Notes under the pieces: model-generated
Told to the model about the DNA's origin: nothing
Databases searched by the model: none
What the model saw: only the letters and a program-made list of their open reading frames with translations
Shown here: positions 1-64,000 of the stretch, piece by piece
Numbering within the stretch: the stretch's first letter is position 1
Layout: each line of letters starts with the position of its first letter
Origin: a virus
Taxonomy: Duplodnaviria; Caudoviricetes
Virus record (IMG/VR): IMGVR_UViG_3300044738_000005
Span: 1-64,000 of that record
DNA: 64,000 nucleotides
Reading direction: 5' to 3' (one strand)
Translations under genes and position numbers: made by a program

Positions 1-127
1 TCGCCGCAGGGCTCGCCGCAGGGCTCGCCGCAGGGCTCGCCGCAGGGCTCGCCGCAGGGCTCGCCGCAGGGCTCGCCGCAGGGCTCGCCGCAGGGCTCGC
101 CGCAGGGCTCGCCGCAGGGCTCGCCGC
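1..127. repeat. Tandem repeat, 12-bp unit TCGCCGCAGGGC x10 plus a partial copy; may extend beyond the window start
   Basis: Exact 12-bp periodicity over 1-120. Confidence 0.98.
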
Positions 128-135
128 CGGACGGT

Positions 136-248
136 CAGGAGCGGGGCCGCAGGAGCCCGCAGGAGCCCGCAGGAGCCCCGTAGGAGCCCGGCCCGCCATC
201 GGCCCGGGGCTCGGGCAGGAGCGGGGCCGCAGGAGCCCGCAGGAGCCC
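136..248. repeat. 33-bp direct repeat (136-168, 216-248) built from GCAGGAGCCC 10-mers
   Basis: CAGGAGCGGGGCCGCAGGAGCCCGCAGGAGCCC occurs twice. Confidence 0.9.
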
Positions 249-508
249 CGCAGGGCCGTCGCCATGGGAGGGGCCGCGTCAGTCAAGGATGACCCCCGCC
301 GACTGCAGTCGCCAGTAGCGCACGGCCCGCATGGCGGCCGGGACCATGGCGGCCATGATCAGGTTCCGCTGAAGGCGGAACAGCCGGGCCGCCGCAGGGT
401 CGGCGCACGGCCCCGGCCGGGCCGCCGCCGAATCGGCCCGTAGGAGCCCCTGCGGGGCCGCGTGACGGCCGCCGCAGGGCTCGGGCATGAGAGGGGCCGG
501 GGTCACGG

Positions 509-676
509 TCAGACCCCACCGAGCGCGTGGAGCGCGATCAGGGCCGGGAGGGTCGAATGGATCACGGCCGCGATGCCGATGATCACGCGCCGGTCGCGCT
601 TGGTCAGGTAGGGGTCGGCCGGGGCCGGTCGGCCGCGTTCGGGGTCGGGGGTCATGGCGGGGGTCTCCTTGGTCAT
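509..676 (-). CDS. Small hypothetical protein with a C-terminal hydrophobic segment (alternative starts 697, 655)
   Basis: AGGAG RBS cassette before ATG 676; VIIGIAAVIHSTLPALIAL segment. Confidence 0.6.
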   Translation of the reverse strand: MTKETPAMTPDPERGRPAPADPYLTKRDRRVIIGIAAVIHSTLPALIALHALGGV

Positions 677-690
677 GGTCTCGGTCTCCT
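671..690 (-). promoter_or_regulatory. Start-associated sequence AGGAGACCGAGACCATGACC, copy 1
   Basis: Identical 20-mer at 671, 1382 and 1677, each containing RBS and ATG. Confidence 0.85.
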
Positions 691-706
691 TGGTCATGGT
701 CTCGCG

Positions 707-1387
707 CTACTCGCCGGTACCGCGCATGGCGCACCAAATGACCGCTTGGCACTCGGCGGGGGTCTCGCCGTACTCGGCCGCGACTCGCCGCGTGGCCTCG
801 GTGACGGCCGCGTGAGTCTCCTTGGTCAGCTTGACCGCGATCCGCCATGGGGCCGAGCGATTGTCGCGCGTGCGGCCGACCCCGCGCGGGAAGGTCTCGG
901 GCCGGTCAGGGTCCATGGCGGCCGTCTTGAACGCGGCGGCAAGGTGCCACCGGTCGCATGTCACGCGCTCCATGTCGCCGAGCAGGTTGGCGGCGAAGTC
1001 GGCCCGCTTGAGCCACGACTGACCGGCCGCCGCCGACATGACCGCGTAATCCGTGGGGTCCGCGTCGCGCAAGTCGATGGCCTCGCACTCGGCGAGCACC
1101 TTGCCCATTCCGGCCCCGTACCCCTGTAGGTACTTGAGCCCCATGGTCAGGTTGGCGGCCCATGTCGAATTCTGCGAGAACGCGGCAAAGACGCCGATGG
1201 CTTGGCGGTCTGAGACTCCGCCATAGTCGCCGGTCACGTCCGCCGCGTCATCGCGGAACGTGAGAAGGAGTCGGCGGTTCGCGGGGTACCAAGCGCGGCC
1301 CTCGGTCACGTTCTCGGCAGTCGCGCGGCGGCGGACGGCCCGCAGATTGCGGGCGATCTCGGTCACGGTCAGGGTGCGGCGGGTCAT
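707..1387 (-). CDS. Phage protein, possibly HhH-GPD/DNA glycosylase-like (226 aa)
   Basis: WY..., SQNSTWAAN, VTCDRWH and QAVIW motifs resemble a widespread phage family of unknown function; start set by the RBS cassette. Confidence 0.5.
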   Translation of the reverse strand: MTRRTLTVTEIARNLRAVRRRATAENVTEGRAWYPANRRLLLTFRDDAADVTGDYGGVSDRQAIGVFAAFSQNSTWAANLTMGLKYLQGYGAGMGKVLAECEAIDLRDADPTDYAVMSAAAGQSWLKRADFAANLLGDMERVTCDRWHLAAAFKTAAMDPDRPETFPRGVGRTRDNRSAPWRIAVKLTKETHAAVTEATRRVAAEYGETPAECQAVIWCAMRGTGE

Positions 1388-1401
1388 GGTCTCGGTCTCC
1401 T
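1382..1401 (-). promoter_or_regulatory. Start-associated sequence, copy 2
   Basis: Identical 20-mer. Confidence 0.85.
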
Positions 1402-1427
1402 TGTGGTGGGTCATGGTCATTGGTCGG

Positions 1428-1682
1428 TTACTCGGCGAGCAGGGCCGCACGCGCGGCGCGTGAGCCCCCGTACGTGCGCATGGCGACGGCCGCCATGCGC
1501 GAGCCCTGCAGGATGGCGGGGCCGTCCGCGTCCAGCGGGCTCGCGCCGATCATGGCGGCGAGCACGTAGAAGGAGCGAATCGGCAGCATGGCGGCCCGCT
1601 CGCGCATGATCTCGGCGGGCTCGGGCTCACGCGCGCCGAGATCGGCGAGCGCGTGCATGGCGAGAATGTCAACGGTGGTCAT
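1428..1682 (-). CDS. Hypothetical protein (84 aa)
   Basis: ORF starts inside the RBS cassette. Confidence 0.75.
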   Translation of the reverse strand: MTTVDILAMHALADLGAREPEPAEIMRERAAMLPIRSFYVLAAMIGASPLDADGPAILQGSRMAAVAMRTYGGSRAARAALLAE

Positions 1683-1696
1683 GGTCTCGGTCTCCT
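1677..1696 (-). promoter_or_regulatory. Start-associated sequence, copy 3
   Basis: Identical 20-mer. Confidence 0.85.
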
Positions 1697-1709
1697 AGTC
1701 GGCCGGGCT

Positions 1710-2000
1710 CTAGCGGGCCGGGGCCGTGCGGCGAAGGGTCAGGGTGTAGAGCCCACCGTGATGCTCGGTGCGCTGATCGGCGATCACGTAGGGGTCGGGG
1801 TCGCCGGTGTACGTGGGGCCGGTGCACAGCGCGTCGAGATCGTCCGCCGCGCGGCGCATGCGCTCCGCGACGGCCCGCAGGTTGCGAGCGGTCTGCTCGG
1901 GATCGTGCATGGCGATGTACGGGGTCGTAGGCCACGAAACGTGCAGGGCCTCGGTCTTGGCGAGTGCGGGGCCGGAAGTGCGATGGGCGATGGCGGTCAT
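1710..2000 (-). CDS. Hypothetical protein (96 aa, MTAIAHRT...)
   Basis: AAGGAG RBS before ATG 2000. Confidence 0.7.
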   Translation of the reverse strand: MTAIAHRTSGPALAKTEALHVSWPTTPYIAMHDPEQTARNLRAVAERMRRAADDLDALCTGPTYTGDPDPYVIADQRTEHHGGLYTLTLRRTAPAR

Positions 2001-2199
2001 GCGGTCTGCTCCTTGGGTCTCGGTGGGGGCTCCTTGGCGGCCCCGCACACACACATACGACCCCCGACCCCCGGAACTTGCGCGGCCGGTCAGCCATCGG
2101 ACGCACCCATGTCCGCATGCTGACATCGGCCCCGTGCGGCCGGGGCTCGGCGGCGGCCCCGATCAGTGGTACGGAACCCATTGGTATGGCTGCCCTACC

Positions 2200-2217
2200 T
2201 TGGCTCTATAGAGCCAA
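2200..2217. repeat. Perfect 18-bp palindrome TTGGCTCTATAGAGCCAA
   Basis: Self reverse-complementary; shares the CTATAGAG core with the 121-bp element. Confidence 0.95.
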
Positions 2218-2477
2218 ATATGGGACATGTCGCGTGAGAGGCCCTTCTAAGGCCCTGTGCGGGCTCGGACCCCTCTATTGACCCTGCCATCAGCGGTACC
2301 CCCGCAATGGGCGCGAGAGGGACTTTTGGCTCTGCAGAGCGGCTGAGAGGCTGACATTCGAGGCTCGCCGCGTCAGTAACGCGAAAGTCAAGGTCTGAAT
2401 GCTGACATTGGTGTGCGGGGCAGGCCTTCCGAGATCGGCCGTGGGAAGGGTCGCCACCCCCACACACCCCCGGTCCA

Positions 2478-2497
2478 TGACAACCGGCCGGTTGTCA
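2478..2497. repeat. Perfect 20-bp palindrome TGACAACCGGCCGGTTGTCA
   Basis: Self reverse-complementary. Confidence 0.95.
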
Positions 2498-2540
2498 CGT
2501 CCACGCACCTGCAGGTTCGTGACCCTCTAGTCCCGCTTCA

Positions 2541-2556
2541 GGGTCCCTAGGGACCC
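2541..2556. repeat. Perfect 16-bp palindrome GGGTCCCTAGGGACCC
   Basis: Self reverse-complementary. Confidence 0.95.
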
Positions 2557-2807
2557 CATGAGCGCGGCCCGGGCTCGCGGTCATGGGGACCATGGGGTCC
2601 CTCGGGCCGCCGAGCAGGGCCGGAAATCGGCGTCCGGCACTTGCCGGCAGTCTTAGTTACGCGCTGGTGGTGCCACACCTGGGGAGGCAACTAGAAAGTG
2701 GTACGAAGCCCTCCCCTGAAGAGCGCGCGGGAAGGCCTCTGAGGGCCTCAATCCCGGGGAGGGGGTCCGGCCTAACGTTCGAGTCGAGGGTTCGGGTGTC
2801 GAGCGGA

Positions 2808-2816
2808 TGCTAGACT
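2808..2816 (+). promoter_or_regulatory. Extended -10 promoter TGC-TAGACT, leaderless
   Basis: TANNNT 7 nt before ATG 2824. Confidence 0.7.
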
Positions 2817-2823
2817 GGACTGC

Positions 2824-3102
2824 ATGAACGACGGCGGCGGAACCCCTCAGAGCCTCAACGAAGTAGTGACGATGGCCTACATGGAGCCCGCCCATCTGTC
2901 CGTCCTGCTGCCGATCCTCCACGAGGGCGACCCGGCGGTCTACCACTGGTCCGCACCCGAGGGCCAGAACGCGATGTGGTCCCGCTCGGGCAACCAGATG
3001 GAGCGCGGCCGCTTCGCCTGCATCATGGCGATGCGCGCCCGGCAGTCGCTCGAAGAGCTTGCCGTTGCTGATGGCTCCATCGAAGTCGAGCCGTTCGCAT
3101 GA
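2824..3102 (+). CDS. Hypothetical protein
   Basis: Leaderless promoter; ATGA overlap with the next gene. Confidence 0.7.
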   Translation: MNDGGGTPQSLNEVVTMAYMEPAHLSVLLPILHEGDPAVYHWSAPEGQNAMWSRSGNQMERGRFACIMAMRARQSLEELAVADGSIEVEPFA

Positions 3103-3488
3103 CCGAGGACTTCGTGCGTCCGACCGTCAAGGAGGACACCAAGCCCCCGCCGGGCAACGACGCGACGGTGTTCTTCTTCGCCATCTACGAGTGCGGCGGA
3201 GAGGAACCCCAGGGGGCCCCAACTCCCCCGAGCCGCTTCATCCCAGTGGATCGCCCCGCCCCTCGCGTCGATCCCTTCCCTGGGGTCCCTGACGACGAGT
3301 TGAGCGAGAGCCAGTTCGCCGAGCGCATGGACACGATCCGCGAGTGGTTCGCCAGCACGCCTAGGGTTCCTAGGGTGCATGCCGCCGGGGGAAGGGGTCC
3401 CTCGCCGTCCTTGGGTCCCTGCGGGTGCGTCTGCATTGACGAGTGCACCTACCGCGAGGGCTGCCGCCTCCGGCCGCTGGGCTACTGA
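3099..3488 (+). CDS. Hypothetical protein with a Cys-rich C-terminus
   Basis: Coupled ORF; CGCVCIDECTYREGC. Confidence 0.65.
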   Translation: MTEDFVRPTVKEDTKPPPGNDATVFFFAIYECGGEEPQGAPTPPSRFIPVDRPAPRVDPFPGVPDDELSESQFAERMDTIREWFASTPRVPRVHAAGGRGPSPSLGPCGCVCIDECTYREGCRLRPLGY

Positions 3489-3604
3489 TGTGCGTCTACG
3501 CCTTCATCGCGGCCGCCGCCTCGATCCTCGCCCTGGTGTTCGCGCTGCGTGCCTACTACGCGCCGCGCGGGCGGCCTGACGAGCTTCACCTGCCGCGCAT
3601 CTGA
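3488..3604 (+). CDS. 38-aa single-pass membrane peptide
   Basis: TGATG overlap; MCVYAFIAAAASILALVFALRAYY. Confidence 0.55.
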   Translation: MCVYAFIAAAASILALVFALRAYYAPRGRPDELHLPRI

Positions 3605-3636
3605 CGAGGCGAATCGCCAGGTAGCCTAGAAGGTCT

Positions 3637-4917
3637 ATGGCTGCTGGTGATCGCTTCCGTGACGCATACGAGTCCTTCTACGGCTCGCCCTTTCAGGTCA
3701 GGACGATCCTGGCCAAGCTGCTCTCCGGCGAGGACCCCGAGGGCAACCAGTACGTCCCGCCGCTGATCGAGAACCTCAACGCCGAGGGCGTCGTCGGGCC
3801 GACCGGCCCCACGGGTCCTCCCGGTCCCGTTGGCCCAGCCGGGCCAGCAGGCGCGACCGGCCCGCAAGGAGCCCAGGGACCCGCAGGTCCCACCGGGCCG
3901 AAGGGTGACACCGGCAACACTGGACCCGCAGGGCCGACCGGTCCTGCTGGACCGAAGGGCGACACGGGTGACCCCGGCCCCGCAGGCCCGACCGGGCCGA
4001 AGGGCGACAAGGGAGACACCGGCGACGCGGGCGCGACCGGAGCCACTGGCCCCGCTGGCCCGCAGGGCTCCACGGGCGCGACCGGACCAGCCGGACCCGC
4101 CGGGCCGAAGGGCGACACCGGCGATCCAGGGCCGACCGGACCAGCCGGGCCGCAGGGCGAAGCCGGAGCCCAGGGTCCTGCAGGACCCACCGGGCCGAAG
4201 GGCGACACCGGCGATCCGGGGGCTGCCGGAGCAACTGGGCCTGCAGGACCGCAGGGCGATCCCGGCCCGCTGCCGCTGGTCGTCACCTTCGCTGAACTGA
4301 CCAACGCCCTCGCTGCCGAGCACCCGGACGAGCTTGCGTGGGCCTCCGACCGCCAGGGCGGCACGATGTACCAGTCCAACGGGACGAATTGGGTGCAGAT
4401 CGCTCCCGGCGTCTTGGAGACCGGCGGCATGATCACGGGCGGTCCCGTGTCTACTAACTTGAGCACGATCATCGCCGTCAACGGCGATGCGCTAGGCCGC
4501 ACCGCCGGAGTGGACATCGCCAACACGACATTCACGCTGACGCACAACGGCCGGGCGCAGATCATTCACTTCGAGGGGCACGCCCAGCACGCCAATCAGG
4601 CGTCCGGGTTCACGGCAGGGCTACAGTCCATGATCGAGTTGCGGCTCGTGGATGCTTCCGATGCAGCTTCGCCTCCTGCCGCCGTGGCCACAGGATACTC
4701 GAAGTTCATCAACCCGGCTGGCGCGAGCATGCAGCAGATCGCGGTTATCAGCCGTGAGGTTGTGATCCCTGCGCAGTCGCCGGGCACGCAGGTCTCATAC
4801 CGGCTGCGTGCCCACGCCTTTGGCGTGTCTCCGGCAGGCAATCCTCCGGCCGGAACGGTGCAGCAGATCGTTGCAGCCGCCGCCTATCCGGTGCTGGCTT
4901 ACGCGCGGAGCGCGTAA
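3637..4917 (+). CDS. Collagen-like (Gly-X-Y) fibre or virion appendage protein
   Basis: Long uninterrupted G-X-Y tract followed by a beta-rich C-terminal domain. Confidence 0.9.
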
Positions 4918-5708
4918 TGCCTCAGGCAGTTGTCAGCACCTTCGACGTGATCAGGTTCGTTCCTGCGCCGGTCGAGTACGCGCAGGTCAACCGCAGCCGC
5001 ACCGCCCGCGCTGGGGCTGGACGCTTGATCGTGGCCCTGCATGGACGCGCTCCTAATGACACCACCAACCAGGCAGGCGCGCTGTCGTGGGGCCAGCATA
5101 CAGCAGGCGCGGGTAGGGTGACGGCGGAGCTTGTCAACCGAGACTATGTGGTGATGGGGATTTCGGCCGGAGGGCCGACAACATACGCCAACCAGCAGGC
5201 CGTGGACGCTGTTCGCTTCGCTATCGACTTCGCTAGGACCAAGGAGTGGTGTCACCCAACTGCGAAGGTTGCTCTGTGGGGGTACTCTATGGGCGGCGGA
5301 CTGGCCGTGAACTTCATGCGCAAGGACCCTAGTGCCTATGCCGATGTCGCGGCTTGCCTACTCAATGCTCCCGCTCTGCCTCTAGCGCATCTGTTCGCGG
5401 ACGCTCGTTACACAGCCGAGATCACAGGCGCGTACCCCGGTTACCCGACAGGCTACTCGACCTGGGACCCTTACGACTACGCCACGTCATTCGCCATCCC
5501 CTACCGGGCGACCATTGCCAACGACGACGTGGCGTTCGACGCTGACCCGGCGATCAGTTCCGGGTACGTCAAGGACTTTCATGCTGCCTCGCCGTCGCCG
5601 GACAAGGCGCTGTCGGTGTTCGAGGTCGGTAACCATACGCAGTTCTGGAACCAGATCGACGCCACCGCGTGGGCCAACTGGCTTGACTCCCTAGACTGGA
5701 ACGACTGA
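4917..5708 (+). CDS. Alpha/beta hydrolase (esterase-like)
   Basis: ALHG, GYSMGG nucleophile elbow, candidate Asp (NDD) and His (GNH). Confidence 0.85.
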   Translation: MPQAVVSTFDVIRFVPAPVEYAQVNRSRTARAGAGRLIVALHGRAPNDTTNQAGALSWGQHTAGAGRVTAELVNRDYVVMGISAGGPTTYANQQAVDAVRFAIDFARTKEWCHPTAKVALWGYSMGGGLAVNFMRKDPSAYADVAACLLNAPALPLAHLFADARYTAEITGAYPGYPTGYSTWDPYDYATSFAIPYRATIANDDVAFDADPAISSGYVKDFHAASPSPDKALSVFEVGNHTQFWNQIDATAWANWLDSLDWND

Positions 5709-5872
5709 TGCCGACCTTCCTGATTCGTGAGCGTGATGACGGGCCTGATCAGCTAGTCGCTGAGATCAACCCGATCCTGGCGGGCGTCGAGGCCATGAAC
5801 TACCCGTTCCCGCTGGCGATCATCGAACGCAGCGAGCCGGACCCGGAATGGGCTGAGTACGACCCCTCTTGA
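5708..5872 (+). CDS. 54-aa acidic hypothetical protein
   Basis: TGATG coupling to the hydrolase. Confidence 0.6.
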   Translation: MPTFLIRERDDGPDQLVAEINPILAGVEAMNYPFPLAIIERSEPDPEWAEYDPS

Positions 5873-5888
5873 ATCTGTCGGGCGGCTG

Positions 5889-5897
5889 TGCTACAGT
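5889..5897 (+). promoter_or_regulatory. Extended -10 promoter TGC-TACAGT of the tRNA operon
   Basis: TGTGCTACAGTT, also found at 8122-8133; 7 nt before ATG 5905. Confidence 0.75.
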
Positions 5898-5904
5898 TCC
5901 CGGC

Positions 5905-5997
5905 ATGAGGTTCTCTGACCGACAGCACTACAAGCGAATCGCGGCCTTGGCCGTCGATAGCGTGCTGCCCGGTCACGGGAATCAGCCGACCGGCTGA
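5905..5997 (+). CDS. 30-aa leaderless leader peptide upstream of the tRNA array
   Basis: ATG at the expected +1; MRFSDRQHYKRIAALAVDSVLPGHGNQPTG. Confidence 0.45.
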   Translation: MRFSDRQHYKRIAALAVDSVLPGHGNQPTG

Positions 5998-6019
5998 CCT
6001 CTCCCAGTAGTTCGACCAC

Positions 6020-6087
6020 GGGGGAGGCACAGAGCGGCGGGACCCTTGCAAGGTCCTTAGCTGAGGGTGCGAGCCCCTCCTTCTCCA
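6020..6087 (+). tRNA. tRNA-Ala(UGC), truncated D-arm
   Basis: G3:U70, A73; anticodon stem GGACC/GGTCC, loop CTTGCAA; only 13 nt in the D region. Confidence 0.8.
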
Positions 6088-6120
6088 CTGGCCTTCGGGC
6101 CTACATAGCAGCAGCAACCT

Positions 6121-6193
6121 AGGCCTCTAGTCATCTGGGGATGGCGTCGCCCTTACAAGGCGAAAGAGCGGAGTTCGATCCTCCGGGGGCCTA
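6121..6193 (+). tRNA. tRNA-Val(UAC)
   Basis: Cloverleaf; loop CTTACAA; TTCGA T-loop. Confidence 0.92.
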
Positions 6194-6266
6194 TGGGCGG
6201 CAGCACAGTCGCTGGCCCGCGTCTGATAAGCGCGGAGGCTGGGTGCAAGTCCCGGCCGCCCTACCA
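6194..6266 (+). tRNA. tRNA-Ile(GAU), shifted D-arm
   Basis: Loop CTGATAA; encoded CCA. Confidence 0.85.
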
Positions 6267-6272
6267 CGTAGC

Positions 6273-6292
6273 GAACCTTGACAACTGCACAG
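6273..6292 (+). promoter_or_regulatory. rrn-type boxA antitermination-like sequence GAACCTTGACAACTGCACAG
   Basis: Resembles the CTTG/CTTTG-AAAACT boxA of bacterial rRNA leaders and spacers; followed by two hairpins. Confidence 0.65.
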
Positions 6293-6356
6293 CGAAGTGA
6301 TCGCTCCGGCCCGACCGGAGTGCCGGTGGCCCGTGCTGAGGGCGCGACCGGCGCAT

Positions 6357-6427
6357 GCCGCGCTGGCGTAGCAGTAACGTACCGCCTTGCCATGGCGGAG
6401 TCCAGGGTGCAACTCCCTGGCGCGGCT
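6357..6427 (+). tRNA. tRNA-Gly(GCC)
   Basis: Cloverleaf; loop TTGCCAT; U73. Confidence 0.92.
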
Positions 6428-6433
6428 CTTCTT

Positions 6434-6505
6434 CGGGACGTAACTCAACAAGCAGAGGCCCGGTTCTTACCCGGTGTGGCGAGGGTGCAAGTCCTTCCGT
6501 CCCGA
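6434..6505 (+). tRNA. tRNA-Lys(CUU)
   Basis: Cloverleaf; loop TTCTTAC. Confidence 0.9.
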
Positions 6506-6511
6506 CTTCTT

Positions 6512-6582
6512 CAGGGTGTGGTGTAAAGGCGGCATCCGAGGCCTGGAACCTCGTGGATCGGGTTCGATTCCTGACTCCCTGA
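6512..6582 (+). tRNA. tRNA-Pro(UGG), C33
   Basis: C1:G72, A73; loop CCTGGAA. Confidence 0.88.
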
Positions 6583-6585
6583 CTT

Positions 6586-6657
6586 GTCTCGCAAGCGTTG
6601 ACAGACGCGCGCCGGGCTTCCAACCCGGAGGACAGGGGGCGGTACCCTGGCGAGACT
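6586..6657 (+). tRNA. tRNA-Gly(UCC)
   Basis: Loop CTTCCAA; U73; atypical T-loop GGCGGTA. Confidence 0.87.
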
Positions 6658-6663
6658 CTTCGC

Positions 6664-6735
6664 GCCTCGAAGGTGTTGACGGCGGCACGCTTCCTTGGTA
6701 TGGAAGAGGGCTGGGCTCGAATCCCGGTCGAGGCT
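6664..6735 (+). tRNA. tRNA-Thr(GGU)
   Basis: Stem CTTCC/GGAAG; loop TTGGTAT. Confidence 0.9.
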
Positions 6736-6748
6736 CTGCAGGACCCAT

Positions 6749-6820
6749 TGCGGGGTCGTACTAACGGCAAGTGACCAGGCCCTGACCCTGGTGATGTAGG
6801 TTCGAGTCCTACCCCCGCAT
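6749..6820 (+). tRNA. tRNA-Gln(CUG), C33
   Basis: U1:A72; loop CCCTGAC. Confidence 0.9.
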
Positions 6821-6826
6821 CTTCGT

Positions 6827-6901
6827 TCCCGGCTGGTGTCAGCGGAAGCACGGGCGGTTGTTACCCGTCAAGGCGAGGTTCGAGCCCTCGGCTGGGAGCC
6901 A
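6827..6901 (+). tRNA. tRNA-Asn(GUU)
   Basis: Loop TTGTTAC; G73; CCA. Confidence 0.93.
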
Positions 6902-6906
6902 CTTCT

Positions 6907-6989
6907 GGAAGGTGAACGGGGGAAGCCCCCGGCCCGGTTGCTAGCCGGTGCGGCGTTTACGCGCTGGGGATCAGGACCTCCGCCTTCCG
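6907..6989 (+). tRNA. tRNA-Ser(GCU), 8/4 acceptor/T branch with 6-bp D-stem
   Basis: GGAAGGTG/CGCCTTCC; T-stem GGGG/CCTC; long V-arm; G73. Confidence 0.87.
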
Positions 6990-6993
6990 CCTT

Positions 6994-7063
6994 GCCCTCG
7001 CTTGCGGATCAAGCGCCAGGTCTACGAAGCCAGGTCGCGGTGGTTCAACTCCACCCGAGGGCT
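6994..7063 (+). tRNA. tRNA-Arg(ACG), shifted D-arm
   Basis: Acceptor GCCCTCG/CGAGGGC; loop CTACGAA. Confidence 0.85.
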
Positions 7064-7066
7064 CTT

Positions 7067-7139
7067 CGGCTCGCTGACGGACACAGCGCCCGGCCCCCGA
7101 AGCCGGGGCGCGAGGGTTCGACTCCCTCCGGGCCGCCCA
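7067..7139 (+). tRNA. tRNA-Arg(CCG), shifted D-arm, C33
   Basis: Stem CCGGC/GCCGG; loop CCCCGAA; CCA. Confidence 0.83.
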
Positions 7140-7154
7140 CTTCAAGTTCTACCT

Positions 7155-7227
7155 GCCCGTGTAGTGTCACTGGTGAGCACGACGGCTTGTCACGCCGTTA
7201 GGGAGGGATCGTAACCCTCCACGGGCG
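7155..7227 (+). tRNA. tRNA-Asp(GUC)
   Basis: Cloverleaf; loop TTGTCAC; G73. Confidence 0.92.
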
Positions 7228-7229
7228 CT

Positions 7230-7306
7230 GGGGTCGATGCCGAAGTCGCCGAGGTCCGGGGTTGTGATCCCCGCTTCAGAGGGTGCGAGTCCCTCCGACC
7301 CTCCCA
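7230..7306 (+). tRNA. tRNA-His(GUG)
   Basis: Loop TTGTGAT; C73; CCA. Confidence 0.9.
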
Positions 7307-7312
7307 CTTCAT

Positions 7313-7387
7313 AGCGGTCTAGCCCAATCTGGCAGAGGCACACGGTTGAGGGCCGTGACAGTGAGGGTTCGATCCCCTCGGCCGCTA
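7313..7387 (+). tRNA. tRNA-Leu(GAG), short variable loop
   Basis: Leu-type D-loop; loop TTGAGGG; 5-nt V loop. Confidence 0.9.
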
Positions 7388-7397
7388 CTTCTGTCAT

Positions 7398-7471
7398 CGC
7401 CGCCTAGCCCAACTGGCAGAGGCACCGGCTTCAAGTCCCGGCAAGTCTGGGTTCGACTCCCAGGGTGGCGA
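7398..7471 (+). tRNA. tRNA-Leu(CAA), short variable loop
   Basis: Loop TTCAAGT; A73. Confidence 0.87.
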
Positions 7472-7474
7472 CTT

Positions 7475-7550
7475 CGCCGTCTAGCCCAATCTCGGCAGAG
7501 GCACACGGTTCAGGCCCGTGACAGTCTGGGTTCGAGTCCCAGGGCGGCGA
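7475..7550 (+). tRNA. tRNA-Leu(CAG), short variable loop
   Basis: Loop TTCAGGC; A73. Confidence 0.9.
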
Positions 7551-7557
7551 CCTTCAC

Positions 7558-7628
7558 TCCCCAACCTACGGCTAGGCTCCTGGGCTCCAACCCCGGGACG
7601 GTGGGATCGACACCTACTTGGGGGGCCA
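7558..7628 (+). tRNA. tRNA-Trp(CCA), shifted D-arm
   Basis: Loop CTCCAAC; G73; CCA. Confidence 0.85.
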
Positions 7629-7634
7629 CTTCAT

Positions 7635-7722
7635 GGAGAGTGAACTCGGGGATGGCCCGAGGACCGCCTCGAAAGCGGCTCGGGGGTAACACCCAGGGGA
7701 TCGTGCCCTCCGCTCTCCGCCA
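7635..7722 (+). tRNA. tRNA-Ser(CGA), 8/4 acceptor/T branch with 6-bp D-stem
   Basis: GGAGAGTG/CGCTCTCC; T-stem GGGG/CCTC; loop CTCGAAA; G73; CCA. Confidence 0.88.
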
Positions 7723-7727
7723 CTTCT

Positions 7728-7799
7728 GCCCCTGAAGCCTAGACAGCGAGGCGTCCGTTTCGTAATCGGGAGAGCGCGGTGCGTGTCCGTGCAGGGGCT
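7728..7799 (+). tRNA. tRNA-Thr(CGU)
   Basis: Acceptor GCCCCTG/CAGGGGC; loop TTCGTAA. Confidence 0.85.
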
Positions 7800-7805
7800 C
7801 TGCTT

Positions 7806-7880
7806 CCACACCAAGCTGACATGGTTCGTAAGCGCCCGCCTGAAACGCGGGAGGCCGAGGTTCGATTCCTCGGGTGTGGG
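7806..7880 (+). tRNA. tRNA-Phe(GAA)
   Basis: Stem CCCGC/GCGGG; loop CTGAAAC. Confidence 0.92.
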
Positions 7881-7887
7881 CCTTCAT

Positions 7888-7978
7888 CCCGGGAGCAAGT
7901 AAGGCGGGCCGGGACCCGCGCGGCGCTGTAAACGCCGTCCCTCTGGGCTCGGGGTTCGACTCCTACCTCCTGGGACCA
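7888..7978 (+). tRNA. tRNA-Tyr(GUA), atypical D region and weak T-stem
   Basis: Loop CTGTAAA; long V-arm; A73; CCA; possible 8-bp acceptor. Confidence 0.82.
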
Positions 7979-7981
7979 CTT

Positions 7982-8049
7982 GTCGCGGCGGCCGAGGGCC
8001 AGGCCGGATTGCAACCCCGGCCGTGGCGGTGCGATTCCGCCCTGCGACT
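7982..8049 (+). tRNA. tRNA-Cys(GCA), short D-arm
   Basis: Loop TTGCAAC; U73; 68 nt. Confidence 0.85.
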
Positions 8050-8052
8050 CTC

Positions 8053-8121
8053 GCCCGGCGAGCCAGACGCCGCTCGCGCCTCCTAAGCGCCGTGTGCCAG
8101 GTGCAACTCCTGGGTCGGGCT
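8053..8121 (+). tRNA. tRNA-Arg(CCU), short D-arm
   Basis: Loop CTCCTAA; acceptor GCCCGGC/GTCGGGC. Confidence 0.83.
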
Positions 8122-8123
8122 TG

Positions 8124-8132
8124 TGCTACAGT
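8124..8132 (+). promoter_or_regulatory. Internal extended -10 promoter TGC-TACAGT directly before tRNA-Met
   Basis: Same 12-mer as the operon promoter; 6 nt before the tRNA 5' end. Confidence 0.65.
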
Positions 8133-8138
8133 TGCCGT

Positions 8139-8217
8139 CGCGGGTGCCCAGGATGGGGCCGGGGCCTCATAAGCCTAGGCGCGAAAGCTGAAATGGGTTC
8201 GATTCCCACACCCGCCA
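8139..8217 (+). tRNA. tRNA-Met(CAU), initiator-like acceptor, short D-arm, long variable arm
   Basis: C1:C72 mismatch; loop CTCATAA; 15-nt V region with a GAAA hairpin. Confidence 0.75.
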
Positions 8218-8220
8218 TTT

Positions 8221-8291
8221 GCTCCCTTGGTGTAGTGGTAGCACGCGGGCCTTTCACACCCGTAGTCCGGGGTCAGTACCCGGAGGGAGTG
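8221..8291 (+). tRNA. tRNA-Glu(UUC)
   Basis: Loop CTTTCAC; G73. Confidence 0.88.
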
Positions 8292-8307
8292 CCTTCAACA
8301 ACTTCAT

Positions 8308-8383
8308 GGCGCGCTGGTCTAGTGGGCTGGACGCCCGGTTCTCAGCCGGGAAGTGATGGGTTCGATCCCCTCGCGCGCTGCCA
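8308..8383 (+). tRNA. tRNA-Glu(CUC)
   Basis: Loop TTCTCAG; G73; CCA. Confidence 0.92.
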
Positions 8384-8445
8384 CTTCAACGAGGGGAGCA
8401 CCGCATGAGTGAGCTATAGCCAACCGAGAGGGGGTGAACTCACTC

Positions 8446-8637
8446 ATGCAGACCAACCTCGCGCTGCCCAAGCGCAAGAAGGAGCAGAAGGTCAAGGGCC
8501 TGCCGCCGCGCGTCGGCCGCAGGACCAACCCGCGCTCCGGCAAGATCGACAAGTACGCGCGCTACCGGCTCCGCAAGGGGCTCCCGCGCGGCCCCGGCGT
8601 GCCCGGCAACAAGTCCGGGCGCAACGCTTCGCTGTAG
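8446..8637 (+). CDS. 63-aa highly basic protein
   Basis: GAGAGGGGGTG RBS; rich in K, R, P and G. Confidence 0.65.
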   Translation: MQTNLALPKRKKEQKVKGLPPRVGRRTNPRSGKIDKYARYRLRKGLPRGPGVPGNKSGRNASL

Positions 8638-8663
8638 CAGTTGCAGTTCGCGTCGAACCCTCA

Positions 8664-8672
8664 TGCTATAGT
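8664..8672 (+). promoter_or_regulatory. Extended -10 TGC-TATAGT pointing into the convergent terminator
   Basis: Good TGn-TANNNT match. Confidence 0.5.
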
Positions 8673-8704
8673 TGAGGGTGCAGACAGCGGCATGGGGGTG
8701 CTTG

Positions 8705-9586
8705 CTAGGGGCCGTCCTTCGGGGCGGCCCCTCTGCGTTCCTCCTGCTCTTCGGCCTTGTCCATCGACTCCCACATGGTCGGAAGGCCGATCAGAGCCGC
8801 GAACAAGGCCAGCACCGAGGGCTCGTGGAGCCCGCTGATTAGGTAGGCGGCGAGGCCGGTAGTCCCGACCGTGGTAACGATCCACGATGGGTGGATCGGC
8901 CACCACGCGCCGCTCTTGTAGCGCGTCACGAGTGTCGGATCGCGCGGCATGCGGACGGTTGACGGCGACTCGTTCCACGGCTGGGCGTACTTGGCCTCGT
9001 AGGCGACTCGCTTGGCGGCGAACTCTTCGAGCGCATCAAGGTCGGCGATGCCGTACTCGTCGGCCGTCTTGCCGTAGAGAACCTGCAGGTCGGCCCACTC
9101 GCGCTGCTGCTCCGTCTGCTGCGCCTTCGCCTTAGACGCCGCCGCCCTGAGCCGGTCAGCCTCAGTCGCGCGCGTCCGCTTCTTCTCCTGCCAGCCTCGA
9201 ATGACCCCCTGGGAGGCGGGGTACTCTCGCAGCGCCCGGTCCACGAACTGCATCACGAGGTCCTTGCCGAGCCCGGTCTGCTTGCAGAAGCTCTTGACCG
9301 CGTAGTCGATGTTGGCCGCCGTCATCACCGGGGTCTCTTCGATGGAGGCGTAGCACATCCAGTCCTTGGTGGCCAGGAAGAGGCGCGGCTGCGGAGGATC
9401 GTAGGCGTTGTAGCGCGACATCGTGGTGTCCACCCACGCGCGCATGGGCGGCTCAGTGAGCTTGCGGCCGTCGAACATGGCCAGCGGCGGCGAGAGATAG
9501 CCTCCGGGCTCCGAGGTCTGCGACGGCGGCGGGCCATGCGACACGTTGTCCGGCAGGAAGAGGCTGCGAGGGGGTGCGTGGCCCAT
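8705..9586 (-). CDS. Hypothetical protein with a coiled region and two C-terminal TM segments
   Basis: TGATG coupling to the MTase; WIVTTVGTTGLAAYLISG and VLALFAALIGLP. Confidence 0.75.
   Translation of the reverse strand: MGHAPPRSLFLPDNVSHGPPPSQTSEPGGYLSPPLAMFDGRKLTEPPMRAWVDTTMSRYNAYDPPQPRLFLATKDWMCYASIEETPVMTAANIDYAVKSFCKQTGLGKDLVMQFVDRALREYPASQGVIRGWQEKKRTRATEADRLRAAASKAKAQQTEQQREWADLQVLYGKTADEYGIADLDALEEFAAKRVAYEAKYAQPWNESPSTVRMPRDPTLVTRYKSGAWWPIHPSWIVTTVGTTGLAAYLISGLHEPSVLALFAALIGLPTMWESMDKAEEQEERRGAAPKDGP
8707..8732. terminator. Hairpin at convergent transcription units
   Basis: AGGGGCCGTCC-TTCG-GGGCGGCCCCT. Confidence 0.75.
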
Positions 9587-10323
9587 CAGCCGAGCTTTCG
9601 TGCTGAGTCGAGCTTGAGCGTGCCACGCTCGCCGAGGACGGCCCCGAAGCCTTCGCCGGGCGCGTCGTATTCGTGGTGAGTGAGGTAGGAGCGCATGTAG
9701 TCGCCGACATACTCGGTGTAGGCGGGCGGGAGCGCCTCGCGTAGTTCCTCGCGCTTCATCCAGTCGATGCCCATGGCCTCGCGGGCGGCCGCGACGCCCG
9801 AGAAGTGCCCGACGACGTGCATGAACTCGCCCTTCTTGGGCGGGCGGCCCATCTTCGCCTGCGGAGCGTGGTGCTCAGGGTGCTGCGGCTGCGGCAGGCC
9901 GAAATTGGTCTCGAAGAGGCGGTGGCGGTACGTGCGCAGGCCGGGGAACATCGCTCCGCAGAGCATCACGGGGTCGTTCAGCGGAGCGCCTGGTACGTTC
10001 TCGATGACCCATGGCCGCCCGGACGCTACAAGGCGTTCTCGCGTCGGGCCGATCAGATCAGGGTGTTCCCTCGCGCGCACGCGCTGTGCCCAGGAGAACG
10101 CCTGGCAGGGGGGCGAGGCGTGGAATCCGTCGATCTTCCTGCCGTCGCCGCCCATGTCGGCCATGAGCCAGGCGTCGAGGAACGCGAGGGCGTCCATCTG
10201 GATGAACTCGTAGGGGTAGTTCTTCTGCGGGTAGAGGTCCACGCCGAGCACATCCCACCCTGCGTTCGCGTAGCCCTTCGACGCGCCGCCTGCGCCGCAG
10301 TAGAGGTCAACCAGCGTCGGCAT
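9586..10323 (-). CDS. C5 DNA cytosine methyltransferase (short phage type)
   Basis: DLYCGAGG (motif I), ASPPCQAFS (motif IV), ENV (motif VI). Confidence 0.92.
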   Translation of the reverse strand: MPTLVDLYCGAGGASKGYANAGWDVLGVDLYPQKNYPYEFIQMDALAFLDAWLMADMGGDGRKIDGFHASPPCQAFSWAQRVRAREHPDLIGPTRERLVASGRPWVIENVPGAPLNDPVMLCGAMFPGLRTYRHRLFETNFGLPQPQHPEHHAPQAKMGRPPKKGEFMHVVGHFSGVAAAREAMGIDWMKREELREALPPAYTEYVGDYMRSYLTHHEYDAPGEGFGAVLGERGTLKLDSARKLG

Positions 10324-10600
10324 CGGCGGATCGGGCCAGGAGGACGTAGTGATGGTCGCGGTACGACGAGTCCTCGCCGCACTCACAGATCAGCGAAATT
10401 GAGGGGCAAGGCTGTGAGCCCCAGCCGCCGCACCCGCAGTCGGCGGTCTTGCCGCCGTCGCACGGGACCTCACGCATGAGGACGTGCCCCTCGCCTGCCT
10501 TCGGGTTCCAGAGCAGGTCGCCGACCTCGCCGTGGTAGGAGGGCTCGCGGAAGCCCTCCCCGGCCATGTCGAATGTGACCTCAGCGCAGGTGCGGACCAT
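10307..10600 (-). CDS. Cys-rich hypothetical protein
   Basis: Coupled ORF. Confidence 0.65.
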   Translation of the reverse strand: MVRTCAEVTFDMAGEGFREPSYHGEVGDLLWNPKAGEGHVLMREVPCDGGKTADCGCGGWGSQPCPSISLICECGEDSSYRDHHYVLLARSADADAG

Positions 10601-10821
10601 CAGACCGGGTGGTGGGCGACGGCGGGCTCTTCGAGAGAGACCTCAGGCGTGTCGGCCAGATAGCCCTCCCACGCCAGGCGCGAGAGCCCGACAACGAGCA
10701 GCATCGTGTCGCGGAAGGCGTCGAACTTCGGCCCCGCGTCCGCGAGCAGCTTCGGCGGCAGGTAGAGCGGTACGCGCACCGTGAGGACGTGCGTGGGATC
10801 GCGTCGCTCGATCAGGGTCAT
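10600..10821 (-). CDS. Hypothetical protein (73 aa, MTLIERRD...)
   Basis: ATGA overlap with thyX; AGGAG RBS. Confidence 0.7.
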   Translation of the reverse strand: MTLIERRDPTHVLTVRVPLYLPPKLLADAGPKFDAFRDTMLLVVGLSRLAWEGYLADTPEVSLEEPAVAHHPV

Positions 10822-11669
10822 GCCTGCTGCTCCTGCAGGATCAGCGCGAAGTTGTCCTCGCCCCAGAACAGCTTGCGGTACTGGGTCCAGCCGACGAAGT
10901 TGCCGGAGGCCGTGTCGGCCTGCAGCGCGGGCGTAGCGACGTGCTCGAACGGAGACCAGTGGCCGCTCTTCGAGAGCCGGACGGCGCGCTCGTAGGACAC
11001 GTCCGGGTCCTCGGGCTTGCCGTGCGTCATGTAGGAGACTCGCGCGCAGCGGCCGACCGACACCATCGCGGCGTAGTCGAAGCGCCCCTGCTGCGCCCAG
11101 TCGGCGAGTTCGTCCTGCACGTCGATCAGCGGCAGGTGCATGTCGCCGAACGCGATCTCGACCGGCTGGGACTCGTCCAGCGCCTCGCGCATCAGCACGG
11201 CGATCTGCCTGATCTCCGGCGCGGCGTCCTTGTGGCAGCGCAGGGCGAAGAAGTTGCCCCACTCGGTCGCCGACACGATGACGGTGTGCCAGAGGAACGG
11301 CTCCAAGATGCGGTTCGTGTGCGACTTGTCCGCGTTGAGATCGAGCAGCAGTTCAGCGAAGTCGGCAGCTTCGTCGGCGGCCTGCCGCCAGACGACCTGC
11401 ATCCCCGTCTGCTCGTCGTCGGTCAGGTCGTCGCCCTGGCCCATGCCCTTCACGCGCCGTCCGAAGGTCGGCACCCAAGGGCTCTCACGTACCTGCTCGA
11501 TCTGCTTCTCCGGCGGGATCGCCCGCGACGACGCGGAGTTACGCGAGAGCATGCGGTGGGTGTTGAACTCGGCGAGGAACGGGCGCGGGAAGGTTGCTTC
11601 CAGCGTCGTCAGGCGAGCGCCGTCCTCGCTGATCGAGTCAGCGAGGACGCGGGCGTTGTAGCCGCTCAC
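10818..11669 (-). CDS. thyX: FAD-dependent thymidylate synthase
   Basis: THRMLSRNSASSR (HRx7SxR) and GHWSPFEH. Confidence 0.92.
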   Translation of the reverse strand: MSGYNARVLADSISEDGARLTTLEATFPRPFLAEFNTHRMLSRNSASSRAIPPEKQIEQVRESPWVPTFGRRVKGMGQGDDLTDDEQTGMQVVWRQAADEAADFAELLLDLNADKSHTNRILEPFLWHTVIVSATEWGNFFALRCHKDAAPEIRQIAVLMREALDESQPVEIAFGDMHLPLIDVQDELADWAQQGRFDYAAMVSVGRCARVSYMTHGKPEDPDVSYERAVRLSKSGHWSPFEHVATPALQADTASGNFVGWTQYRKLFWGEDNFALILQEQQA

Positions 11670-12136
11670 GAGTAGTCGATCAGATCGCCGAGGATCGTGT
11701 GCGCGGCCGCGATCATCCCGCCGAGGCGCTCGACTGTCGCCTCGTACTCCGCAACCTCGGACTCGCGTTCCAGCAGTTGCTCCTGCGTACGGCTCAGGCG
11801 TGCGCGGGACTCCTGCAGCGACTCGCTCATGCGTGCGATCTTGTCGCGTGCCTGCTCGGCCGCCTTCGGGAGCCGATGGACCCCAGGGAACGTCACGCTC
11901 TCGTGCAGGAACAGCACGTTGCCGTTCTCGTCCTTGATCGTGCTCGCGCGGTACTTGGACTCGAAGAAGCCGCTCCCAGCGGGGACCGGCAGCGAGTAGC
12001 CCTCCCCGACTGTGGTGGAGGTCTCGACGCAGGCGTACTCGGTGGTTCCGTCCTCGAAGTTGAGGCGCTTGTTGTGCTGGGGGCCGCCGATCAGCAGCGC
12101 CCGCACGGTGTAGTCGTCACGGGTGTCAGTGGGCAT
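11666..12136 (-). CDS. Hypothetical protein with a C-terminal coiled coil
   Basis: AAAGGACCCCC RBS; heptad pattern. Confidence 0.75.
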   Translation of the reverse strand: MPTDTRDDYTVRALLIGGPQHNKRLNFEDGTTEYACVETSTTVGEGYSLPVPAGSGFFESKYRASTIKDENGNVLFLHESVTFPGVHRLPKAAEQARDKIARMSESLQESRARLSRTQEQLLERESEVAEYEATVERLGGMIAAAHTILGDLIDYS

Positions 12137-12488
12137 GGGAGGGGGTCCTTTCCTTGCTGGTTCCAGGGCGATCCTGCTTGAAGGCGTTGGGGCACAGCTT
12201 CCAGAGCTTCCGGCGCTCGCGTTGCAGGAGCGCGCTGGCCTCCTTGGTGCGCTCGATCATGGCGAGGACCTCCGGCGTCTGCGGGCCGAAGGGCGCAGCG
12301 CCGAGGTAGGAGCGCAGGGGAACCATCGCGCGACGCAGGCGCGCTACGGCGATGGAGCAGTCCGTGTGACGCTGCCGGGAGCCGGGCTCGGTGCGCCACT
12401 TGTGATAGGCGCGCGTGTTGCGTGCGAACTCGGCCGCCTTCCGGGCTTCGTCCAACTGCTGCTTGGTGGGCGGCTTGATCTGGGCCAT
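12126..12488 (-). CDS. Basic hypothetical protein, first gene of the leftward operon
   Basis: Leaderless promoter. Confidence 0.75.
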   Translation of the reverse strand: MAQIKPPTKQQLDEARKAAEFARNTRAYHKWRTEPGSRQRHTDCSIAVARLRRAMVPLRSYLGAAPFGPQTPEVLAMIERTKEASALLQRERRKLWKLCPNAFKQDRPGTSKERTPSHAH

Positions 12489-12495
12489 GCAGGGA

Positions 12496-12504
12496 ATTGT
12501 ACCA
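12496..12504 (-). promoter_or_regulatory. Extended -10 TGG-TACAAT, leaderless
   Basis: 7 nt before ATG 12488. Confidence 0.75.
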
Positions 12505-12525
12505 CACGCAAATAAGCCAACCCAT

Positions 12526-12646
12526 CTGTTCTGCCGGCAGTCAAGTGGTACGAATGTACTTTCAGATTTGGCTCTACAGCGTGGCTGCGAGCACCTTACT
12601 TTCCTGGCCCCTATAGAGGGGGCCAGGTAAGGTGGCTCGCTGCCCC
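12526..12646 (+). repeat. ~121-bp dispersed inverted repeat, left copy
   Basis: Matches the reverse complement of 57274-57395 with 4 substitutions and 1 indel; internal hairpin CCTGGCCCC-TATAGAG-GGGGCCAGG. Confidence 0.97.
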
Positions 12647-12694
12647 CGGAGGTCAGGTGCGGAGGATTCGTTCCAGCGGTGTCGGGCGGGGGCT

Positions 12695-12700
12695 TACGCT
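12695..12700 (+). promoter_or_regulatory. -10 TACGCT, leaderless portal promoter
   Basis: 6 nt before ATG 12707. Confidence 0.6.
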
Positions 12701-12706
12701 GTGTCC

Positions 12707-14896
12707 ATGGCGAACCCTCTCACGGCCCTCGTGCGGGCGCAGGACACCAAGGCGGTGCCTTCGCACCCCTTCCTTCTCACGCGCGACCCCGTGATCGTCC
12801 GTGGCGACCAGCGCGGCCCCAAGCGCGTGTCCTTCCAGAAGCCGGAGGCCGGACGCCACCTGCAGGCCTATGGAGGTCAGCGCGATGCCATCGACTGGGT
12901 GATGGCGTGCGTCCGGCTGATCGCCGAGACCACTTCCGACGCCGAGTGGTACTTCGAGCGCGAGGGTGTGAAGCTGATCAACCGCAAGGGACCCCAGGCT
13001 CCCTTCGGAGTCGAGTCCGCGCCCCTGCGCGCGGTCGAACTCTTCGAGAAGCCCAACCCGTACATGGCGTGGGCCGAGCACATCGAACTGACGCTGATCG
13101 ACTACCTCGTCACCGGCGACGCCTACTGGTGGCAGTTCGGGCTCAACGCCTCGATGCAGCCTGCGGCGCTGTACCGGCTCTCGCCGCAGTACATGAAGAT
13201 CGTCCCAGGCACCATGGGTCCCGAGGGCTACGAGTTCCAGATGCCGGGCATGGAGAAGCCGCTGCAGTTGAGCCCCAAGGAGGTCGTGCACTTCCGCCAG
13301 GCCAACCCGCACTCGCTCTACCACGGCATGGGCATCGTCCAGGGCGGGTCGCGGCCGCTCGACCTCGAACTGGCGCTCACCGACACTCAGGCGACCTACT
13401 TCGAGAAGGGCGCGCACCCGTCGATCATCCTGCAGTCGGATCGGCGCGTGCCGGACAACGTGTTCCGCAAGACCAAGCTGCTCTTCAAGAACCTCTACGG
13501 AGGCTCGCGCAACGCGGGCGAGCCGATGCTGCTCGAAGCGGGCATCAAGGCGCTGCCGATCTCGCCGGATGCCAACCAGGCGATGTTCGAGGCGCTGACC
13601 AAGCTCTCCCGCGACCGCATCCTCGCCATGTTCCGCGTGCCGCCGCCGCTGCTCGGCATCACTGAGGGCGCGAGCGACACCAAGACCAACGAGGCCCAGC
13701 GGGTGTTCGACACTAAGACGATGCGCCCGCTGCTCGACAAGCTGCAGTTGGCTATCTCCGACCGCGTGACGCGGCCTGCCTTCGGCCTGGACTTCATCAT
13801 CGACTACAACTACGTGATGCCGGTCGAAGAGCGGATCAAGCTCGTGTCCAACTTCGCCTCCGTGCCTGGCGTCAAGCTGCGCGAGATTCGTGAAATGGCT
13901 GGCCTGCAGCCCCTCGGTGACGAGCGCGACGAGTGGGTGCTCAACCTGCCCGGCGAGGACGGCACCGAAGAGGACCATGACGGCGGCCTGCCCGACCGCA
14001 ACCTGACCGGCGAGCCCGGCCGACCGCCGAACCCCGAGAACACCGAGCGGTTCCCGAACCCCGGCGAGGGCGGGCCGCCGCCGAAGGCCGAGGTCTCCAC
14101 GCGCGGGCGCAAGGCGCTGACGGCTGAAGAGGTCGCCGCGCGCATCGAGGCCAAGGCGATCATCCTGCAGCGCCGCGACGAGCAGCGCCCGCTGCCAGAC
14201 GTGATCCCGCCCGACACCCAGCGCGACGAGCGCGAGTCCGAGATCGACCTGATCGTGGCGGACTTCAAGGCCGAACTCGCCGACGCGGCCTACCCGCTTG
14301 AGCGCGCCCTGCTCGACCACGCAGAGGGCAAGGCTGCGGGCGACACCATCTACCAGCGCATCAAGAACTCGCCCGCGTGGGCGCAGTTCCGTGAGACCGT
14401 CGAGGACTCCATGCGCCGCGCGCTGACGCGCGCCGCTAGCCTCTCCGCGCAGCAGGCCGCACGCCTGGGCTTCGCGCCTGAGGGCGAGATCGACTACGAC
14501 GAGATCGTAGAGGCGATCATCGGCCGCGACGACGGGGGCGACGAGGTAGTGCGGACGCTGCGCGGCGAGATCGCCCAGAAGGTGCTCCGCATCCAGCGCA
14601 AGGGCGGAAGCCGCGATGACGTAGAGCAGGCCGTGCGCGAGTCCGTGGACTTCTGGCGCGCGAGCAAGGCGGAGACCATCGCGCTGACCGAGGCCACGCA
14701 CGCCTACAACGAGACCACGCTGACGGTCGCGGAGGCCGCCGGAGCCACGCACGTCGGCGTCCATGACGGCGACGATCACGACCAGCCCTGCATCGACGCG
14801 AACGGCTCGAAGTGGACGATCCACGAGGCGCGCGAGCGCCGGATCGAGCATCCGCGCTGCCGCCGCTACTTCGTGCCCATCCCTGCGGTAGCCTGA
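12707..14896 (+). CDS. HK97-type portal protein fused to a MuF/SPP1 gp7-like head morphogenesis domain
   Basis: VTGDAYW, EVVHFR..NP, GMG, FEKGAHPS, LAMFRVPP.LLG; C-terminal AETIALTE...HPRCR. Confidence 0.92.
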   Translation: MANPLTALVRAQDTKAVPSHPFLLTRDPVIVRGDQRGPKRVSFQKPEAGRHLQAYGGQRDAIDWVMACVRLIAETTSDAEWYFEREGVKLINRKGPQAPFGVESAPLRAVELFEKPNPYMAWAEHIELTLIDYLVTGDAYWWQFGLNASMQPAALYRLSPQYMKIVPGTMGPEGYEFQMPGMEKPLQLSPKEVVHFRQANPHSLYHGMGIVQGGSRPLDLELALTDTQATYFEKGAHPSIILQSDRRVPDNVFRKTKLLFKNLYGGSRNAGEPMLLEAGIKALPISPDANQAMFEALTKLSRDRILAMFRVPPPLLGITEGASDTKTNEAQRVFDTKTMRPLLDKLQLAISDRVTRPAFGLDFIIDYNYVMPVEERIKLVSNFASVPGVKLREIREMAGLQPLGDERDEWVLNLPGEDGTEEDHDGGLPDRNLTGEPGRPPNPENTERFPNPGEGGPPPKAEVSTRGRKALTAEEVAARIEAKAIILQRRDEQRPLPDVIPPDTQRDERESEIDLIVADFKAELADAAYPLERALLDHAEGKAAGDTIYQRIKNSPAWAQFRETVEDSMRRALTRAASLSAQQAARLGFAPEGEIDYDEIVEAIIGRDDGGDEVVRTLRGEIAQKVLRIQRKGGSRDDVEQAVRESVDFWRASKAETIALTEATHAYNETTLTVAEAAGATHVGVHDGDDHDQPCIDANGSKWTIHEARERRIEHPRCRRYFVPIPAVA

Positions 14897-14900
14897 GCCG

Positions 14901-15068
14901 ATGGCAACCCGTGGACGGAAGAAGCGCAAGCGTCGGCCGGGCTCCGGTACCGGAGTCAAGGTCAAGCCGCACACCCGCGCCCCGCGCGGCCCTGACAAGG
15001 GCAAGGCGCGCGTCGTCGTAGACAGCTACGCGAGGGGCAGGCCGAAGCGCAAGAGGCGTCGGCGCTGA
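14901..15068 (+). CDS. 55-aa protamine-like basic peptide
   Basis: TAGCCT 6 nt before ATG; MATRGRKKRKRR...VKPHTR...KRKRRRR. Confidence 0.65.
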   Translation: MATRGRKKRKRRPGSGTGVKVKPHTRAPRGPDKGKARVVVDSYARGRPKRKRRRR

Positions 15069-15097
15069 CCGGCGGCCGGTGCTACACTCTGTAGCCC

Positions 15098-15331
15098 ATG
15101 GCCGCGCTTGAGGACCTCCCACCTGACTGTACTGAGATCGGCAGCGTTGCGATCTCCGTGTTCACCGGACCTGAAGGTCTGGGGTTCGCCTACGGCTACG
15201 ACGGCCTGACGCCCGAGGCGGCCATCGGGTACCTCGTCGTGACCACTGACCGCCTGCGCGAAGAGCGCAAGTACGACTGGGAGGGCGAGCCCGAGTACGA
15301 GACCGAAGGCGACGAAGAGGACGGCGACTGA
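15098..15331 (+). CDS. Small acidic protein
   Basis: TGC-TACACT upstream; TGATG coupling. Confidence 0.75.
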   Translation: MAALEDLPPDCTEIGSVAISVFTGPEGLGFAYGYDGLTPEAAIGYLVVTTDRLREERKYDWEGEPEYETEGDEEDGD

Positions 15332-15642
15332 TGCTGTCCAAGAACTTGATCCATGCCGCTACCCGCGCCGCCGAGAGTCTCGGCGGCGCGCGGCTGACGG
15401 AGCCCTGCGTCGGCCGCGTCGTCACGTACCCGAAGCCCAAGCGTGTGCAGGTCGGTACGTGCGCGTGCGGGAACGACGGCAAGATCGCGCTCCCCTACGA
15501 GGTCCTGCCCATCGCGGCCGAGAAGGGCGCACGCGAGCGCGGCGGAGGCATTGCCATCTTCTGTCTATTCTGCGATCTCGGGTTCGCCGCGCCGCGCATG
15601 GCGAAGGCGATCAAGGCGCTGCCGCCGGAGGAAGGCTTCTGA
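15331..15642 (+). CDS. Cys-rich (Zn-binding?) hypothetical protein
   Basis: CACG...CLFC. Confidence 0.7.
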   Translation: MLSKNLIHAATRAAESLGGARLTEPCVGRVVTYPKPKRVQVGTCACGNDGKIALPYEVLPIAAEKGARERGGGIAIFCLFCDLGFAAPRMAKAIKALPPEEGF

Positions 15643-15845
15643 TGTTGCCGCTGACGCAGACTCTCTTCGCCGTTGCCTTCCTACTGGTCATCGGATTCCA
15701 GGCGGGCATGAGCACCGCCGAGGGTGTCATCATCGGCATCCTCGCGGGCTTGGGGCTGGGCAATGAGGTCATCCGGCTCTGGGCTGCCGCCACGGCCGAC
15801 TCTGACCCTGTGCTGCCGAGCCCCGAGGATGACTTCATCGCATGA
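15642..15845 (+). CDS. Small two-TM membrane protein
   Basis: Two hydrophobic segments; coupled overlaps. Confidence 0.7.
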   Translation: MLPLTQTLFAVAFLLVIGFQAGMSTAEGVIIGILAGLGLGNEVIRLWAAATADSDPVLPSPEDDFIA

Positions 15846-16099
15846 TCGCCGAGGACGAAGAGGACGACCCGCGCCTCGGTCCAGAGGACCGGACGCTACG
15901 CTGTTCGATCTGCGCGCTCGACTGGCCGTTCCGTGAAGAGTACGCCGAGTGTCCGTCCTGCGGCGAGACCACGACTCCGTTCTCGTACATGAAGCCCATG
16001 GACGATGACGAAGCGCGCAGCCTCAAGCGCCACTACGAGTTCGAGAGGTTCTACGAGAAGTGGGACGCCGAGCAGCCTGCGGAGCGCCTGTGCCCTTGA
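15842..16099 (+). CDS. Zinc-ribbon protein
   Basis: CSIC...CPSC. Confidence 0.75.
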   Translation: MIAEDEEDDPRLGPEDRTLRCSICALDWPFREEYAECPSCGETTTPFSYMKPMDDDEARSLKRHYEFERFYEKWDAEQPAERLCP

Positions 16100-16280
16100 T
16101 TTCTAGCGCATACCGGCTACTTCGGAAGGTGCCGTTTTACGTGCCGGCAGAAGCCTTCCTGCTTGATAGGTTGCTAGGACCCGCCGATGACGACCTTCCG
16201 CTGCACCCTCGCACCGTCGCACCCCCTCCCGCATAGCGGGTAATCCAACAAGCTACGACGTACCTAGGAGGCTCCCGCCT

Positions 16281-17975
16281 ATGACAGCACACGCACCCTT
16301 CGATCAGCCGTTCGCCTATGGCATCTACAAGGCCAAGTACGCCCATCCAGGCGAAGAGTGGTCCGACACCGCCAAGCGCGTCACCTTCCACGTGATGGAG
16401 TCCGTCCTGCCCCTTGCGGCGGACGCAGGCATCGACATCCTGGGCGAGCACGCAGACGCCAAGGTCCGCGTCGAGCATCTGATCCGTGAGCGTCAGTTCC
16501 TTCCCGGCGGCCGCTACCTATACGCCTCCGGGCGCGGCCTGCATCAGGTCCAGAACTGCCTGCTGCTTCGCGCTGAGGACACGCGCGAGGGCTGGTCCGA
16601 CCTCACGCGCAAGGCCACCATGGCCCTGATGACCGGTGCAGGCATCGGCGTGGACTACTCCGACGTGCGCCCTAGCGGCAGCCTGATCTCGCGCACGGGC
16701 GGGGTGGCCTCCGGCCCGATCAGCCTGATGAAGATGATCAACGAGGTCGGCCGCAACGTCATGCAGGGCGGCGCTCGTCGTTCGGCGATCTGGGCGGGCC
16801 TGCGCTGGGACCACCCGGACGTGTTCAGCTTCATCCGGGCCAAGGACTGGCCCGAGTGGGTGCGCCAGGTCAAGGCGGGCGAGGACATCATGCTTGCGGA
16901 CGGCACCGTGATCCCCGGCGACTACACCTTCCCGGCCGACCTCGACATGACGAACATCAGCGTCACGCTCGACCGCGAGTTCTTCGAGAGCTACGACGCG
17001 GGCGACGAGCACGCACGCGAGGTCTACCGGCTCGTTGTGGACAAGATGCTCACGACGGCCGAGCCGGGCTTCTCCGTGGACTACGACGACCACCGCGAGA
17101 GCCTGCGCAACGCTTGCACCGAGATCACCAGCGCGGATGACTCCGACGTGTGCAACCTGGGCTCGCTCAACATGGCGCGCTACGACAACATCGACCAGTT
17201 CGGCGCGGCCGTGCGCGACGCGACCCTGTTCCTGCTCGCCGGAACCGTCTACTCCGACCTGCCCTACGCGGAGGTCTACGACACGCGCGAGAAGAACCGC
17301 CGCCTCGGCCTCGGAGTCATGGGCATCCACGAGTGGTTGCTCAAGCGCGGCCGCCGCTACGGCCCGGACGCCGAGCTTGGCGAATGGCTCGCTGTCTACC
17401 GTGACGAGTCGCGGCGTGCTGCTGATCAGTGGTCCGAGCGCCTGGGCCTGTCGCGGCCGATCAAGGTCCGCGCCATCGCGCCTACTGGGACCATCGGCAT
17501 CATCGCCGAGACCACGACCGGCATCGAGCCGATCCTTGCGGCCGCGTACAAGCGCCGTGTGCGCAACGCACACCACTCCGGCGACACGGTGCAGTACGAG
17601 TACGTCGTGGACCCCACGGCCAAGCGGCTGATCGACCAGGGCGTGGACCCCTCGACCATCGAGGACGCCTACACGCTCGCGCTCGACTATGAGCGGCGGA
17701 TCGAGTTCCAGGCCTGGGTCCAGCAGTACGTGGACCACGGCATCAGCAGCACGATCAACCTTCCCGAGCCCGTGCGCGACCCGACCAAGCAGCGCGAGTT
17801 CGCCGAGGTCCTGTACTCGTACCTCCCCCGCCTGCGTGGCGTGACCGTCTACCCGGACGGCGCGCGCGGCGGCCAGCCGTTGACTCCTGTGGACGTGGAG
17901 TACGCGCTGCAGCACACCGGGGTCCGCTTCGAGGAAGCCGAAGAGCGGTGCGTGGGAGGCGCGTGTGGCGTCTGA
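16281..17975 (+). CDS. nrdJ: Class II (B12-dependent) ribonucleotide reductase
   Basis: PGGR, NCLLL, GAGIG, NACTEI (NxCxE), RRLGLG, IAPTGT, C-terminal CVGGAC. Confidence 0.9.
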   Translation: MTAHAPFDQPFAYGIYKAKYAHPGEEWSDTAKRVTFHVMESVLPLAADAGIDILGEHADAKVRVEHLIRERQFLPGGRYLYASGRGLHQVQNCLLLRAEDTREGWSDLTRKATMALMTGAGIGVDYSDVRPSGSLISRTGGVASGPISLMKMINEVGRNVMQGGARRSAIWAGLRWDHPDVFSFIRAKDWPEWVRQVKAGEDIMLADGTVIPGDYTFPADLDMTNISVTLDREFFESYDAGDEHAREVYRLVVDKMLTTAEPGFSVDYDDHRESLRNACTEITSADDSDVCNLGSLNMARYDNIDQFGAAVRDATLFLLAGTVYSDLPYAEVYDTREKNRRLGLGVMGIHEWLLKRGRRYGPDAELGEWLAVYRDESRRAADQWSERLGLSRPIKVRAIAPTGTIGIIAETTTGIEPILAAAYKRRVRNAHHSGDTVQYEYVVDPTAKRLIDQGVDPSTIEDAYTLALDYERRIEFQAWVQQYVDHGISSTINLPEPVRDPTKQREFAEVLYSYLPRLRGVTVYPDGARGGQPLTPVDVEYALQHTGVRFEEAEERCVGGACGV

Positions 17976-18147
17976 CATCCTGCACGAGCCTCCTGGCCCC
18001 TACGCGGGCATTAGCCTGTCGCTGCTGATCCGCGAACTTGAGAATCGCAAGCCACGTCCGATTCACCCGGAGCAATTGAGCCTCTTCGCCGCGCCTGGTA
18101 GTGTGGCGGAGGCTGGCAGCGGCGGGGCAGCGGTCTCCCCCGCCTGA
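17965..18147 (+). CDS. Possible 60-aa hypothetical protein
   Basis: GTG start overlapping the nrdJ end; precedes a terminator. Confidence 0.4.
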   Translation: MASDILHEPPGPYAGISLSLLIRELENRKPRPIHPEQLSLFAAPGSVAEAGSGGAAVSPA

Positions 18148-18162
18148 ACAACCGGGACCGAA

Positions 18163-18190
18163 GAAGGGCCGCCCATGCTGGCGGCCCTTC
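18163..18190. terminator. Intrinsic terminator hairpin
   Basis: GAAGGGCCGCC-CATGCT-GGCGGCCCTTC. Confidence 0.7.
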
Positions 18191-18329
18191 GCGTACTCTA
18201 GGGGGCCTTGCGGGGACCGCCACATCGCCACCATCCGCGCCACCGGGGCGTCCGCTACCGCTCTAGGCGGCGGACGCTCCGGCCGCGCAAGTCCCGGCGG
18301 GTGTCAGAGCCTCCCGTAGCCTTCAGGCC

Positions 18330-18992
18330 GTGAGCAAGGTCATCACCCAGCCAGACGGCACCCAGATCGCTGAGTTCCGCTACGACTTCTTCCTCGACTC
18401 CAAGGCCCAGACGGTTACGGAGACCGAGGACGGCGACCTGATCATCGAGGGCTACGCCTCCGACTACGGGGTGGACCGCCAGGAAGAGGCCTTCGAGCCG
18501 GGCGCGTTCGAGGAAGGCCTCAAGGCCTTCATGGCGACCAATCCGATCATGCTCTTCCACCACAAGTTCGACCAGGCTCTTGGTCGCTTCGTGGATGCTC
18601 GCATTGACGGCAAGGGCCTCTGGGTCAAGGGCGTCGTGGACAAGCCGGAGCCCGGCACCTGGGCGGCCGACGTGTTCAGCAAGATCAAGAAGGGCACCAT
18701 CAAGGCCTTCTCGGTCGGCGGCATCTTCAAGCGTCGCATGACCCCTCAGGGTCCCCGCATCTTCAAGGCTGACCTCGCCGAGATCAGCGTCACTCCACTC
18801 GCCATCAACCCGCGCACGACCTTCGCGGTCGTGGGAGCCAAGGCGTTCGAGGGCGTGGAGATTCCCGCCCTGCCGAACGTCGATGGTGACGTGCGCGAGG
18901 ACGACGAGTGGATGGTGAAGGAGGCCGTGAGCATGCTTGAGAGCGTGTTCTCGCGGATCGAGAAGCGAACCTCAGCACCCGCTGAGGTCTGA
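18330..18992 (+). CDS. HK97-family prohead protease
   Basis: IEGYAS, DRQEE, MLFHH, KGLWVKG, FSVGG, EISVT...NP; TAGCCT 7 nt before GTG. Confidence 0.92.
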   Translation: MSKVITQPDGTQIAEFRYDFFLDSKAQTVTETEDGDLIIEGYASDYGVDRQEEAFEPGAFEEGLKAFMATNPIMLFHHKFDQALGRFVDARIDGKGLWVKGVVDKPEPGTWAADVFSKIKKGTIKAFSVGGIFKRRMTPQGPRIFKADLAEISVTPLAINPRTTFAVVGAKAFEGVEIPALPNVDGDVREDDEWMVKEAVSMLESVFSRIEKRTSAPAEV

Positions 18993-19035
18993 CCGTCCCA
19001 CTTTTGTCACAACCGTCTGTAGCTTAGGAGACACG

Positions 19036-20352
19036 ATGGACGAACTCAAGCAGATCATCGAGCGCATCACCGCCCTTGAGGGCAAGGCGCAGGAGCTTCT
19101 GACCACGGCCGAGGCTTCCTCGGACACCACCGAGGTCAAGGCGCTGCAGACGACCCTCAACGACGAGATTCTTCCCGAGATCACTCGCCTGCGTGAGCAG
19201 CGCGAAGAGATCGAGCGCAAGGAAGAGCAGAAGGCGATGCGCGCCGAGGTCACGACGCTGCAGGAGGTCATCAACGATCTTCGCAAGCCGCTTCCCGACT
19301 TCTCCATCGGCACCGGCTCCAAGGCCATCGAGTCCGCTGACGACTCGTCGCTGTACGCCGAGGGCAAGCACAGCTTCTTCGCCGACGTGAAGGCCGCCAA
19401 CCGTGGCCGCCAGGACGCTCTTGAGCGTCTGGGCGCGCTGGAAGGCAAGGCCATGAGCGAGGGCGTGGACGCCCAGGGCGGCTACCTCGTCCAGGCGCAG
19501 ATCAGCCGCGAGATCGTGCAGGCGCGCGAACTCGACAACGTGCTGCGCGCTCTGTGCTCCAAGCTCAACGTGACCACCAACGAGGTCCAGTTCGACAGCC
19601 TGTCGCTCGGGACCACGGCTGGCTGGGTCGCGGAACTCGCTGAGAAGCCGGAACTGACCAGCATGCAGCTTGCGTCGGTCTCGGCGAGCGTGTTCACGGC
19701 CGCAGGCCTGGCCACGATCTCGAACCAGCTTCTCGCCGACTCGAACCCGGCGGTTGACGGCCTCGTCACCCGCGACCTCGCCAAGCGCCTCGTGGCGCTC
19801 GAAGAGGCGGCGTTCCTGGCGGGCACCGGCACCAACCAGCCGCTCGGCCTGCTCAACACGCCCGGCGTTCAGACCGTCACCACGACCGAGACCGGCGACG
19901 TGGCCGCTCCCGGCGCGCTGCTCGATGACATCCTCGATGGCATCGGCAAGGTCCAGACGGAGCACGGTCAGCCGACCGCGATCCTGATGCACCCGCGCAC
20001 GTGGACCGCGATCATCAAGGCGCGTGACGCTCAGGGCCTCTACTGGCTCGGCGCTCGCCGCCCCGACCAGGGTCCGAACACCGACCAGACGCTCTTCGGA
20101 GTCCGCGTGGTCCTCTCCAACCGCGTGCCGACCAACCTCGGCACCGGCACGGACGAGTCCCGCGTAGTCATCGGCGACTTCTCCGAGGCGCTGATCCTCG
20201 ACCGCCAGGGCATCACGGTGGACGAGTCGCCTCACGTCCTGTTCACCAGCAACCAGACCATCTTCCGCGCGGAGCAGCGGGTGGGCTTCACGGCTGCCCG
20301 TCAGCCCAAGGCCTTCTGCATCGTCGGCGGCGCTGGCCTGGCCGGGCGCTGA
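19036..20352 (+). CDS. Major capsid protein, HK97 fold with N-terminal delta domain
   Basis: GGYLV, WVAE.AEKP, ISNQLLADS, AFLAGTGTNQPLG, GDFS; AGGAG RBS. Confidence 0.95.
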   Translation: MDELKQIIERITALEGKAQELLTTAEASSDTTEVKALQTTLNDEILPEITRLREQREEIERKEEQKAMRAEVTTLQEVINDLRKPLPDFSIGTGSKAIESADDSSLYAEGKHSFFADVKAANRGRQDALERLGALEGKAMSEGVDAQGGYLVQAQISREIVQARELDNVLRALCSKLNVTTNEVQFDSLSLGTTAGWVAELAEKPELTSMQLASVSASVFTAAGLATISNQLLADSNPAVDGLVTRDLAKRLVALEEAAFLAGTGTNQPLGLLNTPGVQTVTTTETGDVAAPGALLDDILDGIGKVQTEHGQPTAILMHPRTWTAIIKARDAQGLYWLGARRPDQGPNTDQTLFGVRVVLSNRVPTNLGTGTDESRVVIGDFSEALILDRQGITVDESPHVLFTSNQTIFRAEQRVGFTAARQPKAFCIVGGAGLAGR

Positions 20353-20370
20353 TCGAGAGAGGAACCAGAC

Positions 20371-20706
20371 ATGAGCGTACGTGACATCAACGACGTGAAC
20401 TACGACGAGGCGGTCAAGACCGAGCAGGTCTCGGAGACCGTCCAGGGCCAGCCGCAGCCGGAGCCGCGTGAGCGCGACAACGGCGAGGTCACGGTCAACG
20501 AGTCCAAGGTCAAGCTCGACCAGCCCGTCCTCGACCCGAACCACCCGCTGGCGGTTCAGGTCCCCGAGGGCGTCGGCGCTCGCGCTGACGAGGACGAGCT
20601 TCTGTCCGACCGCTACGCGGCGGGCACGGCTGAGGACCAGTTCACGGCCGCTTCCACGCCTCCGTCCAAGCCGAAGGCCAAGGCCTCGGCGGACGACAAG
20701 TCCTGA
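20371..20706 (+). CDS. Acidic low-complexity protein after the capsid gene
   Basis: GAGG RBS; position in the head module. Confidence 0.75.
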   Translation: MSVRDINDVNYDEAVKTEQVSETVQGQPQPEPRERDNGEVTVNESKVKLDQPVLDPNHPLAVQVPEGVGARADEDELLSDRYAAGTAEDQFTAASTPPSKPKAKASADDKS

Positions 20707-20739
20707 CCACCGCTACGCCTAACCGCTAAGAGCTACCCG

Positions 20740-20762
20740 GAGGCCCGCCACGTGCGGGCCTT
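20740..20762 (+). terminator. Intrinsic terminator
   Basis: GAGGCCCGC-CACGT-GCGGGCCTT followed by T-rich sequence. Confidence 0.7.
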
Positions 20763-20790
20763 CGTCGTTCTGTAGCGTAGACTGGATCGC

Positions 20791-21255
20791 ATGGCTGATC
20801 TCGCCTTCAACATCGCCAAGGGCCGCGTCGTGGAGTTCTACAACCGAGTGGACTCCAACGATCCCGCGAACAGCGCGCTGGTGATCGTACCTGTCGATGT
20901 TGGCGGGGTGACGGACGCGGCGCTGCGCGACCTCGACACGCTTGCTGCGGTCCTTGCCGCCGGAGTCACCGAGCGGTCCACGAGCGGCTGGTCGCGCAAG
21001 GTCCTGACCGATGCTGACCTCGGCGCGTGGACCCCGGACGACACCAACGACCGCACCGATCTCGACATCCCCGATCTTGTGTGGACGCCCACGGCTGGCA
21101 CGGTGACCGACCTGATCGTCTGCTATGACGGCGACACCACGGCGGGCACAGACGCGAACATCGTACCGCTGACGCTGCACGACTTCCCGATCACGCCGGA
21201 CGGCTCGACGGTCACGGCCGAGATCAGCGCGACGGGCTTCTTCAGGGCGACCTGA
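20791..21255 (+). CDS. Putative virion structural protein
   Basis: TAGACT 7 nt before ATG; beta-rich acidic sequence. Confidence 0.75.
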   Translation: MADLAFNIAKGRVVEFYNRVDSNDPANSALVIVPVDVGGVTDAALRDLDTLAAVLAAGVTERSTSGWSRKVLTDADLGAWTPDDTNDRTDLDIPDLVWTPTAGTVTDLIVCYDGDTTAGTDANIVPLTLHDFPITPDGSTVTAEISATGFFRAT

Positions 21256-21268
21256 GCTAGGAGGCCGC

Positions 21269-22462
21269 ATGGCGGTTGCCGCCACCAACCTCACTACGTC
21301 GCGCAGCGGAGGCGACGCCACGCTCTACAACACCGCGTCGATCACGCCCGGCGCGAACCGTCTGATCCTTCTCGCCATTGGACAGTTGGCGTCCTCGGCA
21401 GGCGATGCAGTCCAGCCGACTGTCACCGGCTGTGGCCTCACTTGGGAGCTTGTAGCGTCGCGCGGCGTGGTTGGCCAGCGCAAGGTCTACTTGTTCCGTT
21501 CCATGGGCGCAGCCCCGACGACAGGGCAGATCACGATTGACTACGGCGCGGGCAATTCCCAGCTTGGTTGCGACTGGTCCGTGGTCGAGTTCACGGGCAT
21601 GGATACGAGCGGCGTGAACGGGTCTGGTGCCATCGTGCAGGCGGCCTCGGCGGCTGTAAATCCCGGTACCGGAGCCACGGCGACCTTGGCCGCCTTCTCG
21701 TCGGCCGACAACGCGACCTTCAGCATGGCTGCCCATTCCATTCAGGAGGCGACCACTCCGGGCAGCGGGTTCACGCAGATCGCTACCGTCAGCGGCAGCA
21801 GCCCGGCGTCGAGCTTGACGACGGCGTTCCGGCCAGACAACGACACGACGGCCGACTACTCATGGACCACCAGTACGTCGGGCGGCGTGATCGCCGCTGA
21901 GATCAAGGCCGCCGTTGTCGGCGGGGGCGGCCAGACGGTCGTGCTGGGCCAGGTTGTCGGCACCGGCGAGGTCCAGCCGATCATCGCGCGCAAGACGCGC
22001 ACGCTCGGACAGGCTTCGTCCGGCGCGGAGGCGCAGCCGATCACCGCGCGCAAGCGGCGGACGCTCGGTCAGGTTGTCACTGGCTCGGCGGCCCAGGCGG
22101 TCCAAGCAGTCAAGCGTCGCGTGCTCGGGCAGGTCTCGACGCAGGACACCGCACAGCCGATCACGTACACGCCCCCGACGCCTGCGCCGGGGTACGTTCA
22201 CTTGCCTCACCCGCTCGACGGTATTGTCTACGGAGTGTCGGCCGATGGAGTCGTGTTCGAGCCGGTCAGCGATGGCACGCTAGAGCCCTACGTAGGCTCC
22301 ATGCGCGCCGCAGGCGAGGACGGCCTGTCGGTGATCCTGGGCCTCGCAGGCCCAGAGGCATTCAGCGGAGTGACGGAGCCCAACGAGGCGTCCGGCGACG
22401 TTGAGCCTAGCGTGGCAGGCGGAGTGGTAAGCCCGGCCGCTCAGGACGGTACGATTACCTGA
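21269..22462 (+). CDS. Putative minor virion protein (A/T/S/G-rich, with internal TLGQ repeats)
   Basis: GGAGG RBS; repeated (R)TLGQ...AQPI units. Confidence 0.75.
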   Translation: MAVAATNLTTSRSGGDATLYNTASITPGANRLILLAIGQLASSAGDAVQPTVTGCGLTWELVASRGVVGQRKVYLFRSMGAAPTTGQITIDYGAGNSQLGCDWSVVEFTGMDTSGVNGSGAIVQAASAAVNPGTGATATLAAFSSADNATFSMAAHSIQEATTPGSGFTQIATVSGSSPASSLTTAFRPDNDTTADYSWTTSTSGGVIAAEIKAAVVGGGGQTVVLGQVVGTGEVQPIIARKTRTLGQASSGAEAQPITARKRRTLGQVVTGSAAQAVQAVKRRVLGQVSTQDTAQPITYTPPTPAPGYVHLPHPLDGIVYGVSADGVVFEPVSDGTLEPYVGSMRAAGEDGLSVILGLAGPEAFSGVTEPNEASGDVEPSVAGGVVSPAAQDGTIT

Positions 22463-22785
22463 TGGCCCTCGAACTCAAGCGCAACGACCTTCGGCCGCAC
22501 TTCCGCGTGAGCCTGACCGCCAACGGCGATCCTGTCGATCTCACCGACGCCACGTCCGCCTTCTTCCTGATGAAGCAGGGCACGAACGGAACCCCCAAGG
22601 TGGACAGGGGCGCGATGACGTTCGTGGACCGCGCGACTGGGACGGTCGAGTACGCCTGGGTGGTCGGAGACACCGACACGGCCGGAACCTTCAACGTCGA
22701 GGTCGAGGTCCTGTGGGGCACCGAGCCCCAGACCTTCCCGTCCAAGGGCTACTGGACCGTGACCATCGAGGACGACCTTGGCTGA
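22462..22785 (+). CDS. BppU N-terminal-like Ig-fold virion protein
   Basis: KRNDLRP...VDLT...GTVEYAW..GDTDTAG...TFPS.GY. Confidence 0.75.
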   Translation: MALELKRNDLRPHFRVSLTANGDPVDLTDATSAFFLMKQGTNGTPKVDRGAMTFVDRATGTVEYAWVVGDTDTAGTFNVEVEVLWGTEPQTFPSKGYWTVTIEDDLG

Positions 22786-23410
22786 TCTGATCACCCCAAC
22801 GCTTCTCTACAATGCGCTCAACGTAGCGCCCGGCGACCTGTCTCCGCAGGAGGTTGACAAGTACGCGGAGGCCATCGCCGCCGCGTCGGCGGCTGTCCGG
22901 GCCTGGACGGATCGGAACTTCGAGGCAGCCACCGGCACGGCCACCACGCGCACCTTCGAGTACGACGGCTCCGGCGTGCTTGAGATTGACGACTGCACGT
23001 CCGTCACGGGCGTTGCGGTGACGGTCCCCAACGGCGTAGATCGCAGCCTCACGCCGGTTGAGTTCTCCCCGCGCCCCTTCGAGGGTCCGATCTTCGACTA
23101 CATCACCATGAGCCCCTCGTGGGGCCAGATCAGCCGCGAAATGGGCTTCACACGCAACCTCGACCGCTACGAGGGACCCCTTGGGTACCAGCCGACGATC
23201 AAGGTTACGGCGACCTGGGGCTGGCCGGAGATTCCGGCCGACGTGCGGCGTGCGGTCATCTGGACCGCTGTGGCCCTGGTCGAGAACCCGCGCCCCTTCA
23301 TCAGCGAGTCCATCGAGGGCTACTCGCGCACCATCGGCCCGGCTCCGTTCGACGCGATCCCGCAGCGTGCGGCCGCGCTGCTCGCGCCCTACACCAAGAT
23401 CAAGGTCTGA
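22778..23410 (+). CDS. Head-to-tail adaptor (gp6-like)
   Basis: ASAAVRAWTDRNF, VTATWGW..IPADV..A, SESIEGYS. Confidence 0.8.
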   Translation: MADLITPTLLYNALNVAPGDLSPQEVDKYAEAIAAASAAVRAWTDRNFEAATGTATTRTFEYDGSGVLEIDDCTSVTGVAVTVPNGVDRSLTPVEFSPRPFEGPIFDYITMSPSWGQISREMGFTRNLDRYEGPLGYQPTIKVTATWGWPEIPADVRRAVIWTAVALVENPRPFISESIEGYSRTIGPAPFDAIPQRAAALLAPYTKIKV

Positions 23411-23412
23411 CC

Positions 23413-23922
23413 ATGGCGACGATTCACGCAGAGGTCGAGACCTTCATGGCCAAGAACAGCATGGGCCACTGGGCTTCCGGCAAGGCCGGTGAGGCCAAGC
23501 TCGCGCTGGACGATCTCGTGGACGCTGGCAAGGACGCGGCCGTACGCCTCGCTCCGCGCGGCCCCGCGCACAACCGCGCCGGGCACGTGCACTTCAAGGA
23601 CTCCATCGTGGACGCGGGCTATTCCAGCGGTCAGGAGCGCGGCTGGGGCACCATCGCCAAGCACTTCTGGTGGTACGTCCGGGGCACGGGGGCTCACCCG
23701 ATCACGGGCAAGATGCGCTTCGACTGGGACGGCGGCAACTTCCACTGGCGCGACTACCGCTTCGGCCCCTATGGCTCCGGCAAGGCCTACGAGAACTGGG
23801 ACGAGTCGTCGGGCGCAACCGTGCGCCACCCCGGCACCGGCCCGCATCCGAACTGGCTCAAGGCCTCCTTCGATGCCGTGGCTCCGCTCGCGCCCTCCTT
23901 CCTGAAGCGGCGGATGGGCTGA
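23413..23922 (+). CDS. Neck/tail completion protein (HK97 gp10-like)
   Basis: Position; LAP, HPGT.P...L motifs. Confidence 0.65.
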   Translation: MATIHAEVETFMAKNSMGHWASGKAGEAKLALDDLVDAGKDAAVRLAPRGPAHNRAGHVHFKDSIVDAGYSSGQERGWGTIAKHFWWYVRGTGAHPITGKMRFDWDGGNFHWRDYRFGPYGSGKAYENWDESSGATVRHPGTGPHPNWLKASFDAVAPLAPSFLKRRMG

Positions 23923-24374
23923 TGGCCGTCATCGACCCCTACGTCGAGGTCTCGGACGGCCTCAAGCAGATCATCGACTCCGAGTTCGCCCCGGAGGGCT
24001 TCGTGGCGATCCACGACCGGCTGCACGAGTCCCTCGGCGACGAGGGCACGCGCATCGGCATCAGCCCGGAAGAGCAGGCCCCGCAGCGGGGCAACGAGGT
24101 CGTGCTGGCGACAGTCGTGCTCGTGCAGTTCTACGGCAAGTGGAACAAGGAGATCGACAACGCGCAGATCGTGGACCCTCGCCGGATCACGGGCTACGCG
24201 GCCCGCTTCCGGCAGCGCGTCTACACGTCTGCTGCGCAGGGATCGAGCAGCGTGTGGTACTACAAGCTGCTCTCGATCACCTACCCCAAGGACCCCACGG
24301 GCAACAAGACACGCTTCGAGGCGCAAGTGCAGGCGCTCGGCGACAACACAGGGCTGACCGAAACGACTGGCTAG
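23922..24374 (+). CDS. Tail terminator-like protein
   Basis: Position before the tail tube; alpha/beta pattern. Confidence 0.6.
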   Translation: MAVIDPYVEVSDGLKQIIDSEFAPEGFVAIHDRLHESLGDEGTRIGISPEEQAPQRGNEVVLATVVLVQFYGKWNKEIDNAQIVDPRRITGYAARFRQRVYTSAAQGSSSVWYYKLLSITYPKDPTGNKTRFEAQVQALGDNTGLTETTG

Positions 24375-24402
24375 TGGCACGGACGCATGTAGATTGTACT
24401 TC

Positions 24403-24756
24403 ATGGCGACCGCTACCGTTTCCAAGGGCAAGTCCGCGCCGGAAGGCGATCTTGTCATCACGCCGCCGCTCGGTGAGCAGTTCACCGTAGGCTCGGACAG
24501 CTACCAGACCGACGACGTGGCGCTCGTCGCATCGCTCGGCTCGCTCGTGGAGGCCGGGACGCTCGACGTGTCCTGGGCTACCGACGAGGCTGACAACTCC
24601 GAGGCGGAGGCGCGCAAGGCTGCCGACAAGGCCGCCAAGCAGCGGTACCGCGACATCCAGGCCGACAAGCCTCTCGAAGAACTGACGCCTGTGCCGGACA
24701 CCGCGCAGGGCGACCCTGACCCCGACGCAACCGATCTCGCAGGGAGTGACAACTGA
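24403..24756 (+). CDS. Acidic hypothetical protein
   Basis: TAGATT 7 nt before ATG; TGATG coupling. Confidence 0.7.
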   Translation: MATATVSKGKSAPEGDLVITPPLGEQFTVGSDSYQTDDVALVASLGSLVEAGTLDVSWATDEADNSEAEARKAADKAAKQRYRDIQADKPLEELTPVPDTAQGDPDPDATDLAGSDN

Positions 24757-25832
24757 TGGCAGGCCTTCGCTCGAACTCCGCCTGGTGGGCGATCCAGAAG
24801 CAGCTTGCCCAGGGCACCGCTGCTGCGGGCACCGCCGCCTCGGCCTTCAAGATTCCCTTCGCGGGCGGCTCCATCGGGCCGGTCCGCGAGACCGACCGCC
24901 TCGCTGAGACCGACTCGTCGGTCGATCAGGGCGATCCCTACGTGACCGCCTCGGGCGTCGAGGGCTCCCCGGAGGCCTACGTCCGCGACTCCTACCTGCC
25001 GCTCCTGCTGCACGGAGTCCTCAACGGGGCCATCGTGTCCTCGGGCACGACCAACTTCACCCACCAGATCGACGCGGCCGCCAACGACATGCCGTACTAC
25101 ACGATCTGGAAGGACATCGGCGCGCAGTCGGCGACGACTCCGTTCGCGGCGCTTGCGCCGGGCATCATGGAGAAGTTCGTGGACTGCCGCATCGGCTCCG
25201 CCACGATCTCGGCTGAGGCTGGCTCGCCGCTGACCATCGCCGCTGGCATCCAGGGCCGCATCCCGACCAACGAGGACGCTCCGGCGTCCATCGCTGGCCT
25301 GGCGATGTCGCAGGACCCGGTGTACCTCTACTCGCACGCGACCGACTACGCGGCCAACCCGGACGTGTCGCTGATCAAGCTCAACAACGGGGCGACCTTC
25401 AAGATTCGCTCCTTCGAGTTGACCATCGAGAACAACGTGTCGCGCCAGCAGACCAACACGGTCTACCCGCTGGACGTTCCGGCCGGTGTCCGCGAGGTCA
25501 CGCTCGGCTTCGACCTCGTGTTCGATGACAACTCGATGTACGAGCAGTACCACTACGCGGGTGGCGTGGACGCCACGACCAACATCTACACGCTGGGCTC
25601 GACCATCGCGGCCCCTGGCGCGCAGTTCATCTTCCGTCGCGGCACGAACAACGAGGTCTCGTTCACGCTGCCGAAGATCGCCGTCGAAGAGTTCCCCGTC
25701 GAGCCTGACCCCGGTGGCGACCCCATCGTCGTCCCGGTTCGCGGCGTGGCCCTTCGCGGAACCGCCACGGACCCCATCGTCCGTGCCACGGTCAAGAACC
25801 AGAACGCGGGCACGGCGTACGCCGGAGCCTGA
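24756..25832 (+). CDS. Major tail (tube) protein
   Basis: FELTIENN, REVTLGFDL, FTLPK...GDPI; position. Confidence 0.85.
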   Translation: MAGLRSNSAWWAIQKQLAQGTAAAGTAASAFKIPFAGGSIGPVRETDRLAETDSSVDQGDPYVTASGVEGSPEAYVRDSYLPLLLHGVLNGAIVSSGTTNFTHQIDAAANDMPYYTIWKDIGAQSATTPFAALAPGIMEKFVDCRIGSATISAEAGSPLTIAAGIQGRIPTNEDAPASIAGLAMSQDPVYLYSHATDYAANPDVSLIKLNNGATFKIRSFELTIENNVSRQQTNTVYPLDVPAGVREVTLGFDLVFDDNSMYEQYHYAGGVDATTNIYTLGSTIAAPGAQFIFRRGTNNEVSFTLPKIAVEEFPVEPDPGGDPIVVPVRGVALRGTATDPIVRATVKNQNAGTAYAGA

Positions 25833-25858
25833 TCTCTCCTTCCTGCCGGACCCGACCT

Positions 25859-25878
25859 GGGCCGCCTTCGGGCGGCCC
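25859..25878 (+). terminator. Intrinsic terminator
   Basis: GGGCCGCC-TTCG-GGCGGCCC followed by TTGTCGTT. Confidence 0.8.
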
Positions 25879-26007
25879 TTGTCGTTCTAGTCGAAATGAG
25901 GCATTCTGAGCCCCTGCATCGCTGGGTGAGGGTCTACCTCCAAGATCACCCTCGGAGGCCGCGAGAGGGCCGTTCCCGGGCGTCAGGGCACGTGCGAGAC
26001 TGGTTGC

Positions 26008-26190
26008 ATGGCAGACGACAACACCGACCCACAGCAGAGGGCCATCGAGATCGCCCTCGCCCAGGCGAAGCGCGTCAGTCGTGAGAGTAGGCTTGTAGTC
26101 CAAGCCCTCGCTCGAATCCGCGACGGCGAGTACACACCACAGCCCAAGGAGGCACAGGAGCATGAGCGCAGCAACCGCAGCACCACCTGA
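26008..26190 (+). CDS. Possible 60-aa hypothetical protein
   Basis: ORF only; overlaps the chaperone start. Confidence 0.35.
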   Translation: MADDNTDPQQRAIEIALAQAKRVSRESRLVVQALARIRDGEYTPQPKEAQEHERSNRSTT

Positions 26191-26620
26191 GTTCGACAAG
26201 CCGACCACGGCGGCGGCCTGGAAGAAGGCCAAGACGCACGAGGTCGTGCTCCCTTCGGGAGTCGCGGTCGAGATCGAGATTCCCAACCTCTCCCAGATGG
26301 TCAAGACGGGCGAACTGCCCAACGACCTGATCGACGCCGCCCTCGGCGCGATGCAGAAGCAGCGTGTGACGCCGGACCTGCTCCTGAAGCAGGCCGACTT
26401 CTACACGAAGCTCGTCGCGCTGACCGTCGTGAAGCCGAAGATCACCGAAGAGGACGTGGCCGACCTCCCCTACGAGGATCAGGAGCTTCTGGTCGAACTC
26501 GCTACGAGGCAGCGCGACGTTGACGCGCTGGGTCACCACATCGCTGGCCTGCACACCAGCAAGGACTGGCGGCGCTTTCGTGGGTACGACATCAGCGACG
26601 AGGATGTGGAGGACCTGTAA
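26162..26620 (+). CDS. Tail assembly chaperone (G-like)
   Basis: Between tail tube and tape measure; GGAG RBS. Confidence 0.8.
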   Translation: MSAATAAPPEFDKPTTAAAWKKAKTHEVVLPSGVAVEIEIPNLSQMVKTGELPNDLIDAALGAMQKQRVTPDLLLKQADFYTKLVALTVVKPKITEEDVADLPYEDQELLVELATRQRDVDALGHHIAGLHTSKDWRRFRGYDISDEDVEDL

Positions 26621-26795
26621 GGAGGCAGGTCGCCCCTGGCCGGTTCTTGACGACGACCCCCTGATCGACTACATGATCATGGAGGCAGTCGCCGTGAAGG
26701 CCGCCAAGGAGGAAGCGAAGGCACAGAAGGAAGAAGAGCAGAAGGCCTGGAAGAAGGACAAGTCCGGGCTAGACAAGCTGAAGAACCTGGGATGA
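26604..26795 (+). CDS. Tail chaperone T-like segment in the +1 frame (own ATG, or reached by frameshift at 26576-26581)
   Basis: Overlapping frame open from 26520; MWRTCKEAGRPWPVLDDD. Confidence 0.65.
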   Translation: MWRTCKEAGRPWPVLDDDPLIDYMIMEAVAVKAAKEEAKAQKEEEQKAWKKDKSGLDKLKNLG

Positions 26796-26817
26796 CGGAG
26801 GGGGTGAACAGAGCACG

Positions 26818-29800
26818 ATGGCACCGGAGGTAGTAGCTGAGGGCGTAGTCCTAGTCTCCCTGCGGGAGAACTTGGCCCGCGAAATGGCGGCGGCCGAGGC
26901 GAAGGTCGCTGCCGGCATGAAGGCCATCGACGCGCAGGAAGCCGAGCTTCGCGTCAAGAACGACAAGGCCATCGCCGCCGTGGAGGACCTCCGCGACCGG
27001 GAGCGTCGTGCTCTGGCAGACCTCGACAAGGCGCGTGCGGCCTCGAACCGCCAGGACGAGCGCAACGCGGCCGCGCGCCTCCGTCGTGCCCAGCAGGGCA
27101 TTGCCCAGTGGCAGCGCGACAACGCCGACCTCAACACCAAGCTCGCCAAGCTCGCCGAGCGCCGGGCGAACCTTGAGATCGCGGCCGAGCGCCGCGTGCT
27201 CGCGGCTCGTCAGAAGGTAGCCAAGGAGACCGACAAGCTCCACCGCGAGGCGGAGCGCGGAGCGACCAAGGCCGCCGCCGCGACCGACAAGCAGGCGGCC
27301 GCGCTGGACCGCGAGACCAGCAAGGCCGAGCAGTTGACGGCGCAGTACGTGCGCCTTGAGAAGCAGCGCCAGCGCATGATGCGCCGCCGCGACAAGATCA
27401 CCACGTCGCGCTCCGAGAAGGAGACCATCGACTTCGACTCGCGCGCTGTTGAAGAGAAGATGATCGCCCTGCGCGCTCGTCTGCAGGCCATCGGCAGGGA
27501 CCCTGTGACGATCCACGTGGACATTGACGAGGACAACGACTCGCTCTCGAAGTTCGCCCGGACGATCTCTGAGACTTCGGTTCGCATGGGACCGTTCACG
27601 ACCACCATCGGCAACGCCTTCCGCATCATGGCGACGGGTGGCCCGATCATCATGGGCGTAGTGGCCGCGCTTGGGTCCCTCGTCGCCGTCGCAGGCGGCG
27701 CAATCGTGGGAGCCATTGGCGCACTCGGCGCGGGCTTCGCCGGGCTCGTTCCTCTGATCGCAGGTACCGCGTTCGCCATCGCGCCGCTGGTCGGCAACTT
27801 CAAGAAGGCCACGGACGCTGCGCAGAAGCTCCGTGACGCTCAGATCAAGTACGGCAAGGGCTCCGACCAGGCACAGAAGGCGCAGGACGAACTCAAGCAG
27901 ACGCTCAAGGGCATCGACCCGGCCGCCCGCGACGCGGCGAAGGGCCTCGTGGGCCTCAAGGAACGCTGGAAGGACCTGACTCGTTCGACGGCGCGCGAGT
28001 CCTTCGGTCGCGTCATCGGCAAGTCGTTCTCGGCGGCGCAGAAGCTCATGCCGATGTTCGCTCGGCAGACCAACCAGTTCATGGACACGGCGTCCAAGGG
28101 CATTGGCTCGATGATGGACCGCCTCGCCAGCCCTGGCGGCCAGAAGGGCCTGAACACGATCTTCACCAACATGAACCTCGCGCTCAAGCCGCTCATGTCC
28201 GGTCTTGAGTCACTGGGCGCGGTCGGCGGCCGGGTGCTGGCTTCCTTCTCGAACTACCTGCCTGGGGTCTCGCACGGATTCGCCGACTGGGCCAAGAACC
28301 TCGACAAGCTCGCTACCAACGATGCCATCGAGAGCTTCGTCAAGACCTCGATGAACTCGCTGTCGAGCTTCTGGGGCCTGCTCAAGAGCGTCGGACGCGT
28401 GCTGACCAACTTCTTCAAGGCCGCGCTCAAGGGGCCGCGCGGTAGCGCACCCGCGCTGAAGTTCGTGGATCAGATGACGAGCGGCCTCAACGACATGGCC
28501 GACTCGATGAACACGGTCGAGGGCCAGGAGGGCATCCGCGACTTCTTCACGGACTTCAACGACATCGCCACGAAGTCCTACCAGGCGCTCAAGCCGTTCG
28601 TCCAGTTGATGTACGAGTGGTCCACGATCATGCGTCCGCTGGTCGGCCCGGCCCTGCAGTTCGTTGGGCTGCTGGCGAAGATGGTTCACTTCCTCACGGA
28701 CCTGGCTCCGGTGCGAGTTGCTCTGCAGGGAGCCTTCGGGCTCTTCCTCGCGGGCACGCTTGCCTCGAAGGTCCTGGGAGTCGTCCGGCTGTTCCGCCAG
28801 CTTCGCACGGCCATCGTTGAACTCGGCGCGGCAGGTGCGGGCCTCAAGGCGCTGAACTTCCTGACGGGCGGCGGCCTGCCGATTCCCGTGCCAGGCGGCC
28901 GCTTCGGACGTGGCAAGGTGCCCAGCACGGTCGGCAAGACCCTGAGCCGCGAGGTGATTGACTTCGCTGCTGTCGGAGCGGGTGGCGCGGCCGCCGAGCG
29001 CACCGCCGTCAAGATGGCCAAGGGCACGGCGGCGGCGACCGGCTTCCGCGCGGCGCTGACTCGGCTCGGCAGCGGCTTCCTGAAGTTCGGCAAGGGAGTT
29101 GGGCCTGCCGGTGTTGCGCTGACCGCCTTCACCATCCTCGCCAGCCGACACTCGAAGGCGGCCGACGACTACAACGAGGCGCTCATGGACGGCGTGCACG
29201 CCAACAAGCGCCTGAAGGAGACCCAGGATGGTCTCAACGGCGGCTACAACAGCTTGGCTCGTGCGACCATGAACGCCAAGACCGCGCACCGCGAGTACGC
29301 TTCGGCGTCGAAGGAAGTCCGCCGACTTGAAGCGCAGGGCAAGAAGGGGACGTTGGAGTACCAGAGCGCGCTGATGCGCCTCAACGACGCGACTCAGCAG
29401 AACAACAAGGCCCAGCGCCAGCGAGAGAAGGTCGGCAAGGCCGTCAACGACCTCGAAGAGAGCTTCAAGGACACCGCTGACGATCAGTCGCAGTCGGTCA
29501 AGGAGCAGATCAAGGCGCAGAACGTGCTGATCGAGCGCGGCAAGAAGAACGGCGACTCGATGGCGATGCAGGCGAGCCGCTACGCGCAGCTTGGCAAGCT
29601 GATGGGCCAGTACCTCGGCAAGGTTGCTGAAGAGGCGCAGGCCAACGATCAGGCCGCGCTCAACACCGCCAACCACGTCCGCGCGCTGCAGGGCATGGGT
29701 CGCATGTCGCAGAAGGCGGCCGCCGACATGGGCGACCTGACCCGGAAGCTCGGCGCAAAAAAGACCATCAAGATCGCTACGCAGTTCGCTGTGCCGAAGG

Positions 29801-32028
29801 ATGCGGCGCGCGTCACGAGCATGGCTGCTCAGGCAGCCAAGGCTGGCGTCAAGGACAAGGTGATCATGCGGATCGTCGCCAACAGCGACTCGGCCGAAGA
29901 GGCCGTGGCGCGTCTGCGCGCGAAGCTGCTGACTCTGACGGCAGGCAAGCATGACCTGCAGATCGGTGCGGTGGACAAGGCCTCACGCACGATCAAGACG
30001 ATCTTCGGCTGGATCACCAAGCTCCCCAAGAAGCACGACACTGATGTCAACGCCCACGACAAGGCCAAGCCGACGATCTCCGGCGTCGTTCGCGCGATCC
30101 TGGGCATCCCGAGCAAGCACGACACGCGCATCCAGGCGATTGACAACGCGCTGGGCCTGATCCACAGCATCACGAACGCGATCAACTCGATCCCGACCTC
30201 CAAGACTTCGACCGTCACGGTCAACTACCGCCAGACGGGCCACGTGCCCGGCATCGCTGGCAACACAGGCACGCCCCAGATGGGCGGCGGGCCTTTCTTC
30301 GCCAGCGGCGGTACGCTGCCGACCCGTGATCGCATCGAGCGCGACGGCATCAGGGCGTTCCAGTCGGCCATCAAGAAGTCGGCCGTGCCGAAGGCAGGCT
30401 CGAAGGTCAATGCTCCGCGCCTGGTTGTGGGCGAGCAGCGCACGCACCCGGAGTACGTCATCGCCACGAACCCGGCCTACCGCGACCGCAACAAGGGCCT
30501 GATCCGCAAGGCCGCTAACGACCTCGGCATGGACCCGCTGGACTTCGCCGCCAAGGGGCGCGAGCCACAGCACGGGCGTCCGAAGAAGCCCAAGGGCTGG
30601 ACCAAGACCAAGGGCTGGTACGACCCGACTCCGTGGAAGGGCAAGACGCCCGACCGCAAGACGTGGTGGCTGCCGCCGCGCTGGGGCATGCTGCCCTCGA
30701 CGGGCCAAATCTTCAAGAAGGGCTGGGTCGTGTCGGCCAACGGACGCATGGTGCCCATCGAGCATCACCAGGCTCCGAACGACCGCAAGTCGATCACGCG
30801 CAAGCGCGCGGGGGTCGGCGCTGTCGATCCGACCGTCAGCGGCGAGGTCATCAGCACGTTCAACTCGCTCACGAAGCAGATCAAGGGCTTCAAGGAGCGC
30901 CTGCGCGAGATCAAGCAGGACGAGCCTAAGAAGCCGACCCGCAAGAAGGGCGAGAAGGACAAGGACTGGAAGGCCCGTCACGACAAGTGGGAGACCAAGC
31001 ACAAGACCTGGCAGCGTGGCCGTCATCGGACGCGACGCGACAAGCGCCAGGCTGAGACCAAGCGCGATCACCTGGCGAAGAAGTACAACCTCTCGCAGTT
31101 GAACGAGGGCGTCGTGAACACGATGGCCAGCCTGCAGGACCAGGCCGACGCGGCCTCGAACGACATGCAGAAGGCAGGACTCAAGGGCAACGTCAAGGGC
31201 TTCTACGATGCGCGCGAGCGTCGCGTGAACCTGCTGACCACGCTGGCCGGGATGCTTCGTCGTGCGCAGAAGAAGGCCAAGGAGCCCTACAAGAGCGAAC
31301 TGATCCGTCGCCTGCACGATGCGACCAACTCGATCTCCGAGACCAAGAACGAGGCCTACCCCGGCGGCGCTGATCCGCTGTCGCTGTTGACGCCCCAGCA
31401 GGCCGACCAGCTTCGCAAGATTCAGGCCGACGTGAACCTCGAAGAGGCTGGACAGGCCGACATGTACCAGGCCTCGTGGAAGGACCTGCTGCCTGGCGAC
31501 GAGACCCCGACCGCGCCGGAGGCCTTGGTGTCCTTCTGGAAGCAGCGCCTCGCTGAGGCCAAGACGCGCGGCGACAGCCCCGACATCATCGGAGCCATCG
31601 CAGCCGAGCTTGCGTCGGCGCAGGGCACCGGCGGAGAGTCCGCCGCCGCCGCCCAGACCATCACGCCTGGCCAGATGCTCAACAACGAGCGCATGAACCT
31701 CCTGCGCGAGTTCGGCTCGAACACCTACGACATGGGCATCGGGGCCGCCGGAGGCGCAACGCCCGGCGGCGGCGGGCCTACGGCCAACGCGGCCCGGCTC
31801 GCCGACCCCTACTCGGGCAACGACGTGATGACGACCATCGCTGGCGGCACCAGCGCGGCGGCCGCCCTTGGCGCGGCTGCGGCGACCGGCGGAGTCGTCT
31901 ACAGCGGCGGCGGCCCTGGCGGAGCCCGCATCCAGAACGTCTACGTCCAGCCGACCTACGCAACCGTGCCGCCTGATCCGCACACCTACTCGCGCCAGGT
32001 CGCCTACGAGATCGGATCGGCGCTCTGA
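26818..32028 (+). CDS. Tape measure protein (1736 aa)
   Basis: Long helical protein with hydrophobic blocks; FASGG...VVGE..HPEYVI motif. Confidence 0.95.
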   Translation: MAPEVVAEGVVLVSLRENLAREMAAAEAKVAAGMKAIDAQEAELRVKNDKAIAAVEDLRDRERRALADLDKARAASNRQDERNAAARLRRAQQGIAQWQRDNADLNTKLAKLAERRANLEIAAERRVLAARQKVAKETDKLHREAERGATKAAAATDKQAAALDRETSKAEQLTAQYVRLEKQRQRMMRRRDKITTSRSEKETIDFDSRAVEEKMIALRARLQAIGRDPVTIHVDIDEDNDSLSKFARTISETSVRMGPFTTTIGNAFRIMATGGPIIMGVVAALGSLVAVAGGAIVGAIGALGAGFAGLVPLIAGTAFAIAPLVGNFKKATDAAQKLRDAQIKYGKGSDQAQKAQDELKQTLKGIDPAARDAAKGLVGLKERWKDLTRSTARESFGRVIGKSFSAAQKLMPMFARQTNQFMDTASKGIGSMMDRLASPGGQKGLNTIFTNMNLALKPLMSGLESLGAVGGRVLASFSNYLPGVSHGFADWAKNLDKLATNDAIESFVKTSMNSLSSFWGLLKSVGRVLTNFFKAALKGPRGSAPALKFVDQMTSGLNDMADSMNTVEGQEGIRDFFTDFNDIATKSYQALKPFVQLMYEWSTIMRPLVGPALQFVGLLAKMVHFLTDLAPVRVALQGAFGLFLAGTLASKVLGVVRLFRQLRTAIVELGAAGAGLKALNFLTGGGLPIPVPGGRFGRGKVPSTVGKTLSREVIDFAAVGAGGAAAERTAVKMAKGTAAATGFRAALTRLGSGFLKFGKGVGPAGVALTAFTILASRHSKAADDYNEALMDGVHANKRLKETQDGLNGGYNSLARATMNAKTAHREYASASKEVRRLEAQGKKGTLEYQSALMRLNDATQQNNKAQRQREKVGKAVNDLEESFKDTADDQSQSVKEQIKAQNVLIERGKKNGDSMAMQASRYAQLGKLMGQYLGKVAEEAQANDQAALNTANHVRALQGMGRMSQKAAADMGDLTRKLGAKKTIKIATQFAVPKDAARVTSMAAQAAKAGVKDKVIMRIVANSDSAEEAVARLRAKLLTLTAGKHDLQIGAVDKASRTIKTIFGWITKLPKKHDTDVNAHDKAKPTISGVVRAILGIPSKHDTRIQAIDNALGLIHSITNAINSIPTSKTSTVTVNYRQTGHVPGIAGNTGTPQMGGGPFFASGGTLPTRDRIERDGIRAFQSAIKKSAVPKAGSKVNAPRLVVGEQRTHPEYVIATNPAYRDRNKGLIRKAANDLGMDPLDFAAKGREPQHGRPKKPKGWTKTKGWYDPTPWKGKTPDRKTWWLPPRWGMLPSTGQIFKKGWVVSANGRMVPIEHHQAPNDRKSITRKRAGVGAVDPTVSGEVISTFNSLTKQIKGFKERLREIKQDEPKKPTRKKGEKDKDWKARHDKWETKHKTWQRGRHRTRRDKRQAETKRDHLAKKYNLSQLNEGVVNTMASLQDQADAASNDMQKAGLKGNVKGFYDARERRVNLLTTLAGMLRRAQKKAKEPYKSELIRRLHDATNSISETKNEAYPGGADPLSLLTPQQADQLRKIQADVNLEEAGQADMYQASWKDLLPGDETPTAPEALVSFWKQRLAEAKTRGDSPDIIGAIAAELASAQGTGGESAAAAQTITPGQMLNNERMNLLREFGSNTYDMGIGAAGGATPGGGGPTANAARLADPYSGNDVMTTIAGGTSAAAALGAAAATGGVVYSGGGPGGARIQNVYVQPTYATVPPDPHTYSRQVAYEIGSAL

Positions 32029-33455
32029 TGGCGGTCTACTACCCCTTCGCTCCTGAGAACGACGCGACGTACCGGCTCGTCAACGGGCCGCACGTCGCCG
32101 TGTTCAACGACAAGCTCGATCCCGACTACGTGGGCACGCTCTCCGAGATCACGGGCCTCGACTCGGCCGAGGTCCGCGAGTCCTTCGAGGACCTCGTGCA
32201 GGCGGACGGCGGCGTGCACGGCGACTTCTACTATGGCCGCCGCCCCATCGTGCTCACGGGCAAGTCCTACGGGCACCCCACGGTCGCGTTGCGCAACTAC
32301 CGCCTCGACAAGCTCCTGCGCGCCTCGAACGCGATGCGCTCGGACGCAACGCTCTCGTGGAGGCCGTCGCTGCGCACCGAGAACCTGATCGTGAACCCCA
32401 GCGCGGAGGTCGCCGTGACCCCTTGGGTCGCCAACTCCGCTGTGCCTCTGAGCCGCTCGACTACTTGGGCAGCGAACGGCACCGCCTCGTTCCGCGTCAA
32501 CGGCACCACGGCGGCGGGCTCGACCTTCCCGGGAATCTCGCTCGGGTCGGCCGACTTCATCCCTGTGCAGGCTGGGAGGGCCTACGGCATCAGGGCGACG
32601 TTCAACACCATCACCGCGCCCGCCGTTTCCAGTGGCGCAGTCGCGGTCATCCGGTTCTACGACGCCAACAAGGTGATGATCGGCACCAGCACCGACATCA
32701 GCGGCTCTACGTCGGGAACGGCAACAGGTGTCCGCTCGGTCGTCGGGGTCGGCACGGCACCTGCCGGAGCGGCCTACGCTGCGATCATCGTCTACGTGCA
32801 TGCCAACGCCGCCTACCCCGTTGACTTCTACGTGGACTCGGTGATCGTGTCTCCGCTGCCGACCGCGACCATCGCTTCGATGCCCGCGTACTTCGACGGC
32901 ACCACGGCGGGGATGTACTGGCAGGGCACGCCACACGCCTCCGCCTCGGGCGACTTCATCGAAATGTTCACGACCGTCCGACGCCAGCAGCCGCCGCGCT
33001 ACACGGGTGGCTGGGTCAAGGACTTCCAGATCGCGCTCGTGAGCGAGTACGCGCCGCTGTACTCGGCGGCCGTGACGGCGCGCACCGCGCTCGCGGGCTC
33101 GACCACTGGCGCGACCCAGCACGTCATCACCAACCGGGGCTCGGGCAAGGCCTTCCCGATCATCCGCATCTACGGCAACGGCGGCCAGAACCCCTACGTC
33201 GAGAACATGACGACCGGCGAGAAGGTCCGCTACGGCGGGTATGGCGGCGTCAACCTCAACCTCGCCAACGGTGCATGGGTCGAGATCGACACGCTCAACC
33301 ACACGGCGACCCTCAACGACGGGTCCTCTGTCAACGGCAGCATCGACTACTCGTGGTCAACGCCCGTGTGGCCGTCGATCATCATGGGAGACAACACGTT
33401 CCGGCTCGTCAACGCGGGCACCATGGACGTGACCTACCGCGACACGTGGTCCTGA
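32028..33455 (+). CDS. Distal tail (Dit-like) protein with a carbohydrate-binding insert
   Basis: Follows the TMP; YGRRPIVLTG; NLIVNPSAE CBM-like block. Confidence 0.8.
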   Translation: MAVYYPFAPENDATYRLVNGPHVAVFNDKLDPDYVGTLSEITGLDSAEVRESFEDLVQADGGVHGDFYYGRRPIVLTGKSYGHPTVALRNYRLDKLLRASNAMRSDATLSWRPSLRTENLIVNPSAEVAVTPWVANSAVPLSRSTTWAANGTASFRVNGTTAAGSTFPGISLGSADFIPVQAGRAYGIRATFNTITAPAVSSGAVAVIRFYDANKVMIGTSTDISGSTSGTATGVRSVVGVGTAPAGAAYAAIIVYVHANAAYPVDFYVDSVIVSPLPTATIASMPAYFDGTTAGMYWQGTPHASASGDFIEMFTTVRRQQPPRYTGGWVKDFQIALVSEYAPLYSAAVTARTALAGSTTGATQHVITNRGSGKAFPIIRIYGNGGQNPYVENMTTGEKVRYGGYGGVNLNLANGAWVEIDTLNHTATLNDGSSVNGSIDYSWSTPVWPSIIMGDNTFRLVNAGTMDVTYRDTWS

Positions 33456-33456
33456 C

Positions 33457-34584
33457 ATGCCTGCATCCGCAGTCTGGCAGGTCGTGCTCACCAATCTGCA
33501 GGGCCAGATGCCCTCGGGCTTCGGCGAGCTTCTGCAGGTCCGCGATCTGAAGGTCACGGACCCGCTCATGCGGGTCCCCCAGGCGACCTTCACGCTTCCG
33601 CTGTGGTCGGGCTACGCCAACACGATCCTCAACAACGACTGCCTGGTCAAGGTCTACCGCACGAGCGCCGTCGATGGCTCGCGCAGGCTCATGTTCCACG
33701 GGCCGGTCGTGTCGGCCGAAGAGAATGGCGAGGCTGGCGCGCAGAGCATCGCGGTCACGGCCGCCGGGCCGCTGTGGAGGCTCTCGAAGCGCATCATCCC
33801 GGGCAGCGATCTGCCGACTGACTTCCGCTATCCGGTCTCCGGCGAGTTGTCGCTCGGGACCATCGCTCAGTGGATCATCACCAACGTCAACGGCGCGTCC
33901 ATGACCGGCATCAAGGTGGGCTCGCTGTCGGGCACGATCCCAACCGGCGTCCTGGCCACGACGCCGCTCAAGAACGCTGGCGAGGCGCTGACCGAACTGG
34001 CGGCCGGGCTCAACTCCTTCGAGTTCGAGATCGTCCCGACCGAGCCGGAGGCGACGGGCACCTGGCCGTACATCGGGACGATGAACGTCGCCTCGTCCAT
34101 CGGCTGGGTGAGCCGCCCGAACGCGCTGTTCGAGTACACGGGCGCAGGGCGAGGCAACGTGTCCACCTACCAGCGCACGGTCAGCCGCGACGGCATGATG
34201 ACCAAGGGCTGGATCGCCTCGGCCGACTGGCAGGAGCCTTCCACGCAGCATCCGCTGCTGGTGGCGACGGCCGACAACGAGACTGCGCGCGGCCGCTTCG
34301 AGGACGTGGTGTCAGACGGCGGCATCCTCGACAACACGATCCGGCAGACGTTGCTCAACGAGCACATCATGGTGCGCAAGAACCCGCGCCAGGTCATCGG
34401 CTTCACCTGCGTCCCTGGGGCTCGGCCTTCGCCGATCATCGACTTCAACCTCGGCGACTTCGTGCGAGGGCGTGCCGTCGTGCGCGGTAGCGTGAGGTTC
34501 GACGCGATGTTTCGCGTCTGGGGCATCACGTACAGCCTCGTCAACGGCAATGAAGTCATCGAGTTGGAGTTGTCGCCGCCATGA
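33457..34584 (+). CDS. Minor tail/baseplate hub protein
   Basis: Position; FNLGDFV C-terminal motif. Confidence 0.78.
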   Translation: MPASAVWQVVLTNLQGQMPSGFGELLQVRDLKVTDPLMRVPQATFTLPLWSGYANTILNNDCLVKVYRTSAVDGSRRLMFHGPVVSAEENGEAGAQSIAVTAAGPLWRLSKRIIPGSDLPTDFRYPVSGELSLGTIAQWIITNVNGASMTGIKVGSLSGTIPTGVLATTPLKNAGEALTELAAGLNSFEFEIVPTEPEATGTWPYIGTMNVASSIGWVSRPNALFEYTGAGRGNVSTYQRTVSRDGMMTKGWIASADWQEPSTQHPLLVATADNETARGRFEDVVSDGGILDNTIRQTLLNEHIMVRKNPRQVIGFTCVPGARPSPIIDFNLGDFVRGRAVVRGSVRFDAMFRVWGITYSLVNGNEVIELELSPP

Positions 34585-37271
34585 GCGCACACCCACAGGC
34601 CAGTTGGTCGGCCGCAGGGAACGACAAGGACCCCACGAACGAGAAGATCGCTGACCTCCGGCGGCGCATCCGCGCGCTTGAGTCCAACAAGGGCGGCATC
34701 ACCGCCAACGCGATCTCGGGCGAGCAGATCAGCCCTGGCTCGATCACGACCGAAGAGATCGCCGCTGGCGCGATCAAGGCGGAGCAGATCGCGGCGGGCG
34801 TCATTTACGCCGGGCACATCGCGGCCGACACGATCCAGACCAACCACATCCTCGCAGGCGCGGTCACGGCCGACAAGATCGCGGCCAACACGATCCAGGC
34901 GGGACACATCCAGGCCAACTCGATCACGGCCGGAGTCATCCAGGCAGGTGCGATCCAGGCATCCCACATTCAGGCGGGAGCAATCCAGGCCGGTCACATC
35001 CAGGCCAACTCCATCGAGGCCGAGCACATTCAGGCGGGCTCGATTCAGGCTGGGCACATCGCCTCGAACTCAATCACCGCGCTGCACATCGCGGCCGGGT
35101 CGATCCTTGCCACGCACATTCAGGCCGCCCAGATCACGGCCACGCACATCGCGGGCCAGACCCTCAGCACGCTTGCGTCCCAGACCGGTGATCTGACCGT
35201 AGACGGCACGCTGGTTGTCGGCGGAGCGGGCTTCATTCGCACGTCGGTTGGCAACCAGTACACAGAGTTCTCGGCGGCGGGGATCAAGTCCTACGACATC
35301 ACGGACCCCTCGAACCCGACCTTCTCGCTGTCATCGGCGACCGGCATCGCCACGGCGCGCATGGTGATCCAGACCGGGACCCAGATGCCCCTTGGGTTCA
35401 TCGGCGGCGCGAACATGCTGCCCAACGCCTCGTGCGAGCGTCCTGACGGCACGACGACGCCGTGGGTTGCTTCGGCTGACTCGGGCGGAGCGCCGACCGT
35501 GGTGCGCGACGCCACGCGCGCTGTCCATGGGTCCTACTCGTTCAAGGTCACGCACACCACGGCCACGGCAAGCGAGGGCGTCACTCACCAGGCGACCCCC
35601 GTTGCCTGCTTGCCTTCGACGGCGCATACGGTGTCGGCGTGGGTCTACCCCACGACGGCTCGCGCGTTCAAGTTCTACACGGTGCAGCGCAACTCCGGCG
35701 GAACGATCCTCTCGACGCCAGGCTACACCAGCGCCGTGCTCCCCGCTAATGCGTGGTCACGCATCAGCTACACCTTCACGACGCAGGCGACGGCGGCCAC
35801 CATCGGAATCTCTGTGATCTCGTCGGCCGCGTTGGGCGCTGCTGAGTCCTTCTGGGTTGATGCGGTCCAGCTTGAGCCAGGCGAGATCGCTACGGCGTTC
35901 GCTCCGCGCACCGACGAGGTTCTGCCGGGCTCGATCACGGCTACGCACCTGGCGGCCGACTCGGTGACGGCCGCTGCTATCCAGGCGGGCTCGGTAACGG
36001 CCGCCAAGCTCTCTACGACCATCGCAGGCGGCAACATGTTGTCGAACGCAACGACGAGCTTTGAGAACGACATCGCGGGCTGGGTCTCCACGGGCATCGT
36101 GTTCCTCAACGGCGGTTCGTCCATCGCCTCGTCTGCCACGCAGGCCTACTTCGGCACGAAGTCGCTGCGCGTCATCACATCGGCTTCGCCGGGCTCCCAG
36201 GGCGTGGGCGTGTCGGTGGTGCCCGGCATCTTCCGTGCAGGCTCGAAGTACACCTTCAGCGCGTATGTCCGCTCCGGCGCGGCGGGCACCTATCGCATCT
36301 GCTTGGGTCGGGACCCCTACGTCGCCGGTGATCTCGCTGAGAGCCCGGTCACGTTCGCGGCCAACACGTGGAAGCGCATCAGCGTCACGTGGACGCCGCT
36401 GACCGATGCGGCAACGGCACAGCTTGCCGTCCGTCTGGACGACGCCCTAGCAACGACCTTCTACATCGACGCTGCGCAGCTTGAAGAGGGCGAGGGCGCT
36501 ACGGGCTGGAAGCAGTACATCGCCCCGGCGGCCATCGAAGGCAGCACCATCACGGCCGCTACGATCCAGACGATTGCTGGCGCGCAGTTCGGCACGGGAA
36601 CGGTCTTGGACGGCAACGGGCTGCAGGTCTACAACTCGGCCGCGCTGACCTCCCAGATGAAGGCAGGCGTCGGCGGGCTCGACTTCAAGGCCGACACATC
36701 GTTCAGCATCTTCGCTGACCCTGTGCGAAGCGTCCGCTGGCAGCGCACCATGGGAGCCGTGGACCGGGCCAGCACCGCTGCCAGCATCGTTGGAGTCGCC
36801 CCTGCGACCGGAGCAACGCTGGTCCTCACGGCCAACCGAGCGGACAACGTGGCCTCGAACGTGTACCTCGAAGCGAATACGTCCAGTCCGGGCAGGTTCT
36901 GGGCTGACGTAAGCGGTGCGTCGGCCCCACGAGTCATCATCGACCAGAATGACAAGTCCAACTTCATTCAGACCGAGATTGCGGGCAGCACCGCCGAGCA
37001 CAAGTTCCTGTGGAAGGGGCCGTACCAGTGGCAGATCGGCAACCTCGCCTCGGGCGGGGCGGCGACCAAGACCGTCAGCAACCCCTACGGCTTGACCGGC
37101 GCGATCATGGGATCGCTCTGGGAGTGGGGAGGCGCGACGGGACAGGTCTCGTGGGGCTTCCACAAGGACGCGACGAACTTCTACCTCGCGGCCAAGAACA
37201 ACGGGCCTGCCGCCGTGGGTGTGGACTTCGTGTTCTGGAAGATCGACCAGACCGCGACGACCATCGTGTGA
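34581..37271 (+). CDS. Tail fibre/receptor-binding protein with pentapeptide repeats and two CBM4/9-like domains
   Basis: Repeats such as IQAGH; NMLPNASCE and NMLSN..SFE blocks ending in DAVQLE and DAAQLE. Confidence 0.85.
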   Translation: MSAHPQASWSAAGNDKDPTNEKIADLRRRIRALESNKGGITANAISGEQISPGSITTEEIAAGAIKAEQIAAGVIYAGHIAADTIQTNHILAGAVTADKIAANTIQAGHIQANSITAGVIQAGAIQASHIQAGAIQAGHIQANSIEAEHIQAGSIQAGHIASNSITALHIAAGSILATHIQAAQITATHIAGQTLSTLASQTGDLTVDGTLVVGGAGFIRTSVGNQYTEFSAAGIKSYDITDPSNPTFSLSSATGIATARMVIQTGTQMPLGFIGGANMLPNASCERPDGTTTPWVASADSGGAPTVVRDATRAVHGSYSFKVTHTTATASEGVTHQATPVACLPSTAHTVSAWVYPTTARAFKFYTVQRNSGGTILSTPGYTSAVLPANAWSRISYTFTTQATAATIGISVISSAALGAAESFWVDAVQLEPGEIATAFAPRTDEVLPGSITATHLAADSVTAAAIQAGSVTAAKLSTTIAGGNMLSNATTSFENDIAGWVSTGIVFLNGGSSIASSATQAYFGTKSLRVITSASPGSQGVGVSVVPGIFRAGSKYTFSAYVRSGAAGTYRICLGRDPYVAGDLAESPVTFAANTWKRISVTWTPLTDAATAQLAVRLDDALATTFYIDAAQLEEGEGATGWKQYIAPAAIEGSTITAATIQTIAGAQFGTGTVLDGNGLQVYNSAALTSQMKAGVGGLDFKADTSFSIFADPVRSVRWQRTMGAVDRASTAASIVGVAPATGATLVLTANRADNVASNVYLEANTSSPGRFWADVSGASAPRVIIDQNDKSNFIQTEIAGSTAEHKFLWKGPYQWQIGNLASGGAATKTVSNPYGLTGAIMGSLWEWGGATGQVSWGFHKDATNFYLAAKNNGPAAVGVDFVFWKIDQTATTIV

Positions 37272-37322
37272 GCGGCCTGGTAGACTTGAAGGCTGACCGA
37301 CTACAGACCAAGGAGTCTCAAG

Positions 37323-37529
37323 ATGGCTGAGAACGAGGACCCCAAGGGCGAGGCTGAGAGCCCAGCGCCCGAACCAGAGATCGCGGCGGCCGTCGTGATC
37401 CTCAAGCAGACGGACGCCGAGGGAGCGATCAGCGTGGTCGTCACCCACCAGGGCGATGTTCGGCCGACTGAGTACGAGACCCTGCTGAAGATGGGCCTTC
37501 AGCGGTGGCAGCGGCAGATCGGGGTGTAA
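37323..37529 (+). CDS. Small acidic hypothetical protein
   Basis: TGG-TAGACT promoter and AGGAG RBS. Confidence 0.7.
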   Translation: MAENEDPKGEAESPAPEPEIAAAVVILKQTDAEGAISVVVTHQGDVRPTEYETLLKMGLQRWQRQIGV

Positions 37530-37538
37530 GGTAGAGCC

Positions 37539-37754
37539 ATGGCCACCACATCCTTTCAGTACAAGGTCGTGACCGAAGCCGAGCGCGCCAACATCGCGCG
37601 GGAGTTCCTGCGCAACCGCGAAGAGTCCTACTTCCGCGCGACGCTGGAATCGCCGCAGGGCGCAGACGACGAGGGCCTTCAGCCGCAGCGTGATCAGATC
37701 ACGCGGCTGCAGAAGGAACTCGCCGATCTCGAAGCCGCCGCCGACAAGGACTGA
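37539..37754 (+). CDS. Small coiled-coil protein
   Basis: TAAGGT 6 nt before ATG. Confidence 0.7.
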   Translation: MATTSFQYKVVTEAERANIAREFLRNREESYFRATLESPQGADDEGLQPQRDQITRLQKELADLEAAADKD

Positions 37755-37756
37755 CC

Positions 37757-38515
37757 ATGACTCGCAACGAGGCGAAGCGCCGCCTTGAGACCCGCAAGGT
37801 CAAGGCTGCCCGCGCCAAGCGCCAGTGGCACAAGGCCCAGGAGGCCTACGAGAACGCGGCTGCGAAGCACCTGCCGATCCGTGAGCGGCTGAAGTACGAA
37901 GCCGCCCGCGCCAAGCGCGCCTACCTCAAGCGCCAGAAGGGCGTCAAGGAGGCCCGCGAGGCGTACTGGCAGCACCCTGACCGCTTCCGGGTCAAGCCGG
38001 AGCTTCGCAAGCTCTCCCAGGGCCGCTCGTCGCGCTACGGGGCGAAGCCGACCCGCATCGTGCTGCACATCACCGTGTCGCATAACCGGCCGGGCCTCAG
38101 TGACGTGTCGGGCATGCTCTCCTACCTCTACCCGGCCAGCGTCGAGGCGTCCGCGCACATCGTCAACGACGCTGAGGGCCACGACGGCCGCTGCGTCGAG
38201 GACGACTACTCCGCGTGGACGCAGGCCGCGTACAACCGCGACTCGCTGTCCATCGAGCAGATCGAGTACGCCGACAAGCCCCGGGATGCCTGGTTCCGCG
38301 AGAACAAGGCGCAGTTGGAGAACACGGCGACGTGGATCGCCCACTGGTCCCACCTGTACGACATCCCGATCAAGCAGTCCACGAGCCACGGGGTCTGCCA
38401 GCACCGCGACCTCGGTGCGGCCGGAGGCGGGCACTCCGACGTAGGCAACGGCTACCCGATGGACTACGTGCTCAACCGAGCACGTGCGATCCGCAAGCTG
38501 CTCTACCGTCACTGA
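37757..38515 (+). CDS. Endolysin, N-acetylmuramoyl-L-alanine amidase (Amidase_2) with a basic N-terminal helix
   Basis: IVLHITVS, SAH, AW, NRDSLSIE, GH.D. Confidence 0.9.
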   Translation: MTRNEAKRRLETRKVKAARAKRQWHKAQEAYENAAAKHLPIRERLKYEAARAKRAYLKRQKGVKEAREAYWQHPDRFRVKPELRKLSQGRSSRYGAKPTRIVLHITVSHNRPGLSDVSGMLSYLYPASVEASAHIVNDAEGHDGRCVEDDYSAWTQAAYNRDSLSIEQIEYADKPRDAWFRENKAQLENTATWIAHWSHLYDIPIKQSTSHGVCQHRDLGAAGGGHSDVGNGYPMDYVLNRARAIRKLLYRH

Positions 38516-38568
38516 TGCCGCGCACCATCGTCTACCCACGCGAATTGACCCACGACCCAGGAGGCCCT

Positions 38569-38769
38569 ATGTCACCGACCACCACCAAGTCCAAGAAGCC
38601 GACCAAGAAGCTGACCGTCGCGTCGGCTGTCGCGGTCGTGCTCTACGCGGTGTTCTCGCTGCTCGTGCACGCCGACAAGGAGGTCGAGAACGCGATCAAC
38701 GTGGGCGTCCCCCTCGTGTTCGCGTACTTCACGCGCAACGACCCGACCCCAGGCGGCGTCCCCGCCTGA
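38569..38769 (+). CDS. Putative holin (in-frame upstream start at 38515)
   Basis: Follows the endolysin; two TM segments; GGAGG RBS. Confidence 0.7.
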   Translation: MSPTTTKSKKPTKKLTVASAVAVVLYAVFSLLVHADKEVENAINVGVPLVFAYFTRNDPTPGGVPA

Positions 38770-38829
38770 CCCCGGCTCACTGAGCCGCCTGGCTGTGTAA
38801 CGCAACCTGGGGGTGATCCAAGTCTCGCC

Positions 38830-38851
38830 AAGGCCCGCTCCGGCGGGCCTT
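38830..38851 (+). terminator. Intrinsic terminator
   Basis: AAGGCCCGC-TCCG-GCGGGCCTT. Confidence 0.8.
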
Positions 38852-38872
38852 GTGCGTGCTAGGATGTAGAGC

Positions 38873-39118
38873 ATGTCCCTCGCAAGCCCCGTCAAGGCCT
38901 CGTGGTCCTACGACTTCGGTGAGTACACCGGCTCCGCGCTCGGCGCGCAGGCCGCCGTGTCGATCAACGCCGCCATCGCCACCGCACGCGCCCAGGCCGT
39001 CACCATGATCGCCTCAGGCAACTACGGCCCGACCAACGGTGTCTACCGGGTGATCGTCCGTGCGGACGCGCTCGTGCCGCAGGGCTTCAGCGTCGAGGTC
39101 CGGCAGGTCACGTCCTGA
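38873..39118 (+). CDS. Hypothetical protein (81 aa)
   Basis: TGC-TAGGAT 7 nt before ATG. Confidence 0.75.
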   Translation: MSLASPVKASWSYDFGEYTGSALGAQAAVSINAAIATARAQAVTMIASGNYGPTNGVYRVIVRADALVPQGFSVEVRQVTS

Positions 39119-39660
39119 TGGCCTGCCCGCGCTCCAACTCCAAGAACGACCGGCTGCGCAAGCACATCAACTCGCGGCTGGCCAAGCCATGGACGCTCAA
39201 GGCGCGCACGTCCCAGCACGTCCGGGCGCATCTGGACAAGCACGGCTACGCCACGCCGCACTTCTCCTGGGACGAGCTTGCCTCCAACAACGGCGAGCGT
39301 GTCCCGGCCCGGCTGCGCTCCAACGCCATCCGCCACGCCTGGAACCTCGAACGCTTCCGGCACGCGCTCGGCGACGTGTCCATCAGCATCGACGGCCCGT
39401 ACCGCTCGCCGTCCTACAACCGCCAGGTCGGCGGCGCACAGAACAGCCGCCACACCTTCGCGGACGCTTCGGACTTCTTCGCGGCCCAGGTGGACCGCTG
39501 GGTGCGCCAGTCGGCCAAGCTGAAGTCCAAGGCCGACGTGCTGCGCATCGCCAACCGCATCTGGTCCAAGGGCGGCGTCGGCAACGAGACCTCAGGCACG
39601 CTCCACGTGGACTCGCGCGGCTATCGCGCCAGGTTCGTCACGTGGACGGCCGCTCGATGA
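39118..39660 (+). CDS. Peptidase M15A-family zinc peptidoglycan peptidase
   Basis: YRSPSYNRQVGGAQNSRH..ADASD...LHVD.RG. Confidence 0.9.
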   Translation: MACPRSNSKNDRLRKHINSRLAKPWTLKARTSQHVRAHLDKHGYATPHFSWDELASNNGERVPARLRSNAIRHAWNLERFRHALGDVSISIDGPYRSPSYNRQVGGAQNSRHTFADASDFFAAQVDRWVRQSAKLKSKADVLRIANRIWSKGGVGNETSGTLHVDSRGYRARFVTWTAAR

Positions 39661-39752
39661 CCCCCAGGCTCCCTGGCGGCGGAGAGCTTGCTGCGATCCT
39701 GATTCTCGGGCTCGCCGCTGTGGCGCTCTGTGTGCTCCTGATCCACCGCTGA
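39657..39752 (+). CDS. 31-aa membrane peptide
   Basis: ATGA overlap; hydrophobic helix. Confidence 0.55.
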   Translation: MTPRLPGGGELAAILILGLAAVALCVLLIHR

Positions 39753-39770
39753 GGTCCATGGGGTCCCTCA

Positions 39771-39785
39771 CGGCCTCCGAGGCCG
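39771..39785. terminator. Hairpin between convergent operons
   Basis: CGGCCT-CCG-AGGCCG. Confidence 0.45.
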
Positions 39786-39808
39786 GGAGAGCGCCCGCAC
39801 GAGGCCTC

Positions 39809-41254
39809 TCAGCGTCCCCAGGCAGCCGGGTTGTTGTAAAGTTCGGCCAGGGTGGCCACGGGAAGCTCCTGATGGACGACTTCGCCCTCGATCACTTCGT
39901 CCTCGGCGTCCCAGGGGGTCCCTTCGCCAGTCTCTAGGTCGGCCAAGGTCCGAACGTCCGGCACGCCGATGTTGACCAGGCCCCAGTGGGCCAGCAGCGC
40001 GGCCGACACTTCGTCGTCGTGGCCGGTGCCCGCCTCGAACTTCCAGCGGCCGGTGGTCTCGGAGATCGTGTAGCCGTAGGACTCGAACTCGCGCACCTGA
40101 TCCGGGCAGATGTAGGCGTGCCCGCGTTCGAGGTCGGCCGCCAGCAGCATCACGGCCTGCTGCTTCCACTGGTTGGTGAACTTGATTGGCACGGCGTCGA
40201 TGCCCTCGAAGGAGAGATCGTCGTACACCACGTCGCCGATGCCGGTGGAGTCCATGAAGATCGACACGTCCGTCGCGCCTCGGTCGTAGAGGTTGGCGAT
40301 GGCCGCCCCGATGCGCCGCCGTTGCTCTGGCCACGACACCGAGTTGAACCGCTCGTGGTAGACCGGTCGCCGGTTGCCCGCGTTGTAGGCGATCAGCACC
40401 GTGAAGTCGTTGTACTTGGCGAGGTCGATGCCCATGACGACGTGGCCCCTAGGCGTGCTGAGGGGCTGCACGGCCTCGTCACCGAAGCGGAACACGCTGG
40501 CCGAGGCGCTGATGAACTCCGCCAGGACCTCCTGCTCGTAGATAGCTGCCGGCAAAATCTCCTTCTGCCGCTCCCACTCCGACTCGGGGATCGTGGGGTT
40601 CGTGAACGAGGGGAAGCGCCACGACTTGAAGTCGGTCACGAGATCGTCCTGGCCCTCCACCCAGAGGCGGTAGTACCAGTTCTTGCCGCGCGGTGTGGAG
40701 ATCATCAGCGCGCCGCCCTGGCGGTCGGCCAGCGTCGGCTGCACGATCTGGAACCAGACGTTCTCGGGCATCGTGGCGGCCTCGTCCAAGATCACGAAGT
40801 CGGCCGAGCCGCCCAGCATGCCCTCAGGCCGGTCGGCGGAGTAGAACTCCATGCGCGAGCCGTTGGTGAACTTGAGCGTCACGGAGCGGCCAGCATCGAA
40901 GGCGGTCTCAGGCGGAGGGGCGTGGGTGAGAAGCTCGGGCGGAAGCTGCTTGAGGACCTCGGAGTAGCCGCGCTTGACGTTCTTGTAGATAGGGGCGATC
41001 CACCAGATGATCTTGCCGGGGTGGTTGCGGGCCTCACGCAGCGCGCGGGCCGCGCCCACCTTGGTCTTGCCCCAGCGGCGTCCGGCGCAGAGGATCAGGA
41101 ACCGCTCGTCGGCCATAAGCACGTCGCGCTGGCCCTCGGAGTGCGGGACCAGCATGTACTTCTGCAGCTTCTTCAGGAGCCGCTGGGCGGCTTCCGGGTT
41201 CGACTGGATGGCCGCCATCGCCCGCTCGGGCGTGGGCTTGCGCTGCGTGGTCAT
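39809..41254 (-). CDS. terL: Terminase large subunit
   Basis: AGRRWGKT (Walker A), ILDEAA (Walker B), ISTP.G, GIDLAKYNDFT, HDD. Confidence 0.95.
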   Translation of the reverse strand: MTTQRKPTPERAMAAIQSNPEAAQRLLKKLQKYMLVPHSEGQRDVLMADERFLILCAGRRWGKTKVGAARALREARNHPGKIIWWIAPIYKNVKRGYSEVLKQLPPELLTHAPPPETAFDAGRSVTLKFTNGSRMEFYSADRPEGMLGGSADFVILDEAATMPENVWFQIVQPTLADRQGGALMISTPRGKNWYYRLWVEGQDDLVTDFKSWRFPSFTNPTIPESEWERQKEILPAAIYEQEVLAEFISASASVFRFGDEAVQPLSTPRGHVVMGIDLAKYNDFTVLIAYNAGNRRPVYHERFNSVSWPEQRRRIGAAIANLYDRGATDVSIFMDSTGIGDVVYDDLSFEGIDAVPIKFTNQWKQQAVMLLAADLERGHAYICPDQVREFESYGYTISETTGRWKFEAGTGHDDEVSAALLAHWGLVNIGVPDVRTLADLETGEGTPWDAEDEVIEGEVVHQELPVATLAELYNNPAAWGR

Positions 41255-41730
41255 GCCTCTACGGCGTCGGTGATCTCTTCGGCCGTTCCCTCCACAAGCG
41301 CAGGCTGCTCGACCCCGCGCTGTCGGTCGAAGGCCGACATCAGGAGCCCCATGATCTCGGGGTTGTCCTCAAGGGCCGCCATGGTGTCGTTGATCACGTT
41401 GGGGTCCTTGTCGGCCTCGGACAGAGCGATCTTGAGCGGCCGGTCGAGGTACTCCTTGCGAATCTTCAGCAGCGTGTCGGTGTCGAGGTCGGAAGCCTCC
41501 TGCAGGCGGCCCTCGATGATGGCGTCGATCTTCCGGCCGATGCGCGCGATCCGCTCCTGGGCGAAGCGCGAGGCGTGCGCCTGGACCCTAGGGTCCTTCG
41601 TCCAGTCGGTGATCGTGTCCACGTGACAGTTGAACTCGGCCGCCATTTCGGGACGGGCCATGCCGCCGATGTAGGCCTCGGCTACGAGCTTGGCGAACTC
41701 GGGGTTGTCGATGCGGGACAGGCGCGGCAT
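41251..41730 (-). CDS. Putative terminase small subunit (N-terminal HTH)
   Basis: HTH-like EMAAEFNCHVDTITDW; directly upstream of terL; TACCTT 6 nt before ATG. Confidence 0.65.
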   Translation of the reverse strand: MPRLSRIDNPEFAKLVAEAYIGGMARPEMAAEFNCHVDTITDWTKDPRVQAHASRFAQERIARIGRKIDAIIEGRLQEASDLDTDTLLKIRKEYLDRPLKIALSEADKDPNVINDTMAALEDNPEIMGLLMSAFDRQRGVEQPALVEGTAEEITDAVEA

Positions 41731-41804
41731 GCACTCAAGGTACCGTTAGGCCTGCCAGAAGCAGCGGATTCCGCGCCGCCCTGGGGTTCCTGAGGGGGGT
41801 GCGG

Positions 41805-42092
41805 TCAAAAGTACGGCTCGATGCGGCCGTCGTCGTAGACCAGACGGCACTCCCACAGGTGCGAGTCAGCAGCGATGCAGAGCCGGTCGGCCAGATCGAG
41901 CTTGATCGCTGGGTGCGGGTTCTTGTCGGTTGGCCGCGAGGCCAGCACTCGGTAGACGGTGCGCGTGGATGTGTCGGCCTTGGAGGCGATCAGCGCAACG
42001 CTGTCGCCTTCGTCCTCTGCGTCAGGCTGGACGACTCGCCGGAGGATCGTCTGTACGTCCTCCGTCAGCACCTTGGGTTCTGGTTCCGGCAT
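41805..42092 (-). CDS. HTH DNA-binding protein
   Basis: VALIASKADTSTRTVYRVL. Confidence 0.7.
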   Translation of the reverse strand: MPEPEPKVLTEDVQTILRRVVQPDAEDEGDSVALIASKADTSTRTVYRVLASRPTDKNPHPAIKLDLADRLCIAADSHLWECRLVYDDGRIEPYF

Positions 42093-42279
42093 GCTCTTCC
42101 TCTCGTAGGTTGAGCAGCGTGGGGGTGCTGATACGCGGTACTAGGACGCCTTCGAGCTTCGCCAAGAACTCCGGCGAGTGGTGCACGGGACAGTCCCAGG
42201 TCCCGACCGGGTAGGCCGGGTTGGGGTCAAACGGCGGGCACGTGCAGAGGCTCCGGCGGGCCTGCATGTTGACACTCAC
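42022..42279 (-). CDS. Possible hypothetical protein
   Basis: GTGA coupling, but overlaps the HTH gene by 70 nt. Confidence 0.4.
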   Translation of the reverse strand: MSVNMQARRSLCTCPPFDPNPAYPVGTWDCPVHHSPEFLAKLEGVLVPRISTPTLLNLREEEHAGTRTQGADGGRTDDPPASRPA

Positions 42280-42500
42280 GGGACGTGGACGGCCGCGCCC
42301 GTCAAGTCGTAGGACAGTCCGTCCTGCGACCGCTTGTAGAACTGCTCGCCGTAGATGACCCCGGGGACGAAGGTGATCGCCGTGGTGTGCGGCTTGACGG
42401 CCTCCGGGGAGACCCAGCCTGCCTGGGGGTCCTCAAGCTCGTGACCTGCGACCTCGCGCAGTCCCAGAGCCTCGACGTAGCTGCGCGTCAGGTACTTCAT
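42276..42500 (-). CDS. Hypothetical protein (74 aa, MKYLTRSY...)
   Basis: ATGA overlap. Confidence 0.7.
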   Translation of the reverse strand: MKYLTRSYVEALGLREVAGHELEDPQAGWVSPEAVKPHTTAITFVPGVIYGEQFYKRSQDGLSYDLTGAAVHVP

Positions 42501-42757
42501 CGCGGCAGCAGGAGCAGAGACTGGCCGATGATGTGCACGTCGCAATCGGCCTCGTCGGCGATGGCCAGCACGCGCTGCAGCTTGTCCGGGCCGAAGCGCC
42601 CGACGCCTAGGGGCGCGGACACCTGATAGTTCTCGGACGGCGCGATGTTCTCGTGGTAGCTGAAGCTGATGTGTGCGTCGAGCTTGGCCTCCGCGAGGGC
42701 CGTCCAGAGCGCAAGCGCGCGGGCCTTGTCCATGCGTGCTGTAGGCATCGGCTTCAC
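42497..42757 (-). CDS. Hypothetical protein
   Basis: Coupled ORF. Confidence 0.7.
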   Translation of the reverse strand: MKPMPTARMDKARALALWTALAEAKLDAHISFSYHENIAPSENYQVSAPLGVGRFGPDKLQRVLAIADEADCDVHIIGQSLLLLPR

Positions 42758-43269
42758 TCCTTGCCGGGGTTGTCGTTGCCCTTGAACGCCATGCCTTCGA
42801 CGCCCTTCGCACCGCGCGAGACCGCCAGGTAGTAGACGCCGTGGCGGATCGAGTCGTTGGCGTGACGGTTCTCGTGGAGCGGCCGGAAGAACAGCGCCTC
42901 GGCTCCGGCTGCCTCAGCCTGCCGCTTGATCTTGGCAGGCTGCAGCACGAAATCGATGCCGAGCAGGCGAGCGAAGAAGGTCAGCGCGCCGATCAAGCGG
43001 GCCGTGCGACACTGGTCCCAGTCCAGCGCGCCGGACGCGATCTCGTCCGGGTAGAGCCGCCAGTCCTCGGCCACGATCACGTCCACGCCGGGGTGGAGTA
43101 GCTCGCTGATCCAGGCGGTGTCCTCGTTGTCGATGGTCCCATGGAGCCCCGCCCACACGGCGTCGGCGAAGTGCCAGAGCTTCTCGGTGCCCGCGTCGAT
43201 CAACTGGTTACCCTCCCAGACCGAGAAGCCCGTGTCCTCGCCGGGGTCCACGCAGAGCATCCGGCCCAT
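42754..43269 (-). CDS. RuvC-like Holliday junction resolvase
   Basis: VDPGEDTG, VAE, HANDSIRH acidic triad. Confidence 0.8.
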   Translation of the reverse strand: MGRMLCVDPGEDTGFSVWEGNQLIDAGTEKLWHFADAVWAGLHGTIDNEDTAWISELLHPGVDVIVAEDWRLYPDEIASGALDWDQCRTARLIGALTFFARLLGIDFVLQPAKIKRQAEAAGAEALFFRPLHENRHANDSIRHGVYYLAVSRGAKGVEGMAFKGNDNPGKE

Positions 43270-43270
43270 G

Positions 43271-43477
43271 TCAGCCGCCTCGGCCGGTCCAGGGGAAGTG
43301 CACGTGGACCTCGTTGCCGTTCTTCACGGTCTCGAAGTTCGCACGGATCGACTCAGCCTGCTCGGCAGCCTGCTCAAGCACGTTGGCCCAGAAGGCCTGA
43401 AGCACGGCATCGGCCGTGGCGTTCTCGGTGTAGGTGATGCGCGACCGGATGGTGTTGTCGATGCTGAAGTCAGTCAT
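43271..43477 (-). CDS. Hypothetical protein
   Basis: Coupled ORF. Confidence 0.65.
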   Translation of the reverse strand: MTDFSIDNTIRSRITYTENATADAVLQAFWANVLEQAAEQAESIRANFETVKNGNEVHVHFPWTGRGG

Positions 43478-43763
43478 CGACCTTCACCTTGGAGATCACG
43501 ATGCGGTCGCGGAACTCGACGGGCAGGAACGGGTCGAGGACCTTCTTGACCTCCTGAGTGAGCGGATCACGCTCCCACTTGTAGCCGACCGGATGCGAGT
43601 CCACCTTCAGGCCCTCAGCCAGCAGGATGCGCTCGGCCATGGAGACCGAGCAGTTGACGCGCAGGCGAATCCACTGGCGCAGGTCCACGAAGGACGGCGG
43701 CGTGTTGCGCAGACCCTTGAGCAGGCGGCGCTTGCGCTTCTCTGCGATGGGACGGTGGCTCAC
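43470..43763 (-). CDS. Basic hypothetical protein
   Basis: Coupled ORF. Confidence 0.7.
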   Translation of the reverse strand: MSHRPIAEKRKRRLLKGLRNTPPSFVDLRQWIRLRVNCSVSMAERILLAEGLKVDSHPVGYKWERDPLTQEVKKVLDPFLPVEFRDRIVISKVKVDD

Positions 43764-44200
43764 TTGCCCTTGGCCTTCGGCTTGGGCTTCGCGGCGGGCT
43801 TCTCCGCCTGGGCCGGGGCGGGCGCAGCGTCCACGACCGGCGGCGATGGCGTGACGGCCGCCTCGCGGGCCTGGCGCGCGAACACGGCCTCGGGAGCCTC
43901 GGCGCGCATGCGCGTGACGGGCTTCGTGACCTGCTCGGTGGTCGTGACCAGCGGCGTCGGCTCGGGCATGTACTCAACCTCGTACTCGCGGTTGCCGACC
44001 TCGACGGGCAGCGACGACGGCGGGCCGAACACGTCGAGGGGCTGGACGACCACGGACTCGCCGTTGGAGCCCGACCACTCGCCGAGCGACGGCGTGTTGG
44101 ACGGAGACTTGCCGGTGACCTCGACGCGGTTCAGGTGCACCTTGTCCTTGTCAGTGAAGGGCACGGTGCGGCGGAGGATGGTTCCGTTCGGGTAGCTCAT
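43760..44200 (-). CDS. Hypothetical protein with an Ala/Pro/Lys tail
   Basis: TAGACT (44208-44213) 7 nt before ATG. Confidence 0.75.
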   Translation of the reverse strand: MSYPNGTILRRTVPFTDKDKVHLNRVEVTGKSPSNTPSLGEWSGSNGESVVVQPLDVFGPPSSLPVEVGNREYEVEYMPEPTPLVTTTEQVTKPVTRMRAEAPEAVFARQAREAAVTPSPPVVDAAPAPAQAEKPAAKPKPKAKGK

Positions 44201-44224
44201 GTCACGTAGTCTAGCGGATTCGCC

Positions 44225-46042
44225 CTAGCTCTGCGCCCACTTGGGCACGAACGCGGGGTCCTTGGCCTCGGACCAGCGGTCGATGATCTCGCCCTCGGCT
44301 TCAAGCGGGACCTTCTCGATGATCGCCGGGTGATCGGTCATGGCTTCCTCGATCAGGTGCTTGACCTCCTTGGCGTCCTTCTCGGACACGTGAGCCACGA
44401 TCTCGTCGTGGATCAGCGCGACGACCGGGACGCCCTGCTTGTGGAGCTTGACCAGCGCGGCCTTGAGTACGTCGGCGGCCGTGCCCTGGACGAGGTAGTT
44501 CATGTACTTGTACGCCTGCTTGCCCGGGTCGGCGCAGCGGTAACGGCGGCCGCTCGTGGCCTTCGCTGCGACGTAGCCACGGTCGTACAGCGCCCACTCA
44601 ATGCGGTTCTGCAGCCGCCGCACTTCCGGGTAGGCATCGTGATAGCGCCGGAGCATGAGCCGGGCCTCGTCCTGGCTGACGCGCTGCTGCTTGCGGATGG
44701 TGCGGATGCCGCCGCCGTAGACGATGGAGAAGTTGAACGTCTTAGCCCGCTGGCGGGCTGACTCGACCTCGCCGCCGGGCCGCTTGCGGTCGCGGATGCC
44801 GATGAACTCGGCCGTCATCTTGTGCAGGTCCTTGCCCTCGCGCACGGCGTTGAGAATCTCGCCCTGGCCAGCGTAGAAGGCGAAGATTCGCATTTCGACG
44901 TTGGAGAGGTCGCACGCCACGAGCTTGTGGCCGGGCTCGGCTCGGAAGTTGTAGCGCAGGCGCAGATCGTCGCGGGGCTGGTTCTGCATGTTGGGGTCCG
45001 AGCACGACATGCGGCCCGTGCGCGCCCCGACCTGGCGGTAGTTCGCGTGCACGCGGCCGTCCGGGCTGATGTAGGGCATCTTCCACGCGCGGATACCGGT
45101 CTCGTAGCTGCGCGAGATCATCGGCTCGATGTACGTGCTCATGGCCTTGTACTCCGAGCGGAAGCGCAGGATCGCCTGGGCCAGCGGGTGCTCGACGGTG
45201 GCCAGGTTCTCGGCGTCCATCGACTCGTTGGTGACGAACCGCAGGTCCGCGCCCTGGCGCTTCAGCGCCTCGTAAATCTGCTTGGACGACTTCGGGTTGA
45301 ACTCGTACTCGATGGCGGTCGGGTCCTCGATGCCCTGGGCGGCGAGCTTCTCCGCTTCCTCTTCCAGGCGCTCGATGTTCTCCGTGACCTCGTGCAGGAG
45401 CATGCGGTAGCCAAGCTCGTCAGCAGGGAAGCCTCGACGCTCGACGGCGAACAGCGCCGCGAGCACTTCACGCTCGAAGTCCACGACGCCCTTCAGGTCA
45501 GGCGTGGAGGCGATGATCGGGTCGTAGACCTCGCCGATGCGGCGCGTCAACGACACGTCCTCAAGCCCGTAGGGGATCATCAGGTTGTGCGGCACGTCGG
45601 CGTAGTTGGGCTCGATCAGTTCAGTCCCGGCCTCCTTGGCGGCCTTCGCTCGGAGGCGGCGCTCGCCGGAGAGCCAGGCCTTGACCTGCTTCTGCAGGTC
45701 GTCGGAGCCTTCACCGAGGACCTCGTTGGCGACGGACTTCAGCGCCATCGACCGGCGCTCGTCAATCGCGTGCGCGACGATCATGCCGTCGTGCCACTTG
45801 GACTCGTCCGGCAGCTTGAAGCCGTGGTTGAGCCCGAAGTGCAGATCGAACTTGGAGTTCCACGCCCGGATGCCGTCCGGGTCGTCCTGCGCGCGGTCGA
45901 ACCACGTCTGGACCTGCTCCTTCCAGCCGCGCTCGCCGACCACGATGGCTTCGTTGGAGCCGTCCGGGGCCTCGAACTGGTACAGGAAGGCGTTGTGGTA
46001 GGGCCACTGAAGCCCGTCAGTCTCTACGTCGTACTCGATCAT
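44225..46042 (-). CDS. polA: Family A DNA polymerase with 3'-5' exonuclease
   Basis: DVETDG, NSKFD, YGLED exonuclease motifs; CDLSNVEMR, RAKTFNFSIVYG, IHDE. Confidence 0.96.
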   Translation of the reverse strand: MIEYDVETDGLQWPYHNAFLYQFEAPDGSNEAIVVGERGWKEQVQTWFDRAQDDPDGIRAWNSKFDLHFGLNHGFKLPDESKWHDGMIVAHAIDERRSMALKSVANEVLGEGSDDLQKQVKAWLSGERRLRAKAAKEAGTELIEPNYADVPHNLMIPYGLEDVSLTRRIGEVYDPIIASTPDLKGVVDFEREVLAALFAVERRGFPADELGYRMLLHEVTENIERLEEEAEKLAAQGIEDPTAIEYEFNPKSSKQIYEALKRQGADLRFVTNESMDAENLATVEHPLAQAILRFRSEYKAMSTYIEPMISRSYETGIRAWKMPYISPDGRVHANYRQVGARTGRMSCSDPNMQNQPRDDLRLRYNFRAEPGHKLVACDLSNVEMRIFAFYAGQGEILNAVREGKDLHKMTAEFIGIRDRKRPGGEVESARQRAKTFNFSIVYGGGIRTIRKQQRVSQDEARLMLRRYHDAYPEVRRLQNRIEWALYDRGYVAAKATSGRRYRCADPGKQAYKYMNYLVQGTAADVLKAALVKLHKQGVPVVALIHDEIVAHVSEKDAKEVKHLIEEAMTDHPAIIEKVPLEAEGEIIDRWSEAKDPAFVPKWAQS

Positions 46043-46686
46043 GTGGGGGTCCTTTCGACTGGGGCGATCTTGAACTCTAGCAGCAGGTTCGTGGTCAGCC
46101 GGAACCACTCCTGCAGCACGTTCTGGTCGGCGTACTTGGCGTGCAACGCGGCCTCGTCGGCGGGCGTGCCCTTGATCTTGCCCAGCAGCTTGAGCCTGCG
46201 GCCGTTTCCCGTCTGAAGCTCGGCTACACGAGCCTCGGGGTTGGTCGAGTAGCCGATCTTGGCGATGTTGCCGCCGTTGAGCCCAGGCGGGCCGTACTCT
46301 TCCTCGCCGATCAGGTAGACGTAGCCTTGGCGACCCTCCTGCTGACCACGAGCATCCCGCAGGACGCCCAGGGCGGCCTGGACCTCAGGATCGTCCTTGA
46401 TCGGATCGCGCCTGGCCTTGTGCCCGGCTGACTTGAGCACCTTACCCAGCTTGACCAGCCGCTTGCCGCCGCCGTTGTACCAGTCGCAGAAGTCCTGCGC
46501 GGCCTCGCGGGCAGTAGCGCGCCAGCGACCAACGGGCTCCATCCCCGGACGACCATCACGTCGCGTGATCTGCGCGCGGTAAGGCTTGCTCCTTGGAGCA
46601 CCGCTAGGCGTCTTGGTGCGGTCGTAGTTCACGCGGTCGTAGCCGGACTTGAGCGCAGGGTTGCGGAGATCGTCGGGCGTGATCAC
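46039..46686 (-). CDS. AP2-like domain plus T5orf172/GIY-YIG-like endonuclease domain
   Basis: YRAQI...AREAA; GYVYLI, KIGYS.NP..RV..LQTG, EWF. Confidence 0.75.
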   Translation of the reverse strand: MITPDDLRNPALKSGYDRVNYDRTKTPSGAPRSKPYRAQITRRDGRPGMEPVGRWRATAREAAQDFCDWYNGGGKRLVKLGKVLKSAGHKARRDPIKDDPEVQAALGVLRDARGQQEGRQGYVYLIGEEEYGPPGLNGGNIAKIGYSTNPEARVAELQTGNGRRLKLLGKIKGTPADEAALHAKYADQNVLQEWFRLTTNLLLEFKIAPVERTPT

Positions 46687-47360
46687 GACTGGAAGGCCTC
46701 CACGACGCGCTTGCGGAACTCGTACAAGTCGCAGTTGTTGTAGACGCGTTGGTCGATGTAATCCTCAGGCAAGCCGTGCTCGGACACGTGGGCATCTGCC
46801 GGCAACTCCCCCAGGCGCGCGTCCGCGTCGATGTGCCAGTTCTCGCCGCCGAGCGCACGGATGCGCTGGGCCTCGTTCTCGAAGCGGACATCGGTGATGA
46901 CCACTACGTCGGCGTCAGGGAACCGCTGCTCCAAGGCGTAGGCGTTCATCGGGTGCGGTGCTCCTGCAGGCCGAGCAAGCGTGCCGCCGTCCAACGCAGG
47001 CTTGGGCAGCAGCGCGTCGATCCAGAAGGAATCGCCGAACACGTCGCGGTGCGCCTCGGTGCCGTACCGCTGCAGGAACGCGCGGCCGCTGATGTGGATG
47101 CCGCGCCGGGTCCCGGCCGCTGCGGGCCGATCATAGGCGGTGTCCACGCAGCCGGTGTCCTTGATCATGTTGCAGAGTTCCACGGCATCCTCGACCGTCT
47201 TGGGGTCGTAGCCGAGAGCGCGAGCGGCCGACAGCTTGAGCTTGTCGGCGAAGGCCACACGCTGTGCGACCTTCTCCTGCGCCTGCGCGGCGTTACGGAT
47301 CACGTCGAACGCCGTGTCCTTACCGCTGCCTGCGCGTCCGTTGAGTCCAATGAGTCGCAT
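46683..47360 (-). CDS. Deoxynucleoside monophosphate kinase
   Basis: IGLNGRAGSGKDT, FADKLK, LQRYGTE, VITDVRFENE. Confidence 0.92.
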   Translation of the reverse strand: MRLIGLNGRAGSGKDTAFDVIRNAAQAQEKVAQRVAFADKLKLSAARALGYDPKTVEDAVELCNMIKDTGCVDTAYDRPAAAGTRRGIHISGRAFLQRYGTEAHRDVFGDSFWIDALLPKPALDGGTLARPAGAPHPMNAYALEQRFPDADVVVITDVRFENEAQRIRALGGENWHIDADARLGELPADAHVSEHGLPEDYIDQRVYNNCDLYEFRKRVVEAFQS

Positions 47361-47374
47361 ATGGGGGTCCTTTC

Positions 47375-47992
47375 CTAGCGGGTGAGTTCGCGGTGCCGCG
47401 ACGTGAACATGCTCGCCGCGCGGATGGGCGGCAGTCCTCCGCACCAGTAGCTCGGGGTGACGATGCGCTTGGGCTGGTTACCCAGGCCCCAAGTATCAGC
47501 ACCCTGATCGCCCTTGAACCAGTGTAGGCCCTTGGACGGGAGCAGATGCCGAGCCTCCACGAAGAGCGCGAAGTTGTCGGCGTCCTTGATCTCGGAGAAG
47601 TGGAACGTCGGCGTCCGCACGTCGTACTCGTGGAGCTTCAGCCCGTCCACGATGGCGGTGTCCATGCGGTTCGTCAGTCGCTCGTAGGCCTTGCCGAGCA
47701 GAGGCTTCATCGGGCGAGGGATGTCGCCCAGGTAGGCCTCCGCGTCGTCGTGGTGGAGCCCAGCCAACTGCAGCCAGCGCGGGAAGCCCTTGGCTTCCAG
47801 GCGGCGGCTGACGAACACCGCATGCTCGGCCACGCTGTAGAAGGTGCGACAGTGGCCGCCGTAGCGGCACGTCTGCGACAGCGCGTGAGCGATGTCCTGC
47901 AGGTTGATCGTGCCCGGGTCGGGCCGCTCCGTGTTGACGTAGAGCCCGGAGTAGGTCTCGACCTCGTGCGCGGTGGGGATGTGCTCAGTCAT
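47375..47992 (-). CDS. HD-domain phosphohydrolase (YfbR-like 5'-deoxynucleotidase)
   Basis: IAHALS..CRYGGH, YSVAEH, HDDAEAYLGD. Confidence 0.9.
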   Translation of the reverse strand: MTEHIPTAHEVETYSGLYVNTERPDPGTINLQDIAHALSQTCRYGGHCRTFYSVAEHAVFVSRRLEAKGFPRWLQLAGLHHDDAEAYLGDIPRPMKPLLGKAYERLTNRMDTAIVDGLKLHEYDVRTPTFHFSEIKDADNFALFVEARHLLPSKGLHWFKGDQGADTWGLGNQPKRIVTPSYWCGGLPPIRAASMFTSRHRELTR

Positions 47993-48203
47993 CGTCACTC
48001 CTGTTCGGGCAGAGGGCCTCGCCGTCCGGGTAGGGACACCGCGCATGCCGACCGCACACGCATCGCTGGGGTTCCTCGGCCGCCGCCCGGGACTCCCATC
48101 CCCGCCTGGCGGTCGCAGAGAGGGAGCCCCAGGTCGGCACCGGGATGTCGTAGCCGAGCATTTCATCCCGGTGCCATTCGTAGAGCTTCTGGCCGGGCGT
48201 CAT
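47985..48203 (-). CDS. Small Cys-containing hypothetical protein
   Basis: TGATG coupling. Confidence 0.6.
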   Translation of the reverse strand: MTPGQKLYEWHRDEMLGYDIPVPTWGSLSATARRGWESRAAAEEPQRCVCGRHARCPYPDGEALCPNRSDDD

Positions 48204-49405
48204 CAGAAGTCCGCTCCACCGACGCCGGGGGCCTCGGGATCGTCGCCGCCGCCCGTGTTGAGGCGGTAGCGGAAGCCGGTCGAGCCATTGCCCGTGTGCA
48301 CGGACGCCATGCGGACGATCTTCTCGCTCTCCACGAGGTCCTTGAGGGTCTTGCGCAGCGTGTGCTCCTTCTCGTTGGTGAGCAGGATCAAGTCGCCGAC
48401 CGTCAACGGCTCGTCGGACTTGGCAAGCTCCGTGAGGATGCCCTGCTCGATGGCGTCGAGCGGGACGTGCTTGTACCACCACGCGCCGTGCTGCCAGGAC
48501 ATGCGGACGGGCAGGATCGCGTGGCCGCCGCCGTAGCGGACCTTCGACCACGACAACTCGCGGAAGTCGCCGCCCTTGGCGACCTCGAAGTTCTCCATCG
48601 TGGCCACGACGCCTTCGAGCACGGTCGAGCCGCGCCCGGCCGACATCTTCTCGCCGTCCTCTCCCGCCCCGGACTTGCGCTCGTGGTGGGTGAGGATCAC
48701 GCCGCAGTCGTAGTCGGTGGCGATACCCGACAGGGCGTCGGCGACGTTGGCCATGTCGGTCGCGGAGTTCTCTTCGCCGCGCCAGAGGCCACGGAAGGGC
48801 TCCACGAACACGATGTCGGGCTCGTGCTTCTCGATGCCGGAGCGTACGAGGGATAGCAAGCTCTCGTCGTCCAGCTTCAGGCCGGAGTAGCCGCCGTCGC
48901 CCCAGATCAGGAGGTTCTGCTCCACGAGGAAGCGGTCCTCTTCGGTGAGGTAGCCCTCGGCGTTGAGCATGATGCCGACCTGGCGGTGGAACATGCCCGG
49001 CGCGCCCTCGTTCTCGATGATCAGGGTCTTGAGCGGCTTGCCGTCCGGCGGCGCGAGGATCGGGGTGCCGTCCGCCGTGAAGAGGCCCTCGAACATCGGG
49101 CGGCCGCAGGCCCACTTCATCATGCGGTTGAGGTTCATCTGCGTCTTGCCCTTGCCCGCGCGGCCGATGGTGCAGGCGATGCCGCCGCGCACCACGAGCG
49201 CAGGCTCGACCAGCACCGGCGGCACGGGAATCTCGGTGGCCAGGTACTCGGCCAGCGTGGAGATCGGCGCGTCAAGCTGCTCGGGCGTGACCTCCTGAGC
49301 CGCTAGCAGGTTCACGCGCTTGATCAGGCCAGCGCGTGCCGCCGGATCGTCCTCGGCGGCAAGCAGGGCCGCGAAGTCCTTGAGGGTCTGGGTACGATCA
49401 GCCAC
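48203..49405 (-). CDS. RecA-fold AAA (RepA/DnaB-like) replicative helicase
   Basis: GRAGKGKT, ENEG, VFVEP, LTHHERK, GRGST. Confidence 0.85.
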   Translation of the reverse strand: MADRTQTLKDFAALLAAEDDPAARAGLIKRVNLLAAQEVTPEQLDAPISTLAEYLATEIPVPPVLVEPALVVRGGIACTIGRAGKGKTQMNLNRMMKWACGRPMFEGLFTADGTPILAPPDGKPLKTLIIENEGAPGMFHRQVGIMLNAEGYLTEEDRFLVEQNLLIWGDGGYSGLKLDDESLLSLVRSGIEKHEPDIVFVEPFRGLWRGEENSATDMANVADALSGIATDYDCGVILTHHERKSGAGEDGEKMSAGRGSTVLEGVVATMENFEVAKGGDFRELSWSKVRYGGGHAILPVRMSWQHGAWWYKHVPLDAIEQGILTELAKSDEPLTVGDLILLTNEKEHTLRKTLKDLVESEKIVRMASVHTGNGSTGFRYRLNTGGGDDPEAPGVGGADF

Positions 49406-49793
49406 GCCGGATCACCCTCCACTTCATGCGGTCTGCGGGGATGCGGCCGTGGTTCCAGTTGGTCGGCGTCACAGCGCAGCCGTCGTCCCACTCGGACTGC
49501 CAGTAGGAGTCGGGGTCGCTGTCGTCGGAGTAGGCCTCGACGGGCACGAAGAACAGCGGCTCGACGGTCATCGGGTGGCCATAGTCGGCTTCGTTCGTGA
49601 ACCAGTAGACGACCCACGCGAGCACGGGGCACTCGAAGGTGCCGGGGTCGCTGGGGAACTTGACCTCGGCGACGTACCGCTCGCCGTTGGCGAGAGGGAG
49701 AAGCTCCTGGCGGAACTCTTCAGGCTGCTGGGTCTCGGCGTCCACGTTGACGTGAACGTTCACCGGAAGGTCGATGGAGCCTGTGACAGCCAT
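49398..49793 (-). CDS. Hypothetical protein
   Basis: Coupled ORF. Confidence 0.7.
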   Translation of the reverse strand: MAVTGSIDLPVNVHVNVDAETQQPEEFRQELLPLANGERYVAEVKFPSDPGTFECPVLAWVVYWFTNEADYGHPMTVEPLFFVPVEAYSDDSDPDSYWQSEWDDGCAVTPTNWNHGRIPADRMKWRVIRRG

Positions 49794-50251
49794 CAGCGCC
49801 TCCCCTCTTCGCGGCGGATGAAGTCCTCGACGGTGGCCGGGTCAAGCTTGACCACGTTCTTGACGTGCTGGATGCGCTTCGTCTTGCCGATGACCCGGCG
49901 ACGGCTCTTCGTGCGAGGCCTGCGGCCCCACTCATGGCGCTCGTGGTCGATGTTGTCGGACCACGGCACGCTCGCCTTGGGGTCGTCCTCGTACACCCAG
50001 GTCACGTCGCCGGTCGAGTGGACGGGCTCCAAGATCAACTGGTAGCCCTCGGCGTCGCGCTGCTCGCAGTCCTCCGTGCGGCCGTAGCTGCCGGGCTTCT
50101 CGCGGAAGAAGCGGATGCGGTCGATCTTGGCCACGCAGAGCGCGGCCGACCGGCCCCAGGTGGTGCCCCAGGCAACGAAGTCGCCCTCGGCAATCGGGAA
50201 GCCCAGGAGGTCCGTCACGGGAGCCTGCGGGTCGTAGTTCAGGTTGGGCAT
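49793..50251 (-). CDS. Hypothetical protein (SH3-like; D..G.PI..GD.V)
   Basis: GGAGG RBS. Confidence 0.7.
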   Translation of the reverse strand: MPNLNYDPQAPVTDLLGFPIAEGDFVAWGTTWGRSAALCVAKIDRIRFFREKPGSYGRTEDCEQRDAEGYQLILEPVHSTGDVTWVYEDDPKASVPWSDNIDHERHEWGRRPRTKSRRRVIGKTKRIQHVKNVVKLDPATVEDFIRREEGRR

Positions 50252-50255
50252 GTCA

Positions 50256-51233
50256 TTACCTCCGGGCGATGGGACAGTCAGGGTGAGCGTAGGGCGCGAA
50301 CAACGGGTCGTCACATCCGGTGGACGTGAACTGGCCGCGCTCGGCGTTGAAGTAGATGCGGCGAAGCTCGGACTCCGAGATCGGGTCAGGGCTCGCGTCG
50401 TTGACGAGGGCCATCATCTGCAGCGCCTCGTCGGAGTCGTACATGGAGCAATTGGCGAACTGCTTGGCCAGGCAGAAGTAGACCACCGCGCGATGGCCTT
50501 CGACCACGGGGTTGCTATCGCGGTTCTCGATGACGTGCTCGGCGCACATGTGCAGGTAGGGCTGCTCGCCGTGCGGCAGGCCCTCGCGGCGGCCCTCTCG
50601 CTCGTCCGGCGACGGGATGCCCAGCCATCGGGCGCGCTTGCGCCAGTCGTCGGCGTCGTTGAGGGTCTCTTCGGCCTGACTGACGAAGGCCGCCAGGTCA
50701 AGCGGGTAGTCGAGGTTGGTCTTGCCGTGCCAGTTCTCGTAGATCAGTCGCTCGTCGCCGAAGTAGGGCAGGTTGATGTAGTTCCCGAACATGCCCGCGC
50801 GGAGGCGGTCCTGCTTGGGGAACACTTCGACCTTGGGGAGCCCGATGGCAGCCGTGGCCTCGCGCAGGATGCCGCGCGGGACCCAGGCCTCGATGCCGTC
50901 CGGGTCGCCGAAGAACACCCACACGTGCGCGTTGCCGCTGCGCGACTTCTCGACCCAGGCCTTGCCGGGTAGCAGGCCCGCCATCGTGTCGGCGGCCTCG
51001 AAGTCCGGCATGTCGAGGTCGATGGCCGCGAAGTGCACGCGGCCGTCGTCCTTGAGCGGAGCGATGCCGAGGCCGGGTCCACGGCCCGCCAGATGCTCGG
51101 CGTAGTGGCCGAACGTGACGGGCTCGTGGACCCAGGAACCCTTGCCCGTCCCGTAGGAGCGGTCGAGGCCCTTGAACAGCGCCGCGAAGCGCGCCGTGTG
51201 CGGGTTCGTGAAGGGGGCGATGTGGTCGCCCAT
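50256..51233 (-). CDS. Archaeo-eukaryotic-type primase/polymerase with a Cys-containing C-terminal domain
   Basis: AAIDLD, EKSRSGNAHVW, FPKQ, GNYINLPYFG. Confidence 0.85.
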   Translation of the reverse strand: MGDHIAPFTNPHTARFAALFKGLDRSYGTGKGSWVHEPVTFGHYAEHLAGRGPGLGIAPLKDDGRVHFAAIDLDMPDFEAADTMAGLLPGKAWVEKSRSGNAHVWVFFGDPDGIEAWVPRGILREATAAIGLPKVEVFPKQDRLRAGMFGNYINLPYFGDERLIYENWHGKTNLDYPLDLAAFVSQAEETLNDADDWRKRARWLGIPSPDEREGRREGLPHGEQPYLHMCAEHVIENRDSNPVVEGHRAVVYFCLAKQFANCSMYDSDEALQMMALVNDASPDPISESELRRIYFNAERGQFTSTGCDDPLFAPYAHPDCPIARR

Positions 51234-51397
51234 CAGACCACGGCCTCGTAGAGGTACCCAGCGTCCACGCCGAGGGCCAGCGCGGCCGAGAGGATGACGA
51301 CGATGGAGAAGGTTGGAACCTCGTCGCGCAACTGCGGCGCGGCCGACAGAACGAAGCCCGCGTAGAAGGCGAGTACGCCGAAGATCACGGAGGTCAT
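51233..51397 (-). CDS. 54-aa two-TM membrane protein
   Basis: ATGA and TGATG overlaps; hydrophobic. Confidence 0.65.
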   Translation of the reverse strand: MTSVIFGVLAFYAGFVLSAAPQLRDEVPTFSIVVILSAALALGVDAGYLYEAVV

Positions 51398-51879
51398 GCT
51401 TCCAGCACCCGCTTGCGGAGCGCCTGCAGGAGGGGGTTCGTGCGCGTCGGGTAGATGTCGTCCTCGTGGTTCTCGTAGAGGAACTGGATCACGTTGAGGC
51501 AGTAGTCCTTGGGCATGCGGGAGATCAGCAGGACGTTGCCTTCGCGGTCCACCCAGAGCGCGCCCTGGCGCGTCACCCAGTCCTGCCAGCCGCCGCTGCG
51601 ATAGACACGGCGCTGGATGATGGGGTCGGCCGTGATCGTGTTGGCGGTGATAGTCGCCGTCTGGATGCGGGCGAAGTCCACGGACCCGAAGTCGCTGATG
51701 CCCCGCCTCGGCGGGAAGTAGGCCGCCGACTCGTTCATCATGCGCTTGACGGTCGGCAGGTCGATTTCGACCGTATGACGCTGGATTGCTGGACGCAGCG
51801 CAGGCGTCACATCGAGGCGCGTTCCGCCGTTGGTCAGGAGAAGCTGGGCCGGGTAGCCGAAGATGTGGGTGGGGGTCAT
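51394..51879 (-). CDS. Hypothetical protein (MTPTHIFG...)
   Basis: AAAGGACCCCC RBS. Confidence 0.75.
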   Translation of the reverse strand: MTPTHIFGYPAQLLLTNGGTRLDVTPALRPAIQRHTVEIDLPTVKRMMNESAAYFPPRRGISDFGSVDFARIQTATITANTITADPIIQRRVYRSGGWQDWVTRQGALWVDREGNVLLISRMPKDYCLNVIQFLYENHEDDIYPTRTNPLLQALRKRVLEA

Positions 51880-51905
51880 GGGGGTCCTTTCGTAGATGAT
51901 GGGAT

Positions 51906-51934
51906 GGGAGGGAGGGCTTGTGGCCCTCCCTCCC
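51906..51934. terminator. 12-bp hairpin
   Basis: GGGAGGGAGGGC-TTGTG-GCCCTCCCTCCC. Confidence 0.65.
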
Positions 51935-51964
51935 GGCTTCCGCCTTCGTGGGCGGAAGGACCGA

Positions 51965-52774
51965 TCAGACGGCCGCGCCGCCAGCCGCGTCCGGGGCCTC
52001 CCCGGCGGGCTTGTCGTCCACGTCGCCCGTGACACGGACGTTCGTGTTCGACCGGAGCACGGTGGCCAGACGGACGGCCTCCGCGCGCTCTTCCGGCGTG
52101 CTCTTGCGTCCCTGCTTGACGTTGAGGACGTAGTAGCGGTCGCCGGAGGCGTTCTGCTCCTGCGAAGTCGTGAGCGTGAACACGGAGTCCCAGAACTTGC
52201 CGCGCATGACGGCATCGAGGATCGTGTTCCACTTCTTCACGACGGCGTTGGCGTGCTTGTTCGTCTGGCGCACCGAGAGGCGCACCGGAACGTCCGAGCC
52301 GACGACGAAGCCGGTGTAGTTCGCCGTGGTCTGGATGGGCGGGCCGGAGCCCCACTCCTGCTGCCCGGCGTTGACGCGCTCGCTGTACTTCTCCTGCGCG
52401 TCGGGGTGCTCGGAGAACGGCTCGCCGAAGTGCGGGTCCTGGGGCCACGGGCAGATCGGGCCATCGGCCACGAGCGTACGTGAGTCGCGGTCCTTCTTGT
52501 CGGCGGGCTTGAAGCGGCCCTTGGACTTCCCGGCGACGATGAACTCGATCTCGTCACCGAAGGACTCACCGGTCAGGGCGAGCACGAAGTCGCCCGGCGA
52601 AGCGAGGCCATCCGAGACCTCCTGCGTGAGCGGCTGCGCAACCTTCAGCAGCGGGATGGTGAACTCGTCGGGGTTGGCCTCGGCCTGGTTGGCCTGGATC
52701 AGCGCCTCTTCCTCGGGGGAAAGAGCGGCGACCTCTGCCTCGTCGCGCGTGGCGACCTCGGTGTTCTTGGTCAT
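51965..52774 (-). CDS. Putative ssDNA-binding protein
   Basis: IPLLKVAQ..T...PGDF pattern; acidic tail; replication context; AGGAGG RBS. Confidence 0.5.
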   Translation of the reverse strand: MTKNTEVATRDEAEVAALSPEEEALIQANQAEANPDEFTIPLLKVAQPLTQEVSDGLASPGDFVLALTGESFGDEIEFIVAGKSKGRFKPADKKDRDSRTLVADGPICPWPQDPHFGEPFSEHPDAQEKYSERVNAGQQEWGSGPPIQTTANYTGFVVGSDVPVRLSVRQTNKHANAVVKKWNTILDAVMRGKFWDSVFTLTTSQEQNASGDRYYVLNVKQGRKSTPEERAEAVRLATVLRSNTNVRVTGDVDDKPAGEAPDAAGGAAV

Positions 52775-52810
52775 AGGGGGTACCTCCTGTTGGTGATTCC
52801 GATACCAGAG

Positions 52811-52819
52811 ACTATAGCA
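52811..52819 (-). promoter_or_regulatory. Extended -10 TGC-TATAGT
   Basis: Intergenic, upstream of the SSB-like gene. Confidence 0.6.
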
Positions 52820-52859
52820 GCCTCGGAGTCTCGGGTGGTGGTCAAGTGCTTGTCAGGTC

Positions 52860-53276
52860 CTAGTAGCCGAGCGCCTTGACGGCCTCGGCGATGCCACAGA
52901 ACAGCGGCGTGGGCAGGTTCTCGGGGTCGAACCACTCCCACGGCCCCTGCTTGTCAGGCTCGGTGTTGCGCGGCGTCTGCCTCTTCGCGTTGCACGAGTA
53001 GTAGACCGTGACGAAGTGCACCCCGTGATCGCGGTACACGTCGTAGGTCCACGTGTCGAGCTTCTCAAGGTCATAGGCGACCAGGCCGGTCTCTTCGTAT
53101 AGCTCGCGGACGGCCGTGTAGCCGGGGTCCTCGCCTGGGTCCGGCTTGCCGCCGGGCAGGCCCCACTCGCCCTTGCCGTGCTTGTCGGCCAGGCGCTCGC
53201 AGAGCAGCACGTCGCCGTCCTCGTTGAACACGAAGATGCCGACGCCGATGTTGACTCGTTCCTCTAGTGATGCCAT
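52860..53276 (-). CDS. Nudix (MutT-like) hydrolase
   Basis: GGKPDPGEDPGYTAVRELYEETG Nudix box. Confidence 0.93.
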   Translation of the reverse strand: MASLEERVNIGVGIFVFNEDGDVLLCERLADKHGKGEWGLPGGKPDPGEDPGYTAVRELYEETGLVAYDLEKLDTWTYDVYRDHGVHFVTVYYSCNAKRQTPRNTEPDKQGPWEWFDPENLPTPLFCGIAEAVKALGY

Positions 53277-53290
53277 GGGGGCTCCCTTCG

Positions 53291-53743
53291 TCAGATGCCT
53301 GAGATCGACACGAACTTACGCTCATGGTAGTCGATCCCGTCCGGCAGGTCGTTGCCCTGCTCAAGCTCGTTACGCACGAACTCGTTGAGGCGGCGGTCGC
53401 TGATCTTCGGCTCGGTCATTTCATCGACCATGGCCCGTTCCTCGAACACATCGAGGGCCTGGTTGCGGTCGAGAACGCGGCCGTAGATCGTGGACTTCTT
53501 CTGGAACGAGATCGTCCCAAGCTCGCCGCCGAAGTTGAAAGTGATGCGACCCTTCTGCCCGCTCTCTTCCAGCATGGCGATGATCTCGGCCTCGGTCTGG
53601 CGGTACTGCCGCTCGGCGGCCTTCTTGGCCAGGTCGGCCTGGTCGCGGGCGCGGCGGTCCTCCGCCAACTGGCGCAGCTTGTTCTTGAGCGGGTCGGCCG
53701 CGTTGTCCTCTGGTGCGTCGAAGTCGTCCTCGTGATCTGTCAT
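53291..53743 (-). CDS. Conserved-looking phage protein with an N-terminal coiled coil
   Basis: AAAGGAG RBS; ATGA overlap. Confidence 0.75.
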   Translation of the reverse strand: MTDHEDDFDAPEDNAADPLKNKLRQLAEDRRARDQADLAKKAAERQYRQTEAEIIAMLEESGQKGRITFNFGGELGTISFQKKSTIYGRVLDRNQALDVFEERAMVDEMTEPKISDRRLNEFVRNELEQGNDLPDGIDYHERKFVSISGI

Positions 53744-55665
53744 GCGGGCTCCTTTCGCTCGCGCTCGGTGGTCTCTACGTGGTCCTGCTGGATGACCTCG
53801 GACACGATCATCTTCTTGACCGCGTTGGTCGGCGACACCTTGGACGTGTCCACGGTGTCCTCGGCCTCGATGATCAGGATGGTGACGCGGTTCTCCTGGC
53901 CGTTGCGCCAGAGCCGGTCCTCGGCCTGCTCGTTGCGGGCCGGGGTCCAGTGGCGCTCCAAGAAGATCGCCGTGTCGGCGGCCGTGAGCGTCAGGCCCTC
54001 GCCCATCGCCTCGATGGTGCCCACCAGCACGTCGATCTCGCCCGCCTGGAAGGCGTCCTCTAGCTTCGTGCGCTCGTCAGAGGCCACGTCGCCGTAGAAG
54101 GCCTTGGCCGTCAGGCCCTTCTTGGTCAGCCGCTCCACGAGCACGTCACACGTGCCGACGAAGGCGGAGTAGACGATGAACTGCTTGGGCTGCGCGTCGA
54201 GGATGATCTCGGCGGCCGCGTCGAGCTTGGCGGAGTTGTCGTCCGCCCCAAGCAGCGCAGGCGTCGAAGCGATCTGCCGCTGGCGTACCGTCCGGGTCGC
54301 GCCGTTGGGCAGGTTGACGACGGCGACGCCGCGAGCGGCCGCTTCCGCGAAGGCCTTGGCCTCCTTGTCGCCCTCCTTGATCGCCTGCTCGACTTCCAGC
54401 CACATCTTCTTCTCGGCCTCGTCGTAGAGCTTGCGCTGCTTGGGTCCCAGCTTGACCGGGATGATCTCGCGGACCTTCGGCGGCAGGTTGAGCTTGTCGC
54501 CCTTCGTCCGGCGGATCAGCCGCTTGGCGAGCAGGGTACGCAGTTCGTCCGGGTGCTTGACGCCCGTGACGATCTTGTTGTTGTTGTAGCCCTCGTAGTG
54601 GTCCACGTACCGCTTGAAGAACGGCCAGTAGGCCAGCTTGGGCGTGCCGTCCTTGATGACGACGCCCTTCTTGATCGTCGGGCGGATCGACGTGCCGAAC
54701 TCTTCCGGGTACAGCCAGTGGAGCACCGGCCAGAGTTCGTCCGGGGAGTTCATCAGCGGCGTGCCGGAGAGCGCCTGCTTCATCGGCATGTGCTTCACGT
54801 CCACGTCCTCAGGCTTGTCTGGGCCGGGCGCGATCTTCCAGAGCCCGCGCGTCTGCAGCGACTTGCGCGACTTGCAGCGGTGAACCTCGTCGGCGATCAC
54901 GGCCACCCAGGGCGTGGTCTCGAACAGCGGTTCCTTCATCACGTCGCGCTGTGCGGTGCGAGTCTCCTTGCGGGTCTTGCCGTTCGGGAGCGTGGTGATG
55001 TGCTCCTTCTCGTACTCTTCGACCTTGACCCTGATCTGCTCGTAATTGACGATGACCCAGCCGTCGCGCTTGATGATCTCTTCGATCTGCGCGTGGCGCT
55101 TGGCCGGAGTCGGGGCGTCGATGATCTTCAGCGGGGTGTCCTCGCCGAGCCACTTGCGAAGCTCGCGTGCCCAGACGCCCTTGACGGAGTTCGGGCAGAT
55201 CACGAGCTTAGGACCTTCAGGCAGGTCACCGTTGATCCGGGCCTCCGCGATGGCGGAGATCGCCTGGAAGGACTTGCCCAGGCCCATGTCGTCGGCGAGG
55301 ATCAGCCGCTTGTGCTCGGCCGCCCACGCCACGTAGGCGCGCTGGAAGTCGTAGAGCGTGTCGGCCCAGGGAACGCGCACGTCCGCGTCGTTCGGAATGG
55401 GCGTGATCAACTCCGCCTGCTTCTCGGCCTTGGCCTTGCGAATCCAGGCGGTGACCTCGGCGTTGGCGTTCGGCCGCACGGACAGCATGACCTTCTCGGC
55501 CTGCTGCGGGTCGGCCGGGAACACCCAGGCCTTCTTGTCGCCGTCGTAGCTGCGGCCGGAGAGCGAGCGCGCGATGGAGAGGCCGCGCTGGAAGTCCGGG
55601 CCGGGCATGCCCGACAGGGATAGTTCCAGCATGGTCTTGTCCTCGTTGAACTTGAGGGAAGGCAT
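53740..55665 (-). CDS. SNF2/SF2 helicase with an N-terminal HARP-like segment
   Basis: ADDMGLGKS, DEVH, LSGTPLMN, GEGLTLT, QAEDRLWR. Confidence 0.95.
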   Translation of the reverse strand: MPSLKFNEDKTMLELSLSGMPGPDFQRGLSIARSLSGRSYDGDKKAWVFPADPQQAEKVMLSVRPNANAEVTAWIRKAKAEKQAELITPIPNDADVRVPWADTLYDFQRAYVAWAAEHKRLILADDMGLGKSFQAISAIAEARINGDLPEGPKLVICPNSVKGVWARELRKWLGEDTPLKIIDAPTPAKRHAQIEEIIKRDGWVIVNYEQIRVKVEEYEKEHITTLPNGKTRKETRTAQRDVMKEPLFETTPWVAVIADEVHRCKSRKSLQTRGLWKIAPGPDKPEDVDVKHMPMKQALSGTPLMNSPDELWPVLHWLYPEEFGTSIRPTIKKGVVIKDGTPKLAYWPFFKRYVDHYEGYNNNKIVTGVKHPDELRTLLAKRLIRRTKGDKLNLPPKVREIIPVKLGPKQRKLYDEAEKKMWLEVEQAIKEGDKEAKAFAEAAARGVAVVNLPNGATRTVRQRQIASTPALLGADDNSAKLDAAAEIILDAQPKQFIVYSAFVGTCDVLVERLTKKGLTAKAFYGDVASDERTKLEDAFQAGEIDVLVGTIEAMGEGLTLTAADTAIFLERHWTPARNEQAEDRLWRNGQENRVTILIIEAEDTVDTSKVSPTNAVKKMIVSEVIQQDHVETTERERKEPA

Positions 55666-56066
55666 CAGCGGTAGTCCTCCGTGTTGAGGATGGTGTCGAT
55701 GTTCACGGGACGGTAGTTCGGCCCCTTCAGGACCTTGCCATCGTCGCGGTAGACGGGCTTGCCGTCGTCGCCGAGCTTGGACATGTTCGACTCGTGGACG
55801 CGCGAGAACGCCAGGTCGAGGTCGATGCCGAACTCGTGCGCGCAGCCGTAGGCGACGTAGAGCAGGTCGGATAGCTCCTTGGCGAGAGCGTGGATGTCGC
55901 CTCCGCCTCGGTGGAGCAGCTTCAGTTCCTCGTCGGCCTCGCCCCACTCTTCACCGAGAAGCTCCCGGCGGAGCCGGATGCGGTCGTTGGGCGGGACCTC
56001 AGGGCTCCCCAGAACGGGGAGCCCGAAGGCCTCATGGAACTGCTTGACGGCTTCCTGCGGCGTCAT
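55665..56066 (-). CDS. MazG-like all-alpha NTP pyrophosphohydrolase (PRA-PH-like)
   Basis: FHEAFG, EEWGE, KELSDLLYV, VHESNMSK, GKVLKG. Confidence 0.9.
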   Translation of the reverse strand: MTPQEAVKQFHEAFGLPVLGSPEVPPNDRIRLRRELLGEEWGEADEELKLLHRGGGDIHALAKELSDLLYVAYGCAHEFGIDLDLAFSRVHESNMSKLGDDGKPVYRDDGKVLKGPNYRPVNIDTILNTEDYR

Positions 56067-56260
56067 AGAATGCGCGGCGGACGCTTCCTGTCGGCCGCCA
56101 GGCCTGCGATCAGGGCGACGAGCAGCCACTTGAACAGCGAGCCGACCGTGCCCCAGACGAGCGCGAGGATGCCCACGAGAGTCTGACCGGGGAACCAGCC
56201 GTCGCCCGCTATCAGCACGATCCCGGCAGCGATGAACAGGAAGGCCCAGGGGAGTCGCAT
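56063..56260 (-). CDS. Small membrane protein
   Basis: Hydrophobic helices; coupled. Confidence 0.7.
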   Translation of the reverse strand: MRLPWAFLFIAAGIVLIAGDGWFPGQTLVGILALVWGTVGSLFKWLLVALIAGLAADRKRPPRIL

Positions 56261-56261
56261 G

Positions 56262-56456
56262 TCAGTCCCCCGCGATGGTGGAGAGCGCGCCAACGATCAG
56301 CGCGAACGCCGACAGGACAGCGATGATCACGACGCAGACCAGCGAGAGGGCCTGGACGATCTCGGCGAACTTGCCGAAGCCATCACCCTCAGGGGCCTTG
56401 GTAGCGAGGTCGGTGGACACGAGGTAGGCGACGAGTGGGGCGAAGAACTCGCTCAC
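56262..56456 (-). CDS. Small membrane protein
   Basis: GTGA overlap; hydrophobic. Confidence 0.65.
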   Translation of the reverse strand: MSEFFAPLVAYLVSTDLATKAPEGDGFGKFAEIVQALSLVCVVIIAVLSAFALIVGALSTIAGD

Positions 56457-56650
56457 GAGAAGAACCCCCCACCGATGCGGTCGAAGCTGCGCTTGACCTT
56501 GGACGCGACGTACACGGTCCAGAGGACCTGCGCGAGGATCAGCACGCCGCCGAGCACGGTCAGGACGAGCCCGACCTTGTTCTCGCCGTCGAACCACGAC
56601 ACGCCGTTGAGCAGGAACACGAGTCCTGGGATCAGCAGTAGGAGGCCCAT
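56453..56650 (-). CDS. Small two-TM membrane protein
   Basis: TGATG overlap. Confidence 0.7.
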   Translation of the reverse strand: MGLLLLIPGLVFLLNGVSWFDGENKVGLVLTVLGGVLILAQVLWTVYVASKVKRSFDRIGGGFFS

Positions 56651-56844
56651 CAGCTTGTGATCTCCACAGCCGCGAAGTCCCGCAGGATGACCGTGCGGTG
56701 GCCCTGCTCGTCCGAGTGTCCGAGGTTGAGCACCGACCCGTAGGACTCGTTGTTGACGACGGACACGTGATCGACCTCAGTGAAATCGACCTTGGTGCCG
56801 TTGGTCGTGATGACCGACACGTCCACGAGGTTGTCGAGGATCAT
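56650..56844 (-). CDS. Small beta-rich hypothetical protein
   Basis: Coupled ORF. Confidence 0.7.
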   Translation of the reverse strand: MILDNLVDVSVITTNGTKVDFTEVDHVSVVNNESYGSVLNLGHSDEQGHRTVILRDFAAVEITS

Positions 56845-57140
56845 GCGGCCACCGCCTGAGCGCGCTTCGCCTGGCGGGCGAGCCTACGGGCGACGATGCG
56901 GCCCTCGGGGGTGAGGTTCCAGATGGTCGCGCGGCGGCCGGACTTCGCGCGCTTGATGCCGACCGCGTGCAGCAGCCCCTTGAGGCCGAGTTCGTGGCGG
57001 CGCGTGCGGATGCCTGACGAGGACATGTCCACGTCCTCGACGTGGTGGACGTAGACCGCGAGGGCCACGTCGTCCATGGCTCCGAAGGCGCGGAACGCCC
57101 GGAGTACGGCCTTCTGGCCGTCAGTGAGGTTGGGGGTCAT
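56841..57140 (-). CDS. Winged-HTH-like DNA-binding protein
   Basis: SSSGIRTRRHEL...G.L...SGR.ATIW; AGGAGG RBS. Confidence 0.65.
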   Translation of the reverse strand: MTPNLTDGQKAVLRAFRAFGAMDDVALAVYVHHVEDVDMSSSGIRTRRHELGLKGLLHAVGIKRAKSGRRATIWNLTPEGRIVARRLARQAKRAQAVAA

Positions 57141-57246
57141 GGGGTTCCTCCTGTGTTGTTGGATGATGCGCTGCCGACCGGGCCTACACGCGGCGGACTC
57201 GTTGGTCCGTTTCCGCCCAACCCGACCTTTCCTCGGCCAGTCGGCT
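57141..57246 (-). ncRNA. Candidate structured 5' leader RNA
   Basis: Closing stem GCCGACUGG/CCGGUCGGC with internal hairpins, downstream of the TGC-TATACT promoter. Confidence 0.4.
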
Positions 57247-57252
57247 CCACCA

Positions 57253-57261
57253 AGTATAGCA
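57253..57261 (-). promoter_or_regulatory. Extended -10 TGC-TATACT heading the replication operon
   Basis: Adjacent to the right inverted repeat. Confidence 0.7.
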
Positions 57262-57273
57262 TCCGGCTCGAAT

Positions 57274-57395
57274 GGGGCAGACGAGCCACCTTACCTGGCC
57301 CCCTCTATAGGGGCCAGGAAAGTAAGGTGCTCGCAGCCGCGCCGTAGAGCCGAATCTGAAAGTACATTCGTCCCACTTGACTGCCGGCAGAACAG
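57274..57395 (-). repeat. ~122-bp dispersed inverted repeat, right copy
   Basis: Reverse complement of 12526-12646, ~96% identical. Confidence 0.97.
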
Positions 57396-57397
57396 CC

Positions 57398-57715
57398 TCA
57401 TGTGGCCTTCTTCGGGTCGAATGCGGCGGCCTGCTTGACGGGCGCTAGAGCGCCGCGCGACAGCGCCGTCCTGTCGGAGGCATCCTGAAGGCGACGGAAG
57501 GCGGGCGTCTGCTCCCACGCTGCCACGTCGGGCTGGCCGCCCAGGTCGATCTGGCGGGATAGCTCCGCGTTGCGCGCGAGCACGCAGGCGGTCTTGAGAA
57601 CGCGCTGCGCGGCGGCCAGGGCGTCGATGGCCGCCTGGACGGCGACCTCTGCCGCTTCGTAGGGGGTCCCGTCCGCCTCGGAGGCGTCGGGGATCAGGAT
57701 GATCTCGTCAGGCAT
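57398..57715 (-). CDS. Ala-rich helical hypothetical protein
   Basis: GAAGGGAG RBS. Confidence 0.75.
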
Positions 57716-57746
57716 GGATAGCTCCCTTCAGTGGCGGGCTTACGTC

Positions 57747-57807
57747 TAATCTGGGGTACATGGTAGCCCCTGCTCCCCACCGACGCAACCCGCATGTACG
57801 CGCATGA
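57747..57807 (+). promoter_or_regulatory. -10 TAATCT plus a 15-aa leaderless uORF (57760-57807) coupled to the cassette
   Basis: TANNNT 7 nt before ATG; its stop overlaps ATG 57804 (ATGA). Confidence 0.5.
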
Positions 57808-57977
57808 AGGACTGGCCCCTTCGGCGCGACGTGGTGCTCTTCGTGGGCGGCCTGCTGGGGGTGCTTCACGAGACAGTCGGATCGCACTCCGAGCGTCCGA
57901 CCCTGCTCATTCTCTTCGCGGCCATGATGGGCCTGCCTGCATTCCTGCAGAAGTCTGAGGGTGGTGACGACAAGTGA
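57804..57977 (+). CDS. 57-aa two-TM protein (holin-like)
   Basis: [12 protein letters not shown] and [12 protein letters not shown]. Confidence 0.65.
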
Positions 57978-58099
57978 CCATTCCCCTTCTTCGACGCCTG
58001 ACGAACGCCCGTGCCTGGGTTGACGGACATCCGCTCCTGCTCCCCTACATCGCCTTCGTGACCACGCTGATCCTCGTGGTAGAGTTGATCCGTCTATGA
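57974..58099 (+). CDS. 41-aa single-TM peptide
   Basis: GTGA and ATGA overlaps. Confidence 0.6.
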
Positions 58100-58437
58100 T
58101 GGACCGATTCCCCTTCCTGGCGCGGTACGGCGCGGCACTCGCGTTCGCGGTGCTGGCGTTCTTCGGCGGCTGGGCGATCAAGACAGCGGGCGATGCCAAC
58201 GACCTCAAGATGCGAGACTCCCAGGTCTCCGGTTGCGTACGGACGAACGTGCTGCGCTCGACGCTGGCGGATTTCCTTGCCAGCGCGGCAAAGGCCCGAC
58301 GCGACGAAGGCAACGAGGCGGTCGCTGTCTCGTACGAACAGCAGCGCCTCCGCCTGGTCCGAGCGGTCCACCCCCAGTCCGACGATCCATACGGGCCAGT
58401 GGTAGTGAACTGCGACCGCGCGTTCCCGAAGCCATGA
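58096..58437 (+). CDS. N-terminal TM, helical protein with two Cys
   Basis: TM followed by GCVRTN...NCD. Confidence 0.75.
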
Positions 58438-58844
58438 GGCAGTTCATCCGTGAGCGCAAGGAGGTCGGCACCGCCCAGGCCGCCAAGAACTTCGTCAATC
58501 GGCGGCATCTGCCGCTGCTTGGCTACCTGCTGCTGGCTGGGGCCTCGGCCTACTCGGTAGGCGCGGTGCGTCACGAGGCAACGACGCGGCGCGGCGACCT
58601 CCGGCAGGCGGCCGTGCAGGTCGTGCGTGACGGCTGCAAGCGTGACAACCAGACCCGCGCGCTGCTGCGCGGCATCCTGAAGTCCAGCATCCCGACGACC
58701 CAGCAGTTCGTCAGGGAGGGCACCCTGACGCAGGCCCAGGCCGACCGCTCCATCGAGGCCACCAAGGTCTCCCTCAAGCGGCTGCACGGCATCGACTGCG
58801 ACAAGGCTGCGGAGCGGTTCAATGCGCTGGCGCGAGGCGACTAA
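58434..58844 (+). CDS. TM, helical protein with two Cys (likely paralog of the previous gene)
   Basis: TM followed by GCKRDN...DCD. Confidence 0.75.
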
Positions 58845-59292
58845 CCGCCGCCGCCTGCAGATCGCGGCGTACCTCTTCGTCACGGCGATGGCCATGATCG
58901 CCGCCGCCTCGATCTCAGCCAACCGCGTCGTGGAGCGCGTCGAGCCGCGCATCGAGAGGATCGAAGGCCTCGTAGGGCCAGCAGGACCCACAGGGCTCTC
59001 AGGAACTGCCGGCAAGACGGGAGGCCCTGGGACCCTAGGAGAACGCGGAAGGCCGGGAGAAGCCGGGGAACCGGGCTCTGACGGCGCTCCTGGCGTGCGT
59101 GGCCTACCTGGGGTTCCTGGCGGACGAGGACTACCCGGCGCACCTGGCCCTCGCGGTCCACAAGGAGCACGTGGCCCGGCGGGACCCAGGGGTGTACCCG
59201 GACCTGCAGGCCCGCCAGGTCCGCCGGGCGATCCCGGCGCGACCGTTGCGCAGGTCTTGGCGGCACTCTGCGCACGCTCACCTGTCTGCTAG
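58822..59292 (+). CDS. Membrane-anchored collagen-like protein
   Basis: TM, G-X-Y tract, C-terminal CARSPVC. Confidence 0.85.
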
Positions 59293-59454
59293 CCAGATGT
59301 AGACCAGCGTGAGGCCGAGGATCAGGCCCACGAGGCTGCCGAGCGCACCGAGCAGCGAGGGCGAAGCTCCGGCTGACTGCGCCGCCAGGCCGACGAGGAC
59401 CGCCCCGACGACCAGCAAGATGCTGGCGACGAGGCGGCCCACGAAGGAGGTCAT
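59278..59454 (-). CDS. 58-aa two-TM protein
   Basis: ATGA overlap; hydrophobic. Confidence 0.65.
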
Positions 59455-59723
59455 CGGTAGGTGCTGCGCCCGGCCCGCTCGACCCCGGCGTGTAGCAGCG
59501 CGTCGAACACGTAGCCGCTGACTCGCTTGAAGTCATCGGCCGTGTGGAGGCCGATGGACGAGTAGTCCCAGCGGCCCACGTCTGCCTTGATGGCAGCAGC
59601 GGACTTGTCTCCGACGTGCCCTACGAGAGCCCGAAGCTGCTGGGCTTCCTCGTAGGACATGTCGAGCACGACGCGCTTGGGCGGCGGCGGAGCCGGGTCA
59701 GCGCGCTCGACCGTCGCCTTCAT
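59451..59723 (-). CDS. Hypothetical protein
   Basis: Coupled ORF. Confidence 0.7.
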   Translation of the reverse strand: MKATVERADPAPPPPKRVVLDMSYEEAQQLRALVGHVGDKSAAAIKADVGRWDYSSIGLHTADDFKRVSGYVFDALLHAGVERAGRSTYR

Positions 59724-59983
59724 CAGGCGAGCCCCGCGAACATGAGCCCGACGCCGTACACCAGCACCGTGAGGGACACCGGCAGGAACACGAGCACGAG
59801 GGCGCGAACGCTCCCGCTGCGCGATTCCAGCTTGAGGTCCACGGCCTCGGAGGCCAGCATCACCAGCAGCGCGAGAGCGCCCCGCTGGAACTGCGTCCCG
59901 CCGAACGTCCCGAGGGCGACAAGCGCCGCCAGGACGAACAGCGGGATAGCTGCCAGATTGAGTGTGTAGACCGGCCTGCTCAC
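59723..59983 (-). CDS. Multi-TM small membrane protein
   Basis: Three hydrophobic segments. Confidence 0.7.
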   Translation of the reverse strand: MSRPVYTLNLAAIPLFVLAALVALGTFGGTQFQRGALALLVMLASEAVDLKLESRSGSVRALVLVFLPVSLTVLVYGVGLMFAGLA

Positions 59984-60390
59984 GGGGTCGGGGCGTGGTC
60001 CTTGTCGCCCGTCACGAGGTCGAGGTCAGGCACGATGGACTCGGGCCGGAAGATGATCTTCGTCCGGTACTCCGACACGTCCAGACCGTTCGGCTGCGTC
60101 ACGATGTAGGACACGTTGTCCGCCAGGCCCAGGAAGTGCTTGCGGTAGTCGTCCGGGCCGTGCTTACAGATCACCTGCAACTCGTCGCCCGGCCGCTCGA
60201 TGGAGCAGCGGCCCTCGACCTCGAACAGCACCTTGTCGGTGATGTTGTTGACGACGAGGATGTCGCGCTGGACGTTGAACTTCTCAGCCTCCTTGGAGAG
60301 GTTCTCCGACACCGTGTCGGCGTTGGAGCCGCACGCGCTGACCACGAGGGCCAGCGCGGCGACGATCCCGATGACGATGCGGCGCATCAC
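59980..60390 (-). CDS. Conserved phage lipoprotein
   Basis: Lipobox VSAC; AD.VS.NLS.EA..F.V.R.I...N.ITD...F..EG.CS. Confidence 0.85.
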   Translation of the reverse strand: MMRRIVIGIVAALALVVSACGSNADTVSENLSKEAEKFNVQRDILVVNNITDKVLFEVEGRCSIERPGDELQVICKHGPDDYRKHFLGLADNVSYIVTQPNGLDVSEYRTKIIFRPESIVPDLDLVTGDKDHAPTP

Positions 60391-60872
60391 GACAGCGACT
60401 CGATGGCGCGGTCGAACCAGGCCAGGATGCTCGCCTGGTCCTGATCGGCGGCGTCGTTGTAGCCGTAGATGATCGCCGTCGCCGTACGCGACGCGGCGGC
60501 CTTCTTACCGTCCGGGCGGGGGTAGCTGCTGCCGAAGTGCGCGTTGGGGATCGCGTCCACGAGCGCGGCCTCGGCCGCGTCGAGGGCGTCGCTCTCCGAC
60601 ACCACGTCGCGCGGGTAGCGGATCGGCTTCAGCGCCGTCGAGCCGTAGGACTGGCTCGGGTCGAGGGCCAGCGAGAGCGCGCCCGTCGCGCAGGCGCGAC
60701 CGGCGTAGTCGAGAAGCTGACCGGAGACCCAGCCACGCTGCGCGAGCGTGTTGCGGGCGGCGACGAGCAGGTTGCGTCCGGCCTCGCGCCGGGTCAGGTC
60801 GGTGATCAGCGTGTCAAGCTGGTCACGGGCAGCCTGAAGGGCTGCCAGGGCAGGGCTGGTGGGGTTGGTCAT
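60387..60872 (-). CDS. Actinophage DUF6197-like protein
   Basis: RGW..G......G.AC..GAL...YND......IL.WFDRA. Confidence 0.7.
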   Translation of the reverse strand: MTNPTSPALAALQAARDQLDTLITDLTRREAGRNLLVAARNTLAQRGWVSGQLLDYAGRACATGALSLALDPSQSYGSTALKPIRYPRDVVSESDALDAAEAALVDAIPNAHFGSSYPRPDGKKAAASRTATAIIYGYNDAADQDQASILAWFDRAIESLS

Positions 60873-60883
60873 GGTGGGTCCTC

Positions 60884-61003
60884 CTATCGTGCGGTGTACG
60901 GGGCCAACGCCGCGATCACGATGAACGTGATCACAGCGATGGAGAGCGCCAGCGCCACGTAGCGAACCACGTGGCGCTGGCGAGCGCGACGACCGTGCGT
61001 CAT
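60884..61003 (-). CDS. 39-aa single-TM peptide
   Basis: ATGA overlap; hydrophobic helix. Confidence 0.6.
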   Translation of the reverse strand: MTHGRRARQRHVVRYVALALSIAVITFIVIAALAPYTAR

Positions 61004-61695
61004 CCGGTGACGACGATCACGTCGCCGTGGATGCGGTCGGTGCGGAAGCGACGGAAGCCGCCGGAGTCGAGGTCCTCGCCCTCGATGTACTCGGAGTCAG
61101 CCTGGCCGACCTCGACGCGCCGCTGCCGGGGGAAGCTGTCGGCCTCGCCCTGGTAGAGGAACGTGACGGTCGTGCCGTACTCGACGGCCTCGGGATCGAC
61201 GGTCTCGATCTCCGGCTTGGGCTCGGCCTCGACGCGCGTGAGGCTGCGCGGCAGGTGGCCATCCTGCGAGCCCGAGAGCGTGCCGTCCGACAGCACGCGC
61301 TGGATCGGGACCCAGCGGTCCTCGATGCCGTGTACGGCGTTGGGATCGCGCTTGACGACCTCCCAGACGCTGCCGAAGGGGTCCTTCACGCGCTCGCCGA
61401 CCTTGAAGCCGTGGTAGCTCTCCGGCTCGGTCTCCGGCTCGGTGCTCGGGTCGAGGGCCGTGAACAGGTCACGGACGGCGGTAAGCGCCTGGCCCGCGAG
61501 GGTGTCGTCCTCGACGGAGGCCGCCAGGATGGACAGCGCGACCTTGCGCGCGACGGGAGGCGTGAAGCCGACCTGGGCCTGGTCCTCGTTCTCGATGACG
61601 GTGACGAACACCGTGTTGTCTCGGTCGAGGCCGATGCGGGACACTTCCAGCGTGTCGCCGTAGTTGTCCTTGAACTCTTCGTTGAACTCTGTCAT
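61000..61695 (-). CDS. Multidomain protein with a C-terminal WYL-like domain
   Basis: VTFLYQG...RQRRVEV...YIEGEDLDSGGFRRFRTDRI. Confidence 0.65.
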   Translation of the reverse strand: MTEFNEEFKDNYGDTLEVSRIGLDRDNTVFVTVIENEDQAQVGFTPPVARKVALSILAASVEDDTLAGQALTAVRDLFTALDPSTEPETEPESYHGFKVGERVKDPFGSVWEVVKRDPNAVHGIEDRWVPIQRVLSDGTLSGSQDGHLPRSLTRVEAEPKPEIETVDPEAVEYGTTVTFLYQGEADSFPRQRRVEVGQADSEYIEGEDLDSGGFRRFRTDRIHGDVIVVTG

Positions 61696-61711
61696 GGGAG
61701 TACCTCCTGCC

Positions 61712-62029
61712 CTACCGGGCGTCCTTGTTGGCGATCATGCCCGTGAGGGCGTCGATCTCTTGCTCGCGCTTGGCCGACTTGTTGTCGGCACCGGCGATCT
61801 TGCGGTCTCGGCGGATGCGGTCGATGTTCAGCGGGCACTCTTCCCACTCGCCCGCGTTGCGGATGGTGAAGCTAGTCCGGCCGGGCTCGCGCACGTGCAG
61901 GACGGGCTCGCCGTTGGTGGTTCCGCGCCGGATGCGCAGGTGGCCGTGGGACTTGGCGATGTCACGCGCGAGCTTGGCCGCCTTGACGACGGGAGTGTCG
62001 AGCGTGTGCCTCTTCTGGGTTCGGATCAT
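61712..62029 (-). CDS. Basic hypothetical protein (MIRTQKRH...)
   Basis: AAGGAGG RBS; TGC-TAGGCT upstream. Confidence 0.75.
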   Translation of the reverse strand: MIRTQKRHTLDTPVVKAAKLARDIAKSHGHLRIRRGTTNGEPVLHVREPGRTSFTIRNAGEWEECPLNIDRIRRDRKIAGADNKSAKREQEIDALTGMIANKDAR

Positions 62030-62067
62030 GTGGATGCCTCCTTGGGGGTGGATAGCTCCGAAGGAGC

Positions 62068-62376
62068 CTAGCAGGTTGGGCCGGGGATGGAAGGTCCGCC
62101 ACCTGACCGCTGATCTGCGGCCAGGGGCATGAGGTCTTGCGCAGCCTGAGCGAGCCGGGACGCGCCGTCCATGACGCGCTGAAGCGCCTCCTGACGCGCT
62201 GCCTCGCACCGTTCAGCGGTGGCCAGACCTTCGTCTAGATCGCCCTCGCGGCTCTGGTCCCACTCGTCGGCCTCGGCGAGCGCCTCGGCCAGGGGGTGCA
62301 GCGCCCCGGCCAGCAGGTCGTGCGCGAGTTCCAGCCTCTCATAGTCAGGGCAGGGGGTGCCGTTGGGGTAGGCCAT
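62068..62376 (-). CDS. Helical hypothetical protein (MAYPNGTP...)
   Basis: TGATG overlap. Confidence 0.65.
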   Translation of the reverse strand: MAYPNGTPCPDYERLELAHDLLAGALHPLAEALAEADEWDQSREGDLDEGLATAERCEAARQEALQRVMDGASRLAQAAQDLMPLAADQRSGGGPSIPGPTC

Positions 62377-62615
62377 CAGAGATCGAACAAGTGGTTGGAG
62401 CCGTCTTGACAAGTGACGATGCCGTCGTCCTGCCGGTCGGTAGCGAGCATGATGTTCGCCGTACCGCCGCGCTCGGCGCAGGTCTTGTCGGCGTTGCGCT
62501 GGATGCGCGGGCCGAGGTTGTGCAGCCAGGACTGGTTGGCCTGGAAGCCCTCGCAGCCGCTCACCAGAATGGTGAGCGGTACTAGCGCCACGAGAAGCCA
62601 CTTGCGGGAGGTCAT
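62376..62615 (-). CDS. Small lipoprotein
   Basis: Signal peptide with VSGC lipobox. Confidence 0.75.
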   Translation of the reverse strand: MTSRKWLLVALVPLTILVSGCEGFQANQSWLHNLGPRIQRNADKTCAERGGTANIMLATDRQDDGIVTCQDGSNHLFDL

Positions 62616-62803
62616 CGGTCATCCTCGATCCGGTTGTTATGGCAGATCGCCACCACGCCGAGGCCGACGAGGAAGGCGTCGGAGCCGGTGGGCACGTCGA
62701 GAATCAGATGGACCCCGACGTAATAGGACACCACGTCGATGGCAGTCATCAGCGCGTTGGCGATGACCAGCGCGATCCGGTCGGAGGCTGTGCGGCGCTT
62801 CAT
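62612..62803 (-). CDS. Small two-TM protein
   Basis: Hydrophobic; coupled. Confidence 0.7.
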   Translation of the reverse strand: MKRRTASDRIALVIANALMTAIDVVSYYVGVHLILDVPTGSDAFLVGLGVVAICHNNRIEDDR

Positions 62804-63096
62804 CGCTTGACTCCATCGACCATCGTGACTTCGATGCCCTTAGGGGGCGCGAGGTTGAAGATGGCCCAGCCGCCCAGGTGGGTGCCGCCGGTGCTTACGT
62901 GGCCCCAAGGACCGCGCTCCACGGGGATTCCCATGGAGGCCACGAGAACGCGCGTGGCCCCAAAGGCATCAGGGTACTCAGCCAGGAAGGAGTCCAGAGC
63001 CTCCTGGGGGTTCCGACCCCGGTACTTGCTACCGAGGCCGCCCTTGTTGTCGGCGTTCGTGCGGTCCATGTCCCAGATGCAGAACTGGTGCGTCAT
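62800..63096 (-). CDS. Hypothetical protein (MTHQFCIW...)
   Basis: ATGA overlap. Confidence 0.7.
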   Translation of the reverse strand: MTHQFCIWDMDRTNADNKGGLGSKYRGRNPQEALDSFLAEYPDAFGATRVLVASMGIPVERGPWGHVSTGGTHLGGWAIFNLAPPKGIEVTMVDGVKR

Positions 63097-63350
63097 CGCA
63101 CGATCACTCGGCCGTTGGCCTTGACCAGCGTGGCGGACCACTCCCGGTCGGCGTAGGGATCAGGGCCGCAGACCTCGATCTCGTCGCCCTCTTCCAGCGA
63201 TGTTGCCGGCAGATTGGGAGCGAGGCCGAAGTGCTCGGTGTCCTCGATCTCGACCTGGCGCGCGTCCTCATGCACGGCCCGCTTCAGGGCCGCCTTGGAG
63301 GGGGCGCGCTCGCCGTCGATGAAGATGCCCGCGAGGGTGCCCTCGGTCAT
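63093..63350 (-). CDS. Hypothetical protein
   Basis: P..SKAALKRAV...V.GP.PY..R.W.A pattern seen in small phage proteins. Confidence 0.75.
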   Translation of the reverse strand: MTEGTLAGIFIDGERAPSKAALKRAVHEDARQVEIEDTEHFGLAPNLPATSLEEGDEIEVCGPDPYADREWSATLVKANGRVIVR

Positions 63351-63643
63351 CGCAGAACCTCGGAGACAGGCACGATGGAGGCCACGCGGCGGGCGACGAT
63401 GCGCCCGACGTACGATCCGACATCGTGGAAGCTGTCGCCCTTGGCGATCAGCACGATGCCGCCTACCACGTCCTGGTCCTGGGGGCGGTAGGGGCTGAGG
63501 CGCTGCTCGGTTCGCACGTCGTAGACGTTGTTGCCGACCGACGTGACGATGTAGCGGTTCCTACGGGGCGGTGTGACCGTGAACGGCTGGCCCGCATCGT
63601 AGGCGGCCTCCTGCTCGGGCGTGAGGGTGAGCGTGCGCGTCAT
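63347..63643 (-). CDS. Hypothetical protein (MTRTLTLT...)
   Basis: ATGA overlap. Confidence 0.7.
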   Translation of the reverse strand: MTRTLTLTPEQEAAYDAGQPFTVTPPRRNRYIVTSVGNNVYDVRTEQRLSPYRPQDQDVVGGIVLIAKGDSFHDVGSYVGRIVARRVASIVPVSEVLR

Positions 63644-63993
63644 CCGACGACCTCCACGATCTGCGCGTTGTGGCCGACCTCGTAGGGGGCCAGCCCCTTC
63701 TTGCGCGTGTGGGAGTCGAAGCGCATGGCGAAGCGCGTGACGGAAGTGCTCACCGACTCGCACTCGATGACGGCTCCATCCTCGTTGCGCTTGATCTTGA
63801 CGAGCCCGGCGAGCGTGGCCGGGCAGCCGCAGTCGTCAGGGCCGAGGTAGTCGCCTCGGGCGCAGCGGGTGGTTGTCCGGCCGACCTCGCGCAGGGCTTC
63901 CTGCTGGTCAGTGGAGAGGCCAGGGCTCACGTTGGAGCCCTCGCGGATGCCGTCCTCGATGGCGGCCTGGAACTCGGAGCGGGAGAGGCGCAT
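63640..63993 (-). CDS. Hypothetical protein with a CGCP motif
   Basis: TGATG overlap with an upstream gene running off the window. Confidence 0.7.
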   Translation of the reverse strand: MRLSRSEFQAAIEDGIREGSNVSPGLSTDQQEALREVGRTTTRCARGDYLGPDDCGCPATLAGLVKIKRNEDGAVIECESVSTSVTRFAMRFDSHTRKKGLAPYEVGHNAQIVEVVG

Positions 63994-64000
63994 CAGGCCT

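Follow-up and report, generated by a model that had tools for sequence, protein, structure and literature searches.

How does a phage assemble tRNAs for all twenty amino acids when several of its tRNA genes depart from the standard core? In bacterial tRNAs, U8, a 2-nt connector and a 5-bp anticodon stem are regarded as near-invariant, with exceptions in tRNA-Pyl, tRNA-Sec and mitochondrial tRNAs. To our knowledge, the compact compensated design has long been thought to be confined to pyrrolysine and mitochondrial tRNAs. The locus described here raises the question of whether tRNAs for ordinary amino acids can also be built in this way, or whether such genes are relics.

The window, i.e., the whole stretch of 64,000 nucleotides that was analysed, comes from the 81.7-kb genome of an uncultured siphovirus-type phage encoding portal, capsid, tape measure, terminase and Pol A. 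It carries an array of 28 tRNA genes (6020..8383, + strand, as are all genes below) covering all 20 amino acids, of which ARAGORN called 15 and the Rfam tRNA family 14. Among the eight genes with a short D region (Ala, Ile, Arg-ACG, Arg-CCG, Arg-CCU, Trp, Cys and Met), a single one was called by ARAGORN and none was matched by RF00005. These eight are the phage's sole tRNAs for Ala, Ile, Arg, Trp, Cys and Met and fill exactly the gaps in the 20-amino-acid set; those for Arg, Ile, Cys and Trp fit its most used codons. Two other Rfam matches in the window, to tRNA-Sec (28 bits vs a cut-off of 47) and to DUF3800-X (below cut-off), were discarded. Upstream of the array lies an extended -10-like motif, TG-TGCTACAGT (5887..5897, + strand), which may act as a promoter and has an exact second copy (8122-8132) directly before tRNA-Met; a sigma-70 consensus scan did not pick it up. 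Neither scans with the capsid and neighbouring proteins nor BLAST of the array retrieved close relatives of the phage.

Anatomy of the short-D genes

The tRNAs of the window were divided arm by arm, and single sequences were folded with RNAfold (minimum free energy, MFE). This division reproduced the displaced D hairpins that the initial annotation had described, starting at position 8 in Ile, Arg-ACG, Arg-CCG and Trp and at position 9 in Cys and Met; in all six, three nucleotides precede the 5-bp anticodon stem and U8 is missing, as had also been stated. What it had missed is that the linker is not loose and the redesign more than a shift: the linker pairs with the variable (V) loop, and 26-44 is Watson-Crick (WC) in 6/6 shifted genes, against 17% of long-D tRNAs. 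The six retain a 7-bp acceptor stem, a 5-bp T stem and 7-nt T and anticodon loops, the exceptions being U1.U72 in Ile and an 8/4 option in Met.

tRNA-Ile(GAU) (6194..6266, body 6194-6263, with encoded CCA), missed by both ARAGORN and Rfam, has a 4-bp D stem starting at position 8 and a 6-nt loop with AG replacing GG, together with C26-G44, G55 in the T loop and an A as first D-loop base (loop1) opposite G59; besides the U1.U72 mismatch, it carries G4-C69, which deviates from the identity elements. tRNA-Arg(ACG) (6994..7063) represents the complete family form (83 bits, model R1), with a 0-nt connector, a 4-bp D stem, the 5-nt loop C-G-G-A-U, C-G between the first linker base and the fourth V base (linker1-V4), 25.45 G.U, C26-G44 and C.C at loop1/59. 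In tRNA-Arg(CCG) (7067..7139, body 7067-7136, encoded CCA; 70 bits), whose homologues occur in the Mycobacterium phages Phabba and Shifa, the D stem consists of 3 bp plus an A.A at the top pair that is also present in family members; C33 and C73 are atypical, and C73 deviates from the identity elements. tRNA-Trp(CCA) (7558..7628, body 7558-7625, encoded CCA) combines a 4-bp D stem from position 8, a 4-nt loop and G73 with WC pairs at both 26-44 and 25-45, giving a 7-bp anticodon stem in the MFE fold, and C.C at loop1/59. tRNA-Cys(GCA) (7982..8049), an isotype for which 22 shifted sequences were counted, has a 1-nt connector, a 4-bp D stem starting at position 9, a 3-nt loop with AG, G-C at 26-44 and 25-45, G55 and U73.

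tRNA-Met(CAU) (8139..8217) has an fMet-like acceptor with a C1.C72 mismatch. In its MFE fold, a possible G8-C65 pair turns the acceptor/T branch into an 8/4 one, leaves a connector of 0 nt and puts the start of the D hairpin (4-bp stem, 3-nt loop) at position 9; a competing D register with a 1-nt linker is also possible. In the predicted fold, all linker bases pair with the first 3 V bases, and V contains a small GNRA hairpin of a kind that recurs in fMet-like genes.

The compact D regions reported initially were found in the six shifted genes (15-17 nt), in Arg-CCU (15 nt) and in Ala (12-13 nt), but the last two lack the hairpin. tRNA-Ala(UGC) (6020..6087; G3.U70, A73, G55) has a D stem of at most 2 bp and does not follow the 3-nt-linker rule; tRNA-Arg(CCU) (8053..8121), at 36 bits the best non-training hit, has a family-like loop C-A-G-A-C, G55 and C59, with imperfect stems and an ambiguous register. 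No homologue support was found for Ala, Arg-CCU or the exact Met fold, and search patterns for the Ile and Met forms gave only canonical-D genes; no direct orthologues of the window Ile, Ala, Met and Arg-CCU were found for comparison. Single-sequence folding of Cys, Ala and Arg-CCG favours other structures.

Covariation and distribution of the shifted core

A reading as pseudogenes in decay, or as hairpins that arose by chance because the genome is GC-rich, would agree with odd bases in some window copies, such as C33 and U1.U72, with the frequent misses by Rfam and ARAGORN, and with a shuffling of the D region of each window gene that yields P values of just 0.04-0.08 per gene. Nevertheless, when a chance hairpin was defined by at least 3 WC pairs, an offset of 0 or 1 and a 3-nt linker, it occurred in 0.7% of 1387 long-D tRNAs of the same arrays, vs 67% of 236 short-D non-Arg tRNAs. 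Compensatory changes were found in every helix among 111 dissimilar Arg sequences, identity elements are retained and redundant canonical copies are absent. We thus regard this reading as very improbable and, judging from the covariation, as already refuted for the family, while decay of the window Ala or Arg-CCU alone is possible.

In 39 Arg sequences less than 85% identical, the pairs with the highest mutual information (MI) comprise, besides the standard stems, those of the shifted D stem and the linker/loop contacts: d2-d12 and d3-d11 are WC in 39/39 and d4-d10 in 33/39, 26-44 is WC in 35 with four pair types, linker1-V4 is WC in 36, and loop1-59 is CC in 28 and UU in 8. This pattern was reproduced in 73 independent metagenome sequences. 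In the set of 111, linker1-V4 is C-G in 71, U-A in 26 and U.G in 5, and loop1-59 is CC in 76 and UU in 25. Because C8, G20, the GGA loop and, at certain sites, Y or R had been prescribed in the search patterns, conservation at these sites is biased; C-G vs U-A switches were left free. Among 13 unselected Arg tRNAs of the same length, linker1-V4 is WC in 9. Tree-aware pair counts gave 7/7 for 26-44 (p 0.016), ~6/6 for loop1-59 (p 0.03) and 5:0.2 for linker1-V4 (p 0.06), with null controls. Outside Arg, 26-44 is WC in 40/48 offset-0 genes, and loop1/59 is UU in 37, CC in 29 and AG in 24 of 136 shifted genes.

The canonical D register (U8, 2-nt connector, 10-13/22-25 stem, 1-nt linker) was rejected, being just 41.7% paired in the homologues vs 96.2% for the shifted D helix, and RNAalifold, unaided, returned the shifted D stem with a 6-bp anticodon stem. 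A simple 7-bp anticodon stem was likewise rejected for Arg, where 25.45 is mostly G.U or G.A, without covariation. The paired 3-nt linker would extend the anticodon helix. The search for compensatory pairs that the initial annotation had proposed did reveal covariation in the family; its claims of selection instead of decay and of an alternative tRNA core are both supported by the covarying D stem of the 111 Arg homologues and by the recurrence in ten isotypes.

Homologues with the shifted core were found in ~140 loci, comprising phages, bacterial tRNA arrays and cultured Mycobacterium and Roseobacter phages, with hundreds of shifted tRNAs for ten amino acids, 472 of which were examined. The parsed GTDB matches all lie within or near an array, and in large arrays a canonical copy with the same anticodon is present for just 4 of 190 shifted genes. 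No shifted core was seen among the housekeeping tRNA genes of the genomes checked, and hosts keep canonical Arg genes elsewhere. All parsed tRNAs of the Anabaena trn operon, known to be charged, have canonical D arms, and the literature searched revealed no homologue reported to be charged; a narrow metagenome pattern gave no matches. The short Arg gene is labelled tRNA-Arg without comment in the Shifa and Phabba records and is unannotated in RpAliso, MD18, DSS3P8 and RcXuper; no account of such a fold from phages or bacterial arrays turned up in the searchable literature, though an earlier one may exist.

The identity determinants are those of Table 1 in PMC9976931. The shifted form is absent from ~750 genes for Leu, Glu, Phe, Pro, Ser, Asn, Lys and Tyr; the first five of these isotypes have listed core determinants, and so do Cys, Ile, Gln and Trp, which yet adopt the shifted fold. 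A single ancestor for all shifted isotypes is not supported: outside D, V and anticodon, the sequences of shifted Ala, Arg, Cys, Thr, Gly, Gln and Trp tRNAs resemble their canonical counterparts of the same isotype more than they do shifted tRNAs of other isotypes. Shared identity elements could also produce such a resemblance.

Proposed architecture, function and alternatives

The shifted genes keep G3.U70 in Ala (19/19), G73 in Trp (23/23), U73 in Cys (22/22) and Gly (7/7) and A73 in Met (43/43), and an A follows GG in 89/99 pattern-unselected Arg genes vs 62/236 non-Arg ones. All 472 have a 7-nt anticodon loop with R37 and none a stop anticodon; U33 is partly imposed by the parser. A role in translation is probable because identity elements are kept and the shifted genes replace, rather than duplicate, canonical ones; by the same two lines, the retention of aminoacylation that had been suggested is supported only indirectly.

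The anticodon/D domain of tRNAs generally follows a 12-layer rule. From the observed pairings, loop1-59 covariation, distribution and retained identity elements, we consider it probable that the shifted genes encode functional tRNAs built on an alternative core, whose L-shape is kept by helix-length compensation. In the Arg form, the best defined, four nucleotides equivalent to positions 8-11 are absent, and the V loop pairs with the 3' D-side linker (26-44 WC, 25.45 mostly G.U/G.A, V3 bulged, linker1-V4 WC), which would bring the anticodon helix from 5 to ~8 layers. The 4-bp D stem would stack above, in the usual places of 12-23, 13-22, the 8.14.21 triple and 15.48, for a total of 12 layers, equal to the canonical domain. 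In the D loop, G18, G19 and A20, an identity base for Arg, are preserved, and its first base would touch T-loop 59; Cys, many Trp and many Met adopt a 1-nt connector version, closer to tRNA-Pyl. Charging would most likely be performed by host synthetases via anticodon, acceptor and discriminator elements, and in infected cells these molecules would decode as the sole phage-encoded tRNAs for Ala, Ile, Arg, Trp, Cys and Met.

With the secondary structure unchanged, the stacking could be of another kind: a 6-bp stem like that of tRNA-Pyl, on which the linker-V covariations reflect base triples or other tertiary contacts, and not a continuous 8-layer helix. The mostly G.U/G.A 25.45 without MI, the unpaired linker1-V4 in RNAalifold and the other pairing registers of the offset-1 class, with V1 bulged, are consistent with it; still, linker1-V4 is strictly of WC type and the 12-layer sum needs it, and we hold this alternative to be unlikely. 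It would alter the geometry and leave the function as it is. Folded and conserved mimics acting off the ribosome, as decoys that lure host anticodon nucleases or tRNA-sensing defence proteins or as sponges that soak them up, seem more clearly improbable: restriction to mobile arrays, canonical Arg genes kept elsewhere by bacterial hosts and the precedent of some allo-tRNAs charged yet unused in translation (PMC5389517) would suit them, but not the 7-nt anticodon loops with R37 in 472/472, the lack of stop anticodons, the exact filling of the amino acid set, the match to the most used Arg, Ile, Cys and Trp codons, or A20 retained specifically in Arg.

As to why such a core would exist, our best guess at an advantage is that these tRNAs resist host enzymes which read a canonical core, or are handled differently by them. 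A neutral origin, by drift in fast-evolving mobile tRNAs that are functional without any anti-defence benefit, has a real chance, somewhat short of even. Variants are many, with connectors of 0 or 1 nt and loops of 3-7 nt; some arrays carry the canonical form where others carry the shifted one, and the published changes by which phage tRNAs escape VapC and PrrC sit in the anticodon loop (PMC10264068); against drift stand the strong isotype bias and the absence from the housekeeping genes checked. These last two features suit constraint as well as advantage. RelE, named initially among the toxins to be assayed, is unsuitable because it cleaves ribosome-bound mRNA instead of tRNA (PMC8421152). 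More tentatively, and on the doubtful side, one may envisage a third natural core for ordinary amino acids, widespread and hitherto undescribed, with about ten separate origins inside mobile arrays, charged by the host and unread by host enzymes, as a structural counter-defence. Its lower half would recall tRNA-Pyl and its upper half tRNA-Sec, the enzymes concerned being tRNA nucleases, U8- or D-loop-modifying enzymes and sensors.

These genes would provide a natural, large-scale case of helix-length compensation for ordinary amino acids, in elements relying on bacterial synthetases and ribosomes. Shifted cores are mostly missed by standard gene finders and phage tRNA sets are therefore undercounted (ARAGORN called 15/28 here), which would bias studies of codon compensation and nuclease escape; published arrays were annotated by ARAGORN or tRNAscan-SE (PMC8421152, PMC10264068). 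Why phages carry tRNAs can thereby be put to the test in cultured Mycobacterium cluster C and Roseobacter phages, and the shifted families may serve as natural scaffolds for genetic-code engineering, which values Pyl-type cores.

Relation to known tRNA systems

By analogy, the proposed core would resemble tRNA-Pyl and mitochondrial type I tRNAs, but shifted further. Helix-length-compensated mitochondrial tRNAs were reportedly described by Steinberg, Leclerc and Cedergren in 1997, and Bourdeau et al. are said to have obtained, in 1998, synthetic suppressors with a 7-10-bp anticodon stem. The compensation principle is cited in PMC3299992, and mammalian mitochondrial type I tRNA-Ser(UCN) shares with the shifted genes a longer anticodon stem, shorter connectors and the conservation of G18/G19 and TPsiC (PMC7609411). 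Unlike the mitochondrial molecules, the present ones belong to phages and bacterial arrays, span ten isotypes and would depend on bacterial ribosomes and synthetases.

With tRNA-Pyl of the Methanomethylophilus alvus type, which lacks a connector and has a D loop of 4 nt (PMC7609411), they have in common a 0- or 1-nt connector, a 4-bp D stem, a 4-5-nt D loop, an anticodon stem longer than 5 bp and a D arm nearer the T loop, and the offset-1 class also the 3' anticodon-stem bulge. They differ from it by their sense anticodons instead of CUA; by G18/G19 (or A18 with G55) and a TPsiC-type loop, GG and TTC being invariant in A1; and by a 3-nt linker and a 4-5-nt V loop vs 1 and 3, with an extension of up to 3 layers. 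Nor was a dedicated partner comparable to PylRS, or any other aminoacyl-tRNA synthetase, found among the ~40 phage ORFs scanned.

The Y16.Y59-type contact, here based on covariation only, recalls tRNA-Sec, in which C16.C59 and U16.U59 occur (PMC7609411), as would a D stem filling the 8.14.21 and 15.48 layers; the 13-bp acceptor branch, 6-bp D stem, long V arm and UCA anticodon of tRNA-Sec are absent. Compared with allo-tRNAs (PMC5389517), the window Met alone can fold as 8/4, all other shifted genes of the window having a 7/5 branch, and its D stem has 4 bp and is not Sec-like. As a dense, near-complete and horizontally moved tRNA set, the locus resembles phage tRNA clusters and bacterial L-arrays (PMC8421152, PMC10264068). 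Lastly, synthetic ZtRNAs (Sakamoto and Hayashi 2018), which combine a Pyl-format core with the canonical GG/T-loop contact as the shifted genes do, function in E. coli, perhaps with GlyRS and GlnRS (PMC6337575); they are man-made, with a 6-bp stem and a 3-nt V loop, whereas the genes of the window are natural and shifted further.

Phage genome and tRNA array

The full virus record comprises 81,737 bases, of which the window covers bases 1-64000, with a GC content of 66%. Genes for a portal protein, prohead protease, HK97-type capsid, tape measure, terminase, Pol A, RNR, ThyX and an amidase mark the phage as siphovirus-type. No close relative was found by BLAST of the array or by scans with the capsid and neighbouring proteins. 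Its tRNAs weakly match those of phages of Streptomyces, Gordonia and Mycobacterium, a tentative sign of an actinobacterial host.

Parsed arm by arm, the array (6020-8383) contains 28 tRNA genes covering all 20 amino acids, against 15 detected by ARAGORN and 14 by the Rfam tRNA family. Among the eight genes with a short D region (Ile, Arg-ACG, Arg-CCG, Trp, Cys, Met, Ala and Arg-CCU), Met alone was detected by ARAGORN and none by RF00005; six amino acids are served in this phage by such genes only. An identical 11-nt extended -10-like motif lies before the array (5887-5897) and just before tRNA-Met (8122-8132), which suggests a second promoter for Met-Glu-Glu. The largest spacer (6267-6356) carries two GC-rich hairpins and is not a tRNA by parser or model.

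Several genes of the array have further unusual features. A T-loop G55 accompanied by D-loop AG in place of GG (A18.G55 replacing G18.U55) occurs in Ala, Ile, Gly-GCC, Lys, His, Thr-CGU, Cys and Arg-CCU (within 6020-8121); across 2143 unique tRNAs, GG is missing in 66/94 with G55 versus 42/2049 without it. Three Leu tRNAs (GAG, CAA, CAG; 7313-7550) have class I bodies with 5-nt variable loops and resemble Streptomyces and Gordonia phage genes. tRNA-Tyr(GUA) (7890-7975), missed by ARAGORN and Rfam, is irregular: its connector runs to about 8 nt, its D stem of 5 bp directly adjoins an anticodon stem of 6 bp, the acceptor may have 8 bp, and the T stem is weak. Both Ser tRNAs (6907-6989, 7635-7719) are Sec-like in having a D stem of 6 bp closed by a small loop, and their T loops are of ATC type; Ser-CGA shares 82% identity with an unannotated gene of Ruegeria phage RpAliso and has further matches in unannotated parts of cluster C mycobacteriophage genomes. 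C33 replaces U33 in Pro-UGG (6512-6582), Gln-CUG (6749-6820) and Arg-CCG (7067-7136), and T loops lacking TTC on intact stems occur in Gly-UCC (6586-6657), Thr-GGU (6664-6735) and Glu-UUC (8221-8291).

Structure and covariation of the shifted core

The initial annotation placed the D-hairpin at position 8 in Ile, Arg-ACG, Arg-CCG and Trp and at position 9 in Cys and Met, each with a 3-nt spacer ahead of the anticodon stem and with U8 absent; arm-by-arm parsing bears this out in all six. Ala and Arg-CCU, whose D region it also counted as short, do have a short D region, but not the shifted hairpin. Pair 26-44 is Watson-Crick in 6/6. The Met D-hairpin would most simply start from position 9 through a G8-C65 pair, giving an 8/4 branch.

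The Arg form whose D region spans 16 nt (d1-d16) and whose variable loop spans 5 nt (V1-V5) was aligned without gaps in 39 sequences less than 85% identical. The top mutual-information pairs were the standard stems plus d2-d12, d3-d11, d4-d10, d16-V1 (26-44), d14-V4 (first linker base with V4) and d5-59 (first D-loop base with T-loop base 59), and the same pairs were replicated in 73 independent metagenome sequences among the matches listed. In the 111 pooled sequences, again among the matches listed, Watson-Crick counts were 111 for d2-d12, 108 for d3-d11, 99 for d4-d10, 96 for d16-V1 and 100 for d14-V4, while d5/59 was CC in 76 and UU in 25; the search patterns fixed C8, G20 and GGA, so that conservation there is biased, and at d5, d14, V4 and 59 they fixed the purine/pyrimidine class, not base identity. 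Bases of the shifted D helix pair in 96.2% of cases, against 41.7% in the canonical register, and each of the four shifted pairs shows double-sided changes; RNAalifold recovered the shifted D stem and 26-44 unaided. On a weak tree of about 48 columns, built without those tested, independent pair changes favoured 26-44 (7/7) and d5-59 (about 6/6), with three controls null, and d14-V4 leaned in favour (5 to 0.2).

Furthermore, 26-44 is Watson-Crick in 40/48 non-Arg genes whose D stem starts at position 8; in those starting at 9, pairing between linker and variable loop is seen as well, often with V1 bulged. The first D-loop base and base 59 are UU, CC or AG in 90/136 non-Arg shifted genes; this rule is kept in the window's Arg-ACG, Arg-CCG, Trp and Ile and broken in Cys and Met. 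These comparisons show a core with a D stem from position 8 or 9 and a linker paired with the variable loop.

Distribution, and probable charging and decoding

BLAST retrieved Arg genes of this form, 70 nt long, from the Mycobacterium phages Phabba and Shifa and from RpAliso. Pattern scans for the short Arg gene gave 40 IMG/VR loci, 27 GTDB loci (myxobacteria, cyanobacteria, proteobacteria, Lentisphaeria and others) and at least 120 metagenome loci, nearly all inside tRNA arrays among the matches listed. Other cultured carriers are DSS3P8, vB_RpoS-V10, MD18, RcXuper and DSS3_MAL1, while Ralstonia phage RsoM2USA matches in part; in most of these the gene is unannotated. In four bacterial genomes it is one extra copy beside weaker-scoring, presumably canonical, Arg genes. 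Two short-core Arg genes (L054:2677-2746 and L059:5747-5815, among the compared array loci) carry the rare anticodon GCG.

Neighbouring array genes, which lie outside the search-pattern selection, also have the shifted hairpin (unique sequences: Met 45, Trp 23, Cys 22, Ala 19, Thr 19, Gln 15, Ile 8, Gly 7, Val 5); none was found in Leu, Glu, Phe, Asn, Pro, Lys, Ser or Tyr among the neighbours parsed. In comparable arrays it occurs in 0.7% of 1387 long-D tRNAs versus 67% of short-D non-Arg tRNAs. The shifted-core tRNAs are real, conserved and widespread, and probably functional. The compared loci hold further variants: recurrent fMet-like CAU tRNAs whose long variable arm is capped by a GNRA-type hairpin (L057, L072, L078, L081, L120, L126, L136), Cys and Lys tRNAs with long arms (L004, L074, L075, L077) and, in cluster C mycobacteriophages, a tRNA-Ile(GAU) with a different odd core of 5-bp D stem, 2-nt linker and 6-nt variable loop (L002:4938-5011, L003:5548-5621).

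Several features point indirectly but consistently to charging. The discriminator base of shifted genes suits the isotype (G in 23/23 Trp, U in 22/22 Cys, A in 43/43 Met, U in 7/7 Gly and A in 17/17 Ala), and G3.U70 is kept in 19/19 shifted Ala. A follows GG in 89/99 unselected Arg versus 62/236 others, in line with A20 being the chief determinant for ArgRS (PMC9976931). Only 4/190 shifted genes in 62 large arrays have a canonical copy with the same anticodon. Core determinants are listed for most never-shifted isotypes (Leu, Glu, Phe, Pro, Ser), and for Asp, with one shifted case; Cys, Ile, Gln and Trp have some too, yet adopt the fold. Synthetic Pyl-scaffold tRNAs with a GG/T-loop contact are active in E. 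coli (PMC6337575), and the charged Anabaena array contains canonical D arms only. From such sequence features, functional decoding by shifted-core tRNAs appears quite likely.

Proposed mechanism and known systems

In the Arg form, positions 8-11 would in effect be deleted, with 24 and 25 pairing instead with variable-loop bases. The anticodon helix would then count 8 layers (5 + 26-44 + 25.45 + d14-V4), and the four D pairs stacked above it would bring the total to 12, the canonical count of the D/anticodon domain. Energy folding alone gives the window's Met the same architecture, with 5 + 3 + 4 layers. A 12-layer rule for this domain is said to go back to Steinberg et al. in 1997. The principle of helix-length compensation is cited in PMC3299992. 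In tRNA-Sec, a long D stem takes over the 8.14.21 and 15.48 layers, with a Y16.Y59 contact (PMC7609411); likewise, the top two D pairs of the shifted core would stand in place of those layers, which would explain why U8 is lost and why a Sec-like Y16.Y59 signal appears.

As for what favours the fold, evasion of host nucleases or modifiers of tRNA, proposed in the initial annotation, is plausible but less likely than not; published changes by which phage tRNAs escape map to the anticodon loop (PMC10264068). Neutral drift under synthetase constraint would account for the shifted core about as well as escape.

No description of this fold in phages or bacterial arrays was found in the literature searched, whose coverage of relevant papers is incomplete; two GenBank records already label a short gene as tRNA-Arg, with no comment on its core. 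The shifted core is not a member of the tRNA-Sec class, nor of tRNA-Pyl or the mitochondrial type I tRNAs, although with these last two it would share the same way of working.
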